64,000 bases of DNA from Labedaea sp. (GCA_045806965.1 JBJMIG010000059.1:2656-66655); one strand, 5' to 3'; positions 1-64,000 are shown, counted from the first letter of the stretch. The notes: generated by a model from the letters alone, not told the origin. Numbers and translations are program-made.

Positions 1-207
1 GGCCCGGCGAAACTCCCCGTCGGTGGCGGAGCGCAGGCCGACCTCGCGCTGCATGGCGACCACGTCGGAGATCGCCTCGTCCTCGACTTTCTTCAGCGCT
101 TCCGCGGTGATCCGTCCGGCCGCCCGGTCCGCCCGCGCGGCGTGCAGCGCGGCCGGTCGCAGCAGGCTGCCGACGTGGTCGGCACGGAACGGCGGGTTCT
201 CTCGCAT
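1..207 (-). CDS. cobalamin-independent methionine synthase II family protein (short MetE-like), 5' fragment truncated by the window edge
   Basis: Minus-strand ATG at 207, 5 nt after the pobA stop. Translation is MRENPPFRADHVGSLLRPAALHAARADRAAGRITAEALKKVEDEAISDVVAMQREVGLRSATDGEFRR, which fits the conserved N-terminus (PFRADHVGSLLRP ... TDGEFRR) of this family. High GC3. Confidence 0.7.
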   Translation of the reverse strand, partial: MRENPPFRADHVGSLLRPAALHAARADRAAGRITAEALKKVEDEAISDVVAMQREVGLRSATDGEFRRA

Positions 208-211
208 GGGG

Positions 212-1384
212 TCACGCTCCCTTGGGCAGTGGCAGTCCGACGTAGTTCTCGGCGAACGAGGTGGCCGCGGCGGTGGACGAGACCAGGTAGCGCAGCTGGG
301 CGAGCTGCACCCGGCGGGCGAACGGGTCGCCGTCCGGCGGCCGGTGCAGCATCGAGGTCATCCACCAGGAGAAGTGCTGTACTCGCCAGACCCGGCGCAG
401 GCACGTGTCGGAGTAGCCGTCCAGCCCGTCGGTGCGGCCGGTGCGGTACCACTCGTCGATCGCGCGGGCCAGCACCCAGACGTCGGCCACGGCGAGGTTG
501 AGTCCCTTGGCGCCGGTGGCCGGGACGATGTGCGCCGAGTCGCCGGCCAGGAACAGCTTGTCGTGGCGCATCGGCTCGACCACGTGGCTACGCAGCGCGG
601 TGATGCCCTTGTCCAGGATGGGACCGTCGGCCAGTTCGAAGCCGTCGTCGCGGGCCAGCCGGGCGCGCAGCTCCGCCCAGATCCGCTCATCCGGCCAGGC
701 CTCCAGCCGCTCGTCCGGCGCGACCTGTAGGTACAGCCGGGTGATCCGGGGAGTGCGCATGCTGTGCAGCGCGAAGCCGCGGTCGTGGCAGCTGTAGATC
801 AGCTCCTCGGCCGATGGCGGCGCCTCGGCCAGGATCCCGAGCCAGGAGAACGGGTACTCGTGGTCGTACGCGGTGACCGCGCCGGCCGCGACGGTGGTCC
901 GGCCGACCCCGTGGAACCCGTCGCAGCCGGCCACCAGGTCGGCGGCCAGCTCCTCGGTCTGTCCGTCGTGCTGGAACCTGACGGTCGCGGTGGCCGGGTC
1001 GATGGCGCTCGCCGATGCCTCGAACAGCACCGGCCCGCCGGCGGCCAGGCGGGCCGCGACCAGGTCCTTGACCAGTTCGTGCTGCGCGTAGATGGTCAGC
1101 TCGCGGCCGGTGAGGTCGGTCAGCGCGATCCGGTGCCCGACCCCGTCGAAGAGGAGTTCCAGGCCACTGTGGACCAACCGTTCGCGGCGCAACCGGTCGG
1201 CCAGGCCGACCTCGTCGAGCAGGTCGACCGTGCCCTGCTCGAGGACGCCGGCCCGGATGCGCCGCTCGATGTGGTCGCGGGACTGCCGTTCGAGCACCAC
1301 CGAGTCGATCCCGCGCAGGTGCAACAGGTGGGCGAGCAGCAGCCCGGCCGGACCGGCCCCGACGATCGCCACCTGGGTGCGCAT
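212..1384 (-). CDS. pobA: 4-hydroxybenzoate 3-monooxygenase
   Basis: 390 aa. FAD fold MRTQVAIVGAGPAGLLL and the GDSAHIVPATGAKGLNLAVADV motif typical of PHBH. The 516-aa track ORF is an upstream over-extension. ATG at 1384 overlaps the stop of the ABC ATPase (ATGA). Confidence 0.9.
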   Translation of the reverse strand: MRTQVAIVGAGPAGLLLAHLLHLRGIDSVVLERQSRDHIERRIRAGVLEQGTVDLLDEVGLADRLRRERLVHSGLELLFDGVGHRIALTDLTGRELTIYAQHELVKDLVAARLAAGGPVLFEASASAIDPATATVRFQHDGQTEELAADLVAGCDGFHGVGRTTVAAGAVTAYDHEYPFSWLGILAEAPPSAEELIYSCHDRGFALHSMRTPRITRLYLQVAPDERLEAWPDERIWAELRARLARDDGFELADGPILDKGITALRSHVVEPMRHDKLFLAGDSAHIVPATGAKGLNLAVADVWVLARAIDEWYRTGRTDGLDGYSDTCLRRVWRVQHFSWWMTSMLHRPPDGDPFARRVQLAQLRYLVSSTAAATSFAENYVGLPLPKGA

Positions 1385-2157
1385 CAGGTCCGCTCCAACT
1401 TGGCCTTCTGGATCTGGGCGTAGATCTGACCGCGCAGCTCGGTGAACCGCGGGTCGCCGCGGGTGGTCAGCTGGTCGCGCTCGTCCGGCAGGTTGATCTC
1501 CAGGTCGTCGGCGATCCTGGTGGGCGCGTGGGAGAGCACGATCACCCGCTGTCCCAGGTAGACGGACTCGTCGATGTCGTGGGTGACGAACAGGATGGTC
1601 ATCTCGAAGCGCCGCCACACCTGGCGGACCAGATCCTCGAGGTCCGCCCTGGTCTGCGCGTCCACCGCGGCGAACGGCTCGTCCATCAGCAGGACCCTTG
1701 GTTGGTAGGCGATGGCCCTGGCGATCGCCACCCGCTGCTGCATGCCGCCGGAGAGCTGCCACGGGTAGGCGGTGCGCGCGTCGGCCAGCCCGACCGCGGC
1801 CAGCGCCTCGGACACCTGCCGGCTACGTTGCGGCCCTGGCACCCCGGCCGCGCGCAACGGCAGCTCGACGTTCTGCGCCACCCGCAGCCACGGGAACAGG
1901 CTCCGGCCGTACTCCTGGAACACCACGGCGAGGTCCTTCGGCGGCCCCGCAACGGGTACGTCGTCGACCAGCACCGTGCCGGAGGTCGGCGGCAGCAGCC
2001 CGGCGATGCAGCGCAACAGCGTCGTCTTGCCGCAGCCGGACGGGCCGACGACGCAGGCGAACCGGCCGGGCGCCACGTCGAAGGTCAGGTCGCCGACCGC
2101 CTCGACGCGCCTGCCGTGGCCGTCGTAGACCTTGTGCAACCCACGAACCGAGAGCAT
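1384..2157 (-). CDS. ABC transporter ATP-binding protein, NitT/TauT (nitrate/sulfonate/bicarbonate) type
   Basis: Walker A GPSGCGKTT, signature LSGGMQQRV, Walker B LLMDEPF. Confidence 0.9.
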   Translation of the reverse strand: MLSVRGLHKVYDGHGRRVEAVGDLTFDVAPGRFACVVGPSGCGKTTLLRCIAGLLPPTSGTVLVDDVPVAGPPKDLAVVFQEYGRSLFPWLRVAQNVELPLRAAGVPGPQRSRQVSEALAAVGLADARTAYPWQLSGGMQQRVAIARAIAYQPRVLLMDEPFAAVDAQTRADLEDLVRQVWRRFEMTILFVTHDIDESVYLGQRVIVLSHAPTRIADDLEINLPDERDQLTTRGDPRFTELRGQIYAQIQKAKLERT

Positions 2158-2982
2158 CTACCGCTGCCTCTCCTGCCTGCGCACCCCGTGGTACCAGCCG
2201 AGTACCCGATGCTCCACCATCCGGAACAGCAGCGAGAGCAGCACGCCGAGCAGGCCGAGCAGCAGCACCCCGCTCCACATCTCGGGAATCTCGAAGCCGC
2301 GCTGGAACTGCACGACGGTGAAGCCGAGTCCGCTGCTCGCGGCGAACATCTCGCTGATCACCATGAGGATGATCCCGATGGACAGCGCCTGCCGCGCCCC
2401 GGTCATGATCTGCGGGCTCGCCGAACGCAGGATCAGGTGCCACAACCGAAACCGGCCGCCGATCCGGTAGCTGCGGCAGGTGTCGGCCAGCACCGCGTCG
2501 ATCGCCCGCACCCCTTCGACCGTGTTCAGCAGCACCGGCCAGACACAGCCGGAGACGATCACCAGAATCTTCATGCTGTCCCCGATGCCGGCGAACAGCA
2601 TCAGTATGGGTACCAGGACCGGCGGCGGAATGGCCCGGAGGAACTCCAACACCGGTTCGATCACCGCGCGCAGCACCTGACGCCGCCCGATCGCGACGCC
2701 CAGGCCGATCCCGACGGCCACCGCGATCAGGTAGCCGAGCAGCAACCGGACCACGCTCGGCAGCACATCGGTGCCGAGCCGGGGGCCGAACCAGGTGTCG
2801 CCGAACGCGGTCAGGATGTTGCGCAGCGACGGCAGGTAGAAGTTCGTGCTGCCATCGCTGGCGAACCACCAGACCAGCAGCAGCACCGCCGGCAGGCCGA
2901 GCACCAGCGCGCCTCGGTAGGCGACCCGCACCGCGACGGCCGTTCCCGGTGCCCGACCGGCCGGTTCGTTCGCGGCCGTCAT
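2158..2982 (-). CDS. ABC transporter permease (NitT/TauT type)
   Basis: Multi-TM protein with a BPD-transport-like core. Abuts the ATPase gene, and its ATG overlaps the upstream permease stop (ATGA). Confidence 0.85.
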   Translation of the reverse strand: MTAANEPAGRAPGTAVAVRVAYRGALVLGLPAVLLLVWWFASDGSTNFYLPSLRNILTAFGDTWFGPRLGTDVLPSVVRLLLGYLIAVAVGIGLGVAIGRRQVLRAVIEPVLEFLRAIPPPVLVPILMLFAGIGDSMKILVIVSGCVWPVLLNTVEGVRAIDAVLADTCRSYRIGGRFRLWHLILRSASPQIMTGARQALSIGIILMVISEMFAASSGLGFTVVQFQRGFEIPEMWSGVLLLGLLGVLLSLLFRMVEHRVLGWYHGVRRQERQR

Positions 2983-3758
2983 CAGACCGGCACCTCCTGG
3001 CGCACCGACGGATGCCAGGCCATGATCTGCCGCTCGGTGGTCCTGGTCGCCAGGTTCGCCAGCACTCCGATCAAGCCGGTCACCAACACCAGCGCGTACA
3101 TCGCCGGCACCGCGCCGCTGGACTGCGCCACCGCGATCTCCTTGCCAAGCCCGGGCGAGCCGATCACCAGCTCACCCGTGATGGTCAGGATCAGCGCGAC
3201 CGAGGCGGCCAGCCGGAAACCGGTGAGCGCGTAGGGCAACGCGGTCGGCCAGATCAGGTAGCGCACCGTCGGCCAGCGGCCGAGCCGGTAGGCCGCCGCG
3301 GTGTCCCTGGCCACCGGGTCCACGTCGGCGACCCCGTGCAACACCTGCACAAGCACCTGCCAGAACGACGCGTACACCACGAGCAGCAACGTTGACCGGA
3401 TGGTCGAGCCGTAGAGCAACACGGCCAACGGGATCAACGCCACCGACGGGATCGGCCGGAGGAACTCGACGGTCGACGCGGTGAGCGAGCGCAGCACCGG
3501 CACCGAGCCGATCAGCACGCCGAGCACGAGCCCGGCGCCGGCCGCGATCACCAGCCCCAGCGCCCAGGTGCGCAGCGTGTCGAGCAGCGCCGTCCAGAAG
3601 CGGCCGTCGCCAAGCTCCTTGGTGACGGCGACCAGAATCCGGTGCGTCGGTGGGGCGTCGTCCGTCGACACCAGGCCGAGGTAGGGCAGCACCTCCAGCA
3701 GCAGCCCGAAGCCGACCAGCCCGGTGAGGCCGTACAGCGCACGCGAGCCCGGCCTCAC
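2982..3758 (-). CDS. ABC transporter permease (NitT/TauT type)
   Basis: Paralogous multi-TM permease in the same operon. Confidence 0.85.
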   Translation of the reverse strand: MRPGSRALYGLTGLVGFGLLLEVLPYLGLVSTDDAPPTHRILVAVTKELGDGRFWTALLDTLRTWALGLVIAAGAGLVLGVLIGSVPVLRSLTASTVEFLRPIPSVALIPLAVLLYGSTIRSTLLLVVYASFWQVLVQVLHGVADVDPVARDTAAAYRLGRWPTVRYLIWPTALPYALTGFRLAASVALILTITGELVIGSPGLGKEIAVAQSSGAVPAMYALVLVTGLIGVLANLATRTTERQIMAWHPSVRQEVPV

Positions 3759-3795
3759 CGCACCTCCAGGCTCGCCGGGCCGGCTGGTCCGATCA

Positions 3796-4755
3796 TCATG
3801 GCAAGAGGGCGTTGAGATCGGCGGGCTTGCTCAGCAGACCGTCCTTCACCGCGAGATCGGACAGCGTCTGCACGGACGCCTTGTTGATGTCCGCCGGCCA
3901 CTTCGGCAGTGTCACCTTGGCGATCACGTCGGCGGTGATCTGGGTGTAGGTGCCGATGATCTGCCTGGCCTCGTCGGCGTGCGCGTCCGCGTAGGCCAGC
4001 GACTCCTTCATCGCCTCGGTGAACCGCTTGGCCAGGTCCGGGTTCTGGCCGAGCAGCTGGGTCGAGGTGAAGTAGGCGGCGACGGTCAGGTTGTCCGCGG
4101 CGTCCACGTAACTCGAGGCGATCTTGCGGCCGCCCTGGGCGAGCACCTGCTGCTGGAACGGCTCGACCACGAACACCGCGTCCACCTGCCCGGACTGCAA
4201 CGCGGCCGGCTGCTGCGGGAAGCCGAGCTCGACGAACTTCACCGCGGCCGGGTCGCCGCCGTCCTTGCGCACCGAGGCGCGCACGGAGGTGTCCACGATG
4301 TTCTTCAGCGTGTTCGCCGCCACCGTCTTTCCGGCCAGGTCCTTCGGTGTCTTGATTGGACTGTCCGCCTTGACCATCAGCGCGGCGAAGTCGTTGCCGT
4401 CCTGGCCGGTCGAGTTGTTCCCGTTGCACACGACCTTGATCGGCACGTTGCGGGACTGGGCGAGCAGCAGCGAGACCATGTTGCTGAAGCCGAACTGGTA
4501 CTGGCCGCTCACCACGGCCGGCACGATCGCCGCCCCGCCCTGCGCCAGTTCGAGCTTCAGGTTGATGTTGCGCTTGCTGAAGAAGCCCTTCTGGTTGCCA
4601 AGGTAGATCGGGGCCACATCGAGGATCGGGATCACCCCGACCGTCACGTTGTCCGGCTGGCCCGGGTTGGACGGGGCCCCCGCCCGGGTCGAACCGCAGG
4701 CGGAGGTGGCTAACAGGGTCGTCGCGAACAGGAGCGCAGCGAGGTTGCGTCGCAT
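3796..4755 (-). CDS. ABC transporter substrate-binding lipoprotein (NMT1/SsuA-like)
   Basis: Start moved to ATG 4755, which gives the lipoprotein signal MRRNLAALLFATTLLATSAC. The rest resembles sulfonate/nitrate-type binding proteins. Confidence 0.8.
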   Translation of the reverse strand: MRRNLAALLFATTLLATSACGSTRAGAPSNPGQPDNVTVGVIPILDVAPIYLGNQKGFFSKRNINLKLELAQGGAAIVPAVVSGQYQFGFSNMVSLLLAQSRNVPIKVVCNGNNSTGQDGNDFAALMVKADSPIKTPKDLAGKTVAANTLKNIVDTSVRASVRKDGGDPAAVKFVELGFPQQPAALQSGQVDAVFVVEPFQQQVLAQGGRKIASSYVDAADNLTVAAYFTSTQLLGQNPDLAKRFTEAMKESLAYADAHADEARQIIGTYTQITADVIAKVTLPKWPADINKASVQTLSDLAVKDGLLSKPADLNALLP

Positions 4756-4775
4756 CGTCGGGACTCCATCCAATT

Positions 4776-4790
4776 GTTCGCACAGCGCAC
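4776..4790. promoter_or_regulatory. candidate operator box 1, GTTCGCACAGCGCAC
   Basis: Imperfect dyad GTnCGC-N3-GCGnAC, 21 nt upstream of the binding-protein start codon. 14/15 identical to box 2. Confidence 0.5.
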
Positions 4791-4806
4791 GGATGTTCAG
4801 CAAATG

Positions 4807-4835
4807 AACGTAGGACTCCAGGCTGGCACCGTCAA
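4807..4835 (-). promoter_or_regulatory. candidate promoter of the ABC-pobA operon
   Basis: On the minus strand: TTGACG (complement of 4830-4835), 17 nt, TACGTT (complement of 4807-4812). Back-to-back with the pcaI -35 inside the palindrome GTCAACCTTGAC. Confidence 0.55.
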
Positions 4836-4837
4836 CC

Positions 4838-4866
4838 TTGACGCACAAGAATGGTCTCCCTACAGT
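4838..4866 (+). promoter_or_regulatory. candidate housekeeping-type promoter of pcaIJHGDCR
   Basis: TTGACG (4838-4843), exactly 17 nt, TACAGT (4861-4866). 44 nt upstream of the pcaI ATG. Confidence 0.6.
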
Positions 4867-4883
4867 GCGATTGAAGAACTTTC

Positions 4884-4898
4884 GTTCGCATAGCGCAC
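4884..4898. promoter_or_regulatory. candidate operator box 2, GTTCGCATAGCGCAC
   Basis: Same 15-mer with one mismatch, 12 nt upstream of the pcaI ATG and downstream of the predicted -10. Confidence 0.5.
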
Positions 4899-4909
4899 AC
4901 GGAGGGGCG

Positions 4910-5725
4910 ATGGCCGAGCTGGTCGAACTGGCCGACGGCATCGCGTCGCTGGTTCGCGACGGCGACACGGTGGCGCTGGAAGGGTTCACCCACCTGATCC
5001 CGATGCTGGCCGGCCAGGAGATCATCCGCGCCGGCCGGCGCGACCTCACCCTGGTCCGGATGACCCCGGACCTGATCTACGACCAGCTGATCGGAGCCGG
5101 TTGTGCGCGCAAGCTGGTGTTCTCCTGGGGCGGCAACCCCGGCGTCGGCTCGCTGCACCGGTTGCGTGACGCGGTACAGCACGACTGGCCGGCGCCGCTG
5201 GAGATCGAGGAGCACAGCCACGCCGGCATGGCCAACCGGTACGTGGCCGGCGCGTCCGGGCTGCCGTTCGCGGTCCTGCGCGGCTACGCCGGGACGGATC
5301 TGGTGGCGCACACCGACAACCTCGCGACCGTCACCTGCCCGTTCACCGGCGAGGTGTTGACCGCGGTGCCGGCGCTGCGCCCGGACGTCACGGTGATCCA
5401 CGCGCAGCGTGCCGACCGGCAGGGCAACGTCCAGCTCTGGGGTCTCACGGGAGTGCAGAAGGAGGCGGTGCTCGCCGCGCACCGGTCGCTGGTCACCGTT
5501 GAGGAGGTGGTCGACGAGCTCGATCCGCGTCCGAACGCGACCGTGCTGCCGGGTTGGGTGGTGACCGCGGTGGCCGTGGTCCCCGGCGGTGCCCGGCCGT
5601 CCTACGCGCAGGACTACTACGACCGGGACAACGACGCCTACCGCGAGTGGGACGCGATCAGCCGCGACCGCGACACGTTCTCCGCGTGGTTGCGCGCAAG
5701 TGTGCTGGACTCCGCCCGGTCATGA
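4910..5725 (+). CDS. pcaI: 3-oxoadipate:succinyl-CoA transferase subunit A
   Basis: ATG 4910 preceded by GGAGG. CoA-transferase family I alpha subunit (MAELVELADGIASLVRDGDTVALEGF...). Stop overlaps the pcaJ start (ATGA). Confidence 0.85.
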   Translation: MAELVELADGIASLVRDGDTVALEGFTHLIPMLAGQEIIRAGRRDLTLVRMTPDLIYDQLIGAGCARKLVFSWGGNPGVGSLHRLRDAVQHDWPAPLEIEEHSHAGMANRYVAGASGLPFAVLRGYAGTDLVAHTDNLATVTCPFTGEVLTAVPALRPDVTVIHAQRADRQGNVQLWGLTGVQKEAVLAAHRSLVTVEEVVDELDPRPNATVLPGWVVTAVAVVPGGARPSYAQDYYDRDNDAYREWDAISRDRDTFSAWLRASVLDSARS

Positions 5726-6492
5726 GCGAGCGGGCCACTACGCACTCGGCGGAGGAGATGATGACGGTGACGGCCGCCAGGGCCCTCGCCGGGCACACGT
5801 CCTGCTTCGTCGGCATCGGACTGCCGAGCACGGCGGCGAACCTGGCCCGCCGGCTGCACGCGCCGGACCTGGTGCTGATCTACGAGTCCGGCGCGATCGG
5901 CGCCAAACCGACCCGGCTGCCACTGTCCATAGGGGACGGTGAGCTGGCGGAGACCGCCGACGCGGTGATCACCGTGCCCGAGGTGTTCAACTACTGGCTT
6001 CAGCCCGGCCGGATCGACGTCGGCTTTCTGTCCGCCGCGCAGCTCGACCGGTACGGCAACCTGAACACCACCACGATCGGTCCGGACTACCGGCGCCCGG
6101 ACGTGCGGCTGCCCGGCGCGGGCGGTGCGCCGGAGATCGCCGCGTCCTGCCGGGAGGTGTTCCTGATGATCCGGCACAGCCGCAGGGCGTTCGTGGACAA
6201 GGTGGACTTCGTCACCTCGGTCGGTCACGGCAACGGACCTGGCAGCCGGGAGCGGCTCGGCCTCCGCGGCCGCGGACCGGTGCTGCTGGTCACCGACATC
6301 GGTGTGCTGGAACCCGATCCGGACAGCTGCGAGCTCACCCTGACCAAGCTGCACCCGGGCCGCACCCTCGCCGAGGCGCGCGCGGCGACCGGGTGGGACC
6401 TCGCCGTCGTCGACCCGTTGCCCCGGACCGAGCCGCCCACCCGCACTGAGTTGGAAGTGTTGCGGGCACTCGTGAAAGGAAGTTCGCCATGA
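5722..6492 (+). CDS. pcaJ: 3-oxoadipate:succinyl-CoA transferase subunit B
   Basis: CoA-transferase beta subunit (IGLPSTAANLARRLHAPDLVLIYESG). Coupled to pcaI and pcaH by 4-nt overlaps. Confidence 0.85.
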   Translation: MSERATTHSAEEMMTVTAARALAGHTSCFVGIGLPSTAANLARRLHAPDLVLIYESGAIGAKPTRLPLSIGDGELAETADAVITVPEVFNYWLQPGRIDVGFLSAAQLDRYGNLNTTTIGPDYRRPDVRLPGAGGAPEIAASCREVFLMIRHSRRAFVDKVDFVTSVGHGNGPGSRERLGLRGRGPVLLVTDIGVLEPDPDSCELTLTKLHPGRTLAEARAATGWDLAVVDPLPRTEPPTRTELEVLRALVKGSSP

Positions 6493-7196
6493 CCGACCTC
6501 GTGCTGCCCGGCTACCGGCGGCCGGGTGCGGACGTGCATCCGCTACTGCTCAGCCCGGACTACCGCTCGACGGTGCTGCGCGCGCCCGCGATGCCACCGC
6601 TGCCGCTGCCGCACACGCTGACCGAGATCACCGGCCCGGTGTTCGGCGAGGGGCGGGTGACCGCACGCGACGCCGATCTGACCAAGCAGGGCAACGGTGA
6701 CCCGCTCGGCGAGCGGATCATCGTGCACGGACGGGTGCTCGACGGGGACGGCCGGCCGGTGCCGAACACGCTGCTCGAGGTGTGGCAGGCCAACTCGGCC
6801 GGGCGCTACACCCATCAGTCCGACCAGCACCCGGCGCCACTTGACCCGAACTTCCCCGGCGTCGGCCGGTGCCTGACCGACTCCGACGGCTGGTATCGGA
6901 TCGTCACGATCAAGCCGGGCGCCTACCCGTGGCGCAACCACGACAACGCCTGGCGGGCGGCGCACATCCACTTCTCCCTGTTCGGCCGGGCGTTCGCTCA
7001 GCGGCTGGTCACCCAGATGTACTTCCCCGGCGACCCGCTGTTCTACCAGGACCCGATCTTCAACGCCGTGCCCGAGGTGGCCCGGCCGCGGCTGATCTCC
7101 CGGTTCGACCTGACCCGGACGGTTCCGGAATGGGCGCTCGGCTACCGCTTCGACATCGTGCTGCGCGGGCGCGAGTCCACCCCCATGGAGTCCTGA
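6489..7196 (+). CDS. pcaH: protocatechuate 3,4-dioxygenase beta subunit
   Basis: Intradiol dioxygenase motifs (LLEVWQANSAGRY, YPWRNHDNAWRAAHIHFSLF). Confidence 0.92.
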   Translation: MTDLVLPGYRRPGADVHPLLLSPDYRSTVLRAPAMPPLPLPHTLTEITGPVFGEGRVTARDADLTKQGNGDPLGERIIVHGRVLDGDGRPVPNTLLEVWQANSAGRYTHQSDQHPAPLDPNFPGVGRCLTDSDGWYRIVTIKPGAYPWRNHDNAWRAAHIHFSLFGRAFAQRLVTQMYFPGDPLFYQDPIFNAVPEVARPRLISRFDLTRTVPEWALGYRFDIVLRGRESTPMES

Positions 7197-7750
7197 TGAG
7201 CCTCGGGTTGACGCCGTCGCAGACGGTCGGGCCGTTCTTCTCGCATGCCCTGGTCTGGCCGGACGGCCCGTACGTGGTGCCGGAAGGTACGGCCGGTGCG
7301 TTCTGGCTCGGCGGTCTGGTGCTCGACGGCGCGGGCGCGCCGGTGCCGGACGCGATGGTGGAGAGCTGGCAAGCGGATCCGGAGGGGCGCTTCGCGCACC
7401 CGGACGACCCGCGCGGTGCGGGCCTGTCGTTTCGCGGCTTCGGGCGCTGTCCGACGGATGCGGCCGGCCGGTGGGCGATCCTGACCGTCAAGCCGGGTCG
7501 GGTGCCCGACCAGCGCGGGCAGCCGCAGGCGCCGCACCTCGACCTGTCGGTGTTCGCTCGCGGCCTGCTCGATCGGGTGGTGACCAGGGTGTACCTGCCG
7601 GACGAGACGGCCGCGAACGCGACCGATCCCGTCCTGTCCACAGTGGACCAGGCGCGCCGGGCGAGCCTGGTCGCCGTGCCGGACGGGGCCGGGCTGCGGT
7701 TCGACATCCGGTTGCAGGGCGCCGGGGAGACGGTCTTCTTCAACGTCTGA
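7196..7750 (+). CDS. pcaG: protocatechuate 3,4-dioxygenase alpha subunit
   Basis: Starts MSLGLTPSQTVGPFF at an ATG overlapping the pcaH stop (TGATG). The 293-aa track ORF is over-extended. Confidence 0.9.
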   Translation: MSLGLTPSQTVGPFFSHALVWPDGPYVVPEGTAGAFWLGGLVLDGAGAPVPDAMVESWQADPEGRFAHPDDPRGAGLSFRGFGRCPTDAAGRWAILTVKPGRVPDQRGQPQAPHLDLSVFARGLLDRVVTRVYLPDETAANATDPVLSTVDQARRASLVAVPDGAGLRFDIRLQGAGETVFFNV

Positions 7751-7763
7751 GAAGGGCTCGCCG

Positions 7764-8534
7764 ATGACCGTCACGCTCGCCTGCACGATGGACGGACCGC
7801 GGGACGCGCCGGTGCTCGTGCTCGGCAACTCCCTCGGCACCACCACGGCGATGTGGGAGCCGCAGCTGCCGGCCCTGGCGCGGCGGTTCCGGGTGGTGCG
7901 CTACGACCACCGGGGACACGGCCGCTCGCCGGTGCCGGACGGACCGTACCGGCTCGAGTGGCTCGGCGCGGATCTGCTCGCCCTGCTCGATTCCTTGGGG
8001 CAGCGCCGGGTACACCTGGCCGGGCTGTCCCTCGGCGGCATGGTGACCATGTGGCTGGCCGCGCACGCCCCGGAGCGGGTGGACCGGATCGCGCTGCTGT
8101 GCACCTCGGCCCTGCTCGGTCCGCCGCAGATGTGGGAGCAGCGCGCGGAGACCGTGCGCACCCGGGGCGTCGAGGCGATCAGCGACGTCATGGTCGGCCG
8201 CTGGTTCACCCCGGAGTTCGCCGTGACCAAGCCGGATCTCGTTGACTGGGCGCGCAAGCAGCTCACCGCGACCCCGGCGGCCGGGTACGCGGGCTGCTGC
8301 GCGGCGATCCAGACCATGGACCTGATCGCCGACCTCGACAAGATCACCGCGCCGGCGCTGGTGATCGCCGGAGCGCGGGATCCGGCGACGCCGCCGGAAC
8401 ACGCCGAACGGATCGCGACCGGGATCGCGGGCGCCCGGCTGGAGATCGTGCCCGATGCCGCACACCTGGCCAACATCGAGCAGCCGGCGGCGGTAACCCG
8501 CCTGCTGCTCGAGCACTTCGGAGGTGAGCAATGA
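7764..8534 (+). CDS. pcaD: 3-oxoadipate enol-lactonase (alpha/beta hydrolase)
   Basis: Alpha/beta hydrolase with nucleophile elbow GLSLGG. Sits between pcaG and pcaC. Confidence 0.85.
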   Translation: MTVTLACTMDGPRDAPVLVLGNSLGTTTAMWEPQLPALARRFRVVRYDHRGHGRSPVPDGPYRLEWLGADLLALLDSLGQRRVHLAGLSLGGMVTMWLAAHAPERVDRIALLCTSALLGPPQMWEQRAETVRTRGVEAISDVMVGRWFTPEFAVTKPDLVDWARKQLTATPAAGYAGCCAAIQTMDLIADLDKITAPALVIAGARDPATPPEHAERIATGIAGARLEIVPDAAHLANIEQPAAVTRLLLEHFGGEQ

Positions 8535-8911
8535 CCGAGCTGGACCGGGTCGGCGAGAACGTGCGCCGGGCGGTGCTCGGCGACGAGCACGTGGACAACG
8601 CGATCGCCACCGCGACGCCGTTCACCGCGCCGTTCCACGAGTACGTCACGCGCAGCGCCTGGGCGCAGGTATGGTCTCGGTCCGAACTGGACAGACGAAC
8701 CCGCAGCCTGCTCACCCTGGCCCTGCTCACCGCGCTGCGGGCCGAAACCGAGCTGGAGATGCACGTGCGGGTGGCGGTTCGGCTCGGGGTGAGCCCGGTG
8801 GAGATCAGGGAGACGCTGCTGCACACCGCGGTCTACGCCGGCGCGCCGGCGGCCAACGCGGCGTTCGCCGTCGCGGCGAGGGTGCTCGCCGAGCTCGGTG
8901 TGTCCACATGA
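8531..8911 (+). CDS. pcaC: 4-carboxymuconolactone decarboxylase
   Basis: 126-aa carboxymuconolactone decarboxylase fold (RSELDRRTRSLLTLALLTAL ... LLHTAVYAGAP). ATGA overlap with pcaD. Confidence 0.85.
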   Translation: MTELDRVGENVRRAVLGDEHVDNAIATATPFTAPFHEYVTRSAWAQVWSRSELDRRTRSLLTLALLTALRAETELEMHVRVAVRLGVSPVEIRETLLHTAVYAGAPAANAAFAVAARVLAELGVST

Positions 8912-9684
8912 AACCGCGCGGCCCGGACTTCGTGCAGTCGTTGGAACGCGGGCTTGCCGTGATTCGGGCGTTCGACGGCACCCGGCCGGAGCTGACCCTG
9001 AGCGAGGTCGCCGCGGCCACCGGCGTGACCAGGGCGGCGGCCCGGCGGTTCCTGCTGACCCTGGCCGAGCTGGGTTACGTGCGCGCCGACGGCCGGTACT
9101 TCTCGCTCACCGCACGGGTGCTCGAGCTCGGCTACGCGTACCTGTCCAGCCTGTCGCTGCCCGAGGTGGCCGAGCCGCACCTGGAGACACTCGTCGCGGA
9201 GGTCAACGAGTCGTCGTCGATCTCCGTGCTGGACGGCATGGACGTGGTGTACGTGGCCCGCGTGCCGACCAGCCGGATCATGACCGTGGTGATCAGCGTC
9301 GGCACCCGCTTCCCCGCGTATGCCACCTCGATGGGCCGGGTGCTGCTCGCCGGCCTGACCGAACCCGAGCTCGACGCCTATCTGGCCACCGTGAACCTGC
9401 GCCCGCTCACCACCCGCACGGTCTCGTCGGTGGCGGCGCTGCGCGGCGAGATCTCCCGGGTTCGGGCGCAGGGCTTCGCGCTGGTCAACCAGGAGCTCGA
9501 GGACGGCCTGCGGGCGATCGCCACACCGGTCCGCGACCGCACCGGCCGGATCATCGCCGCCCTCAACGTCTCCGCCAACGCCACCCGCACCTCGCTCGAG
9601 GTGATGCGCCGCGATCTGCTGCCACCCCTGCTCAAGACCGCCGCCCGGATCGAGGCCGACTTCTACGGCCGGCAGCGGCGCTGA
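8908..9684 (+). CDS. pcaR: IclR-family transcriptional regulator of the pca genes
   Basis: Starts MKPRGPDFVQSLERGLAVIRAF at an ATG overlapping the pcaC stop. IclR HTH plus effector domain. The track ORF from 8524 is over-extended. Confidence 0.8.
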   Translation: MKPRGPDFVQSLERGLAVIRAFDGTRPELTLSEVAAATGVTRAAARRFLLTLAELGYVRADGRYFSLTARVLELGYAYLSSLSLPEVAEPHLETLVAEVNESSSISVLDGMDVVYVARVPTSRIMTVVISVGTRFPAYATSMGRVLLAGLTEPELDAYLATVNLRPLTTRTVSSVAALRGEISRVRAQGFALVNQELEDGLRAIATPVRDRTGRIIAALNVSANATRTSLEVMRRDLLPPLLKTAARIEADFYGRQRR

Positions 9685-9694
9685 ACGCCGTCCG

Positions 9695-9812
9695 TTCACA
9701 GCGCAAGGTGACATTGCGCTGTTAGAACCGTAGGAAGGTCACCTTCCGCTGTATCGGCGGTCGAGCGCGGCGTCGGCTCGGCGGTACAGCGCAAGGTGAC
9801 ATTGCGCTGTAC
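9695..9812. repeat. composite palindromic repeat, locus R1 (3 hairpin cores)
   Basis: ACAGCGCAAGGTGACATTGCGCTGT at 9698-9722 and again at 9786-9810. Variant GGAAGGTCACCTTCCGCTGT at 9733-9752. Confidence 0.85.
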
Positions 9813-9909
9813 GTCGGCCACCGGCGGGTGGTGTCTTTCGCCCGGCGGTAGCAAGGACGACCTGTCCGGCGATGACATAAGCACAGATGCTGGCGCGCGA
9901 GGGCTGCCG

Positions 9910-12552
9910 ATGAGCACAGTGGAGCACGGTCACACCGCCGTGCTTGATCGACCCTGGCCGTTTGTCGGCCGCGAGCGCGAGCTTGCCCGGGTGGCGGCCG
10001 CCCTGGCCCGGCCGGACGCCGCCGGTCTGCTGTTCGCCGGGCCCGCGGGGGTGGGCAAGACCCGGCTGGCCACCGAGTGCGCCATGATCGCCGAGCGGGT
10101 CGGTTTCCGCACCGCCCGGGTGCTGGCCACCCGCGCCGCCGCCGACGTCCCGCTCGGCGCGCTGGCCCCGCTGCTGCCCGCGGACTCCCGGCGCAGCGGG
10201 CCGCACGGCAACTGGCTGCGGGCCGCCGCGGACGCGATCGCCGGCGGCCCGGACCCGCTGCTGCTCCTGGTCGACGACGCGCACCTGCTGGACAATGCCT
10301 CGGCCACGGTGGTTCAGCAGCTCGCCGCTCCCGACCGGGCGTTCGTGGTGCTCACCACCCGAACCGGGTTTCCGGCACCGGAACCCTTGCTGGCGCTGTG
10401 GAAGGACGCCATCGTCGAGCGTCTCGACCTCGCCCCGCTGACCAGGCGTGATGTCGACCAGGTGCTGGACAAGGTGCTCGGCGGCCCCATTGACGGAGCC
10501 GCCCGGCTCGAGCTGTTCCAGGCCAGCCAGGGCAACGCGCTGTTCCTGCACGAGCTGGTGCTCGGCGGGCTGGACACCGAGATCCTGCACCGCGCGCGGG
10601 GCGTGTGGCGGCTGACCAAGCGACTGGCCAGCTCGCCGCGGCTGATCGAACTGGTGCAGGCCCGGCTGGTCGACCTCTACCGGGCCGAGCGCGAGCTGCT
10701 TGAGCTGCTGGCCGTCGGCGAGCCGCTGCCGTGGGAGATCGTCGCCCGGTTCGCCGAGCCGGACATGGTGGACAAGCTGGAGCGGCAGAGCCTGGTGCAG
10801 ACCACCCAGCAGCGCAGCGGCCTCCAGGTGAGCCTGGCTCATCCGCTCTACGGCGAGGTGCTGCGCGACCAGCTGACCGCGCTTGGCCGGATGGCGACGA
10901 GCCGCCGGCTGGCTGAGGCGGCCGGCGGAGTCGAGCTGGACCGGGTCGGCGCCCTGCAGCTGGCCGTCTGGCAGCTCGACGGCGGCGGCACGATCGATCC
11001 GACGATCATGGTGGACGCGGCGAACGGCGCCCGCCGGGCCGGAAACCTGCCGCTGGCCGAGCGCCTGGCCACGGCCGCGGTCGACGCGGGCGCCGGGGTC
11101 ACGGCGGAGTTGTTGCAGGCCAAGGTGCTCGGTGAACGCGGTTGGCAGGAACGGGCCCAGGAGCTGCTGGCCGAGCTGGCCGGGCGGGCCGGCACCGACG
11201 AGGAGCGGATCGCGGTCACCATCGAGCGGGCCCGCGCGCTGCTCTACTGGCTCGGCCGGGGTGCGGAGGCGGCCCAGACCCTGGACGATGCGGCCGAACC
11301 GCTCACCGGAGCACTTCTCGACCAGCTCAACGCGCACCGCGGCCTGATCGCGTTGATGCGCGGCCGGATCGCCGACGCGCTCAGCACGGCGACCGGCTCG
11401 GCCGGCACGGCTGGCACGACCGCCCCTGGGCGCGGGTACGCCACCAGCGCGGCCACCGCCGCGGTGGCCGCGGCGCTCGCCGGGCAGTCGGCCCGGGCGA
11501 CCGCCTACGTGGAACGAGCCGAGCACGGCCGGGAGCCGGGCCGCGCCCGGCTGGCCCAGATCGTGACGCTGATCGAGTCCGGCCGGCTGGCCGAGGCGGA
11601 CACCGCCGCGACGGTGCTCTACGACCGGTCGCTGCAGGTGCGCAGCCGGACCGGGCAGGCCTGGGTGGCGATGCTGCGCGGCCGGCTCGAGCTGCTCACC
11701 GGTCAGCTCGGCCGGGCCGAGCACGCCTTCGCCGAGGGCGCCGCGATCGCCGCCGAGATCGGCCAGCTCGCGCTGCGCCGGTGGTGCGCGGCCGGAATCG
11801 CGCTGGCCGCGAGCCAACGCGGGGACCTCACCCGGACCAGGTCCGCGATCCAGGAGCTGGACGCGTTGCCGGACACCGACCTGCACCTGCTCGCCGCGGA
11901 CGAGTTCCGGGCCAGGGCGTGGGCCGCCATGCTGACCGGGAAGCTCGCGCGGGCCAAGGAGTTGCTCCGCGAGGGGGCCGAGTCGGCCCGGCGGGGCGGG
12001 ACCGCGGCGCTGGCCGCGGCCGCCTGGCACGACCTGGCCCGGCTCGGCGACCCGGAAGCCGCCAAGCCGCTGGTGGAGCTGGCCACCAGGCTGGACAACC
12101 CGCTGATCGCGGCCCGCGCCACCGCGGTCGGGGCGATGATCGACCACGAGCCGGACCGGCTGGCCGAGGCCGCGGGGCGGTTCGAGGCGATGAGCGCGCT
12201 GCTGCTCGCCGCCGAGTCGAGCGCCGCGGCCGCCGGCGAGTACCGGCGCCGGCAGGACGGCCGGGCGTCGGACCGGATGGCCGACCGGGCGCATCTGCTG
12301 TCCGACCGCTGCGACCGGGCGCACACGCCGGGCCTCACGCTCGCCGGTCCGGTGGCGGAGTTGACCAGCCGGGAGCGGGAGATCGCCGCGCTGGCCGGGA
12401 CCGGCAGCTCGAACCGGGAAATCGCCGACGCGCTCACCGTCTCGGTGCGTACCGTGGAAACACATCTGCAACGTGTGTACACCAAGCTGGGGGTGACCAG
12501 CCGGACCGGACTGGCCAGCGTCCTACGTACCAGGGGGCACAAACCTACGTAG
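9910..12552 (+). CDS. large ATP-binding LuxR-family (LAL/MalT-like) transcriptional regulator
   Basis: ATG 9910 after GAGGG. Walker A GPAGVGKTRLA near the N-terminus. C-terminal LuxR HTH (LTSREREIAALAGTGSSNREIADALTVSVRTVETHL). Confidence 0.8.
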   Translation: MSTVEHGHTAVLDRPWPFVGRERELARVAAALARPDAAGLLFAGPAGVGKTRLATECAMIAERVGFRTARVLATRAAADVPLGALAPLLPADSRRSGPHGNWLRAAADAIAGGPDPLLLLVDDAHLLDNASATVVQQLAAPDRAFVVLTTRTGFPAPEPLLALWKDAIVERLDLAPLTRRDVDQVLDKVLGGPIDGAARLELFQASQGNALFLHELVLGGLDTEILHRARGVWRLTKRLASSPRLIELVQARLVDLYRAERELLELLAVGEPLPWEIVARFAEPDMVDKLERQSLVQTTQQRSGLQVSLAHPLYGEVLRDQLTALGRMATSRRLAEAAGGVELDRVGALQLAVWQLDGGGTIDPTIMVDAANGARRAGNLPLAERLATAAVDAGAGVTAELLQAKVLGERGWQERAQELLAELAGRAGTDEERIAVTIERARALLYWLGRGAEAAQTLDDAAEPLTGALLDQLNAHRGLIALMRGRIADALSTATGSAGTAGTTAPGRGYATSAATAAVAAALAGQSARATAYVERAEHGREPGRARLAQIVTLIESGRLAEADTAATVLYDRSLQVRSRTGQAWVAMLRGRLELLTGQLGRAEHAFAEGAAIAAEIGQLALRRWCAAGIALAASQRGDLTRTRSAIQELDALPDTDLHLLAADEFRARAWAAMLTGKLARAKELLREGAESARRGGTAALAAAAWHDLARLGDPEAAKPLVELATRLDNPLIAARATAVGAMIDHEPDRLAEAAGRFEAMSALLLAAESSAAAAGEYRRRQDGRASDRMADRAHLLSDRCDRAHTPGLTLAGPVAELTSREREIAALAGTGSSNREIADALTVSVRTVETHLQRVYTKLGVTSRTGLASVLRTRGHKPT

Positions 12553-12646
12553 TCCGCGCTGACGACGCCGGTCCCCCCGGATGGTCTGCTATGGACGCCG
12601 GCACCGCACAATTGTTCTTCCGCGAACGAGGGAGCGACTCAGGGGA

Positions 12647-12907
12647 ATGCCAGGGATCGAGGACGCACTGGCGCGGTTGCACGCCGATCCAGCGTTCCGG
12701 GCGCAGCTCGCGACCGACCCACGGTCCGCGCTCGCCGGCTACGAGCTGTCCGCGGACGACCTGAGCGTGCTGGCCAGGAAGGTCGGCGCCAACGGCCGGA
12801 GCGTGGTGGAGCAGCGCACCAGCCGGGCCGGCTTCTTCGGACTGTTCGCCGAGATCACCGAGGACGCCGGCGTCGTCATCCACGGGCCAAGCTCCGCCGA
12901 TGAGTAA
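12647..12907 (+). CDS. small hypothetical helical protein (LigA-like / NHLP-leader-like N-terminal region)
   Basis: 86-aa ORF from ATG 12647 (MPGIEDALARLHADPAFRAQLATDPRSALAGYELSADDLSVLA...). High GC3. Identification is by motif resemblance only. Confidence 0.35.
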   Translation: MPGIEDALARLHADPAFRAQLATDPRSALAGYELSADDLSVLARKVGANGRSVVEQRTSRAGFFGLFAEITEDAGVVIHGPSSADE

Positions 12908-12939
12908 GCACCGCGCTCGCTTCACTTGTTACAGCGCCG

Positions 12940-15228
12940 TCATCCGAACAGGGCCGGGAGGGTGCGCTCCCAGGTGGGGCCCAGCTCGTCGAGCGGCAGC
13001 GTGGTCACGCCCTCGATCTCCAGGGTGCCCCAGGTCGGCTCGACCACACCGATCCGCGCCACCGGCAGGCCGCGCTCGGCGCACAGGTCGGTGAGTCGCG
13101 CCACGGCGGCCGGCGGCACCGCGACCAGTACCCGAGCGGCGGACTCGCTGAACAGCTGCACGAACGGGTCGCCGGCCAGGGTGACCCGGCAGCCCGTGTC
13201 GCCGATCAGGCACGACTCGACCAGCGTTTGCGCCAGCCCACCGTCGGACAGGTCGTGCGCGACGGACACCAGGCCGTCCCCCGCGGCGTCGGCGATCACC
13301 CCGGCGATCACCTTCTCCCGGGCCAGATCCACCCGTGGCGGCCGCCCACCGAGGTGACCGTGTACGACGTGCGCCCACTCCGAGCCGCCGAACTCGTCCC
13401 TGGTCTCGCCGAGCAGCAGCAGCGCGTGGCCGGCGACGTCCGGGCTGAACCCGGTGGGAATCCGGCGCGCCACGTCGTCGATCACCCCGAGCACGCCGAC
13501 CACCGGGGTGGGCAGGATCGCCGTGGACCCGGTCTGGTTGTAGAAGCTGACATTGCCGCCGGTGACCGGGATGCCAAGCGCCGCGCAGCCGTCGGCGAGT
13601 CCGCGCACCGCCTGCTGGAACTGCCACATCACGCCGGGGTCCTCGGGCGAACCGAAGTTGAGGCAGTTGGTCACGGCCACCGGGCGCGCGCCGGACGCGG
13701 CCACGTTGCGGTACGCCTCGGCCAGCGCGAGCTGGGTGCCGGCGTAGGGATCCAGGTGGACGAACCTGGCGTTGCAGTCACAGGACAGCGCCACCCCTCG
13801 GCCGCTCTCCTCGTCGATCCGGATCATGCCGGCGTCGGACGGCTGGGCCAGCACGGTGCCACCGCGCACGTACCGGTCGTACTGCTCGGTGACCCACCGC
13901 CGGGAGCACAGGTTGGCCGAGGAAGTCATGCGCAGCACGGTGAACCGCAGTTCGTCCGATGTGGACGGACGGCGCAGCGCCTCCGGCCCGTTGTCCGCGA
14001 TGGCGTCCTGACCGGCCGGCCGCTCGACCGGCCGCTCGTAGACCGGACCCTCGTGCGCGACGGTGCGCGGCGGCACGTCCACCACGGTCGCGCCGTGCCA
14101 GGTGATCACCAGGCGGTCGTCGTCGGTGACCTCGCCGATCTCGGTGGCGATCACGTCCCACTTCGCGCAGACCGCCATGAAGGCGTCCACATCGGACGGA
14201 CGGACGACCGCGCACATCCGCTCCTGCGACTCGCTGGACAGGATCTCGGCCGGCGTCATTCCGTTGGCGCGCAGCGGAACCCGGTCCAGCTCGACGCGCA
14301 TGCCGCCGTCACCGGCGCTGGCCAGCTCGCTGGTGGCGCAGGACAGCCCGGCACCGCCGAGGTCCTGGATGCCCACCACCAGCCCGAGGGCGAACAGCTC
14401 GAGGCAACACTCGATCAGCACCTTCTCGGTGAACGGGTCGCCGACCTGCACGCTCGGCAGCTTCTTGCGGCCGGCGCCACCCTCGTCGCCCGCGAAGGTG
14501 TCCGAGGCCAGCACCGATACCCCGCCGATGCCGTCCAACCCGGTCCGCGCCCCGAACAGGATCACTGTGTTGCCGGTGCCCGACGCGTGCGCCAGGTGCA
14601 GGTCCTCGACCCGCATCGCGCCCACGCACAGCGCGTTCACCAGCGGGTTTCCCTGGTAGGTCGGGTCGAACACGAGCTCGCCGCCGATGTTGGGCAGGCC
14701 GAGGCAGTTGCCGTAGCCGCCGATCCCGGCCACCACGCCGGGCAGCACCCGACGGGTGTCGTCCGCCTCCGGCGTGCCGAACCGCAACGGGTCCATCACG
14801 GCGAGCGGTCGCGCGCCCATGGCCAGGATGTCCCGCACGATCCCGCCAACCCCGGTGGCCGCGCCCTGGAAGGGCTCCACATAGGACGGGTGGTTGTGGG
14901 ACTCCACCTTGAACGTCACCGCCCAGCCGTCGCCGATGTCCACCACCCCGGCGTTCTCCCCGATGCCGGCCAGCATCGCGGCGCGCATCTCGTCGGTGGT
15001 GGTCTCACCGAAGTAGCGCAGGTGCACCTTGGACGACTTGTAGGAGCAGTGCTCGCTCCACATGACGGAGTACATCGCGAGCTCGGCGTCGGTCGGCCGG
15101 CGGCCGAGGATCTCCCGGATCCGGGCGTACTCGTCGTCCTTCAGGCCGAGCTCGCGGTAGGGCTGCGCGACGTCCGGGGTGGCCGTCGCGCGCTCGACGG
15201 TGTCAACGGAGACGGTGGTGACGGACAC
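12940..15228 (-). CDS. purL: phosphoribosylformylglycinamidine synthase subunit PurL
   Basis: 762 aa, full-length match to the PurL pattern ([19 protein letters not shown]). Confidence 0.95.
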
Positions 15229-15237
15229 GCGGGCAGC

Positions 15238-15918
15238 CTATCCGGCGGGTGCGCCGAGCAGGTCGAGCACCGAGGCGAACATGCCGAGACCGGCGCCGGA
15301 CGGCCCGGTGAGCGGGTCGATGGCGTGCTCCGGGTGCGGCATCAGCCCGACCACCCGGCCGTTCGCCGAGCAGATGCCGGCGATGTCGCGCACCGACCCG
15401 TTCGGGTTGCCCCCGGCGTAGCTGAACACGATGCGCCCGTCCCAGGCGAGCTTGTCCACTGTGGACTTGTCCGCCACGTAGCGGCCCTCGATGTTCTTCA
15501 CCGGGACGAGGAACTCGTCGCCGAACTGATAGCGGCTGGTCCACGCGGTGGTCGGGTTCTCCACCCGGAGCCGCTGGTCGCGGCAGACGAAGTGCAGCCC
15601 GGCGTTGCGCACCAGCGCGCCGGGCAGCAGACCGGCCTCGCAGAGGATCTGGAAGCCGTTGCAGATGCCGAGCACCGGCATGCCCTGCTTGGCGGCGGCC
15701 ACCACCAGGTCCATCACCGGGGCGAACCGGGCGATCGCGCCGGCCCGCAGGTAGTCGCCGTAGGAGAAGCCGCCGGGCACGATCACCGCGTCCACGGTCT
15801 TCAGGTCGGCGTCGCCGTGCCAGAGCGCGACCGGCTCGGCGCCGGCGTAGCGCACCGCCCTTGCCGCGTCCGCGTCGTCAAGCGTGCCGGGAAACGTGAT
15901 CACCCCGACCTTGGTCAC
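15238..15918 (-). CDS. purQ: phosphoribosylformylglycinamidine synthase glutaminase subunit PurQ
   Basis: Class I amidotransferase ([16 protein letters not shown]). Confidence 0.95.
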
Positions 15919-16157
15919 GACGACTCCACCCGGCGCACCACGAAGTTCTCGATCACCGGGTTGGCCAGGAAGCCCTTGGCGATCTTGGCCAGCGCCTCGT
16001 CGTCCACGGACTCGTCCACCTCGAGCTCGAAGTGCTTGCCCTGGCGTACGTCGGAGACGCCCTCGAAGCCGAGCCTCGGCAGCGCGCGGGCCACGGCCTG
16101 GCCCTGCGGGTCGAGGATCTCGGGCTTCGGCATGACGTCGACCACAACTCTTGGCAC
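15915..16157 (-). CDS. purS: phosphoribosylformylglycinamidine synthase subunit PurS
   Basis: 80 aa from GTG 16157 ([21 protein letters not shown]). GTGA overlap with purQ. The track start at 16241 is probably too far upstream. Confidence 0.85.
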
Positions 16158-16239
16158 GACGAACAGCCTACCTGAGCTGCGTGTTCGCTCTTCGCGGATC
16201 ACCCTGGCGCGGCCCGTGGCGCCGGGCCAGGGTGGAGAC

Positions 16240-17238
16240 ATGCGACTTCTCGTGCTTGGTGGGACGGTGTTCGTCAGCTACGCGACGGCGGCCGAGGCGG
16301 TGCGGCGCGGACACGACGTGGTGTGCGCGGCGCGCGGGACGTCGGGCAAGGTGCCGGACGGCGCGAAGCTCGTCGTGGTGGACCGGGACGCACCGGACGG
16401 CCTCGAACCGCTGGCCGGTGAGCGGTTCGACGCGGTGGTGGACGTCGCCAAGATCTCCTACCCGTGGGTGGAACGGGCCCTCGACGTGCTCGGCGACCAC
16501 GCCGGGCACTGGACGTTCGTGTCCAGCGTCAGTGCCTACGCCGACGAGACCACCAAGGGCCAGCGGCCGGATGCCCCGATGCTGGCGCCCAAGCGCGAGC
16601 ACGTCAGCGCCGACGAGGAGATCATCGACCCGAAGCTGTACGGCTCGATCAAGGTGGCCAGCGAGAACGCGGTCCGGGAGCGGCTCGGCGACCGCGCGTT
16701 CGTGGTGCGTCCCGGCCTGATCACCGGCCCCGGCGACGGCACCGACCGGTTCGGTTACTGGCCGGCCCGGATGGCCCGCGGCGGCCGGGTGCTGGTGCCG
16801 GACGCACCCGAGCAGCCCAGCCAGTTCATCGACGTGCGTGACTTCGCCGCCTGGATCGTGACGGCGGCCGAGCAGCGCCTGGCCGGCACGTTCGACGCGA
16901 TCTCCGAGCCGGTGCCGCTGCCGGAGGTGCTCGCCGGGATCGCCGACGCGGTCGGCGCCGGCGACCTTGAGCTGGTGGCGGCCGCGCAGCAGGCCCTCAC
17001 CGAGGCCAAGGTCACCTACTGGAGCGGCCCTCGGTCGTTGCCGCTCTGGCTGCCGCCGAGCTACCACGGCATGGGCGCGCACGACCCGACCCCGTCGATC
17101 GACAACGGGCTGCGCATCCGCCCGGTGGCCGATGCCGCGGTCGGGGCGCTCGAGCACGAGCGCGCGTTGGGTCTCGACCGCGACCGCAGGGCCGGTCTGA
17201 GCCCGGCCGAGGAAGCCGAGGTGCTCGCGGGCTTGTAG
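16240..17238 (+). CDS. NAD-dependent epimerase/dehydratase family (SDR) protein
   Basis: ATG 16240 after [35 protein letters not shown] Rossmann N-terminus. This is only the last third of a spurious 1336-aa track ORF. Confidence 0.7.
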
Positions 17239-17287
17239 CGGCCAGGTGACCAGGGCACGATCAGAGGTTGGTGCCGAGGAGGTCACG

Positions 17288-18862
17288 ATGGCGGATGCGT
17301 ACGACTACGTGGTTGTTGGGGCCGGCAGCGCGGGGTGCGTGCTGGCGAACCGGCTGACCGAGAACCCGTCGGTCTCGGTGCTGCTGCTTGAGGCAGGCGG
17401 TGCGGACGACGCCGACGAGATCCACATCCCGGCCGCGTTCTCGACCCTGTTCAAGACCAAGTGGGACTGGAACTACGAGACCGTCGAGCAGAAGCAGCTC
17501 GGCGGCCGGCCGACGTACTGGCCACGGATGAAGGCGCTCGGCGGCTGCTCGTCGATGAACGCCATGATCTACATCCGGGGCAACCGGGCCGACTACGACG
17601 GCTGGCGCGACCTCGGCGCCACCGGCTGGGGTTACGACGACGTACTGCCGTACTTCATCAAGGCCGAACGCAACAACCGGTTGAACGCGCCCTACCACGG
17701 CACCGACGGGCCGCTGCACGTCGAGGACCGCCGTTACACCCACCCGACCTCGCAGGCCTGGGTGGAGGCGGCCACGGCATGGGGACTCAAGCCGACCGAC
17801 GACTTCAACGGCGCCGAGCAGGAAGGCGCCGGGCTCTATCAGGTGACCTGTCACAAGGGGCGCCGCTGGTCCACCGCGGACGCCTACCTGCGGCCGGCGC
17901 TCGACCGGCCGAACCTGACGGTGCACACGCACGCGCTGGCCACCAGGATCGTGCTGGCCGGCACGCGTGCGGTCGGGGTGTCCTACCTGCGGCACGGCGA
18001 GGAGGTCACCGCACGCACGGACGGTGAGGTGTTGCTCTGCGGTGGCGCGGTCAACTCGCCGCAGTTGCTGTTGTTGTCCGGCATCGGGCCGGCCGAGCAC
18101 CTGCGCGAGCTGGACATCGACGTCGCGGTGAACCTGCCCGGCGTCGGCGAGAACCTGCACGACCACCCGGCGGCCGGGGTGCTGTGGACCACGAAGGACG
18201 GCAAGGATCTGGTGGACCTGGCGACCACCCGGCGGCTGTTGCAGTGGCAGGTGACCGGCAAGGGTCCGTTCGCCTCCAACATCGGTGAGTCCGGCGCGTT
18301 CTTCGCCACGAATGATTCCCTTGCCGCGCCGGACATTCAGGTTCACGTCGCGCCGTCGTTGTTCTACGACAACGGGATGCACGAGCCGACCGAGCGCGGC
18401 TTCACCGCCGGCGCCACCCTGGTCGACGTGGCGAGTCGCGGCCGGCTGCGGTTGCGCTCGGCGGATCCCCGCTGGCGTCCGGAGATCGACCCGGCCTACT
18501 ACGCCGACCCGCGCGACCTGGACGCCATGATCGCCGGTGTGCGCTCGGTCATCGAGATCGGCCGGGAGCACGCCATCGCCCGGTTCCTGGACAAGCCGTT
18601 CATGCCGGCCAAGGTGGAGGGCCTCACGGACGAGGAGCTGGCCGATCACGTGCGCGAGGTGACCCAGACCCTCTACCACCCGGTCGGCACCTGCGCGATG
18701 GGTTCCGACGAACAGTCCGTTGTGGACCCGGAGCTGAGGGTTCGCGGTGCGGAGGGGCTGCGCGTGGTGGATGCCTCGGTCATGCCGGTCGTCCCGCGCG
18801 GCAACACCAACGCTCCGACCATCATGGTCGCGGAGAAGGCCGCGGACCTGATCAGGGGCTAA
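17288..18862 (+). CDS. GMC-family FAD oxidoreductase (choline dehydrogenase-like)
   Basis: ATG 17288 after [29 protein letters not shown] signatures and C-terminal HPVGTCAMG. Confidence 0.9.
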
Positions 18863-18985
18863 AAGCGGAAGGTGACATTCCGCGGTTCGCACCGCGGAAT
18901 GTCACCTTGCGCGGTATGGCCGAGCGATCCGAAGCTGGTGCGACAGCCGCCCGAGCGAGGAACGAGCGAGGGCAGAAGATACCGC
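18863..18985. repeat. composite palindromic repeat, locus R2 (2 inverted cores plus tail)
   Basis: GCGGAAGGTGACATTCCGCGG-ttcgca-CCGCGGAATGTCACCTTGCGC, followed by a tail whose reverse complement is GTATCTTCTGCCCTCGCTCGTTCCTCGCTCGGGCGGCT. Confidence 0.85.
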
Positions 18986-18988
18986 CGG

Positions 18989-19726
18989 TCAGCCGCCGAC
19001 GAGTCCGATGACGAAGGTGGACGCGGCGTTCTGGTAGCGGTTGAGGTACGTCAGGTGCACGTTGACGCTGTTCCCGCTGTCGCAGAAGGTGTCGTTGCTG
19101 TCGCACCAGGCGTGGATCCGGTTGGCGAAGCCGGCGAGCACGCCGAGTTGCGTGTTGCTGCGCGGGAACAGGCCGTTGCGGCGCGAGGTGCCGAGGTCGA
19201 ACGCCTGGTTCACGACGTGCCTCGGGTCACCGAAGGTCGCCACGGCGGTGACATGGCTGGCGACCGCCGAGGAGATCGGTGGGGTGGTGGCGCCGAGGGA
19301 TCCGCCACCACCCCCGCCGAGCACGTCGAGCACGACGTGCGCCCCCTGGGAATACCCGGCCAGCACGATCTTTTGGCTGGGGCAGGCATTCACCTGGTTG
19401 GTCAGCTGGGTCTTCAAGGCTGACACACCCTGTGCGGAGCTGTTGGCGTAGTTGTTCAGGGTGGCCGGGTAGTTCACCGAGGCCCGGCTCACGGTTTGCC
19501 TGCTGTCGTTGACGATCTGGGTGACCAGCGCGCCGGTGACGCCCTCACCCGGCGCCTCGGTCGAGGCCCGCGCGGTGATGACGTGTACCGCCGCGCAACC
19601 GGTGCCCGGCGCGGGAATCGCGCTGGCCGGACTGGTCACGACGGCGGTCAGGGCCAGGCCGGTCGCGCCGGCGGCGAGCAGGGTGGCCAGCCGGCGCCGG
19701 CTCGGGGTGCGAGGTGTGGTTTCCAC
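18989..19726 (-). CDS. secreted cutinase-family hydrolase
   Basis: GTG 19726 after GGAG. Arg-rich signal (SRRRLATLLAAG). Cutinase nucleophile motif GYSQGA and conserved Cys pairs. Confidence 0.8.
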   Translation of the reverse strand: METTPRTPSRRRLATLLAAGATGLALTAVVTSPASAIPAPGTGCAAVHVITARASTEAPGEGVTGALVTQIVNDSRQTVSRASVNYPATLNNYANSSAQGVSALKTQLTNQVNACPSQKIVLAGYSQGAHVVLDVLGGGGGGSLGATTPPISSAVASHVTAVATFGDPRHVVNQAFDLGTSRRNGLFPRSNTQLGVLAGFANRIHAWCDSNDTFCDSGNSVNVHLTYLNRYQNAASTFVIGLVGG

Positions 19727-19845
19727 AGGGGTACTCCGGTGTGTCCGGGCAGCGTGGGCGCGACACCTCCATGCCGGCCAGCTGCGGCCAGTTTCTCGGG
19801 CACCTTCCTGTTTAGTGCAACGATTTCCGCCTGGCATCGGCGAAA

Positions 19846-20328
19846 TTACTGGTCGGTTAACCGAAATTGCAGCTCGGTCTCCCATTTGGACATATCGGGC
19901 TGAATGGCCGGATCGGTCAGATACACCTCAAGCCGGCAGCCCCAATGATTTCCGGACCGGTCCCACACCAGGCCCCGCTCCGCCGCCCAGCCGAGCAGCG
20001 CGGCCGTCGCGTCGCGCAACCCGTCCGGATGCCCGTGGTGCGTGACGGTCACGTACCGCCCGCCCGGCAGCGTCCCGGCGATCAGCTCGCCGGATACCTC
20101 GACCGGCACCTCCACCGGCACCCCGACCTCGAGTTCGAGCTCGGCCGCCATGTCGATCACGTTGTACCGGAAGAACGGCGCGCCGGCCGGTTCGATCCCG
20201 CGCGCCCCCAGCCAGCCGAACACGTCGGGCAGCCGATCGGCGATCCTGCCGATGGTCCGCATGGTGACGGTTCCGGGCAGCGACACGTAGCCCCGGTCGG
20301 GCAACTCCACAATGGTCGGTTCGGTCAT
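19846..20328 (-). CDS. GyrI-like small-molecule-binding domain protein
   Basis: 160 aa with two-lobed GyrI-like/effector-binding pattern (GRYVTVTHHGHPDGL ... EVYLTDP). Confidence 0.7.
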   Translation of the reverse strand: MTEPTIVELPDRGYVSLPGTVTMRTIGRIADRLPDVFGWLGARGIEPAGAPFFRYNVIDMAAELELEVGVPVEVPVEVSGELIAGTLPGGRYVTVTHHGHPDGLRDATAALLGWAAERGLVWDRSGNHWGCRLEVYLTDPAIQPDMSKWETELQFRLTDQ

Positions 20329-20362
20329 GCGTCCAGCTGTAGGGCCGGCCCCTGGGTCAGAG

Positions 20363-21874
20363 TCAAGTTCGCTTGCCGTGCAGCAAGGTGATGAGCTTGG
20401 CCACCCGCGCGTCGGTCTTCGGCGTGCGGGAGAACGTGGTCAGCGTCATCATCGGCTTGAACCGTTGGCGCGCAATGGCTTTCGCGCGGGTGAACTCCTT
20501 GAGCCCCTCCGGGCCGTGGATCCGGCCGAACCCGGACTCGCCGACGCCGCCGAACGGCAGGCTCGGGATGCCCGCGAAGCTGATCACCGAGTTGACCGAG
20601 GTCATGCCGGACCGCAGCCGCCGGGCCAACTCCATCCCGCGCCGCTTGGAGAACACGGTCGCGGCCAGGCCGTACCTGGTGGCGTTGGCCTTGGTGACGG
20701 CCTCCTCCATGTCGGCCACCTTGGCGATGGTCAGCGTGGGCCCGAACGTCTCCTCGGTCACCGCGACGGAGTCCTCCGGCACGTCGACCAGCACGGTCGG
20801 CTGGACGAACCGGTCACCGACCGCGTCCGCGCCGCCGACCAGCGCCCGGCCGCCCCTGGCCAGCGCGTCGGCGATGTGCCGGCGGATCACCTGGAGCTGC
20901 CCAGGCATGGTGATCGGGCCGATCTGCGCGGCCTCGTCGGACCCGGCCCGCACCTGCTTGGAGATCGCCACCACCTTGTCCACGAACGAGTCGTAGACCT
21001 GTTCGTGCACGTAGACCCGCTCGACCCCGACGCAGGTCTGCCCGGCGTTGGACATGCCGCCCCAGACCGCGGCATCCGCCGCCGCGTCGAGATCGGCGTC
21101 CGCGTCCACCAGCAGCGCGTCCTTGCCGCCGGCCTCGATCAGCACCGGTGTCAGCGTCTCCGCGCAGGCCGCCATGATCTTGCGTCCGGTGCCCGGCGAG
21201 CCGGTGAACGCCAGCTTGTCCACACCCGCGCGGCACAGCGCCGCGCCGGTCTCGCCGAAGCCGGTGAGCAGTTGGAACACGGGCTGCTCCGGCACGATGT
21301 CGGCGAAGCTGTCCACCAGCCACCTGCCGACGCCCGGAGTGTATTCGCTCGGCTTGAACACCACGGCGTTGCCGGCGGCCAGCGCGTACACGATCGAGCC
21401 CATCGGGGTGAACACCGGATAGTTCCACGGCCCGATCACGCCGATCACGCCGAGCGGCTGGTACTCGACCGTGGCCGCCTGGTTGGACATCAGCAGGCCG
21501 GCGGAGCGCTTCTGCGGGCCGAGCACCTTGCTCGCGTGCTTGGCGGCCCACGCGGTGTGGTCGATGGCCAGCACGATCTCCAGCATCGCGTCGCCGTGCG
21601 GCTTGCCGGTCTCCGCGTGCACCACCTCGGCCAGCTGGCCGGCCCGGCGGGTGATCATGCCCTTCCACCGGCGCAGCCGCTCGGCCCGGCCGGCGAAGCC
21701 GAGGCCCTGCCACCAGGCAGCGGCCTCGTGGGCCCGCGCGACGGCGGCGGCGACCTCGTCGGCGGTGTTGACCGGGTGGGTGCCGACCACCTCGTCGGTG
21801 GCCGGGTTGAGCGAGTCGAACGTGCTCCGGGCGGCCTCGTCGGCACCCGCGGGCTTGGTCTGCACGCTGGTCAT
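20363..21874 (-). CDS. NAD(P)-dependent aldehyde dehydrogenase
   Basis: Start at ATG 21874 (MTSVQTK...). ALDH motifs FTGSPGTGRKIM, EAGGKD, catalytic Cys in NAGQTCVGVERV. Confidence 0.9.
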   Translation of the reverse strand: MTSVQTKPAGADEAARSTFDSLNPATDEVVGTHPVNTADEVAAAVARAHEAAAWWQGLGFAGRAERLRRWKGMITRRAGQLAEVVHAETGKPHGDAMLEIVLAIDHTAWAAKHASKVLGPQKRSAGLLMSNQAATVEYQPLGVIGVIGPWNYPVFTPMGSIVYALAAGNAVVFKPSEYTPGVGRWLVDSFADIVPEQPVFQLLTGFGETGAALCRAGVDKLAFTGSPGTGRKIMAACAETLTPVLIEAGGKDALLVDADADLDAAADAAVWGGMSNAGQTCVGVERVYVHEQVYDSFVDKVVAISKQVRAGSDEAAQIGPITMPGQLQVIRRHIADALARGGRALVGGADAVGDRFVQPTVLVDVPEDSVAVTEETFGPTLTIAKVADMEEAVTKANATRYGLAATVFSKRRGMELARRLRSGMTSVNSVISFAGIPSLPFGGVGESGFGRIHGPEGLKEFTRAKAIARQRFKPMMTLTTFSRTPKTDARVAKLITLLHGKRT

Positions 21875-21923
21875 GCGCGCCACGTTACTCCGGAGTAGCC
21901 GGTCTAGGCGATAGCCTGACCGC

Positions 21924-22580
21924 GTGACCAACCAGCTACAAGTAGTCCACTATGGACACTCATGCGTACTGATCGACACCGGTTCGGCGCGCCTGCTGTT
22001 CGACCCGGGCACGTTATCGCACGGTTTCGAGGAACTGCGTGACCTGGACGCCATCCTGATCACCCACCAGCACGTCGACCACCTGGACACCGAGCGGCTG
22101 CCCGCGCTGGCCGAGGCCAACCCGGGGGCCACGCTGGTGGCCGACCCCGGCTCGGTCGAGCAGGAGATCGCCAAGCTGTCGCTCACCGTGACCACGGCCC
22201 GGCCCGGTGACGCGCTGGACCTCGGCGGCGCCTCGGTCAATGTGGTCGGCGGCGAGCACGCGGTGATCCACCACGACTATCCGGTGCCGCCGAACGTCGG
22301 CTACGTGGTCGACCACGGCGCGTTCTACCACCCCGGTGACTCGCTGTTCGTGCCCGAGCAGCGGATCGACGTGCTCGGCGTGCCGGCCGCGGCGCCCTGG
22401 CTCAAGACCGGCGAGGCGGTGGACTTCCAGCGGGCGGTCGGGCCTCGGGTCTCCGTGCTGATTCACGACGCGATGCTGTCCGACCTCGGCAAGGAGGGCA
22501 CGGCGGGCTGGCTCACCCGGCTGGCGCCGGAGGGCACCGAGGTGCACCGGCTCACGCCGCGCGAGCCTGTGGCGCTCTGA
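21924..22580 (+). CDS. MBL-fold metallo-hydrolase
   Basis: HxHxDH motif (ITHQHVDHLD), 218 aa. Confidence 0.8.
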   Translation: MTNQLQVVHYGHSCVLIDTGSARLLFDPGTLSHGFEELRDLDAILITHQHVDHLDTERLPALAEANPGATLVADPGSVEQEIAKLSLTVTTARPGDALDLGGASVNVVGGEHAVIHHDYPVPPNVGYVVDHGAFYHPGDSLFVPEQRIDVLGVPAAAPWLKTGEAVDFQRAVGPRVSVLIHDAMLSDLGKEGTAGWLTRLAPEGTEVHRLTPREPVAL

Positions 22581-23250
22581 TCAGGTCGGGATAGGTGGCC
22601 GGGCGGGCGCCGTGGTGCAGTGCGAGGTCCACGGCGTCCAGCACGGCCCGGCGCGGCCCGGACCGGTCCAGGACGGCCGCGTCCACGGCGATCCGGACCA
22701 GCCCGCCGCGGCGGGCCTGCCGGCCGGCGCCGAGCACCAGGGCGTAGCACCACCATGGCTCGGCCAACTCGCCAGGCCCGATGCCCTGCACCCGTCCCTT
22801 GTGGACGGTCCCGGTGCCGAGGTCGCGGACACCGGTGAGGTCGGCGCAGAGCGCGAAGCCGGTGCGCCGCAACGCGGTCAGCCCGCCGGGCGAGATCAGC
22901 CAGCGGGGCGGGGCGAAGGCGTCGGTGACCAGTCCGAGCCGGCCGAGGGCCAGGATCGCGGCGGCCAGGCGCAGGCCCGCCTCGTGCGCGGGGAGGGTGG
23001 CGAACTCGGCGCGCCGGCCGAGCGCGACCGGCCGGGAGCGGGGGCCGGCGGCGTGGTCGAAGCCGTGCAGCAGCAGCGCGTCGCCGGCCGCGCGGCGGGC
23101 CCGGATCCAGGCGAGCGCGCCGGAGCGGCGCGGCGCGAACAGCAGCGAGAGCGGGACGCCGCGCCGGTCCAGCTCGGTGGTCAACTCGGCGCAGCGGTCA
23201 AGGGTCTGGTCGGTGATGCCGTGGAGCGACACCACCAGGCGTGCGGCCAT
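22552..23250 (-). CDS. DUF2334-like polysaccharide-deacetylase-fold protein
   Basis: VVSLHGITDQT...LLLHGFDH pattern resembles DUF2334. Its 3' end overlaps the convergent MBL gene by 29 nt. Confidence 0.55.
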   Translation of the reverse strand: MAARLVVSLHGITDQTLDRCAELTTELDRRGVPLSLLFAPRRSGALAWIRARRAAGDALLLHGFDHAAGPRSRPVALGRRAEFATLPAHEAGLRLAAAILALGRLGLVTDAFAPPRWLISPGGLTALRRTGFALCADLTGVRDLGTGTVHKGRVQGIGPGELAEPWWCYALVLGAGRQARRGGLVRIAVDAAVLDRSGPRRAVLDAVDLALHHGARPATYPDLIRAPQARAA

Positions 23251-23307
23251 GCCCCATTAGCTCAGATTCCGACAAAGGCCCGGTCAACGCGAGGTGACGG
23301 GCCGGAA

Positions 23308-23576
23308 TCAACCCAGCGAAATCAGAAAGGCCCGCCACCCCGAGCGGTCGATGGACAGTTCGCCGACGGTGGGATTCTTCGAGTCCCGAACCCCCACCCG
23401 CTGGGCACCACCCCGGCCCACCTCGACACAGTTGGTGTTCTCGCCGCTGAAACTGCTCTTGTGCCAACCGACTTCGACGCAGTCGGTGTTGCTGTCGCTC
23501 AAACTGCTCTTGTGCCAGGCGATCTCGACACAGTTGGTGTTGCTGTCGCTGAAGCTGCTCTTCCGCCAGGTGGTCA
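23308..23576 (-). CDS. DUF397 domain protein with a triplicated N-terminal motif
   Basis: GTG 23576 after GAAGGAAGGGG. Three tandem copies of W[RH]KSS[FL]S..NT[ND]CVE[IV] followed by VRDSKNPTVGELSIDRSGWRAF. Lies downstream of an XRE gene, as is usual for this family. Confidence 0.75.
23417..23569. repeat. 3 x 51-bp in-frame tandem repeat inside the DUF397 gene
   Basis: Units 23417-23467, 23468-23518 and 23519-23569. Each encodes one W[RH]KSS[FL]S..NT[ND]CVE[IV][AG] motif. Confidence 0.85.
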
Positions 23577-23599
23577 CGGCCGGAACCCCTTCCTTCGGG

Positions 23600-24460
23600 T
23601 CACACCAGGCCGGCCGCGATCGTGCGCAGCACCTCGGCCGAGCGATCCGGAGCGTGTGCGACCGACAGCAGGCCGTCCCAGGCCAGCTTATAGGCCTGGA
23701 CATCCCCTGGGGCGTCCAGATACAGGCTGGCCACCTTGTTCTCCAGATGGACGATGCTCGGCAGCCGGGCATAGTCCATCACCACGAACGGACCGTTCAT
23801 CCCGGAATGTGCGCCGACCTCGCGAGGAATCAGCCGGATCGTGATGCCGCGCCGGCCCGCCGACTCGATCAGATACCCGATCTGCTCCCGCATGACGTCG
23901 GAGCCGCCGACCCGCTGGTGCAGCGCCGCCTCGTGCAACACCACGTCGAGGCGCGGCGACCGGGGCTGCCGCAGCAATGCCTGCCGGCTGATTCGTGCCG
24001 CAACCCGGTCGTCCACGACCTGTTCGGACAGGCTCAGATCGGCGGCCTGGATGACCGCTCTGGCGTAGGGGAAGGTCTGTAGCAGGCCGGGGACCAGCAG
24101 CGGCTCGTAGTTGTAGAGCACGGTGGCGTCCTGCTCGAAGCCGATCCACTTCTCCAGGTCCTCGTGTACCTGCAACTGGCCCCGGTCCAGGAAGCCCGGC
24201 TTCAGCGCCTCCCCGTGCAGTTCCATCATGGCCGCCCGGACCGACCGGGACGCGCCGTAGATGGTCAGCAACGAGGCCAGGTCGTCCCGGCTGATTCCGC
24301 GCTTGCCCGACTCGGCCCGGGAGATCGTGCTCGGCGACACCCCGATCCGCTTCGCCACCTGCGACATGGTCAGCCCGGCGTCCACCCGCAACCGGCTCAG
24401 CACCATGCACAGGCGGCGGGTCCGCACGGTGTGGCTCGTCCTGTCCTTCACCCGTGCCAC
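23600..24460 (-). CDS. XRE-family HTH regulator (WhiJ/AbaA-like, DUF5753 C-terminal domain)
   Basis: HTH LTMSQVAKRIGVSPSTISRAESGKR. Start uncertain (GTG 24460 or 24451). The track start at 24544 is probably over-extended. Confidence 0.8.
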   Translation of the reverse strand: MARVKDRTSHTVRTRRLCMVLSRLRVDAGLTMSQVAKRIGVSPSTISRAESGKRGISRDDLASLLTIYGASRSVRAAMMELHGEALKPGFLDRGQLQVHEDLEKWIGFEQDATVLYNYEPLLVPGLLQTFPYARAVIQAADLSLSEQVVDDRVAARISRQALLRQPRSPRLDVVLHEAALHQRVGGSDVMREQIGYLIESAGRRGITIRLIPREVGAHSGMNGPFVVMDYARLPSIVHLENKVASLYLDAPGDVQAYKLAWDGLLSVAHAPDRSAEVLRTIAAGLV

Positions 24461-24690
24461 CCTGTCCGGCCCGGCCGAACCGCGCCATCGACCGACGGGG
24501 GACGGCCGTGCCACCCCGGCACAGCTCACCGTGCGCGACCACACCCGGCCGGCCGACCCGGCCGGCCGGCTGGCACGCGCTGCCAGCGAACGTCACCCGA
24601 ATGGAGTCACTTTCCGGCGGCGCGTCCCGACCGGCCTCGATCGCCGTCATCCTCAGATACCGAACCACCCTGCGCCCCCGGAGGACACCC

Positions 24691-26076
<1,386 letters not shown>

Positions 26077-26085
26077 TTTCGACGG

Positions 26086-26889
26086 GTGAGCTACGGCTGG
26101 ATCTCGTTCACCACCGACTACGGCCTCGAGGACGGGTTCGTCGGCGCGTGCGTCGGGGTGATCGCCAGGATCGCCCCGGCGGCGCGGCTCATCCAGGTGA
26201 CCCACGCGGTGGCCCCGCACGACATCCGACACGGGGCCACCGTGCTCGCCCAGACCGTGCCGTACCTGCCGCCAGCGGTACACCTCGCGGTGGTCGACCC
26301 GGGCGTCGGCACCAGCCGCCGGCCGGTGGTCGTGGTGGCCCCGGACGCGCTACTGGTCGGGCCGGACAACGGCCTGTTGCTCCCCGCCGCCGAGGCGCTC
26401 GGCGGCGTCCTGTCCGCCTACGAACTGACCGAGCCGCGCTACCGGCTGCCCGCCGTCTCGGCCACCTTCCACGGCCGGGACATCTTCGCCCCGGCGGCCG
26501 CGCACCTGGCCGCCGGAGTGCTCCCGCACCGCCTCGGCCCGCCGGTCCATCCGGGTACGCTTGCCCGGCTCAAACCACCGAAAACCGTTGCGTCGCATGG
26601 GAAGCTGAGTACCGAGGTGCTCGGCGTCGATCGCTTCGGCAACGTCCAGCTCGCCGCGGCCGGGTCCGACCTGGACGGCCTCGCCCACACCAGGGCGGTG
26701 CACGTGCGCGCCGGTTACCGCGACGCCGCGGCCATCCTGGGCCGGACCTTCGCCGACGCCCCGGCCGGGATCATGGTGGTGCTCGTCGACTCCGCCGGGC
26801 ACGTCGCGCTGGCCGTCAACGGCGGCTCGGCCGCGGCCGAACTGCGTTGTGCCGCAGGGGATTCCATCGTGCTCACAACCACTCGTTGA
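26086..26889 (+). CDS. SAM hydroxide adenosyltransferase / SAM hydrolase (DUF62, chlorinase-fluorinase superfamily)
   Basis: ISFTTDYGLEDGFVGACVGV N-terminus and VVDPGVGT, FHGRDIFAPAAA motifs. Confidence 0.8.
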   Translation: MSYGWISFTTDYGLEDGFVGACVGVIARIAPAARLIQVTHAVAPHDIRHGATVLAQTVPYLPPAVHLAVVDPGVGTSRRPVVVVAPDALLVGPDNGLLLPAAEALGGVLSAYELTEPRYRLPAVSATFHGRDIFAPAAAHLAAGVLPHRLGPPVHPGTLARLKPPKTVASHGKLSTEVLGVDRFGNVQLAAAGSDLDGLAHTRAVHVRAGYRDAAAILGRTFADAPAGIMVVLVDSAGHVALAVNGGSAAAELRCAAGDSIVLTTTR

Positions 26890-27688
26890 CGACCACCTGG
26901 TCGCCGACGAAGAGCTGGCCGGTGCCGAGTACGGCGGCCTTCATGCCGAAGCTGACGCCGCCGTCCGGCTCGCGGCGGTAGTCGGCAAGCGTGCGCAGCG
27001 GTTCCGGGCCGGCGCGGTGCCCGGCGAGCTGGTCGACCGTGGTGACCACACAGCGAATGTCCCGCTTGCCGTAAGCGATCCGCGCCGTGCCGATGGTCAT
27101 CGAGCGCACCCGGTCCTCGGTATGCGGCTCCGGCCAGCCGGTGACCACGATGTTCGGCCGGAACCGGTTCATCGGCACCGGATCCGCGCCCTTCTCGAGC
27201 AGCCGTGCGTTCAGTCCGTCTAAAGAGGACAGTGAGGTGACGAGCAGCGCGGTCGAGTCGGAGTACCTGATCTGGCCGGGTTCCGCCCCGCTGCCCTCCC
27301 GGATCAGCCCGTCCGGTGCGCGCATCAGCCGAACCGACATACCGAGCACCTCGGAGATCCAGCCGGCCGCGTCGTCGCCCTGGTCGATCCCGACACCGTC
27401 CCACTTGTGCACGGTCACCGGGCGCTCCGGGCCATCCGGACGGACGTCGAGCACCACGTCCCCCACGCCGGGCGCGGCCAGTGCCAGCTTCGTTCCCTGG
27501 TGCAGCACGTGCGCCCGGATGACGGCCAGCCGGGGCACCCGGCGCTGGCTCAGGAACAGGCCGTCCGGGTGGACCACCAGGAAGCTCCGGTCGTGCGTCA
27601 ATCCCGTCCGGGTGACGTCGGACCGGTCGACGGATACCCCCGCGCATCCCTTGATCGGGTAGTAGGTCAGCGCGGAGACGGTCGCCAT
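26873..27688 (-). CDS. MOSC domain-containing protein
   Basis: MOSC_N plus MOSC pattern (LTYYPIKGCAG ... RFRPNIVV ... CVVTTVDQ). Confidence 0.85.
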   Translation of the reverse strand: MATVSALTYYPIKGCAGVSVDRSDVTRTGLTHDRSFLVVHPDGLFLSQRRVPRLAVIRAHVLHQGTKLALAAPGVGDVVLDVRPDGPERPVTVHKWDGVGIDQGDDAAGWISEVLGMSVRLMRAPDGLIREGSGAEPGQIRYSDSTALLVTSLSSLDGLNARLLEKGADPVPMNRFRPNIVVTGWPEPHTEDRVRSMTIGTARIAYGKRDIRCVVTTVDQLAGHRAGPEPLRTLADYRREPDGGVSFGMKAAVLGTGQLFVGDQVVVNEWL

Positions 27689-27707
27689 ACCGTCAAACTA
27701 CCTGCGA

Positions 27708-29132
27708 CTACAGGATCGGCGCCGGTGAATATCCGGCTTCCTCGCCGAACCGCGCCAGCACGTCGAACACCCGTTTCACCACGGCAGCCACCTGCTCGCC
27801 GGCCACCCCGGTGAAGCGGAGCCGGTCCGCCAGCAGCTCGTCAAGCTGGCCCCGGTCCAGCGGTATCCGCTGGTCAGCGGCCAACCGGTCGAGCAGGTCG
27901 TTGTGCTCGGCGCCCTCCTCGCGCATGGCCAGCGCCACCCCGACGGCGTGCTCCTTGATCGCCTCGTGCGCGCTCTCCCGGCCCACCCCGGCCCGGACCG
28001 CCGCGATCAGCACCTTCGTCGTGGCCAGGAACGGCAGGTAGCGGTCCAGCTCCCGGGCGATGACCGCGGGGTAGGCGCCGAACCCGTCGAGCACCGTGAG
28101 GAAGGTCTCGAACAGACCATCCAACGCGAAGAACGCGTCCGGCAGCGCCACCCGGCGCACCACCGAGCAGGACACGTCGCCCTCGTTCCACTGGTCCCCG
28201 GCCAGCTCGCCGACCATCGACAGATAGCCGCGCAGCACCACGGCCAGGCCGTTGACCCGCTCGCAGGACCGGGAGTTCATCTTGTGCGGCATGGCCGACG
28301 AGCCAACCTGGCCGGGCCGGAACCCCTCGGTGGCCAGCTCGTGCCCGGCCATCAGCCGGATCGTGGTGGCCAGGCTTGCCGGCGCCGCGGCCAACTGGAC
28401 CAGGGCGGAGAGCACGTCGAAGTCGAGCGAGCGCGGGTACACCTGGCCGACGCTGGTGAGCACCCGCTGGAAACCCAAGTGGGCGGCCACCTTCTGCTCC
28501 AACTCGTCTACAGTGGACGAGTCGCCGAGCAGGTCGAGCATGTCCTGCGCGGTGCCGACCGGACCCTTGAGGCCGCGCAGCGGATACCGGTCGATCAGGT
28601 TCTCCAGCCGCTCGAACGCCACCAACAGCTCCTCGGCCGCGCTGGCGAACCGCTTGCCAAGCGTGGTCGCCTGCGCCGGCACGTTGTGCGACCGCCCGGC
28701 CAGCACCAGGTCGGCGTGCTCGGCGGCCAGCCGGGCCAGCCGGGCCAGCGTCGCCGCCACCCGGCCGCGCACCAGCTCAAGCGAGCGGCGCACCTGCAAC
28801 TGCTCGACGTTCTCGGTGAGGTCCCTGGACGTCATGCCCTTGTGGATGTGCTCGTGCCCGGCCAGCGCGTTGAACTCCTCGATCCGCGCCTTCACGTCGT
28901 GCAGGTTCACCCGCTCCCGGGCCGCGATCGACGCCAGGTCAACGGATTCCAGCACCCGCTGGTAGTCGGCGATGACCTCGTCCGGTACGTCCACGCCGAG
29001 CTCGGCCTGGGCGCGGAGCACGGCCAGCCAGAGTTGCCGCTCCAGCACCACCTTGTGCTCCGCCGCCCACAGGCCGGCCAGCTCGGCGGAGGCGTAGCGG
29101 CTGGCCAGAACGTTGTCGATGCGCGCCTTCAC
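27708..29132 (-). CDS. purB: adenylosuccinate lyase
   Basis: 474 aa, fumarate-lyase superfamily signature GSSAMPHKMNSRSCE. N-terminus SRYASAELAGLW is typical of PurB. Confidence 0.9.
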   Translation of the reverse strand: MKARIDNVLASRYASAELAGLWAAEHKVVLERQLWLAVLRAQAELGVDVPDEVIADYQRVLESVDLASIAARERVNLHDVKARIEEFNALAGHEHIHKGMTSRDLTENVEQLQVRRSLELVRGRVAATLARLARLAAEHADLVLAGRSHNVPAQATTLGKRFASAAEELLVAFERLENLIDRYPLRGLKGPVGTAQDMLDLLGDSSTVDELEQKVAAHLGFQRVLTSVGQVYPRSLDFDVLSALVQLAAAPASLATTIRLMAGHELATEGFRPGQVGSSAMPHKMNSRSCERVNGLAVVLRGYLSMVGELAGDQWNEGDVSCSVVRRVALPDAFFALDGLFETFLTVLDGFGAYPAVIARELDRYLPFLATTKVLIAAVRAGVGRESAHEAIKEHAVGVALAMREEGAEHNDLLDRLAADQRIPLDRGQLDELLADRLRFTGVAGEQVAAVVKRVFDVLARFGEEAGYSPAPIL

Positions 29133-29205
29133 TCCGCCGAGCCTAGCCGTCAGAAGGTCGGCCGACCGGCCGTCGCGACCGCGGTCAAGTTCGCCGCAGG
29201 CGAGT

Positions 29206-29805
29206 TCAGGATTGCACCGGGCGGGCGGACAGCGCCTCGCGCAGCATGTCGCGGGCCGCCTGCCGCGGGTCCGGGTCCACCTCGATCAGCGCGTTCACCA
29301 CGGCGCCGTCCACCAGCGAGATCAGCTGCTCGAGCCGGCGGTCGTCCATCTTGTCCCCGGAGCGGATGAAGATCTCCTTGAGCAGCCCGCGCAGCTCGAC
29401 GCCGAGCTTGCGGCTCAGCGGCCGTAGGTAGGGCCGGCGCGGGGTGGCCACCAGCCGCTCGTAGCGACCGAGGATGGACTCCGCGTCGTTGGCCGACTCG
29501 GCGCCGAGCAGCATGTCCAGCACCAGTTCGACCTGGGTGTCCGGGCCGCGCGGTGCGGTGTCCAGCTCGGCCAGCCGCTCCCGGCCCCTGGCCAGCTCGA
29601 TCCGGCCGCGCAGCTCCACCGCGGCGGTCACCAGCTCGTCGAGGGACTCGAAGTAGTAGGTCGTCGAGGCCAGCGGGAGCCCGGCTCGCTCGGCCACCGC
29701 CCGATGCCGCACCGCCTCGAAGCCGCCTTCCATCAGCAGCGCGGCGGCCGCCTCGACCAGCGCCTGCCGGCGTCTCTCGCCCTTCGGCGTACTTCCGCTG
29801 GTCAT
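29206..29805 (-). CDS. TetR-family transcriptional regulator
   Basis: N-terminal TetR HTH (FEAVRHRAVAERAGLPLASTTYYF). ATG overlaps the stop of the upstream gene (ATGA). Confidence 0.85.
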   Translation of the reverse strand: MTSGSTPKGERRRQALVEAAAALLMEGGFEAVRHRAVAERAGLPLASTTYYFESLDELVTAAVELRGRIELARGRERLAELDTAPRGPDTQVELVLDMLLGAESANDAESILGRYERLVATPRRPYLRPLSRKLGVELRGLLKEIFIRSGDKMDDRRLEQLISLVDGAVVNALIEVDPDPRQAARDMLREALSARPVQS

Positions 29806-30542
29806 CTGAGCGAGCTGGCGATCCTGTCCGCGATGCCCTGCAGCTGCGGCTCGAACGGCGCCGCTCCGCCGCCGGCCGGTGGCTCACTGATCAGCACCGC
29901 GTGACGCCCGTCGCGGGCGATCCCGACCCGGATCATCGCGCCCGGGCGGCCGTTGGCCGGGCTGGCGAACTCCGCGTTCGACGGCGCGACGACCACCGAG
30001 ACGGTCCCGCTTGGCAACACGAACGTCACACCACGACCCTCGGGCGGGCAGTAAACGCTGGCGGCCGGAACGGCCGAAGAAGGGGCGGCCCGGAGCTCGC
30101 CCGCGAGGGCAGCAGCGAGCTCCGGGTCCGCCTTGTCGCACCCACGAGGGGTGCTGCCGGGCCCTGCTGGGCCGGCGTTCCCGGTCGGAGTGCCTCCCTG
30201 CTTAGGCGACTCCGCCGAGAAGCTTTCGTCGGCTGTCCCACCGCCAGCAGCAGCGCGCGGAACACCCTCGCTGGGTACCTCGTTCGGAGCGGGCTGTCCG
30301 TTACCACTTGAATCGGCAGCCAACGTCCCGTTCTCGGTCCCAGCTCCTTTCCACAATGCCACGGTCAGGACACCGGCGACGGCCAGAATCGCGACCGCGA
30401 GCACAGAACCACCCGTAAGTGCACGTCGGCGCCGTGCCCGTTGCCGGTACGACTCGGCCGTGATATCGCTGTGACCAAACGACGGCGGCGGCGCGTCCGG
30501 GACCGCCTCGCGGAACATCTCACCCAGTTTGCGCTCGTCCAT
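29802..30542 (-). CDS. single-pass membrane protein downstream of an ECF sigma factor (possible anti-sigma/partner protein)
   Basis: Cytoplasmic N-terminus, one TM (GGSVLAVAILAVAGVLTVALW), Pro/Gly/Ala-rich extracytoplasmic region. Assigned by position, not homology. Confidence 0.55.
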   Translation of the reverse strand: MDERKLGEMFREAVPDAPPPSFGHSDITAESYRQRARRRRALTGGSVLAVAILAVAGVLTVALWKGAGTENGTLAADSSGNGQPAPNEVPSEGVPRAAAGGGTADESFSAESPKQGGTPTGNAGPAGPGSTPRGCDKADPELAAALAGELRAAPSSAVPAASVYCPPEGRGVTFVLPSGTVSVVVAPSNAEFASPANGRPGAMIRVGIARDGRHAVLISEPPAGGGAAPFEPQLQGIADRIASSLR

Positions 30543-30590
30543 CTCGGTGCACCTCCTCCGTCCTCGTCCCCGCGGTCCCGCGCCCGACCC

Positions 30591-31121
30591 TCATGACGCG
30601 GACCGCAGATCGTCCAGCGCGTCGCCGAGCACCTCGCGCAGGGCGGTCAACCCGCGCGCCGTCTGGCTCTTCACCGTGCCCTCCGAGCACTTGAGCGCCT
30701 CGGCCGTGGCCGCCACGTCAAGGCCCTCGAGGAACCTCAGCACGAGCACCGCCCGTTGCCGGGGCGGAACCCGCCGCAGGCCGTCGAGCAGCGCCGACCG
30801 GGTGGCCACCGAGTCCCCGACCGTGGCATCACCCGAACCGTTCGGGTGCGCCACCTCGGGCAGCTCGTCCACCGAACGCTCCCGGCGCCACGGCCGGCGC
30901 GTCTCGTCGATCATCGCCCGCACCAGCGTCCTGCGTACGTAAGCGTCCAGGGCACCTCGGTCCCGGATCTTGCGCCACTTCCGGTGCAGCGCGACGAACG
31001 CGGTCTGCGCCAGGTCGTCCGCCCGGTGCCAGTCGCCACAGAGCATGAACGCGGTGCGCCGCACGGCATCCCGCCTCGCCGCGAAATACTCCGCGAACTC
31101 CTGCTCCTCGCGCTGCTCCAC
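30591..31121 (-). CDS. SigE-family ECF RNA polymerase sigma factor
   Basis: GTG 31121 after GGAGAG. Region 2 (DDLAQTAFVALHRKWRKI) and region 4 (RQRAVLVLRFLEGLDVAATAEALKCSEGTVKSQ). Confidence 0.85.
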   Translation of the reverse strand: MEQREEQEFAEYFAARRDAVRRTAFMLCGDWHRADDLAQTAFVALHRKWRKIRDRGALDAYVRRTLVRAMIDETRRPWRRERSVDELPEVAHPNGSGDATVGDSVATRSALLDGLRRVPPRQRAVLVLRFLEGLDVAATAEALKCSEGTVKSQTARGLTALREVLGDALDDLRSAS

Positions 31122-31237
31122 GCGGACTTCTCTCCGCTCGTCATCCTGCGAACCGGGGACGGACCGTACGGCCTCAACGGTTGCACGGACCGTTGCTGAG
31201 ATTTACGCCACCCCTCCGTAGCCGGGTGGGGTGACAA

Positions 31238-32278
31238 GTGTGGTGTGATCGGATTGTGACCACCGCCACGCCGATCGACCTCCGCTCCGACACCGTCACC
31301 CGGCCCGGCACCCGCATGCGGGAAGCCATGGCGGCCGCCGAGGTGGGTGACGACGTACTCGACCACGACCCGACCATGCGCCGGCTCGAGGAACGGGTGG
31401 CCGACCTGCTCGGCGTCGAAGCCGCGCTCTGGGTACCGAGCGGCTCGATGGGCAACCTGATCGCGCTCACCCTGCATCTGCGGCGCGGCGACCGGTTCCT
31501 GGCCCCGCGCGGCGCGCACGTGCTGGACAACGAGCTGGGCACCGCCGCATGGGTGGCCGGCGGCATGCCCGCCGTGCTCGAGTGGGAGGCCGGGCCCGGG
31601 ATTCCGGCCGCGGACACCGTGCGGGCGCTGGCCGGCGGCGGCGCGGCGCCGTACTACGCACTGCACACGACGTTGCTGTGCCTGGAGAACACGCACAACG
31701 GCGCGGGCGGCGCGGTGACCCCGCCGGACGAGCACGCCCGGCTGGTGGCCGCCGCACGGGACTGCGGGCTGCGGGTACACCTCGACGGCGCCCGGATCTG
31801 GCATGCCGCGGTGGCGCTCGGCGTCCCGCCGGCAGCGCTCACCGTCGGGGTGGACTCGGTGCAGGTCTGCCTGTCCAAGGGCCTCGGCGCGCCGGTCGGC
31901 TCGGTGGTGGCCGGCTCAGCCGCGTTCGTGGCCGAGGCCCGGCGGGTGCGCAAGATGCTCGGCGGCGGGGTGCGGCAGGGCGGCGTGCTGGCCGCGGCCG
32001 GGCTGGTCGCGCTCGAGCACATCGACGACCTGGCCGCGGATCACACCAAGGCGGCCGTACTCGCGGACGGGCTCGCCGAGCTTGGCTGGGCCGTCGATCC
32101 GCCGCAGACCAACATCGTGCTGGCCGGGGTGCCCGACGTGGGTCACACGCTGACCGTGCTGGCGCACGCCGGGGTGCTGGCCGTACCGATGTCCGGCAAG
32201 GTCCGGTTCATCACGCACCGCGACGTGGACGCCACGGACATCGCCGAGGCGTTGCAGCGGATCAAACAGACCGGGTAG
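31238..32278 (+). CDS. low-specificity L-threonine aldolase (PLP-dependent)
   Basis: [11 protein letters not shown] ... [10 protein letters not shown] ... [10 protein letters not shown] (PLP Lys). Start is either GTG 31238 or GTG 31256. Confidence 0.8.
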
Positions 32279-32279
32279 C

Positions 32280-32453
32280 TCAGGGACGGATCTGGCGCCT
32301 CCCGGCCCGGCCCTTGATCGCGCCGTAGGTGACCGCGCCGAGCGTCACCACGACCGCCGCCACCAGCAACGTGCCGAGCACCTTGAACACGAAGCCGAGC
32401 ACCATGAATGCCACCCAGATCAAGATGATCGCACCGATAATCTTCAGCAGCAT
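32280..32453 (-). CDS. small hydrophobic membrane protein (hypothetical)
   Basis: 57 aa from ATG 32453 (MLLKIIGAIILIWVAFMVLGFVFKVLG...), GGGGAGGGG about 9 nt upstream. Two predicted TM helices. Confidence 0.4.
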   Translation of the reverse strand: MLLKIIGAIILIWVAFMVLGFVFKVLGTLLVAAVVVTLGAVTYGAIKGRAGRRQIRP

Positions 32454-32508
32454 GTCTGCCAACCCCTCCCCGACCTGAGCGTTCCGTCAGGTCAACGGCC
32501 GGTGCGGG

Positions 32509-33669
32509 TCACCGGTTCCCGCTGCGCCATTCGCCGAGCCGGCGCAGGCCCTCGGCCACGTCCGCGGTGCTGCCGGCGAAGGAGAACCGCACGAACCGAT
32601 CGCCCTGTGCCGGATCGAAGTCCACTCCGGGCACGATGGCAAGGCCGGTGTCGGCAAGAAGCTTCGCGCAGAAGCTCATCGAGTCGCCGGTCAGGTGTGA
32701 GACGTCGGCGTAGGCGTAGAACGCGCCATCCGCGGGAGCCAGCCTGCTGATGCCCTCCTCGGCAAGTCCCTTGACCAGTCGGTCGCGGTTGACCCGGTAC
32801 CTGGCCACGTGAGCGTCCAACTCGGCGTAGGACTCCGGCTCGAACGCGGCCACCGCCGCGTGCTGGGCCAGTGCCGGCGGGCACAGGGTGAAGTTGCCGG
32901 TCAGGCAGTCGATCGCACGGTGCAGCCGGCGGGGTACCAACAGCCAGCCGAGGCGCCACCCGGTCATCGCGAAGTACTTGGAGAACGAGTTCACCACGAC
33001 GGCCTCGGTCGAGTATCGCCACGCGGTCGCGGTCGGCTGCTCGTAGGCGATGCCGTGGTAGAGCTCGTCGCTGATCAGCCGCACGCCGCGCGCCGCGCAC
33101 CAGCCGGCGATCCGCTCCAGGTCGGCCGGGGCGAGCACGGTGCCGGTCGGGTTGGCCGGGCTGGCGAGCACCAGGCCGTCGATGCGAGGTAGTTCGTCGA
33201 GCATTTCGACGGTCGGCTGGAATCGGGTCTGCTCGCCGCAGGGCAGCTCGACCACCTCCGCGCCGAGGGCGCTGAGAATGTTGCGGTAGGCGGGATAGCC
33301 GGGCCGGACCACCGCCACCCGGTCGCCGGCGTCGAACGCGGCCAGGAACGCGAGCAGGAAGCCGCCAGACGAACCCGTGGTGATCACCACCTGCCGCGGG
33401 TCGACATCGAGGTCACTGGTGCGGCCGTAGTGCGCGGCCACGGCGGCCCGCAGCTCCGGGATGCCGAGCTGCTCGGTGTAACCGAGGCTGTGCGTTGCCA
33501 GCACCTCGGCCGCCCTGGCCAGCACCGGCTTCGGCGCGCCCGCGCTCGGCTGGCCGGCGGCGAGCGAGATCACGTCGCCGTGGGTGCGCTGCCGGGCGTT
33601 GGCCGCGGAGAGCACGTCCATCACGTGGAACGGCGGGATCGCCGCCCGCCCGGCCACCTTCGGCTGCAT
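32509..33669 (-). CDS. class I/II PLP-dependent aminotransferase
   Basis: IPPFHVMDVL ... NPTGT ... SFSKYFAMTGWRLGW (PLP Lys). ATG 33669 is preferred over the track GTG 33711, which would overlap the upstream gene. Confidence 0.85.
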   Translation of the reverse strand: MQPKVAGRAAIPPFHVMDVLSAANARQRTHGDVISLAAGQPSAGAPKPVLARAAEVLATHSLGYTEQLGIPELRAAVAAHYGRTSDLDVDPRQVVITTGSSGGFLLAFLAAFDAGDRVAVVRPGYPAYRNILSALGAEVVELPCGEQTRFQPTVEMLDELPRIDGLVLASPANPTGTVLAPADLERIAGWCAARGVRLISDELYHGIAYEQPTATAWRYSTEAVVVNSFSKYFAMTGWRLGWLLVPRRLHRAIDCLTGNFTLCPPALAQHAAVAAFEPESYAELDAHVARYRVNRDRLVKGLAEEGISRLAPADGAFYAYADVSHLTGDSMSFCAKLLADTGLAIVPGVDFDPAQGDRFVRFSFAGSTADVAEGLRRLGEWRSGNR

Positions 33670-33688
33670 GCGGCCCAGCTTATGAGCG

Positions 33689-34854
33689 TCAGTAGCCGAC
33701 GTAACCGCCACCGCCGTGGATCGCCTTGATGCCCGGCACGTTGCCGAGCGAACCGTAGCGGCTGACCGAGTAGCGGACGCCGGCGATGATGTTGTCCACC
33801 GGGTTCCAGATGTCGTTGTGGCCGGGCAACTTGTGCGCGTTGAACGTGGAGTCGATGCACTGCATCAGGCCCTTGGACGGGTGACCGGCCGCCGCGTTGG
33901 AGTCCCACAGGTTGATCGCCTTGGGGTTGCCGCCGGACTCGTGCTGGATGATCTGCCAGATGTACTGGGCGTCGGCCTCGCTGACGTTGATCCCGTTCTG
34001 ACGCAGGATCTCGATCGCCTGCTTGATCCACTCCTGGACGTTGCCCGGCGGCGGGCCGCCGGTCGGGGGACCGCCGCTCGAGCCGAGGCCGCCACCTCCT
34101 CCGCCGCCGCCACCGGTGGGACCACCGCCACCACCGCCGGTCGGGCCGCCGCCCGCCGCACCGGCGCCGGTGCCGGTGCTGCCGTTGCCGCCGCTGCCCG
34201 GGGGCGGGCTGTCGGTGGTACCGGACGGCGCGGTCTGGCCGGGCGGTGTCGGCGTCCACTCGATCGGTGTGCCGGGTTGCGGGGTGAACGGCTGGGTGTT
34301 CGGGTCGGACATCGAGGAGAACGTGCTGGCCGGGCTGGCCGCGCCGGCCAGTGTCCCGGCCGCGGCGCTCAGCACGGCCTCGGTGCCGTCGAGGTGCTTG
34401 CGGATGTCCCCGGCGGCCTCGCCGCAGATTTCCCTGGTGTACCCGTCGAGCTGGGCCTGGTCGGCGTCCTTGTGGTTGCGGAGCCAGGTGTTGATCTCGG
34501 TGAGCGCCTGGTCGCAGCGGGTCTGGACATAGCTCTTGGCGCTGGTGAGGCCTCCGCCACCTTGTTGAGCGCACCGGCCGCCTGGGTCATCGCGCCGCCG
34601 ACGTCCGTGCCGGCCTTGCCGAATCGGTCCATGTAGGCGACGAACTGGTCCGCCGAGGTGCCCTCCCAGGCGGCGTCGAGGCCGCGGACCGCCTTGCCGA
34701 CCGCACCGGCGTTGGCGCTGGCGTTGGTGGCCGCGGTGGACAACCGGGCAGCCGCCGCCGCGACCGCTCCCGGGTCGGCGTTGTCCACCTTGCTCGCCTG
34801 AGCGGTCACCAGGTCGCCGCCCGCGTACCTGGCCAGGTCACCCGCCGCGCTCAC
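33689..34854 (-). pseudogene. WXG100-like N-terminal domain fused to a Pro/Gly-rich linker and a C-terminal lytic transglycosylase (SLT/GH23), interrupted by a 1-nt frameshift near 34548-34553
   Basis: Frame A runs from GTG 34854 and reads ...LDAAWEGTSADQFVAYMDRFGKAGTDVGGAMTQAAGALNKVAEA. It then degenerates into low-GC3 junk. Frame B becomes GC3-rich and protein-like from the same point (LTSAKSYVQTRCDQALTEINTWLRNHKDADQAQLDGY...) and ends in IIQHESGGNPKAINLWDSNAAAGHPSKGLMQ. Confidence 0.6.
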
Positions 34855-35162
34855 AGCAGCCTCACCTCTGGGGTCATCGAACGGACGTTGTTGTCCTCGG
34901 TGTTCTGCACGCTCCGCACCACCGCGTCCAGCGACCGCGCCACCTGGTCCAACGTGTTCTCCGCGGCGGTGAACTCCTTGTGCATCGCGGAGTTCAGCGC
35001 GTCGACGGCGCGGGCCACCGCGGCCGAACTCGTCAGCTCGCCGTACGCCGCGGCATTCCCGCCGCCCTCCGGGAACGTGTCCGCGATCTCGCCGAACTTC
35101 GGCTTGTAGTCCTGCGCCCGGCGCATGCAGTCGTTGATCGCCTCGATGTTGTAACTGGGCAC
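34851..35162 (-). CDS. EspC/DUF2580-like small helical type VII secretion-associated protein
   Basis: 103 aa from GTG 35162 (GGAGGG 9 nt upstream). Central AAYGEL motif and helical flanks, as in EspC-like proteins. Stop overlaps the start of the next gene (GTGA). Confidence 0.55.
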   Translation of the reverse strand: MPSYNIEAINDCMRRAQDYKPKFGEIADTFPEGGGNAAAYGELTSSAAVARAVDALNSAMHKEFTAAENTLDQVARSLDAVVRSVQNTEDNNVRSMTPEVRLL

Positions 35163-35235
35163 GTTGGCACACCCTCCACGCTCGCTCCGGTTCGGACGCG
35201 ACGGCGCGCCGCGAGGTTCCCGCCACACCGCCTCC

Positions 35236-35345
35236 GCGGTTTCGTTCGCTCCGTTCGCTCGCTCCGGTTACAGCGCAAGGTGACCTTCCTGCGCTTCTAA
35301 CAGCGCAATGTCACCTTGCGCTGTAAACGAACGGCGCTGTATCCC
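35236..35345. repeat. composite palindromic repeat, locus R3 (2 cores)
   Basis: ACAGCGCAAGGTGACCTTCCTGCGC (35270-35294), TTCTA, ACAGCGCAATGTCACCTTGCGCTGT (35300-35324). Preceded by CGTTCGCTCGCTCC-type tail sequence. Confidence 0.85.
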
Positions 35346-35356
35346 GGGCGGGCCGA

Positions 35357-36124
35357 TCACACCTCGTCCAGTAGTTCCCGGACGAAGCCGGCCAGCATGG
35401 CGTTGTCCGCCGGGGTGACGGTGCTCCAGGTCTTCCCCGCGTTGTTGGGCCTGGTCAGGTAGGCGTAGCGGCCTTCGGGGGTGTCGTGGAAGGCGACCAC
35501 CCGGTCGGCCCGGCGGACCTGCTGGTCGCGCGGGCGGCGCTCCACACCGAACTGGCCCCTGGCGGCCATGCCGGCCAACATCGCGGCAAGGCCCTGGGCG
35601 TCCAGTTGGGAGACTCCCTTGTCCCGCAGGAAACTCGCGAGCTGCTGCGGGGTCTCGGCGCGGGCGTCGGCGGCGTGTAGCAGGTCGGTGTCGACACTGA
35701 CCGAGAAGCCGCGGCCGGCCGGAACCACTCCGGCCACCGACACCGCGGCCTCGGCCAGTGCGGTTGGCCTGGCCGGGATCAGCCACACCTCGCGCGGCTC
35801 GACCACGGCGAGCAGGCCCTGGCCGTTGGCGGTGACCGCGAGCGAGGAGATCTCGCGGTCGGTCCAGACCCAGCTGTCGATGCTGAACCCGGGATACGCC
35901 AACAGGTTCAGCCAGTCAGCGAGCTCCGCCTTGGCGCGCTCGCCCTCGGCCAAGCCGCGCCGCTCGAGATCGTCGAACGCGGTACGGCGCAGTTGGGCCC
36001 GCTCGGTGTGGGTCCGGCCGGGACTGACCATGGTGAGCGCGACGTGCCTCGGTGGCAGCCGCTGCGCCTCCCACAGCACGTCGAACTCCAGCGTGGACAG
36101 CACCACGCTGCCGGTTGCCGGCAC
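35357..36124 (-). CDS. espG: ESX secretion-associated chaperone EspG
   Basis: 255 aa. N-terminal LSTLEFDVLWEAQRLPP hallmark of the EspG family. Immediately downstream of the PPE-like gene. Confidence 0.8.
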   Translation of the reverse strand: MPATGSVVLSTLEFDVLWEAQRLPPRHVALTMVSPGRTHTERAQLRRTAFDDLERRGLAEGERAKAELADWLNLLAYPGFSIDSWVWTDREISSLAVTANGQGLLAVVEPREVWLIPARPTALAEAAVSVAGVVPAGRGFSVSVDTDLLHAADARAETPQQLASFLRDKGVSQLDAQGLAAMLAGMAARGQFGVERRPRDQQVRRADRVVAFHDTPEGRYAYLTRPNNAGKTWSTVTPADNAMLAGFVRELLDEV

Positions 36125-36139
36125 GGTCGTCAGCCCTCG

Positions 36140-37405
36140 TCAGCCCTCGTCGTCATCGTCACCGATCAGCGCGGGCGCGATCGGCCGGTAGTCCTCGAAC
36201 ACGTCCGCCGACTCGACCCCGTACTTGCGCACATGCTCGCCGTCCTCCTCGTCCGGGGCGTTGCCGGTGGCCGGCTGGAGGATCGAGCTGGCCGCCGGTT
36301 TGGGTGATCGCGCGCCGAACTTCTCGGCGTTGCGCACGCTGCGGGCCTCCTCGGGCGGCTCCTGGGCGAGCGGTGACTTCGGTGCGCCGCCTCGACCCTC
36401 GCGCTCCGCTTCGGCGACGCCGCCGCCGGGCGCACCACCCGCGCCCGGCCGGCCGCGCACCAGGCGGTCCTTCTCGGTGGTCGCACCAACCGCCGCACCT
36501 TGCGCTCCCGCGCCGGCGATCGCGGCCGCGTCGGCGACCAGGAGGGAGGGAACCGCACGCGGGCCGAATCCCGGTGCACCCTCGACCGGAAGGCCGGTCG
36601 GCAGCGGCAACACCGGTCCGACGCCGGTTCGTGGACCCGGCTGGCCTGGCAGGCCTACCGGGCCGGGCCCGGGCGCCGGGCCGCCGGGCTGACCGCCGAG
36701 CAACGGCGCTGCTCCCGAGCCGCCGGGGGCCGGTGCGGAGCCAGGGGCGCCGGGTGGTTGGCCAGGAGCGCCCGGGGTGAAGCCGGACCCGCCATGGAAG
36801 CCGTCCACCGGGCCGACCTGGGTTCCGGTGGCGGACTGCTGCGTGACCAGCCCGACGCCGGGCGGGACCGGGAGTGTCTGCACCCCGCCGATGGCTGAGG
36901 AGCTGGCCGACTGGTATCCGTTCAGGCCGGCGATCGCCTGGTCCCGCGCGGCACCGGTGGACGCGACATCCTTGGCGTGGTCGGTGGTGTGCCCGAGCAG
37001 GCCGGCGAACCGGTCGAACCCGTCAAGCTGGGTGGGCCCGCGCAAGGTGCCCGAGTCCGGCGCGCTGTTTCGGGTGTGCGCGAACGATCCGCTCTGGTTC
37101 GACACGCCCTTGGCCGACTCCCCGACCGGCGTCACCGCGTCCTCGGCAAAGACGGAAGCCTGCTTGGTGGCCGCGGTTCCGCCGTCCGCCGCCTGGCCCT
37201 GCCAGGACACCCCGATCTGCTGCAACTGCTCGCGCAGCACCCGGTCCGTCTCGGCCAACCCCCCGGCAAGCGCGATGAGTGCGCGCGCGGCGTTGTGCAA
37301 ACTCTCCGACCCGGCCCCGTTGCGCAACCCGTCGACCTGCTCGGCCAAGGCCTGGTTGTCGTATCCCTCGAACCGCAGGTCGTCGAGCCCGTAGTCGCCG
37401 TCCAT
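36140..37405 (-). CDS. PPE-like domain protein with a long Pro/Gly-rich C-terminal region
   Basis: ATG 37405 after GAGGTGAGG. N-terminal helical PPE-like domain (FEGYDNQALAEQVDGL ... IGVSWQGQAADGG, containing WxG) followed by a low-complexity PG-rich tail. Confidence 0.75.
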   Translation of the reverse strand: MDGDYGLDDLRFEGYDNQALAEQVDGLRNGAGSESLHNAARALIALAGGLAETDRVLREQLQQIGVSWQGQAADGGTAATKQASVFAEDAVTPVGESAKGVSNQSGSFAHTRNSAPDSGTLRGPTQLDGFDRFAGLLGHTTDHAKDVASTGAARDQAIAGLNGYQSASSSAIGGVQTLPVPPGVGLVTQQSATGTQVGPVDGFHGGSGFTPGAPGQPPGAPGSAPAPGGSGAAPLLGGQPGGPAPGPGPVGLPGQPGPRTGVGPVLPLPTGLPVEGAPGFGPRAVPSLLVADAAAIAGAGAQGAAVGATTEKDRLVRGRPGAGGAPGGGVAEAEREGRGGAPKSPLAQEPPEEARSVRNAEKFGARSPKPAASSILQPATGNAPDEEDGEHVRKYGVESADVFEDYRPIAPALIGDDDDEG

Positions 37406-37414
37406 TGCCTCACC

Positions 37415-38053
37415 TCACTTCAACGTTCGCAACGTCTGCACGGCCAACCCGGCCGCCTGTTCGGCCCGTTGGCACAATTCATCAAGCGTGAACGTATGGT
37501 TCCCGTCATTGTCGGTGTTGACCATCAACTGCTGCCCTTCGGCCACATCGACCGACGTGCTGCAATCAGGAGTGTTGTGGCCATTCGCGCCGCGAAACCA
37601 ATAGGTGGCAGCCGGATAGGTCTCCACCGAGGCGAGCCTCGCTTCGACATTTCTCTTGCCACCCAACCACGGCCCTATACCTTCGTTGGTTACCAGTGTC
37701 ACGGCGAACTCGTAGTACGGCGGCTGCCGCTGCACGCTGAGGATGCATTCCGGCATGCCGTTGTACTGCTGCGATTTGTTGGTCGAATTTCGGACCCGGT
37801 TCGCCTTCAGCTGATCCCGTTGCGGCTCGGTGAACAGTGCGCACGGGTCGAGCCCGTCCAGCCTCAACTCCTTGGGCCGCGGCGGAATCTGCACCGATGA
37901 TGACGGGCGCCCCGAGGACGAGTTCGGCGACTGACCGGAGGTGCCAACCGATGTCGCACCGGGCGGCGGCGCGGGCTCGCCGGCCTCGCTCCGGGTGCAA
38001 CCAGCCACGGCGAGCAGCCCGGCCAGAGCCAACACCGCCGGGCAGCTACGCAC
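37415..38053 (-). CDS. DUF3558-like secreted lipoprotein
   Basis: GTG 38053 gives MRSCPAVLALAGLLAVAGC (lipobox). LDPCALFTEPQRDQL motif and conserved Cys pairs resemble DUF3558. The start overlaps the upstream stop (GTGCGTAG). Confidence 0.7.
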   Translation of the reverse strand: MRSCPAVLALAGLLAVAGCTRSEAGEPAPPPGATSVGTSGQSPNSSSGRPSSSVQIPPRPKELRLDGLDPCALFTEPQRDQLKANRVRNSTNKSQQYNGMPECILSVQRQPPYYEFAVTLVTNEGIGPWLGGKRNVEARLASVETYPAATYWFRGANGHNTPDCSTSVDVAEGQQLMVNTDNDGNHTFTLDELCQRAEQAAGLAVQTLRTLK

Positions 38054-38444
38054 CCCTTGTACCACCGAACGCGGCCGCCACCTCTTCGTCGGTGTACCCG
38101 TATGCCTTCGCGCTGTCCCCGCATTGCCGCGCCAGCTTGTACAAGCCGTCGATGTACTGCTTGATCCGATTGGCATAGGAGTTCTCGTGCTCCACGAGGA
38201 GGTCATTCCAAGCCGGCGCGATCCGGATGCTGACGTCGTCGTCGCCCGGCGGCACGACCCGCAGGTCGCCATACCCAGTCCGCAGCTTTTCGTGGAGAAC
38301 GTCCGCCTGGGTTTGGATGATTTTGGCGGCGGCCAGGACGTTGTCCTTGCTCACCGCGAAGGTGTTGGTGGTGAGGGTGGTTGCCTGGTCGAGTTGGGCG
38401 AAGGCGGTGCTGAGTCCCTGGCCGATCTCGCCTGGAAGTTCCAT
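38046..38444 (-). CDS. PE-like helical hairpin protein (non-mycobacterial PE domain)
   Basis: 132 aa, GGGGAGG RBS. PGDDDVS motif comparable to the PE AADEVS region. C-terminal YGYTDEE matches the YxxxD/E export motif. Confidence 0.55.
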   Translation of the reverse strand: MELPGEIGQGLSTAFAQLDQATTLTTNTFAVSKDNVLAAAKIIQTQADVLHEKLRTGYGDLRVVPPGDDDVSIRIAPAWNDLLVEHENSYANRIKQYIDGLYKLARQCGDSAKAYGYTDEEVAAAFGGTRGA

Positions 38445-38538
38445 GAGTGCCTCCCCGCCTGGTGCGCTGGCCGCAGGTTATCAAGTCGCGGGTATGAGCC
38501 AGTTTAGGTTGGACGCACTGCCCCGGTCGGGGGTTCCC

Positions 38539-39786
38539 CTAACGGGTGGCGGGGATGGCCCGCAGGGCGATGTCGGTGCGGTGATGGGAACCGGCCAGGT
38601 GGACCCGGGAAACGCGCTGGTAGGCCACGTCACGAGCGGACTCGATGGTCGGCGCCACGCCGACCACCGACAACACCCGCCCGCCCGCGGACACGATCGC
38701 ACCGTCCTCGCGGCGGCGGGTTCCGGCGTGCAGCACCCCCTCGGCATCGGCGCCGGTGATCAGGTCGCCGGTATGCGGGCGGCCCGGATACCCGTCGGCG
38801 GCGACCACCACGGTCACCGCGAAGTCGCCGGACCACTCCAGCGGCGGCTGCTCCGCCAGGGTGCCGGTGGCCACCGCGTGCAACAGCCCGGCCAACGGGG
38901 TGCGCAGCAGCGGCAGGATCACCTGGGTCTCCGGGTCACCGAAGCGGCAGTTGAACTCGATCACCTGCGGGCCGGACGCGGTCAGCACCAGGCCCGCGTA
39001 CAGCAAACCGGCGAACGGCGTACCGCGCCGGGCAAGCTCGGCGGCCACCGGGGCCACAACATCGCGCACCACCTGGTCGGCCAGCCCCGGGTCGGCCCAC
39101 GGCAGCGGGGCGTAGGCGCCCATGCCGCCGGTGTTCGGACCGGCGTCGCCGTCGCCGACCCGCTTGTAGTCCTGTGCCGGCAGCAGTGCGACCACGGTGT
39201 CACCGTCGACCAAGCAGAACAGCGACACCTCCTGACCCTCCAGGAACGACTCGAGCAACACCGGGTGGCCGGCCTCGAGCAGCGCCATCGCGTGCGCCCG
39301 TGCGGCCGCGACATCGGCGGTGACCACGACACCCTTGCCGGCGGCCAGGCCGTCGTCCTTGACCACCCAGGTCGGGCCGAACCGGGCAAGCGCGGCGTCG
39401 AGCCGGGCCGGGTTGTCCACCACTTCGGCGTGCGCCGTCGGCACCCCCGCCGCCGTCATGATCTCCTTGGCGAACGCCTTGGAGCCCTCGATCCTGGCCG
39501 CCTCGGCGGACGGCCCGAAGGCGGCGATGCCGGCCGCGCGCACCGCGTCGGCGACGCCGGCGACCAGCGGAACCTCGGGACCGATCACCACCAGATCGGC
39601 CGACCATCGCGCGGCCAGCGCGGCCACCGCCGCCGGCCCGGCGGCGTCGACGCCGTAGGACTCGGCCAGCGCGGCGGTGCCCGCATTGCCGGGAGCGCAG
39701 GCCAGCGCGGTCACCGCAGGGTCGTGCGACAACGCGAGCACGAGGGCGTGCTCGCGTGCTCCGGACCCGATCACCAGTACCCGCAC
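38539..39786 (-). CDS. purD: phosphoribosylamine-glycine ligase
   Basis: (M)[15 protein letters not shown]-terminus and ATP-grasp body. GTG 39786 is preferred over the track TTG 39792. Confidence 0.92.
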
Positions 39787-39820
39787 GGTCAACGAGCCTA
39801 GGCCATGCCGCGCGGCCCGG

Positions 39821-40822
39821 TCAGCCGGCGGCGAGGGCCTGCCTGGCGCCCGGATGCAGCGGAACCGGGCCGGTCTGACCGGCCTTGCCCCGGTCGAGTT
39901 CCTTGGCCGCCGGGTGCACCTTCACCAGCTCGTCCTTCTTGTCGAAGATCAACTTGGTGATGGCGCAGGCGTTGCCGGCCGGGAAGTCGTCGCGGACCAG
40001 CAACACGTTGGGCACCACGATGGTCGGCACGTCGGCGGCGAGCCCGTAGCTGGCCGCCGGGATGCTGCCCCTGTCGTACACCTGGTTGATCTTCTTCATG
40101 GCGTCCAGCTGCGGGGTGATGTCGATGAACTTCACCCCATCGCGTAGTGACGTGGTCAGGTCGGTGATCTCCGGGGTCGGCAGGCCGCCGGACCAGACCA
40201 ACCCGTCGAGCTGCCCGGCCTTCATGCCGTCCACCGTCTGCCGCAGCGCCAGGCGCACCGCGGAGACGTCCTTGGCCGGATCCAGGCCGGCCGCCTGGAG
40301 CAGCCGGTTCGCGATCACCTCGGTACCGGACTTGGGCGAGCCGGTGGAGATCTTCTTGCCCCGCAGGTCCGCCACGCTGTTGATGCCGCTGCCGGTCCGA
40401 ACCACGACGTGCGTGTAGTTCGAGTAGATCCGGGCCAGCGCGGCGATCCGCTGCGGCTTGGCGAAGCTCTCCTTGCCGTTGACCGCGTCGGCCGCGGTGT
40501 CGGCCAGCGCGAACGCCACGTCGTAGTCGCCCTTGACCAGCTGCTGGATGTTCTGCACGGAGGCGGTGGTCTCCGCCGCGGTCGCCTTCAGCTTCGTGTT
40601 GCCGCTGATCAGCTGGGCCAGCCCGCCGCCGAGGGTGTAGTAGACACCGCCGGTGTTGCCGGTGGCGATGGTGATCCGGCCGTTCGCGGCCTCGCACGGC
40701 ACCGACTGACCCGACGGCGCGCCGGCGCCGGAGGAGGTGTCCGCCCGCTTCCCGCCGCACGCCGTGGCGAGCAGCCCGATGATCAGTGCGCCGGCCAGGA
40801 TCGACGACTTACGCGTTGGCAC
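39821..40822 (-). CDS. TAXI-family TRAP transporter solute-binding lipoprotein
   Basis: Lipobox [24 protein letters not shown] motif typical of TAXI receptors. Confidence 0.85.
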
Positions 40823-42860
40823 GATTCATCTCCTTGTCCGATTCCCCGCCCGGGTTGACGTCGCGCGTCCGGGTCGCCAGGTGCACGACGACCGCGGCTG
40901 CGGCGCAGGCGAGACCGATCCCGATGGAGATCGGCTGCAGGTAGAGCAGGAGCAGCGCGGCCGGCAGGCAGAGCAGCCGTTCCGGCCAAGCGGCCGGGCC
41001 GAGCAGCCAGCCGCCGGTGACCACGGCGAGGGCGGCGACGCCGAGCGCGGACACGGCGGTCACCCAGACCACGTCCAGCGGGCCGCGCCGCAGCAGCAGC
41101 GCCGAGCCGTTGTCGGTGAGCACGAAGGCGATCGGCACCAGGAACGCCGGCAACGTGTACTTCCAGGTTTGCCACATGGTGCGCAGCACCGAGCCGCCGG
41201 TGATCGCGGCCGCGGCCACGGCGGCCAGCGCGGTCGGCGGGGTCACCTCGGAGAGCACCGCGTAGTAGAAGATGAACATCGCCACCTCGGCCGGCGCCGC
41301 ACCGAGGTCGAGCAGTGCCGGGCCGAGCACCACCCAGGCGATGATGAACGAGGCGGTGACCGGCACCGCGAGGCCGAGCACGCCCACCGCGACCGCGGCG
41401 AACACGACCGTGAGCACCAGCACCACGGTCGGGTCGCTGGACAATGCTTTCGCCGCCGCCACAAGGGCGTCCGCCAGTTCCTGGCCGAGCCCGGTCTTGG
41501 TGATCACGGACGTGATCACGCCGGCCGCCGCGCAGACCGCGATCACCGGCAGGGCGCCGCGAATACCCTCGGCCAGCGCGTCGGCCAGCGAACGTAACCA
41601 GCGCGGCACCGCCACGCCCGGCCCGCCCGCGGCCCGCGCCTCGATCAGCCGGGAGACCAGGGCGAACAGCGCGGCCACCCCGGTGGCATAGACCACCGCG
41701 GTGAACGGCGGAATGTCCAGCGCCAGGAACACCACGATGACGGCCAGCGAGGCGAAGTGGTGGATGCCGCGCTTGAGCACCGCCCCGGCGGGCGGCACGT
41801 CCACCTCGACCGCGTTCGCGCCGAACCGCCGGGCGTCGATCTCCACGGCGAGCGCGATGCCCAGGTAGTACAGCAGGGTCGGAATCGTCGCCCAGATCAT
41901 CACCGTGAGGTAGGACGTCTGAAGGTACTCGGCGATGATGAACGCGGCGGCGCCGAGCGTCGGCGGGGACAGGATCGCGCCGATGCCGGAGGCGGCGAGC
42001 AGGCCACCGGCGTTCTCCTTCGGATAGCCCGCTCTACGCAGCACCGGCCAGGTGATCGCGCCGAGCGTGACGGTGGTCGCCGTGCCAGAGCCGGAGACCG
42101 TGCCGAGCAGGAAGCCGGAGAGCGCCGCGGTGCGTCCCGGCGCGGTGCGGGACCTGCGGAACAGCGCGAAGCTGAAGTCCACGAAGAACTTCCCGGCACC
42201 CGAAGAGTTGAGCACCGCGCCGTAGATGGTGAACAGCACGATGTAGCTGGCCGCGACATCGAGCGGAATCCCGAAGAACCCGCTGGCGTCGTTGAACAGC
42301 CCGTTGAGGATCTGGCTGTAGTCGAAGCCGGCGTGCGCGATGCCCCAGTTCTGCGGCAGGTAGCCGCCGTAGTAGGCGTAGGCCAGGAACATCAGGCACA
42401 CCACGGGAAGCACCAGACCGGTGGTCCGCCTGGTCGCGTCGAGGACGAGCAACAGCAGCAGGGTGCCGAACAGGATGTCCATAATGGACAGTTGGCCGCC
42501 GCGGTCGAGGAACGCGTCGTAGCCACCGGACAGCGGCAGCACCGGGTAGAGCCCGGCGAGCAGGGCGAGCACCGCGAGCGCCATGTCGAGGATGCCCGGG
42601 TTGTCCCGGTCGGCCGCACCGCGGCGACGCGCGATCGGCCGGTAGGTGAGGAACACCAGCGGCAGCGTGGTCCCGAGGAAGATCACCAGGTAGAACACGT
42701 TGCCCTTGGCTAACGGCACGAAGACCTGCTTGAGCACCAGCAGCGCGACGGCGATCGAGACCGCCAAGACGAACCGGTCCCAGCGCGGGCCCAGCCGGCG
42801 AGCGGGGCGCTCCTCCTCCTGGGCGCCAACCGACTCCAACACGTCCGGCTCGTGAATCAT
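40809..42860 (-). CDS. TRAP transporter fused permease (TAXI-associated)
   Basis: About 680 aa and highly hydrophobic. Stop overlaps the TAXI gene start by 14 nt. Start is ATG 42860 or 42890. The track start at 43145 is over-extended into the glpQ region. Confidence 0.85.
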   Translation of the reverse strand: MIHEPDVLESVGAQEEERPARRLGPRWDRFVLAVSIAVALLVLKQVFVPLAKGNVFYLVIFLGTTLPLVFLTYRPIARRRGAADRDNPGILDMALAVLALLAGLYPVLPLSGGYDAFLDRGGQLSIMDILFGTLLLLLVLDATRRTTGLVLPVVCLMFLAYAYYGGYLPQNWGIAHAGFDYSQILNGLFNDASGFFGIPLDVAASYIVLFTIYGAVLNSSGAGKFFVDFSFALFRRSRTAPGRTAALSGFLLGTVSGSGTATTVTLGAITWPVLRRAGYPKENAGGLLAASGIGAILSPPTLGAAAFIIAEYLQTSYLTVMIWATIPTLLYYLGIALAVEIDARRFGANAVEVDVPPAGAVLKRGIHHFASLAVIVVFLALDIPPFTAVVYATGVAALFALVSRLIEARAAGGPGVAVPRWLRSLADALAEGIRGALPVIAVCAAAGVITSVITKTGLGQELADALVAAAKALSSDPTVVLVLTVVFAAVAVGVLGLAVPVTASFIIAWVVLGPALLDLGAAPAEVAMFIFYYAVLSEVTPPTALAAVAAAAITGGSVLRTMWQTWKYTLPAFLVPIAFVLTDNGSALLLRRGPLDVVWVTAVSALGVAALAVVTGGWLLGPAAWPERLLCLPAALLLLYLQPISIGIGLACAAAAVVVHLATRTRDVNPGGESDKEMNRANA

Positions 42861-43008
42861 CAACGGCAACCTACCCGCGACCGGTGCCATTCCGACAGTT
42901 TCGTACGTATCGTCAACGGGCGTTACGGCCACGTGACCTCGCCCGTTGCGTGGTGTTCGCCTTGATCGGTAACGATCCGCTGGCTGTTTCGAGCGAAGAG
43001 GAGACCTC

Positions 43009-44124
43009 ATGGGTTCGAAGATCCTGCGCATGTCGGTGCTCGCGGCGGCGATGTTCGCGCTGGTCGGCGGCGCGTCCGCGGTGGTGGCACAACCGTCCGC
43101 GCCGGCCGGTGCGGACGGCGCGCGACACAGCCGGCCACTGATCATCGGCCACCGCGGGGCGTCCGGCTACCGGCCGGAGCACACCCTGGCGTCTTACGAG
43201 CTGGCCGCCAGGATGGGCGCGGACTACGTCGAGCCGGATCTGGTGCCCACAAAGGACGGTGTGCTGGTGGCCAGGCACGAGCCGGAGATCAGCGGCACCA
43301 CCGACGTGTCGCGGCATCCCGAGTTCGCCGCGCGGCGGACCACCAAGTCGCTGGACGGGGTGGCCACCACCGGCTGGTTCACCGAGGACTTCACCCTGGC
43401 CGAGCTGAAGACGCTGCGCGCGGTGGAGCGGCTGCCCGACGTCCGGCAGCACAACACCGTGTTCAACGGCCGCTACCAGGTGCCCACCTTCCAGGAGGTG
43501 ATCGACCTGGTCAAGCGGCTGTCCCACGAGCTGCACCGGGACATCGGCATCTACCCGGAGACCAAGCACCCCACGTTCTTCCGCAAGCAGGGCCTCGCGC
43601 TCGAGCCGAAGCTGGTCGACGCGCTGAACCGCAACGGGCTCAACCACGCCGGCGCCAAGGTGTTCGTGCAGTCCTTCGAGGTGTCCAACCTCAAGGCGCT
43701 CGACCGGCAACTGCGGGTGCCGTTGGTGCAGCTGACCTCGGCAACCGGCGCGCCGTTCGACTTCGTGGACAGCGGCGACCCGCGCACCTATGCCGACCTG
43801 GTCACCCCGGCGGGGCTGCGCGAGGTGGCCGGCTACGCGGCCGGGATCGGGCCGGACAAGCTCCAGGTCATTCCCCGGGACGCGGCCGGCAACCTCGCTG
43901 CGCCGACCAACCTGGTGCGGGACGCGCACCGGGCCGGGCTGACCCTGCACCCGTACACCTTCCGCGCGGAGAACACCTTCCTGCCGGCCAACCTGCGCTC
44001 CTCGGCCAACCCGACCGACTACGGCAACCTGTTCGCCGAGATCCAGGCGTACTTCGCCGCCGGCGTCGACGGCCTGTTCACCGACAACACCGACATCGGC
44101 GTGGCGACCCGAGCCGAGTCCTGA
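43009..44124 (+). CDS. glpQ: secreted glycerophosphodiester phosphodiesterase
   Basis: ATG after GAGGAG. Signal peptide. IIGHRGASGYRPEHT and EPDLVPTKDG motifs. Confidence 0.9.
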   Translation: MGSKILRMSVLAAAMFALVGGASAVVAQPSAPAGADGARHSRPLIIGHRGASGYRPEHTLASYELAARMGADYVEPDLVPTKDGVLVARHEPEISGTTDVSRHPEFAARRTTKSLDGVATTGWFTEDFTLAELKTLRAVERLPDVRQHNTVFNGRYQVPTFQEVIDLVKRLSHELHRDIGIYPETKHPTFFRKQGLALEPKLVDALNRNGLNHAGAKVFVQSFEVSNLKALDRQLRVPLVQLTSATGAPFDFVDSGDPRTYADLVTPAGLREVAGYAAGIGPDKLQVIPRDAAGNLAAPTNLVRDAHRAGLTLHPYTFRAENTFLPANLRSSANPTDYGNLFAEIQAYFAAGVDGLFTDNTDIGVATRAES

Positions 44125-44138
44125 CCGCGGCCACCGGG

Positions 44139-44167
44139 TACGGCGCCGGCAACACACCGGCGCCGTA
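44139..44167 (+). terminator. hairpin downstream of glpQ (candidate intrinsic terminator)
   Basis: 11-bp perfect stem TACGGCGCCGG / CCGGCGCCGTA with loop CAACACA, 15 nt after the glpQ stop. No strong U-tract. The right arm is read from the version implied by the ORF track. Confidence 0.45.
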
Positions 44168-44184
44168 TCTGGCACGATTGGGGA

Positions 44185-47100
44185 GTGGGCTTCGGTGAGG
44201 AGCTGCGGGTTCGGCGAGTCCGGGCCGGGTTGACCCAGCGGGACTTGGCGCAGCGGGCCGGGGTGAGCGTGCGGGCGGTGCGCTACATCGAGCAGGGACG
44301 GGTGGCCCGGCCGCGATCCGAGTCACTGCGGCGGTTGGGCGAGGCGGTCGGGCTCAGCGTCGACGGCGCTGCGCGGGTGTCGATCAGGGTGCTCGGCCGG
44401 CTCGACGCGGACCGGGGCGGGCGGACGTTGGACATCGGCACCTACAAGCCGAGGGCCCTGCTCGGGCTGCTTGCGCTGCGCGCCAACACCATCGTGTCGC
44501 AGGCCGAGATCGTCGACGGGCTGTGGGGCGACGCACCGCCGGAAAGCTGCCAGAACCTGGTGCACACCTACGTCTCGCGACTGCGCCGGGTGATCGGCCC
44601 GGATCTGTTGCGCTCCGCGCGGCTCGGCGGGTACCGGCTTGACGTCGAGCCGGACCAGCTTGACCTGCTTCGGTTTCGCGAGCTGACCGAGCGCGCCGAC
44701 CAGGCGCGGCACCGCGAGCCGCGGCTCGCCGCCGCGCTGTTCGAGCAGGCGCTCGACCTCTGGCGCGGGCCGCTGCTCGACGACCTGCCGGCCGGCATCC
44801 GGACGCACCCGGTGGCCACCGCGATCAGCGCCCGGCGACTGGGGACCGCGCTGCACTACGCCGATCTCGCCGCCCCGGCAGGGCGCGCGGTGACCCGGCT
44901 GCGCGCGCTGACCGGCGAGGAGCCGCTGCACGAGGGGCTGCACGCCCGGCTGATGCTGGCCCTCGCCGGCTCCGGTGAGCAGGCCGCCGCGCTGCGGCTG
45001 TTCACCGAGATCCGGTCGCGGTTGGCCGACGAGCTCGGGGTCGGGCCGGGAGCCGAGATCCGGGCCGCGCACCTGTCCATCCTCCGACGCTCGGAGTCCA
45101 CAGTAGACCGAATGCGTGCCCCGGCGCAGTTGCCCGCCGACGTGGCCGGGTTCGCCGGGCGGGCCGAGCACCTTGGCCGGCTGGACGCACTGCTCGGCGG
45201 CCGGGAGCGAGACACCGCGGTGCGCATCGCGGTGATCACCGGAACCCCCGGCGTCGGGAAGACCGCGGTCGCGGTGCACTGGGCGCACCGGGTGCGCAAG
45301 GAGTTCCCGGACGGCCAGTTGCACGTGGACCTGCGCGGGTACACGGGCGGACCGCCGGTGCGGCCGCTCGAGGCGTTGACCCGGTTCCTGCGCGCGCTCG
45401 GCGTGCCGGCCGAGCGCGTGCCGGTGGACCCGGAGGAGGCGGCCAACCTCTACCGCACCCAGCTCGCCGACCGCAGAGTCCTTGTCCTGCTTGACAACGC
45501 GGCCAGTGCGGACCAGGTCCGCCCGCTGCTGCCCGGCAACCCCGGCTGCCTGGTGGTGGTGACCAGCCGAGACCGGCTGACCGGACTGGTGGCCCGGGAG
45601 GGCGCGCACCGGCTCGGTCTCGACGTGCTCGACGAGGACGACTCGACCGCGCTGCTGGCCCGCATGCTCGGCACCGGCCGGGTGCGCGCCGAACCGCAGG
45701 CGGCCGCCGAGCTGGGCCGGATCTGCGCGCACCTCCCGCTGGCCCTGCGGATCGCCGCGGCCAACCTGGGCACCGCGCCGGGCCGCCGGATCTCCGACCA
45801 CGTCACCGAACTGCGCGCGCACGGCCGGGTGATCTCCACCGACGAGAGCGACCGGGGCGCGGTCCGCGCCGCGTTCGAAACCTCCTACGCCCGGCTGGAG
45901 CCAGGCACCCGCCGGATGTTCCGGTTGCTCGGCCTGGTTCCCGGGCCGGACTTCACCACGGACGCCGCCGCCGCGCTGGCCGGCGGCTCGGTGGACGGCG
46001 CGCGCCGCGCGGTAGGCCAACTCGCCGCCGCGCACCTGGTCGCGGCGCCGGCCGCCGGCCGTTACCAGTTCCACGACCTGCTCCGGGACTACGCCGCCGG
46101 CCTGGCCAGGTTCGAGGACGCCGACGAGTGCGACTCCGCGGTGGACCGGTTGCAGGACTTCTACCTGCACACCGCGGACCGGGCCACCCGGCTGCTCTAC
46201 CCGTCCGCGCTGCGGCTGCCGGCCGGCCCGGGCACCAGCCGGGTCACGCTCGACTCCGAGCGTGCGGCGATCGACTGGCTTGAGGCCGAGCGGGCGAACC
46301 TGGTCGCTGCCACCGGGCCCGGGTTCGGCGTGCCGAGCTACGCCTGGCGCATCGCTGACACCCTGCGCGGCTGGTTCGTCAGCCGGGGACACGGCGCGGA
46401 CGGGCTGGCCGTCTGCCGAACCGCACTGGCCGCCGCCGAGCGGGCCGGGGACCAGGCCGGCCAGGCGTCGGCGTACGACGTGCTCGGGCTGACCCACTAC
46501 AACCTCGGCGAGCTGCGCCGGGCCATCGCCTGCCACGCCGAGGCGCTGGCCATCAGCCGGCGGATCGGGAATCCGGCCGCCGAGGCCAGCGCGCTGCACA
46601 ACGTCGGCCGGGCCTGCGCGCATCTCGGCCAGCCGGCCCGCGCGATCCGTTTTCACCAGGAGGCGCTGGAGATCAACCGGCGGATCGGGAACCGGCACGG
46701 CGAGGCGATGACGCTCAACTACCTCGGCTCGGCGGCGCTGGTGCTCGGCTCCCCTGGCAGGGCCAGGGCCTGCTCCATCGCGGCGTTACGCCTGGCCAGG
46801 GAGATCGGCGACCGGTACGTGCAGGTCCGTGCGCTGAACAGTCTCGGCCTGATCCACTGGGCCGCGATGGGGGGCTATCCGGCCGCCGAGGGCTACTTCA
46901 CCAGGGCGCTGGCGCTCGCCAGGGAGATCGGCTTCTGCTACGGCGAGGCCTCCGTCCTCATCGGACTGTCCAGGGTGTGCCGGTGCACCGGGCGGCCGGC
47001 CGAGGCGATCGGGTACTGCGCCGAGGCACTGGCCGTCATGCGCGACCGCGGCATCCGGCTGTTCGAGGGCCGGGCGCTGACCGAACTCGCCCAGGCGCAC

Positions 47101-47334
47101 CTTCAGCTCGGCGACGTCGGCGCGGCGGCGGCGCACGCCGGGCAGGCGCTGGACGTGGTACGCGACCGCGAGCAGCGGCTGATCGAGGCCCGCGCGCTCC
47201 AGGTGCTGGGGTTGGCCAGGAAGGCCGGCGGCGAGGGCGACGCGGCGCGCGCCCACTGGCGGGCGGCGCTGGCGATCTACACCGACATCGGCGCGCCCGA
47301 GGAGCGAACGGTGCGCACCCTGCTCGCCGCGTAG
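44185..47334 (+). CDS. XRE-HTH / SARP (OmpR-type winged helix + BTAD) / NB-ARC ATPase / TPR multidomain regulator
   Basis: N-terminus LRVRRVRAGLTQRDLAQRAGVSVRAVRYIEQG (XRE HTH). Then the SARP DNA-binding and BTAD region (LLDLLRFRELTERA...), P-loop GTPGVGKTAVA, and multiple C-terminal TPR-like repeats. Confidence 0.85.
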   Translation: MGFGEELRVRRVRAGLTQRDLAQRAGVSVRAVRYIEQGRVARPRSESLRRLGEAVGLSVDGAARVSIRVLGRLDADRGGRTLDIGTYKPRALLGLLALRANTIVSQAEIVDGLWGDAPPESCQNLVHTYVSRLRRVIGPDLLRSARLGGYRLDVEPDQLDLLRFRELTERADQARHREPRLAAALFEQALDLWRGPLLDDLPAGIRTHPVATAISARRLGTALHYADLAAPAGRAVTRLRALTGEEPLHEGLHARLMLALAGSGEQAAALRLFTEIRSRLADELGVGPGAEIRAAHLSILRRSESTVDRMRAPAQLPADVAGFAGRAEHLGRLDALLGGRERDTAVRIAVITGTPGVGKTAVAVHWAHRVRKEFPDGQLHVDLRGYTGGPPVRPLEALTRFLRALGVPAERVPVDPEEAANLYRTQLADRRVLVLLDNAASADQVRPLLPGNPGCLVVVTSRDRLTGLVAREGAHRLGLDVLDEDDSTALLARMLGTGRVRAEPQAAAELGRICAHLPLALRIAAANLGTAPGRRISDHVTELRAHGRVISTDESDRGAVRAAFETSYARLEPGTRRMFRLLGLVPGPDFTTDAAAALAGGSVDGARRAVGQLAAAHLVAAPAAGRYQFHDLLRDYAAGLARFEDADECDSAVDRLQDFYLHTADRATRLLYPSALRLPAGPGTSRVTLDSERAAIDWLEAERANLVAATGPGFGVPSYAWRIADTLRGWFVSRGHGADGLAVCRTALAAAERAGDQAGQASAYDVLGLTHYNLGELRRAIACHAEALAISRRIGNPAAEASALHNVGRACAHLGQPARAIRFHQEALEINRRIGNRHGEAMTLNYLGSAALVLGSPGRARACSIAALRLAREIGDRYVQVRALNSLGLIHWAAMGGYPAAEGYFTRALALAREIGFCYGEASVLIGLSRVCRCTGRPAEAIGYCAEALAVMRDRGIRLFEGRALTELAQAHLQLGDVGAAAAHAGQALDVVRDREQRLIEARALQVLGLARKAGGEGDAARAHWRAALAIYTDIGAPEERTVRTLLAA

Positions 47335-47358
47335 CGCACGCGACGGAGATCGCTCCCA

Positions 47359-48720
47359 CTACTCCGGATTTCTGGCCTGCGGCACCTGACCGTTGACCGG
47401 CACCCCACCGTTGCGCTCCGGCTGGGCCAGACAGGTGCGGTTGCGGCCGGTGCGTTTGGCTTCGTAGAGCGCGGCATCCACCGCCAGCAGCAGGGTGTCG
47501 AGCTGTCTGCCGCCGCCCGGGTAGCTGACCGCGCCGATCGATGCGGTCAGGTTGGCGATCTCCACCCGGCCGCCGTTGCCGGTGGTGTGCACCTTGAGAT
47601 CCTTGATCCGGTCGCGCAGCCGTTCCGCCCTGGTCAGCAGGTTCTCGGTGTTGATGCCCGGCACCAGCAGCACGAACTCCTCGCCGCCGAACCGCCCGGC
47701 CACGTCGTAGTCCCTCGACTCCCGCCGGATCGCGTCGGCCACCGCCTTGAGCACGTCGTCACCGGCGAGATGGCCGTAGGTGTCGTTGACCCGCTTGAAG
47801 TGGTCCAGATCGAGCATGAGGATGCCGACCGGCGTGCTGTCCCGTTCCGCCCGGGACAGTTCCCGGCGGGCCAGGTCGGTCCAGTGCATGGCGTTGGCCA
47901 ACCGGGTCTTCTCGTCCATTCTGGCGGCCAGCTCGTAGTGATGCAGCAGCAGGCTGCGGTGCAGCAACAGCAACGGCGGCATGATCAGCAGGACGAACCA
48001 CGGGTCGAAGGCGGTCACGCCGGCGGTGACCCCGCCGAGGCTCACCCCGGCCAACTCGGTGAGGTAGCCCCCCACGCTGCCGAGCGCGGTCCGGCCGGGC
48101 GTCTGCGGCGAGGACACCAGAATGATCATCACGATCAGACCGTGGTTGACGAACCACCGGCTGAGCATGGCCAGCACCACGACGAACAGACCCTGCCAGC
48201 CGCTTGGCATGCCCGGGTAGCTGCCCGGCGGCAGGCCGACCTGTAACACGACGGCGGCGGCCTCCGTGGCCAGGATGACCGTCGCGGCGCTGTACACCCA
48301 GCGGAAGATCGGGGTGTGCACGACCCGCACCCGCATGTGCGTGTGGGTCAACACGACCAGGGCCACGGCCAGCGGCGGGGGCAGCAGCAGCACGGCGGCG
48401 AAGGTCCACACCGACTTCAGGTCGACGAACGGGGCGTCGGCACGCATGGCCTCGCGCACCCGCTCGATCCCGCGCGCCGCCTCGAGGTGCACGATCGAGC
48501 CGCCGGCCAGCACCGCGAACACGACCCAGTCCGCCGCCCGCACCGGGATCCGGAACGCGGTGGCCACGGTGACCACGACGGTGAGGCCCTCCACCACCAG
48601 CACGGTGAGAATGACGTGGCCGGGTTGGGACCACAGCGATGCCCGCCGAATGGCGGACCATGAGCTGCTCACGGTCGTCTTGATCTGAACGACAGGTCGT
48701 GGAAAATAGGATCGAGTCAT
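47359..48720 (-). CDS. membrane-anchored diguanylate cyclase (GGDEF)
   Basis: ATG 48720. About 6 N-terminal TM helices. GGDEF domain with active site GGEEF and an upstream RDYD (RxxD I-site). Confidence 0.85.
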   Translation of the reverse strand: MTRSYFPRPVVQIKTTVSSSWSAIRRASLWSQPGHVILTVLVVEGLTVVVTVATAFRIPVRAADWVVFAVLAGGSIVHLEAARGIERVREAMRADAPFVDLKSVWTFAAVLLLPPPLAVALVVLTHTHMRVRVVHTPIFRWVYSAATVILATEAAAVVLQVGLPPGSYPGMPSGWQGLFVVVLAMLSRWFVNHGLIVMIILVSSPQTPGRTALGSVGGYLTELAGVSLGGVTAGVTAFDPWFVLLIMPPLLLLHRSLLLHHYELAARMDEKTRLANAMHWTDLARRELSRAERDSTPVGILMLDLDHFKRVNDTYGHLAGDDVLKAVADAIRRESRDYDVAGRFGGEEFVLLVPGINTENLLTRAERLRDRIKDLKVHTTGNGGRVEIANLTASIGAVSYPGGGRQLDTLLLAVDAALYEAKRTGRNRTCLAQPERNGGVPVNGQVPQARNPE

Positions 48721-48842
48721 CGGAGTAACCACGACCGACGGTTCACGGTCCGACAGTAGCCAGAAACACACGGCAGGTCACGCGCTGTGGGAAAGTAGGT
48801 TCTGGTCCGGTGCAAGCAAACCGAACAGCGTCCAGGAGGTTC

Positions 48843-50090
48843 TCAGTGCGTGACTCCAACTGGTGACGTAGTGCCGGCGTAGGCCCGCCCCAACGACCGG
48901 GCCGCCAGCAGTGCCACCACCACCCCCAACGCCCCCGCACACGCGACGACAAGTGACGGCGCCACACCGTCCGCGAACAGACCGGCCACAACGACACCAA
49001 GGCCCTGAGACACCCGAAGGCTGGTGACCGCCAGCCCGAAGGCCTGACCCCGCTGCGCGCCGGGAACGGCCCGAACGAACTCCGCCGAGGCCACCGTGTG
49101 ATAGGCGGCTCCGACCCCGGACAGCGCGAACAGCACGATCGTGACGGCGATACCAGGACCGGCCGCGCAGCCGGTCAGTACCGCGCACGCGCCGACTGCC
49201 AGCGGACCGATGAGCCTGCGCCGCAGCGGCGGCGGCACCAGCCTGGTCAGAATCACCATGCCGACCACGTTTCCGGCCGGTGGTGCGGCGAACAGCAGCC
49301 CGGCGACCAGCGGGCCACCGCCCAGCTCGTCGGCGTACGGCACGGCGAGCCCCTCGGCCACCACGTAGCACCCGGACACGCAGGCGACCAGCACAAGGGC
49401 CCGCAGCATCCGGTTGCCCCAGACCAGACTCGCGCCTTCGCGCAGGGAGGTCAGGGTGGTCTTCTGCCGGCCGGCGGCGCGCTCGTCCGTTGGCGCCGGC
49501 CGGTCCCGCAGGCCGAACCGAACCAGCAGCGCGGAGACCAGGAAGGTCGCCGCGTCGATGCCGAGTGCCGCGCTGGTCCCGGTGAACCTGACGACCACGC
49601 CGCCGCCAACGTAACCGGCCAGCTGGGCGGCCTGATAGCTGATGTTGATCACACCCTGGCCGACCACGAACCGGTCGCCGTCGAGGATGTCGGGGAGCAC
49701 GGCGGCGCGGGCGGCGTTGAACGGAGCGGCCAACAGCTGGACCGCGACCAGCAGGCCGGCCAGCGCCACGAAAGGCATGCCGGGCAGGGCCATCAGTCCG
49801 ACCAGCACGGCACGGGCCAGATCGGTGGCCACCATCAGCTCGCGGCGGCGGAACCGGTCGGCCAGACCGGACAGCAGCGGGCCGCCGACCAGGTCGGGCA
49901 GGAAAGTGAGCGCGTAGGTCAGTGCGGTGAGCGCGGCGCTCTTGGTGCGATCGAACACCAGCAGGGCCAGCGCGACCCTGGCCAGCTGGTCGCCACCGAT
50001 GGAGAGCACCTGGCCGGAGAAGAGGGCGCGGAACTCGCCGACGGCGAACACCTCGCCGAATCTGGCGGGCTGCTCTCCCTCCCGGCTCAA
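48843..50090 (-). CDS. MFS transporter
   Basis: About 12 TM segments and 415 aa. The only in-frame start found is TTG 50090, so the start is uncertain. Confidence 0.75.
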   Translation of the reverse strand: MSREGEQPARFGEVFAVGEFRALFSGQVLSIGGDQLARVALALLVFDRTKSAALTALTYALTFLPDLVGGPLLSGLADRFRRRELMVATDLARAVLVGLMALPGMPFVALAGLLVAVQLLAAPFNAARAAVLPDILDGDRFVVGQGVINISYQAAQLAGYVGGGVVVRFTGTSAALGIDAATFLVSALLVRFGLRDRPAPTDERAAGRQKTTLTSLREGASLVWGNRMLRALVLVACVSGCYVVAEGLAVPYADELGGGPLVAGLLFAAPPAGNVVGMVILTRLVPPPLRRRLIGPLAVGACAVLTGCAAGPGIAVTIVLFALSGVGAAYHTVASAEFVRAVPGAQRGQAFGLAVTSLRVSQGLGVVVAGLFADGVAPSLVVACAGALGVVVALLAARSLGRAYAGTTSPVGVTH

Positions 50091-50255
50091 CCCTCTGACC
50101 CCCCAGCCCAGTTGTCGGCACCGTCAGGTACATGATGGCGCCGCGCGGTAGCCGATGTCACGGGTTCGAGCGCACCACGTCGCAAACCGTAGTCGGATCA
50201 CGGCCACGCCGCGGGTCCGGCGCCGCACCGGCGACCCGTCGACGGGTGGGCTTCG

Positions 50256-51551
<1,296 letters not shown>

Positions 51552-51622
51552 GTGAGACTCCCCGGGTGGACGCGTCCGTTCAGGCGAATTGCCGGAGATC
51601 GAGCGTAGACCAGGAGGCGAAC

Positions 51623-52258
51623 GTGGGCGCACTCGTGTTGGCCTGCGGGGTTGCCGCGAGCCGTCCGAACTGGACGGCGGTGCCCGCGAGGCCAGCCAGG
51701 GCCGATCTCGACCCGCTGCTCGGGACCGGGCCGGAGCGGGTGGTCGTGGTCGGCACCGACGCCGACCTGGCCGCCGTGGTGCTCCGGCTGCTGCGCACCG
51801 AGCGGCTCGAGCTGCCGGTCGGGTTCGTACCGGTGCACCGTGCCGGATCGGCGGTGGCCAGGCTCTGGCGGCTGCCCGCCGGTCGGGACGCGGCGATGGC
51901 GCTCGCCACCGGCGGCCGGCCGCGCGCGCTGCCGCTGGTCCGGGACGACTCCGGCGGGGTGTTGCTCGGCCGGGGTGTGACCGGACCGGTGCGCGGCGAG
52001 GCGTACTGCGACGACCAGTTGGCGCTGCGCGGCCGGGCGCGTCGCATCGAGGTCAGGCCCGGGCCGGCCGGGGTGCACGGACTCGTGGTCCTCGGTGGGC
52101 TGGCGCGCCGGCCGGCGTCGTTCGACGGCAGGGCGTTCCAGCTCGGCTGCGAGCCGGCCCGAGTGACCGTGGACGGCGTCGAGCACCCGCGGCCGGTGCG
52201 GCGTTGGACCTGGTACCGGCACACCGAGGACCTGTGCGCAGTCGCCTTGCCGGACTGA
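51623..52258 (+). CDS. hypothetical protein, degenerate diacylglycerol-kinase-like fold
   Basis: GTG 51623 after [25 protein letters not shown]...LPVGFVPV resembles a DAGK catalytic domain lacking the GGDG motif. Confidence 0.45.
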
Positions 52259-52303
52259 GCAACGCGGCGTGACCCCGGGCCGCGGTTGCGCCCTACTTGG
52301 CCG

Positions 52304-53149
52304 ATGCGAACATCTCTCCGAATCCTGCTTGCCGGTCTCGGCGTGCTCGGCGCCGGCGTCACCCTCACCGCGGCGCCGGTCTCCGCCGCCGGCGCCGACA
52401 CCATCTCAAGCGACCGCGCCACGGTCCGCGAGTATCCGGGCCGGCTGGTGCTGGCCAACGCCACGGCCGGCGACCGGGCGGAGGTGACCGGGTACTGCGG
52501 CTCCTGGGTGCGCGTGCGGATCACCGCGCGGCACCCGATGGCCACCCCGACGGGCTGGGTGCAGCGCGGCCATCTCACCAAGGCGAGCCGCGAGGGCGGG
52601 CTGGACGGCGTGCCGCAGCGCTGCGGGGATGACGCCGACCGGTGGCGGGACTGGGTCGGCGCGATCAACGCCCCGTTCCACTCGCTGCGGAAGGTGGACG
52701 GCGGCTGGCGCCGGATCGTGTTCGGCACCAGGGTGAACCTGGCCGCGACGCCGGACTGCGTGCCGTCGCTGAACTACACCCGGGAGGCGAGCGGGCCGGA
52801 CCGGGTGGACCCGACCCAGCGCGTGAGCGGCCTCGACCTCGGCAACGTCGGCTTCCGCTATGTCACCACCGACGGCTCGGTGGCCCTGGTCAGCTCGCCG
52901 CGCCTTGGCGCGAGCTACGGCGTCTGGGCGTTCGTACCGTCCGCCTGCGTGCAACCGCACAACCGGGCGACGGTGTACTTCGACGAGCCGGTGGTGCAGC
53001 TGACGAACATCGCCGGACTGAAGACCGGCGTCGGCTACCCGGACTCGGTGATCAGGTCACGCGGCTGCTCGGCCGCGGTGCACAGCCCCAGCCACCCGGC
53101 CTTCGGCTACTGGCCGGACCCGGTTCGGCGGCCGGGCTGCCCGGTGTGA
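52304..53149 (+). CDS. secreted hypothetical protein with an SH3b-like N-terminal region
   Basis: ATG 52304 gives signal MRTSLRILLAGLGVLGAGVTLTAAPVSAAG. High GC3. No confident family assignment. Confidence 0.5.
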   Translation: MRTSLRILLAGLGVLGAGVTLTAAPVSAAGADTISSDRATVREYPGRLVLANATAGDRAEVTGYCGSWVRVRITARHPMATPTGWVQRGHLTKASREGGLDGVPQRCGDDADRWRDWVGAINAPFHSLRKVDGGWRRIVFGTRVNLAATPDCVPSLNYTREASGPDRVDPTQRVSGLDLGNVGFRYVTTDGSVALVSSPRLGASYGVWAFVPSACVQPHNRATVYFDEPVVQLTNIAGLKTGVGYPDSVIRSRGCSAAVHSPSHPAFGYWPDPVRRPGCPV

Positions 53150-53232
53150 TCCCGTCACCCGCGTAGTCCAGCTTGGTGACGTTCCACCGTAAGCGTGCAC
53201 ACGCAGGCAACGTGTTCACGTCACCGGCATGC

Positions 53233-53639
53233 TCAACCGCCGCTGATCGCGGCCGCGGCCGCCGGGTCGGAGTCGTCGAGGAACTGCGCGCAGCGCTCGT
53301 GTTCCTCGGCGTCTCCGATCGCCTGCGCGGCGCCGGCCAGCGCGGCCAGCGCCCGAAGGAAGCCCCGGTTGGGGCGGTGCGACCAGGGGATGGGGCCGTG
53401 CCCCTTCCAGCCGGCCCGGCGCAGTTGGTCCAGACCCCGGTGGTAGCCGGTGCGGGCGTAGGCGTACCCGGCTACCGGGTCGCCCGCGGCCAGCGCCCGT
53501 TCGGCCAGCGCCGCCCAGGCCTCGCTGAAGTCCGGCCAGGACTTGACCACCTCGGCCGGGTCGGTGCCGGTCTCGATGGCGGCCTGCGCTTGGGCGCGCT
53601 CCGGCAACAGGGTCGGCTGCGGTCCGAGCAGGTTGGTCA

Positions 53640-53640
<1 letters not shown>
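53233..53640 (-). CDS. DUF3151 domain protein
   Basis: ATG 53640 overlaps the fbaA stop (TGATG). AWAALAERALAAG ... GYAYARTGYHRGLDQLR pattern. Classic fbaA neighbour in Actinobacteria. Confidence 0.75.
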
Positions 53641-54674
<1,034 letters not shown>

Positions 54675-54771
54675 GGGAACGTCCTCCTCGGCAACCGACG
54701 CCTGTCCTGGAGAATCCTATTAGGCACCCTTCATCGTGCCGCCGCCAACCGACCAAGGGCACACTGGAGGC

Positions 54772-55053
54772 ATGGCTACCGCACAGTGGAACGGTGAGAT
54801 CATCGCCGAGAGCGAGCAGACCGAGATCGTCGAAGGCAACCACTACTTCCCGATCGAGTCGGTACGCACCCAGTTCCTGCGCCCCTCCGAGACCCACACC
54901 ACCTGCCCGTGGAAGGGCGAGGCGAGCTACTACACGCTGAGCGTGAACGGCGCGGAGAACCCGGACGCCGCCTGGTACTACCCGGAGCCGAAGGAAGCCG
55001 CGGCCCAGATCAAGGACCACGTCGCCTTCTGGAACGGCGTCGAAGTCAGCTGA
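54772..55053 (+). CDS. DUF427 domain protein
   Basis: ATG 54772 after GGAGG. AQWNGEIIAESEQTEIVEGNHYFP ... CPWKGEASYY pattern. Confidence 0.75.
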   Translation: MATAQWNGEIIAESEQTEIVEGNHYFPIESVRTQFLRPSETHTTCPWKGEASYYTLSVNGAENPDAAWYYPEPKEAAAQIKDHVAFWNGVEVS

Positions 55054-55490
55054 GCTGTATCTTCTGCCCTCGCTCGCAGGCTCACTCGGGCGGCTCGCGG
55101 CCTTCGAGCCGACTCGCACGGCTGCGGATCGCGGCTCGTTGGGGTAGAGCGCAAGGTCACCTTCATGCGCTTCTAAACGCGCAAGGTGACAGGTCTTCTG
55201 CGCTCACTCGCAGGCTCGTTCGCGCGGCTCGCGGCCGCTGAGCCGATGTCTTCCCTCCTGCGCTGCTCACTCGCTCGTTCCTCGCTCGCTGCGCTGCTCG
55301 TCGGTCCAGACACCGGCCGGCCGACTCGCACGGCTCCGGATCACGGCCCGTTGGGGTAGAGCGGAAGGTCACCTTCATGCGGTTCTTGACGCGCAAGGTG
55401 ACATTCCGCTGTATCTCTGCGCTCGCTCACTCGCAGGCTCGTTCGCGCCGCTCGCGGCTTTGGCGCCGGTGCGTGAGTTCTGCGCTTGGC
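55054..55490. repeat. composite palindromic repeat array, locus R4 (4 cores plus about 5 tail modules)
   Basis: 55108-55174 and 55320-55386 are near-identical (CCGACTCGCACGGCTxCGGATCxCGGCxCGTTGGGGTAGAGCGxAAGGTCACCTTCATGCGxTTCT), period about 212 nt. The tail module GTATCTTCTGCCCTCGCTCGCAGGCTC... recurs at about 55056, 55193, 55247 and 55411. Confidence 0.85.
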
Positions 55491-55526
55491 TCTGGTCTAC
55501 CTGGGGCCGGTCCGGCTACATTAATT

Positions 55527-55545
55527 GTTAGGAAGTTTTCCTAAC
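55527..55545. promoter_or_regulatory. perfect 8-bp inverted repeat GTTAGGAA-GTT-TTCCTAAC, CsnR(ROK)-operator-like
   Basis: Lies in a conspicuously AT-rich patch 40 nt upstream of the GH2 start codon. The inner 13-mer AGGAAGTTTTCCT differs at one position from the CsnR box AGGAAANTTTCCT as I recall it. Confidence 0.5.
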
Positions 55546-55584
55546 CAATGTTCCGGTAACCGGTGCACGATCCAGGAGGGCGCC

Positions 55585-58500
55585 GTGGAGTTCCCTGCCA
55601 TCCCGAAGAGGTTTCCCTCGATCCTGGCCGCGACGATGCTCGTGGCGGCCGGCCTGGCCGTGCCGCCGGCCGCGGCGGCCGCACCAAGCGCCACGGTCAC
55701 GGTGACCGCCGCACCCGGCGAGTCCACCGCCATCCCCGGCTTCCTGCTCCGCTCGTCGGCTGCCACCCCGGACGACGGCGCGACGATCTCCACCCCGGGC
55801 TACCGTACCGCCGGCTGGCTGCCGGTCCCGGCCCGATCCACGGTGTTCGCCGGCCAACTGGCGAACGGCCAGTTTCCCAACCCGTACTTCTCCACCAACA
55901 TGCGCAACGTCCCGACCGCGGACTACACCGTGCCGTGGTGGTACCGCGCGGACCTCACCCTCGGCAGCGAGACCGGCCTGCGCACCTACCTGAACCTGAC
56001 CGGCGTCCTGGCCAGGGCCGACGTGTTCGTCAACGGCAGCCAGATCGCCGGCAACGCCGAGGTGGCCGGCGCCTACACCACCCACGAGTTCGACGTGACC
56101 GCCCTGGTGCGCGCCGGAACGAACAGCCTCGCGGTGAAGGTCTACCCCAACGATCCCAACCGGGACCTGACCATGGGCTGGATCGACTGGCTACAGACCC
56201 CGCCGGACCGGAACATGGGGATCGTCCGCGACGTGCTGGTGCACCGCGGCGGCGGCGTGGCGCTGCGCGACACGCACGTGGTCACCGTACTCAACGCGGC
56301 CAGGGACCGGGCCAGCCTCACGGTGAAGACCCAGGTGCGCAACGACACCAGCGGATCGTTGTCCGCCATGCTCACCGGAACCGTTGCGGGACAAACACTC
56401 GCTCAGACCGTCAGCCTGGCCGCGCACGAGACCCGGACGGTCAGCTTCCCCGTGGTCACGGTGCCGAACCCGGCGCTGTGGTGGCCGGCCGGGATGGGTG
56501 CGCAGTCGAGGTACGACCTCGACCTGTCCGCCTCGGTGTCCGGCGGCGTCTCGGACACCGCGCACGAACGGTTCGGTGTTCGTGAGGTCAAGGCGGTGCT
56601 GGACGGCAGCGGGCACCGGCGCTACAGCGTCAACGGCCGGCCGCTCCTGATCAAAGGCGGTGGCTGGTCGCCGGACCTGTTGCTGCGCTGGGATTCCCGC
56701 TATGTCGAGGACAAGCTGCGCGCCGTGCTCGACCTGGGGCTCAACACCGTCCGGCTGGAGGGGCACATCGAGTCCAGTGACTTCTTCGACCTCACCGACC
56801 AACTCGGCATCCTCACCATGCCCGGTTGGGAATGCTGCGACAAGTGGGAAGGCGAGGTGAACGGCAGCGAGCCGGGTGAGCGCTGGACCTCGGCCGACTT
56901 CGTCACCGCTAAGGACTCCATGGCCGCCGAGGCGCGGCTGCTGCGCGACCACCCGTCGGTGATCTCGTTCCTGATCGGCAGCGACTTCGCGCCCAACGCC
57001 ACCCAGGAACGCAACTACCTCGACGCGCTCACCGCCGCCGACTGGCCGAACCCGGTCATCGCCTCGGCCGCAGACCGGTCCGCGCCGGTCAGCGGCAACT
57101 CCGGGATGAAGATGAACGGCCCGTACGACTGGATTCCGCCGAACTACTGGTACGACAAGGCGCACTCGGACGGCGGCGGCGCATGGGGCTTCGCCTCGGA
57201 GATCAGCGCCGGGCCGGACGTGCCGACCATGGACACGCTGCGCCGGATGATGACCACCAGCGAGCTGAACACGTTGTGGCAGAACTTCAACGCCACCCAG
57301 TACCACCGCTCGCAGTCCAGCACGTTCAACACCTTGAAGATCTTCGACAACGCACTGGTTGGCCGCTACGGCACGGTTTCCAGCCTGGACGACTACGTGC
57401 GCAAGGCCCAACTCGCCCAGTACGAGAACGTGCGCGCGCAGTTCGAGGCCTACGGTCGCAACTTCACCGACTCCAGCAACCCGGCCGACGGGGTCATCTA
57501 CTGGATGCTCAACAGCGGCTGGACCTCGCTGCACTGGCAGTTGTTCGACTACTACCTCGACCAGAACGGCGCCTACTACGGCGCGAAGAAGGCCGGCGAG
57601 CCGCTGCACGTGCAGTACTCCTACGACAACCGCGGCGTCGTGGTGGTGAACTCCAGGCACGGCGCGGCATCCGGGCTCACCGCGCGGGTCGATCTGTTCA
57701 ATGTGGACGGCACGAGCAAGTTCTCCCAGACGGCCAGCGGGCTGACCGCGCCCGGCGACGGCGGACGGGTGACCGCGTTGACCATCCCGGCTTCGGTCAG
57801 CGGGCTCTCCACCACCTACCTGGCCCGGCTACTGCTGATCGACTCGTCCGGCGCCGAGGTCAGCCGAAACGTCTATTGGCTCTCCACCAAGGCCGACGTG
57901 ATCGACTGGGCGAACAACGACTGGTTCTTCGCGCCCACCACCGCGTTCGCCGATCTCAAGGGCCTCGCCGGCATGGCGGCCGCGCCGATCTCGGCGACCG
58001 CGTCCACGGCCACCTCGGGCGAGGTCACCACGACCCGGGTCACGCTGCGCAACACCGGAACCGGCCGCACACCCGCGCTCTACCTGGACGCGCACGTGCT
58101 GGCCGGGGGCACCCCGGTGTTGCCGATCTCGTGGAACGACAACGCGGTCAGCCTGTGGCCCGGCGAGTCAACCACGCTCACCGCCAGCTACCGCACCACC
58201 GACCTGCACGGTGCGGCACCGTCGGTGCGCATCGCCGGCTGGAACACCGCGCCGTTGACCATTCCCGGCGACGGCGGCACCCCGCCATCGGTGCATCGCC
58301 ACGAGGCCGAGGACGCACAGCTCTCCCAAGGGGTGGCCGAGGCGAACCACACCGGCTTCTCCGGCACCGGCTTCGTCAACTACGACAACGTCGCCGGCGG
58401 CTTCGTCCAGTTCACCATCACCCCGGCGACCGCCGGTCCGGCCACGCTGACCCTGCGCTACAGCAACGGAACCGCCACCAACCGGCCGATGGACGTCACG

Positions 58501-58671
58501 GTGAACGGCACCACGGTGGCCACCGCGGTGTCCTTCCCGAGCACGACGACCTGGGACAGCTGGGCGAGCGTGACCGTGCCGGCGACGCTCACCGCGGGCT
58601 CGAACACCGTCCGCGCCACGGCCACCACGGCCACCGGTGGTCCCAACCTCGATTACCTGGAAGCCCCCTGA
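55585..58671 (+). CDS. secreted GH2 exo-beta-D-glucosaminidase-like enzyme (CsxA-like) with a C-terminal CBM35/CBM6-type module
   Basis: GTG 55585 after CAGGAGG. Signal peptide. Resembles GH2 exo-chitosanases along its length (YTVPWWYRADL, GWIDWLQTPPDRNMGI). C-terminus HEAEDAQLSQG...NLDYLE is a carbohydrate-binding module. Confidence 0.85.
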   Translation: MEFPAIPKRFPSILAATMLVAAGLAVPPAAAAAPSATVTVTAAPGESTAIPGFLLRSSAATPDDGATISTPGYRTAGWLPVPARSTVFAGQLANGQFPNPYFSTNMRNVPTADYTVPWWYRADLTLGSETGLRTYLNLTGVLARADVFVNGSQIAGNAEVAGAYTTHEFDVTALVRAGTNSLAVKVYPNDPNRDLTMGWIDWLQTPPDRNMGIVRDVLVHRGGGVALRDTHVVTVLNAARDRASLTVKTQVRNDTSGSLSAMLTGTVAGQTLAQTVSLAAHETRTVSFPVVTVPNPALWWPAGMGAQSRYDLDLSASVSGGVSDTAHERFGVREVKAVLDGSGHRRYSVNGRPLLIKGGGWSPDLLLRWDSRYVEDKLRAVLDLGLNTVRLEGHIESSDFFDLTDQLGILTMPGWECCDKWEGEVNGSEPGERWTSADFVTAKDSMAAEARLLRDHPSVISFLIGSDFAPNATQERNYLDALTAADWPNPVIASAADRSAPVSGNSGMKMNGPYDWIPPNYWYDKAHSDGGGAWGFASEISAGPDVPTMDTLRRMMTTSELNTLWQNFNATQYHRSQSSTFNTLKIFDNALVGRYGTVSSLDDYVRKAQLAQYENVRAQFEAYGRNFTDSSNPADGVIYWMLNSGWTSLHWQLFDYYLDQNGAYYGAKKAGEPLHVQYSYDNRGVVVVNSRHGAASGLTARVDLFNVDGTSKFSQTASGLTAPGDGGRVTALTIPASVSGLSTTYLARLLLIDSSGAEVSRNVYWLSTKADVIDWANNDWFFAPTTAFADLKGLAGMAAAPISATASTATSGEVTTTRVTLRNTGTGRTPALYLDAHVLAGGTPVLPISWNDNAVSLWPGESTTLTASYRTTDLHGAAPSVRIAGWNTAPLTIPGDGGTPPSVHRHEAEDAQLSQGVAEANHTGFSGTGFVNYDNVAGGFVQFTITPATAGPATLTLRYSNGTATNRPMDVTVNGTTVATAVSFPSTTTWDSWASVTVPATLTAGSNTVRATATTATGGPNLDYLEAP

Positions 58672-58688
58672 CCAAGCGTTCCGGCACC

Positions 58689-58726
58689 AACCCGGCGGCC
58701 GCGCTCCGGCGCGGTCGCCGGGTTGC
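58689..58726 (+). terminator. long GC-rich hairpin downstream of the GH2 gene
   Basis: CAACCCGGCG ... CGCCGGGTTG outer 10-bp stem with further internal pairing (GCCGCGC/GCGCGGT), 18 nt after the stop. Confidence 0.45.
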
Positions 58727-58740
58727 GATATAACGACGGC

Positions 58741-59205
58741 ATGTCACGCCGGAAAGAGATCACCATGACGGCCGGGGAGATCGAGGCGTTCCTCGCCGAG
58801 GAGCTGACCGCTCAGGTCGCGACGATCGGACCGAACGGACGGCCGCATCTGGTGCCGGTGTTCTACGTCCCGCGCGGCACCGGCATCGCCACGTGGACCT
58901 ACGCGAAGTCGCAGAAGGTGGCCAACCTGCGCCGGCTGCCGCAGGCGACGGTCCTGGTCGAGGCCGGCACGGAGTACGCCCGACTACGCGGTGTCTCCAT
59001 GGAGTGCGACGTCGAGATCCTCGAGGATGTGGAGCAGGTCGCGGCGATCGGGCTGGAGCTGACCGGCCGGATGCTCGACAACGCGGACGTCGCCACCTCG
59101 GCCGGGCAGTTCGTCCGGGCGCAGGCGCAGAAGCGGGTCGGGCTGGTGTTCACCCCGACCAAGGTGGTCAGCTGGGACCACGCCAAGCTGGCCGGCGCCT
59201 ACTGA
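58741..59205 (+). CDS. pyridoxamine 5'-phosphate oxidase family (split-barrel, probably F420/FMN-binding) protein
   Basis: MSRRKEITMTAGEIEAFLAEELTAQVATIGPNGRPHLVPV is a typical PPOX-class N-terminus. Confidence 0.75.
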   Translation: MSRRKEITMTAGEIEAFLAEELTAQVATIGPNGRPHLVPVFYVPRGTGIATWTYAKSQKVANLRRLPQATVLVEAGTEYARLRGVSMECDVEILEDVEQVAAIGLELTGRMLDNADVATSAGQFVRAQAQKRVGLVFTPTKVVSWDHAKLAGAY

Positions 59206-59486
59206 GGCTTGACCCACGAGCCCAGCGTGATGATCCACTCGCGGACGATGCGCTCCTCGGCGATCTCCTCGGTGGTGTACGGGTCGGCGGCCAGTAGCAG
59301 GTTGAGCTCGTCGATGTCGACGACCTCGTAGACGGCGAAGCCCGCGCGATCGTCGGCGAACGGGCCGCCGGCCACGACCTTGCCCTTGTCTGCGAGGTCA
59401 CGCAGGTAGTCCCGGTGCCGGGGGCGCGCGGCGAGTAACCGGTCGCGATCAGTGACGTACCGCGTCTCGACGGTGAACCAGGCCAT
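59199..59486 (-). CDS. YciI-family protein
   Basis: ATG 59486 with AGGAGG 7 nt upstream. 95 aa. AGGPFADD motif. Confidence 0.75.
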   Translation of the reverse strand: MAWFTVETRYVTDRDRLLAARPRHRDYLRDLADKGKVVAGGPFADDRAGFAVYEVVDIDELNLLLAADPYTTEEIAEERIVREWIITLGSWVKPQ

Positions 59487-59520
59487 GGGCAAGCCTCCTG
59501 CTCCCCGGTAGGGTCCTCAC

Positions 59521-60120
59521 GTGACAGGGGATGGTATAGACCGGACCGAGGGCAGCGCCGAGCGCAGTGTGGAACGCACGCTGTCCCGGTTGCACGCGAT
59601 CGACACCAAGAGCGTGGCCCCTCAGGTTCCACAGACGCCGCTGACGCTCGAGGATCTCTACCGCACACACCGCATGCGCCTGATCCGGCTGGCCCTGCTG
59701 CTGGTCGACGAGCCGGCCACGGCCGAGGACGTGGTCCAGGAGGCGTTCACCGGCCTGCACCGCAACTGGGGAAACCTGCGCGATGCCGCCGCGGCGGTCG
59801 GCTACCTGCGCACCGCGGTCGTGAACGGGTCACGCAGCGTGCTGCGCCGGCGCAAGACCGCGCGCGAGTACACCCCGCCGCATTCGGTCAACGCCAGGTC
59901 CGCCGAGAGCCTCGCGATGCTGACCGCCGAGCACCAGTCGGTTGTTCGCGCACTGTCGCATCTCCCGCCACGACAACGAGAAGTGCTCGTGCTGCGGTAC
60001 TACGGCAACCTGTCGGAGTCCGAGATCGCCGAGGCGGCCGGCATCTCGAAAGGCACCGTCAAGTCCACCGCGTCGCGTGCTCTCGAGGCACTCCAGAAGA
60101 TCATGAACCAGCCGCACTGA
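59521..60120 (+). CDS. SigE-family ECF RNA polymerase sigma factor
   Basis: Region 2 (AEDVVQEAFTGLHRNWGNL) and region 4 (RQREVLVLRYYGNLSESEIAEAAGISKGTVKST). The track GTG 59521 lies only 34 nt from the divergent yciI start, so the real start may be further downstream, for example GTG near 59613. Confidence 0.8.
   Translation: MTGDGIDRTEGSAERSVERTLSRLHAIDTKSVAPQVPQTPLTLEDLYRTHRMRLIRLALLLVDEPATAEDVVQEAFTGLHRNWGNLRDAAAAVGYLRTAVVNGSRSVLRRRKTAREYTPPHSVNARSAESLAMLTAEHQSVVRALSHLPPRQREVLVLRYYGNLSESEIAEAAGISKGTVKSTASRALEALQKIMNQPH
59531..59542. promoter_or_regulatory. dre-like (DasR/GntR-type) box, copy 1, ATGGTATAGACC
   Basis: Identical 12-mer to copy 2. TGGTATAGACC resembles the dre core TGGTCTAGACCA. 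Lies between the divergent yciI and ECF sigma genes. Confidence 0.4.
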
Positions 60121-60128
60121 CCCGAGCT

Positions 60129-60141
60129 ATGGTATAGACCA
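60129..60141. promoter_or_regulatory. dre-like (DasR/GntR-type) box, copy 2, ATGGTATAGACCA
   Basis: TGGTATAGACCA matches 11/12 of the dre core TGGTCTAGACCA. 43 nt upstream of the nagA ATG. Confidence 0.55.
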
Positions 60142-60183
60142 ATAGAGCGTTTGTTGGTCGTCACCGTGGAGGGTGGGTGCGGC

Positions 60184-61344
60184 ATGGCGGAACAGCTGAT
60201 TGCCGGTGGCAAAGTGGTGGCCCCCGAGGGTGTGTTCGACCCCGGGTGGGTTCTGGTGTCGGACGGCGTCATCGCGGCGGTCGGGACCGGCTCGGCACCA
60301 ACGGCCGGGACCGACGGTGCCCCGCCCGAGGTGCGCGACGCGACCGGCCACTGGGTGATGCCCGGCTTCGTCGACATCCACTGTCACGGCGGCGGCGGCG
60401 ACTCGTTCACCGACACCGACCCGGAGCACGTCCGCCGGGCCGTCGCCGCGCACCGCCGGCACGGCACCACCACCATCCTGGGCAGCCTGGTCTCCCGGCC
60501 GGTCCCCGAGCTGGCCAACCAGGTCGCCGCGCTGGCCGAGCTGACCGCCGACGGGCTGATCGCCGGCATCCACCTGGAGGGTCCGTTCCTGGCGGCGGCC
60601 CGGTGCGGCGCGCACGACCCGGCCATACTCCGCCCGCCGGACGACGAGTCGGTGCGGACCCTGCTCGCCGCCGGCAAGGGCGCGGTGCGGATGGTCACCA
60701 TCGCGCCCGAGCTGGACGGTGCGCTGCACGCGGTGAAACGACTGGTCGGCACCGGCGTGCTGGCCGCCGTCGGGCATACCGACGGTACCGGGGCGCAGGT
60801 CCTGTCCGCGGTCGACGCGGGCGCCACCGTTGCCACCCACCTGTTCAACGGCATGCGCCCGCTGCACCACCGCGAGCCCGGCCCGATCGGCATCCTGCTC
60901 GACGACGAGCGGGTCACCGTCGAGCTGATCTGCGATCTGGTGCACGTACACCCAAGCGTCATCCGGCTGGCCGCCCGGCACGCCGGAGCGCAGCGCACCG
61001 TGCTGGTCACCGACGCGATCGCCGCGGCGGGCGTCGGCGACGGGGTCTACGACGTCGGCGGGCTGGCCGTCACGGTGACCGACGGGGTGCCGACGCTGGC
61101 CGGCGGAGCGTCGCTGGCCGGCAGCACGCTGACCATGGACGCGGCGTTCCGCAACCTGGTCCGCGGCTGCGGGCTGAGCGTGCGCGAGGCGGTCGCGGCC
61201 ACCTCCACCCAGCCGGCCGAGATCCTCGGCGTGGCCAAGGTCACCGGGTCGCTGACCGCCGGGCTCGCCGCCGACGTGGTGATCATGGACGAAAGCCTGC
61301 GGGCGGCGGCGGTCATGCACCAGGGCACCTGGGTCACAGACTAA
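60184..61344 (+). CDS. nagA: N-acetylglucosamine-6-phosphate deacetylase
   Basis: ATG 60184. GFVDIHCHGGGG metal site, HLEGPF, GHTD, HLFNGM motifs. Confidence 0.9.
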   Translation: MAEQLIAGGKVVAPEGVFDPGWVLVSDGVIAAVGTGSAPTAGTDGAPPEVRDATGHWVMPGFVDIHCHGGGGDSFTDTDPEHVRRAVAAHRRHGTTTILGSLVSRPVPELANQVAALAELTADGLIAGIHLEGPFLAAARCGAHDPAILRPPDDESVRTLLAAGKGAVRMVTIAPELDGALHAVKRLVGTGVLAAVGHTDGTGAQVLSAVDAGATVATHLFNGMRPLHHREPGPIGILLDDERVTVELICDLVHVHPSVIRLAARHAGAQRTVLVTDAIAAAGVGDGVYDVGGLAVTVTDGVPTLAGGASLAGSTLTMDAAFRNLVRGCGLSVREAVAATSTQPAEILGVAKVTGSLTAGLAADVVIMDESLRAAAVMHQGTWVTD

Positions 61345-61354
61345 CGTCGAGAGA

Positions 61355-61672
61355 GTGACGGACGACGCGGAGCGGTTGATCGCCGAGGCGCTGCGCGCGC
61401 AGGCGGCCCGCACGCCGCTGCCGTCGACCGAGTCCACCAGGGTGAACGCCGCGCCGGGCCTGGACGCGGGCAGCGGTTACGGCCTGCTCTCCGGCTCCGA
61501 CCGGCCGCTGTCGCTGCCGCTGCGACCGCCCGGCACGGTCCGGCTCGACGACGGTGTCGGGACCGAGCGGATCGAGCCGGTGCCACGCACCGCGGCGCTG
61601 GCGATTCTGCTGCTCGCCGTGCTGCTCGGCCTGGCCGCCGGTGCCGTGGTCGGACTGCTCACCCTGTTGTGA
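61355..61672 (+). CDS. hypothetical C-terminally membrane-anchored protein
   Basis: GTG 61355. N-terminus MTDDAERLIAEALRAQAARTP resembles partner proteins usually encoded after SigE-family sigma genes. C-terminal TM ALAILLLAVLLGLAAGAVVGLL. Confidence 0.4.
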   Translation: MTDDAERLIAEALRAQAARTPLPSTESTRVNAAPGLDAGSGYGLLSGSDRPLSLPLRPPGTVRLDDGVGTERIEPVPRTAALAILLLAVLLGLAAGAVVGLLTLL

Positions 61673-61697
61673 ACCGAGCCCAGGTAACGTTTCGGGT

Positions 61698-62339
61698 ATG
61701 CCCGTGAACACCATGTCGATCCTGCCGTCGTGGCTAGATCCGGACGCCATCCTCAGCGGTCTCGGCGCGTTCGTCGTGATCGGCGTCTGCCTGATCATCT
61801 TCGCCGAGTGCGGGCTACTGGTCGGCTTCTTCCTGCCGGGTGACTCGCTGCTGTTCACGGCCGGCCTGTACATCGAGCGCGGCTCGATCAGCACGCCGCT
61901 CTGGCTGATGTGCGTGCTGGTCGCGGTGTGCGCGTTCCTCGGCAACGTGTCCGGGTACTGGATCGGGGCGAAGGCCGGCCCGACGCTGTTCAACCGGCCG
62001 AACTCGCGGCTGTTCAAGCGCGAGCACGTGGACCGCACGCACGAGTTCTTCGAACGCTACGGCAACCGGGCGATCGTGCTCGGCCGGTTCGTGCCGATCG
62101 TGCGCACGTTCATCACGGCGATGGCCGGCGTCGGCCGGATGGACCCGAAGCGCTACTTCACCTACTCCGCGATCGGCGGCGTGCTCTGGGCGAGCGGCGT
62201 CACCGTGCTCGGCTACTACCTCGGCAAGATCGACTTCGTGCACGAGCACATCGAGCTGATCCTGATCCTGGTCGTGCTGGTCTCGCTGATCCCGATCGCG
62301 ATCGAGCTGGTCAGGGCGCGCCGGTCGAAGGTCGCTTAG
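61698..62339 (+). CDS. DedA/VTT-domain membrane protein
   Basis: FAECGLLVGFFLPGDSLLF and GRFVPIVRTF motifs. ATG 61698; ATG 61713 is also possible. Confidence 0.85.
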   Translation: MPVNTMSILPSWLDPDAILSGLGAFVVIGVCLIIFAECGLLVGFFLPGDSLLFTAGLYIERGSISTPLWLMCVLVAVCAFLGNVSGYWIGAKAGPTLFNRPNSRLFKREHVDRTHEFFERYGNRAIVLGRFVPIVRTFITAMAGVGRMDPKRYFTYSAIGGVLWASGVTVLGYYLGKIDFVHEHIELILILVVLVSLIPIAIELVRARRSKVA

Positions 62340-62367
62340 TCAGGGCTCCGAGCACCCGATACAGCTG

Positions 62368-62395
62368 GAGCGGACGCACAGTGTGCGCACCGCTC
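62368..62395. terminator. hairpin between the convergent DedA and FAD-oxidase genes (candidate bidirectional terminator)
   Basis: GAGCGGACGCACA-G-TGTGCGCACCGCTC, two 6-bp stem segments separated by a small bulge. Confidence 0.45.
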
Positions 62396-62396
62396 G

Positions 62397-63788
62397 TTAC
62401 ATCGCGAACATCGAGCCGGGGTTGAACAGGTTGTTCGGGTCGAGCGCGGCCTTGATGGCCTGATGCACCCGGATGCCGGTCGGGCCGATCTCGCGGGCCA
62501 GCCAGTCGCGCTTGATCTTGCCGACGCCGTGCTCGCCGGTGACCGTGCCGCCAAGACTCAGACCTACCGCGAGGATGTCGTCGAAGGCTTGGCGGGCGCG
62601 GGCGAACTCCGACTCCGACGTGGGGTCGTAGACGATCGTCGGGTGCATGTTGCCGTCCCCGGCGTGGCCGACGACCGCGATCCGCAGGCCCACCTCGGCG
62701 CTGATCCGCTCGCAGCCGGCGATCAGTTCGGCGATCCGGGTGCGCGGCACGCACACGTCGTCGGTCAGCCAGGCCCCATAGACCTCGAGCGCCATCAGCA
62801 CCGCCCGGCGGGCCTTGAGCAGCAGTGCGCCCTCGGCCAGGTCGTAGGTGGTGTGTACCAGCTCGGCACCGGTGTCCGAGCAGACCTGCTCGATCGCGGT
62901 GAGCTCGCGCCTGGCCGCCTCGCCGCCCGAGTCGGACTGGCAGATCAGCAGCGCCGCGCAGCCCTTGCCGGCGCCGAGCTCGGTCTTGAGGTACTCCTCG
63001 ACGGCGGCGATCGACGAGGCGTCCATGATCTCCATCAGGGATGGCACGATGCCCTCCCGCACCACCCGGCTGACCGCGGCACCCGCGGCGCCGACCGAGC
63101 CGAACGCGGCCACCAGGGTGCCCGGCGCCTGGGGTAACGGACGCAGCGCCAGGGTGGCCTTGGTGATCACGCCGAGGGTGCCCTCGCTGCCGATGAACAG
63201 CTTGGTCAGGTCGTAGCCGGCGACCCCCTTGACGGTGCGCCTGCCCGTGCGCAGCAGCTCGCCGTCGGCGAGCACGACCTCGAGACCGAGCACCGAGTCC
63301 GTGGTCACGCCGTACTTCACGCAGCACAGCCCACCGGCATTGGTGGACAGGTTGCCGCCGATCGTGCACCAGTCGTAGCTGGACGGGTCCGGCGGATAGA
63401 ACAGGCCGTGCTTCTCCACCGCGCCGCGCAGGTCCAGGTTGATCACGCCGGGCTGCACCACGGCCAGCCGGTTGTCCGCGTCCACCTCGAGGATCTCGTT
63501 CATCCGAGTCGTCACCAGCACCACGCAGCCGTCGATGGCGTTGGCCGCGCCGGACAACCCGCTGCCCGCGCCGCGCGGCACGATCGGCACGCCGGCCGAC
63601 GCACAGGCCCGGACCACCTCCTGCACCTGTGCCGCGTCGCCGGGCAGCACCACGGACAGGGGGCTGCCGAACGGCGCGAGCGGCATCATGTCCCGCTGAT
63701 AAGAGGAAGTGACATCCGGGTCGACGAGCACCGCGTCGGCCCCCACCGCGGCTCGCAGCCGGCCCAACAGATCGTTGTTGGCGCCCAT
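62397..63788 (-). CDS. FAD-binding oxidase (GlcD / D-lactate dehydrogenase-like)
   Basis: FAD-PCMH domain (VPIVPRGAGSGLSGAA) and C-terminal GGTVTGEHGVGKIK. Confidence 0.9.
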   Translation of the reverse strand: MGANNDLLGRLRAAVGADAVLVDPDVTSSYQRDMMPLAPFGSPLSVVLPGDAAQVQEVVRACASAGVPIVPRGAGSGLSGAANAIDGCVVLVTTRMNEILEVDADNRLAVVQPGVINLDLRGAVEKHGLFYPPDPSSYDWCTIGGNLSTNAGGLCCVKYGVTTDSVLGLEVVLADGELLRTGRRTVKGVAGYDLTKLFIGSEGTLGVITKATLALRPLPQAPGTLVAAFGSVGAAGAAVSRVVREGIVPSLMEIMDASSIAAVEEYLKTELGAGKGCAALLICQSDSGGEAARRELTAIEQVCSDTGAELVHTTYDLAEGALLLKARRAVLMALEVYGAWLTDDVCVPRTRIAELIAGCERISAEVGLRIAVVGHAGDGNMHPTIVYDPTSESEFARARQAFDDILAVGLSLGGTVTGEHGVGKIKRDWLAREIGPTGIRVHQAIKAALDPNNLFNPGSMFAM

Positions 63789-64000
63789 CTCCGCACCGTA
63801 GCGCTTTTCTCGAGTGGAAGTTGAGTCCCCTCATACAGATTTGCGAGCGGACGATATGCCGGGCAGGACGGTGGCAGCCGGGGTCGCCGAATCGACTCCT
63901 CGGCGCCCACGGTGTTGGCAATCCGTCAACGAGGACGGCGCCGGAAGGCGGTGGCGTTATGACGGCGGCACAGGTGACCGCGCTGCTGCGCGGCGCGGTC

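What the first reader, a model, noticed from the sequence alone, without database searches (positions are those of the whole stretch)
59531..60141. Identical 12-mer ATGGTATAGACC flanks an ECF sigma gene; both copies resemble DasR-responsive elements, one just upstream of nagA
ATGGTATAGACC occurs at 59531-59542 and 60129-60140, 598 nt apart. Both copies sit in AT-enriched spots. The second extends to TGGTATAGACCA, an 11/12 match to the core of the Streptomyces dre consensus ACTGGTCTAGACCACT, and sits 43 nt before the nagA start. nagA is a classic DasR/NagR target. The first copy lies only 45 nt from the divergent yciI start and inside the 5' end of the sigma ORF as drawn by the track. This argues that the sigma gene really starts further downstream and that the box is in its promoter. 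It would tie an ECF sigma factor to amino-sugar sensing.
Basis: partly seen in the sequence, partly recalled or inferred. Interest (0 to 1): 0.6.

Follow-up and report, generated by a model that had tools for sequence, protein, structure and literature searches.

The report
nagA repressor box plus weak twin
One of the two identical 12-mers is the ordinary, family-wide operator that represses the amino-sugar gene nagA. The other is a young, weak look-alike inside the first codons of the neighbouring sigma-factor gene, whose annotated start is correct.

Summary
ATGGTATAGACC occurs exactly twice, at 59531-42 and 60129-40, and a repeated 12-mer this rare within 1 kb appeared in 0 of 100 random windows.

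The two copies are not equivalent.

Copy 2 (16-mer 60128-60143, TATGGTATAGACCAAT) scores 23.2 bits on a matrix built from 42 published S. coelicolor DasR sites. A site of at least 16 bits sits before nagA or nagK-nagA in all 80 Pseudonocardiaceae loci examined. It is the known DasR/NagR-type nagA operator.

Copy 2 also lies inside an unusually stable hairpin (z -7.5). The hairpin pairs the end of the sigma gene with the nagA ribosome-binding site.

Copy 1 (59530-59545, GATGGTATAGACCGGA) scores 11.9 bits, about what chance gives once per 64 kb. It is present only in this genome and its closest relative.

Copy 1 occupies codons 4-8 of a leaderless SigE-family sigma gene. That gene's GTG start and -10 box are conserved, so the claim that the gene starts further downstream is rejected.

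Rare codons kept in both genomes and intact guanine contacts leave about a 35-40% chance that copy 1 is a weak second operator for sigma and/or yciI.

The scan noted the same sigma-dre-nagA layout on another genome (e1-4179798).

The genome's DasR gene and any transcript data therefore went unchecked.

The parts
59199..59486 (-). yciI-like gene, divergent from the sigma gene. ATG at 59486, with an AGGAGG ribosome-binding site 7 nt upstream.
   Evidence: Pfam YCII PF03795, E 3e-13. Minus-strand read. Divergent from sigma in most relatives.
59509..59514 (+). -10-like hexamer TAGGGT of the sigma promoter, 6 nt before the GTG start. It also contains the in-frame stop TAG at 59509-11.
   Evidence: CCGG-TAnnnT followed 5-8 nt later by GTG/ATG was found by regex in 33 of 76 relatives, and is visible by eye in others. 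Its role as a promoter is inferred.
59521..60120 (+). SigE-family ECF sigma factor gene (199 aa), predicted leaderless.
   Evidence: TIGR02983 at 156 bits against a cutoff of 141.6; Sigma70_r2 and Sigma70_r4_2 domains. Start conserved.
59530..59545 (.). Copy 1: dre-like 16-mer GATGGTATAGACCGGA (12-mer at 59531-42). It covers codons 4-8 (GAT GGT ATA GAC CGG) of sigma, 45-56 nt upstream of the yciI ATG.
   Evidence: 11.9 bits on the S. coelicolor dre PWM, second best in the window. Present only in the window and L001. Built from rare codons.
60108..60187 (+). Three-tier RNA hairpin spanning the sigma-nagA junction. The outer stem pairs the sigma stop region (GCCGCAC-UGA-CCC) with GGGUGGGUGCGGC next to the nagA start, and the middle stems take in the nagA ribosome-binding site. 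The dre lies in the inner stems.
   Evidence: -49.9 kcal/mol, z -7.5, with 0 of 200 shuffles as stable. Same architecture in L001, z -4.5. 27 shared pairs, none broken. Absent or weak in other genera.
60128..60143 (.). Copy 2: nagA operator (dre) TATGGTATAGACCAAT (12-mer at 60129-40).
   Evidence: 23.2 bits, with no equal in 3 Mb of random sequence. An orthologous site of at least 16 bits occurs in 80 of 80 loci.
60168..60173 (+). nagA ribosome-binding site GGAGGG, 10 nt before the ATG. Five of its six bases are paired in the junction hairpin.
   Evidence: Sequence; structure.
60184..61344 (+). nagA, N-acetylglucosamine-6-phosphate deacetylase (386 aa).
   Evidence: TIGR00221 equivalog at 262.5 bits against a cutoff of 225.65.
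61355..61672 (+). Small ORF (105 aa) with a C-terminal hydrophobic helix, probably in the same operon.
   Evidence: No family hit. The first roughly 40 aa are conserved in L001, L006-8 and L051. Translation.
61698..62339 (+). DedA/VTT-family membrane protein. The start is uncertain (61554, 61641 or 61698). It follows nagA in relatives too.
   Evidence: PF09335, E 2e-23. DedA NF008102, E 8e-50, below that model's cutoff. Same gene after nagA in L019 and L008.

Best explanation
The two 12-mers have different standing.

Copy 2 (60128-60143) is the conserved operator of the nagA operon (nagA, a small ORF, and dedA). A dimer of the DasR/NagR-type GntR/HutC repressor is inferred to bind it when amino-sugar phosphates are low. 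Its arginines would read the G pairs at positions +/-4 and +/-5. It is inferred to block transcription at or just upstream of nagA, and GlcNAc-6-P or GlcN-6-P would release it.

Copy 1 (59530-59545) is a young sequence restricted to this lineage. It arose by a few substitutions in the variable N-terminal codons (G-D-G-I-D) of a leaderless SigE-family sigma gene whose annotated GTG start is correct. It keeps all four contacted guanines but has a poor right flank. At most it is a low-affinity auxiliary operator. It would act at about +10 to +25 of the sigma transcript and over the likely -10 of the divergent yciI promoter. I put that at about 35-40%. Otherwise it is neutral.

In this lineage the sigma stop codon lies 7 nt from the 16-mer dre (8 nt from the 12-mer). 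The junction RNA folds into a very stable hairpin that hides the nagA ribosome-binding site. On read-through transcripts this would either terminate or insulate sigma transcription, or it would couple nagA translation to sigma translation.

Shown here: sequence, scores, conservation, the start codon and the RNA fold. Inferred: repressor identity, binding, promoter positions and the hairpin's function.
For: Copy 2:
- It scores 23.2 bits on a PWM built from 42 ChIP/EMSA-supported S. coelicolor dre sites (Table 1 of PMC4398421). No position reached that score in 3 Mb of random sequence.
- A site of at least 16 bits lies before nagA (39 loci) or before a ROK kinase-nagA pair (41 loci) in all 80 Pseudonocardiaceae loci. 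The core is (T/C)TGGTATAGACCAAT.
- DasR binds the nagA promoter and represses nagA in S. erythraea, a member of the same family (PMC11076491).

Guanine contacts: the NagR-DNA structure shows base contacts at G-7, G-5 and G-4 (PMC4333415). Both copies keep G at +/-4 and +/-5.

Start codon: there is an in-frame TAG at 59509-11. A TAnnnT -10 lies 6-8 nt before GTG/ATG in many genera. The alternative GTG at 59569 is GTC in six relatives.

Copy 1:
- It is the second-best PWM hit in the window.
- It is made of the rare codons GAT, GGT and ATA; ATA accounts for 3 of 303 Ile codons.
- All three rare codons are kept in L001, although 32% of third positions differ and only 8 of 25 other A/T-ending codons are shared.

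Hairpin.
Against: Copy 1:
- At 11.9 bits it matches the chance rate of 9.3e-6 per position, about 0.6 hits per 64 kb. Only 1 of 42 bound S. coelicolor sites scores lower.
- Its G at +6 is seen in 1 of 84 half-sites. The L001 version scores only 9.0 bits.
- It is absent from the other Actinophytocola-clade genomes and from metagenomic relatives. These carry related coding sequences such as GACGGTGTACAC and GATGGCATGGAG, so only three or four substitutions were needed to make the box.
- A similar 12-bit dre-like motif in Amycolatopsis turned out to be ordinary coding sequence.

Repressor: no DasR gene lies in the window or near nagA in relatives.

Promoters and structure: no promoter or terminator was found by the E. 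coli-type consensus scan. The hairpin is supported by only two sequences and has no double compensatory change.
Confidence: 0.8

Rival explanations
1. Copy 1 is a working second DasR operator. Bound repressor sits at +10 to +25 of the leaderless sigma transcript and over the yciI -10. The ECF sigma and/or yciI would then be repressed until amino-sugar phosphates accumulate. Together with copy 2 this would place the whole sigma-nagA-dedA stretch under GlcNAc control.
For: The 12-mer core, from -7 to +5, is identical to that of the proven-type local operator, and all four contacted G's are present. It lies in a 34-nt divergent promoter region next to the nag operon; the local chance of a hit of at least 11.9 bits within +/-100 nt is about 0.002. 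The rare codons GAT-GGT-ATA are retained in two genomes, p about 0.03. It co-occurs with the lineage-specific tight sigma-nagA junction and hairpin. S. coelicolor DasR gives ChIP signals near the ECF genes sigJ and bldN (PMC4398421).
Against: The PWM score is low and the right flank is poor. It is seen in only two genomes. Its precursor sequence was already similar. The L001 flank is worse, at 9.0 bits.
Confidence: 0.37
2. Copy 1 is a neutral by-product of the coding sequence. The ancestral N-terminal codons G-D-G-(V/M/I)-(D/E/H) already resembled the left half of a dre and drifted into an exact 12-mer match without function.
For: Relatives carry GACGGTGTACAC (L007), GACGGCGCGAAC (L008), GATGGCATGGAG (L281) and GATGGCGTGCAA (L030) at the same codons. 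The PWM score is at background. Conservation between the window and L001 over 12 nt is expected in about 12% of cases at their level of divergence (computed from the numbers).
Against: Three substitutions went toward A/T against a strong GC3 bias. The ATA codon is almost never used (3 of 303). The rare codons persisted in both lineages.
Confidence: 0.55
3. One reading: the sigma gene really starts downstream at GTG 59569, and copy 1 lies in its promoter or 5' untranslated region.
For: An in-frame GTG exists at 59569. The first 42 residues lie outside the sigma domains.
Against: GTG 59569 is GTC in L005, L006, L007, L008, L016 and L027. The residues AERS just upstream are conserved as protein as far out as Amycolatopsis. 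A conserved -10 lies 6-8 nt before the GTG/ATG that corresponds to 59521.
Confidence: 0.03
4. Copy 1 was copied from copy 2, or the reverse, by a short gene-conversion or repair event rather than evolving by point substitutions.
For: The match is exact and includes the 5' A, which is specific to the Actinophytocola-clade version of the nagA site.
Against: Identity stops at exactly 12 nt, and the flanks are unrelated. Relatives show graded intermediates at the copy 1 position.
Confidence: 0.05
5. The boxes are read by a GntR/HutC paralogue other than the DasR orthologue, or by none.
For: The repressor gene was not found in the window or next to nagA in 80 relatives. The family variant has A at -2 and T/A at +/-7, unlike the S. 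coelicolor consensus.
Against: S. erythraea DasR is 72% identical to the S. coelicolor protein. It binds the nagA promoter, and its dre logo is reported as highly similar (PMC11076491).
Confidence: 0.08

Closest known systems
DasR-responsive elements (dre) of the Streptomyces coelicolor nagKA and nagB promoters (consensus A(G/C)TGGTCTAGACCA(G/C)T; PMC4398421)
   Same: Copy 2 is a 16-bp near-palindrome with the TGGT...ACCA core. It lies upstream of nagA (nagK-nagA in half of the relatives) at -41 to -56 from the start codon. Its PWM score is as high as the best S. coelicolor sites.
   Different: The family variant has A rather than C at position -2, and T/A rather than G/C at +/-7. In this genome the site sits 7 nt after the stop codon of a sigma gene and inside a strong RNA hairpin.
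DasR-nagA promoter interaction in Saccharopolyspora erythraea (PMC11076491)
   Same: Same bacterial family and an orthologous nagA locus. Saccharopolyspora loci in my set carry TTTGGTGTAGACCA(C/A)T before nagK-nagA or nagA. EMSA and repression are shown there.
   Different: The published work is on another genus. No second site at the neighbouring sigma gene is described, and none is present in the Saccharopolyspora loci I examined.
NagR (YvoA) operators of Bacillus subtilis nagAB and nagP, and the NagR-DNA crystal structure (PMC4333415)
   Same: It is a GntR/HutC dimer on a GTGGTCTAGACCAC-type palindrome, with arginines reading G-5 and G-4. Natural sites there are imperfect palindromes with one weaker half, as copy 1 is.
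   Different: It is a different phylum. In Bacillus the weaker half usually loses one G, whereas copy 1 keeps both G pairs and deviates at +6 to +8.
DasR ChIP signals at the ECF sigma genes sigJ and bldN in S. coelicolor (PMC4398421, Table 1)
   Same: It links the GlcNAc regulator to ECF sigma genes.
   Different: Those peaks have no recognisable dre and appear only late in growth. Here there is a dre-like sequence, but no binding data.

Membership tests
dre (DasR/NagR operator), copy 2 | Match to the 16-bp palindromic consensus | tested here: met
   23.2 bits, against a training range of 9.4 to 23.9. No hit as good in 3 Mb of random sequence.
dre (DasR/NagR operator), copy 2 | Position upstream of a GlcNAc or chitin utilisation gene, conserved in orthologous promoters | tested here: met
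   Ends 43 nt before nagA. A site of at least 16 bits is present in 80 of 80 related loci.
dre (DasR/NagR operator), copy 2 | Binding by the DasR/NagR repressor and release by GlcN-6-P or GlcNAc-6-P | not testable with these tools
   Published for S. erythraea and S. coelicolor nagA promoters (PMC11076491, PMC4398421). Not tested for this genome.
dre (DasR/NagR operator), either copy | A DasR/NagR (GntR/HutC) gene in the same genome | tested here: inconclusive
   tblastn with the S. coelicolor DasR sequence (read from the PDB alignment) found nothing in the window or the 80 nagA loci.
dre (DasR/NagR operator), copy 1 | Match to the 16-bp consensus above background | tested here: not met
   11.9 bits, which equals the mean best hit of random 64-kb windows (11.88). 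Chance rate is 9.3e-6 per position. Only 1 of 42 bound sites scores lower.
dre (DasR/NagR operator), copy 1 | Guanines at +/-4 and +/-5 that the repressor reads | tested here: met
   ATGGTAT|AGACCGG keeps GG and CC on both halves. Contacts taken from PMC4333415.
dre (DasR/NagR operator), copy 1 | Conservation at the orthologous position | tested here: not met
   Present only in the window and L001. Absent from L005-L008, L016, L027, L281 and all other genera.
SigE-family ECF sigma factor (TIGR02983) | Score above the curated cutoff, with regions 2 and 4 present | tested here: met
   156 bits against 141.55. PF04542 and PF08281 both hit.
Leaderless gene | -10 hexamer about 6-8 nt upstream of the start codon, no ribosome-binding site, transcript beginning at the start codon | tested here: inconclusive
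   TAGGGT lies 6 nt before the GTG, and this layout is conserved in many genera.
NagA (TIGR00221) | Equivalog score above cutoff | tested here: met
   262.5 bits against 225.65.

The most novel reading that the evidence does not exclude
In this lineage (the window and its closest relative) nagA has been drawn into the transcription unit of a SigE-type ECF sigma gene. The ancestral spacer shrank to 63 nt. A new dre evolved at +10 of the leaderless sigma promoter. A junction hairpin hides the nagA ribosome-binding site until ribosomes finishing sigma open it. DasR would then make an envelope-type ECF sigma, plus yciI and a DedA membrane protein, respond to cell-wall amino sugars.
Probability: 0.2. 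Interest if true: 0.5.

Novelty: new member of a known kind. Interest (0 to 1): 0.3.

Why it matters
Copy 2 adds a well-footprinted, family-wide example of the DasR/NagR nagA operator in Pseudonocardiaceae. It defines the local variant as TTGGTATAGACCAAT, but this is expected biology.

The value lies in three corrections and leads.

- The sigma gene is leaderless and correctly annotated.
- Copy 1 is a possible snapshot of a regulator site being born inside coding sequence. It can be tested cleanly by synonymous recoding.
- The dre sits in a strong, lineage-specific hairpin linking the end of the sigma gene to the nagA ribosome-binding site. This hints at insulation or translational coupling between an envelope-type sigma factor and amino-sugar recycling.

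Tried and rejected
I could not run a whole-genome dre scan, look up the DasR gene, or examine RNA reads.

- Search for a DasR gene. A GntR regex on the window and loci found nothing, but it would have missed DasR, whose helix reads VPPERTL. I replaced it with tblastn using the DasR sequence, which also found nothing. The search for related loci and the search for homologous proteins with S. coelicolor DasR returned only Streptomycetaceae, so no Pseudonocardiaceae DasR locus was obtained.

- Degenerate pattern scan. The only relevant hits were the L001 and L007 contigs.

- Metagenome search. A search with the sigma protein gave no relative closer than 84%, and none carried copy 1.

- Amycolatopsis motif. 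The conserved GCTGGTCTACACCGGC upstream of yciI looked like a second sigma-side dre, but it lies inside a coding region (WRLVYTGR) and was dropped.

- Repeat element. The junction hairpin is not a copy of the window's REP-like repeats; blastn-short found no other copy.

- Fused domain. The small ORF after nagA is not the detached N-terminus of the longer DedA protein of Lentzea.

- Consensus scan. The E. coli-type promoter and terminator scan found nothing.

Full report
**What is there**

The 12-mer ATGGTATAGACC occurs exactly at 59531-59542 and 60129-60140. There is no other copy in the window with 0 or 1 mismatch.

The local genes are as follows:

| Coordinates | Strand | Gene |
|---|---|---|
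| 58723-59205 | + | PNPOx-like gene |
| 59199-59486 | - | yciI-like gene |
| 59521-60120 | + | SigE-family ECF sigma gene (TIGR02983, 156 bits) |
| 60184-61344 | + | nagA (TIGR00221, 262 bits) |
| 61355-61672 | + | small membrane-anchored ORF |
| about 61698-62339 | + | DedA/VTT membrane protein |

A GH2 exo-beta-D-glucosaminidase lies just upstream at 55525-58671.

NagA relatives place the genome in Pseudonocardiaceae. The closest is an Actinophytocola MAG, L001, at 83% NagA and 92% sigma identity.

A repeated 12-mer this rare within 1 kb appeared in none of 100 random windows.

**Copy 2 is the nagA operator**

I built a palindromised weight matrix from the 42 distinct dre sites that I took from Table 1 of the S. 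coelicolor DasR ChIP study (PMC4398421).

- The 16-mer TATGGTATAGACCAAT at 60128-60143 scores 23.2 bits. This is at the top of the training range (9.4 to 23.9).
- No position in 3 Mb of Markov-random sequence reached that score.
- All 80 Pseudonocardiaceae nagA loci carry a site of at least 16 bits. In 39 it lies within 150 nt of nagA. In 41 it lies before a ROK kinase gene that precedes nagA, the nagK-nagA layout known from Streptomyces.
- The family core is (T/C)TGGTATAGACCAAT.
- The box follows nagA, not the sigma gene. Where other genes separate sigma and nagA (L005, L008), the box stays at nagA.
- In S. erythraea, a member of the same family, DasR shifts the nagA promoter and represses nagA (PMC11076491).

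**The sigma gene start is correct and the gene is probably leaderless**

- The reading frame opens right after an in-frame TAG at 59509-11, so GTG 59521 is the first possible start.
- That TAG is part of TAGGGT, a TAnnnT hexamer 6 nt before the GTG.
- The same CCGG-TAnnnT, followed 5-8 nt later by GTG or ATG, recurs in Actinophytocola, Lentzea, Saccharopolyspora, Actinokineospora, Allokutzneria and others. By established knowledge of actinobacterial leaderless genes, this places the transcript start at the start codon.
- The peptide AERS(V)E just upstream of it is conserved as protein as far out as Amycolatopsis.

Copy 1 is therefore not in an upstream promoter. It lies at about +10 to +25 of the transcript, in codons 4-8.

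It is also 45-56 nt upstream of the divergent yciI ATG. The two start codons are only 34 nt apart, so the yciI promoter must lie inside the sigma 5' end. The reverse complement of the box contains a TAnnnT (TACCAT) at a suitable distance. That last point is an inference.

**Is copy 1 an operator?**

Against:

- It scores 11.9 bits. This is second best in the window but equal to the mean best hit of random 64-kb windows (11.88).
- The chance rate is 9.3e-6 per position.
- Only 1 of 42 bound S. coelicolor sites scores lower.
- Its G at +6 occurs in 1 of 84 half-sites.
- The L001 version scores 9.0 bits.
- It is found only in the window and L001. Other clade members and the nearest metagenomic relative have related coding sequence at the same codons: L007 GACGGTGTACAC, L008 GACGGCGCGAAC and L281 GATGGCATGGAG. 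Three or four substitutions would have created the box.
- A comparable dre-like motif conserved in Amycolatopsis proved to be plain coding sequence.

For:

- The 12-mer covers positions -7 to +5 of the site and keeps G at +/-4 and +/-5 on both halves. These are bases that NagR reads (PMC4333415).
- The codons GAT, GGT and ATA are all disfavoured. In a sample of 8,519 window codons, ATA makes up 3 of 303 Ile codons, GGT 88 of 810 Gly codons, and GAT 42 of 480 Asp codons.
- All three rare codons are retained in L001, although 32% of third positions differ. Only 8 of 25 other A/T-ending codons are shared, which gives p about 0.03.
- The local chance of a hit this good within +/-100 nt of the sigma start is about 0.002.

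I put function at 35-40%.

The 85 nt spanning the sigma stop and the nagA start (60104-60188) fold into a three-tier hairpin of -49.9 kcal/mol. The z-score is -7.5, and none of 200 shuffles was as stable.

- The outer stem pairs GCCGCAC-UGA-CCC, which includes the sigma stop codon, with GGGUGGGUGCGGC just before the nagA ATG.
- The middle stems cover five of the six bases of the nagA ribosome-binding site.
- The two halves of the dre form the inner stems with a downstream partner.
- L001 has the same architecture, with z -4.5.
- The two sequences share 27 pairs. Two show one-sided compatible changes, none is broken, and most differences fall in unpaired columns.
- Other genera show z values mostly between +1.6 and -2.9, with -3.7 in L004.
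- The hairpin is not one of the window's REP-like repeats.

In this lineage the sigma stop lies 7 nt from the 16-mer dre, and the TAnnnT that abuts the dre in sister species has lost its final T.

Three lineage-specific traits therefore coincide: the tight junction, the hairpin and copy 1. One reading is that nagA expression here depends partly on the sigma promoter. The hairpin would then either terminate or insulate read-through, or couple nagA translation to sigma translation, and copy 1 would supply DasR control at the new promoter. This is a hypothesis. I put it at about 20%.

**Comparison and verdict**

Copy 2 is a member of the dre class by sequence, position and conservation. Binding could not be tested here.

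Copy 1 fails the score and conservation tests and passes only the guanine-contact test. It should not be filed as a dre, although it may work like a weak one.

The open-access library that I searched held no paper describing a canonical dre at an ECF sigma gene. S. coelicolor DasR does give non-canonical ChIP signals at sigJ and bldN.

The scan had already noted the same sigma-dre-nagA layout on another genome (e1-4179798), and the sigma-nagA-membrane protein order on this one (e1-4068518).

**Limits**

The DasR gene of this genome, the genome-wide background of dre-like sites and any transcript evidence therefore remain unchecked.

Noticed in passing
window 60104-60188; L001 1275-1364: A very stable hairpin (z -7.5 in the window, -4.5 in L001) encloses the nagA operator. 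It pairs the sigma stop-codon region with the nagA ribosome-binding site. It is specific to this lineage.
   Followed up: partly
window 59509-59523 and the orthologous sites in L001-L080: The SigE-family sigma gene has a conserved CCGG-TAnnnT hexamer 5-8 nt before its GTG/ATG start across many Pseudonocardiaceae genera. This is a family-wide leaderless layout.
   Followed up: partly
window 59521-62339: The gene order yciI (divergent), SigE-type sigma, dre, (nagK) nagA, DedA/VTT membrane protein is conserved across the family. DedA relatives include undecaprenyl-phosphate transporters, so the cluster has an overall cell-envelope flavour.
   Followed up: partly
window 59941-59985 (sigma codons 140-153): A run of A/T-ending codons (CCA CGA CAA CGA GAA ...) within region 4 of sigma is mostly shared with L001 (six of the nine A/T-ending codons), unlike most A/T-ending codons in the gene. 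There may be an embedded DNA or RNA signal.
   Followed up: no
window 23425-23542 and 9704-9805: Other rare AT-rich 12- to 16-mers are repeated within about 100 nt. GACACAGTTGGTGTT and AAACTGCTCTTGTG lie in the 23256-23603 gap. CAAGGTGACATTGC lies at the start of ORF 9712-12549. They look like paired regulator sites.
   Followed up: no
L030 2930-2961; L038 2920-2950: Actinokineospora loci carry two tandem dre sites, 15-16 nt apart start to start, before nagA.
   Followed up: no
L011 5101, L012 5097, L021 5164, L029 5177, L040 5035, L001 3621: Additional strong dre sites (18-23 bits) lie 1-2 kb downstream of nagA in several relatives, presumably before further regulon genes. The window has no equivalent strong site.
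   Followed up: no
L003 (JOAA01000011.1): A record titled Rhodococcus rhodnii NRRL B-16535 carries a nagA locus nearly identical in layout to those of Kibdelosporangium and Actinocrispum. The label looks doubtful.
   Followed up: no
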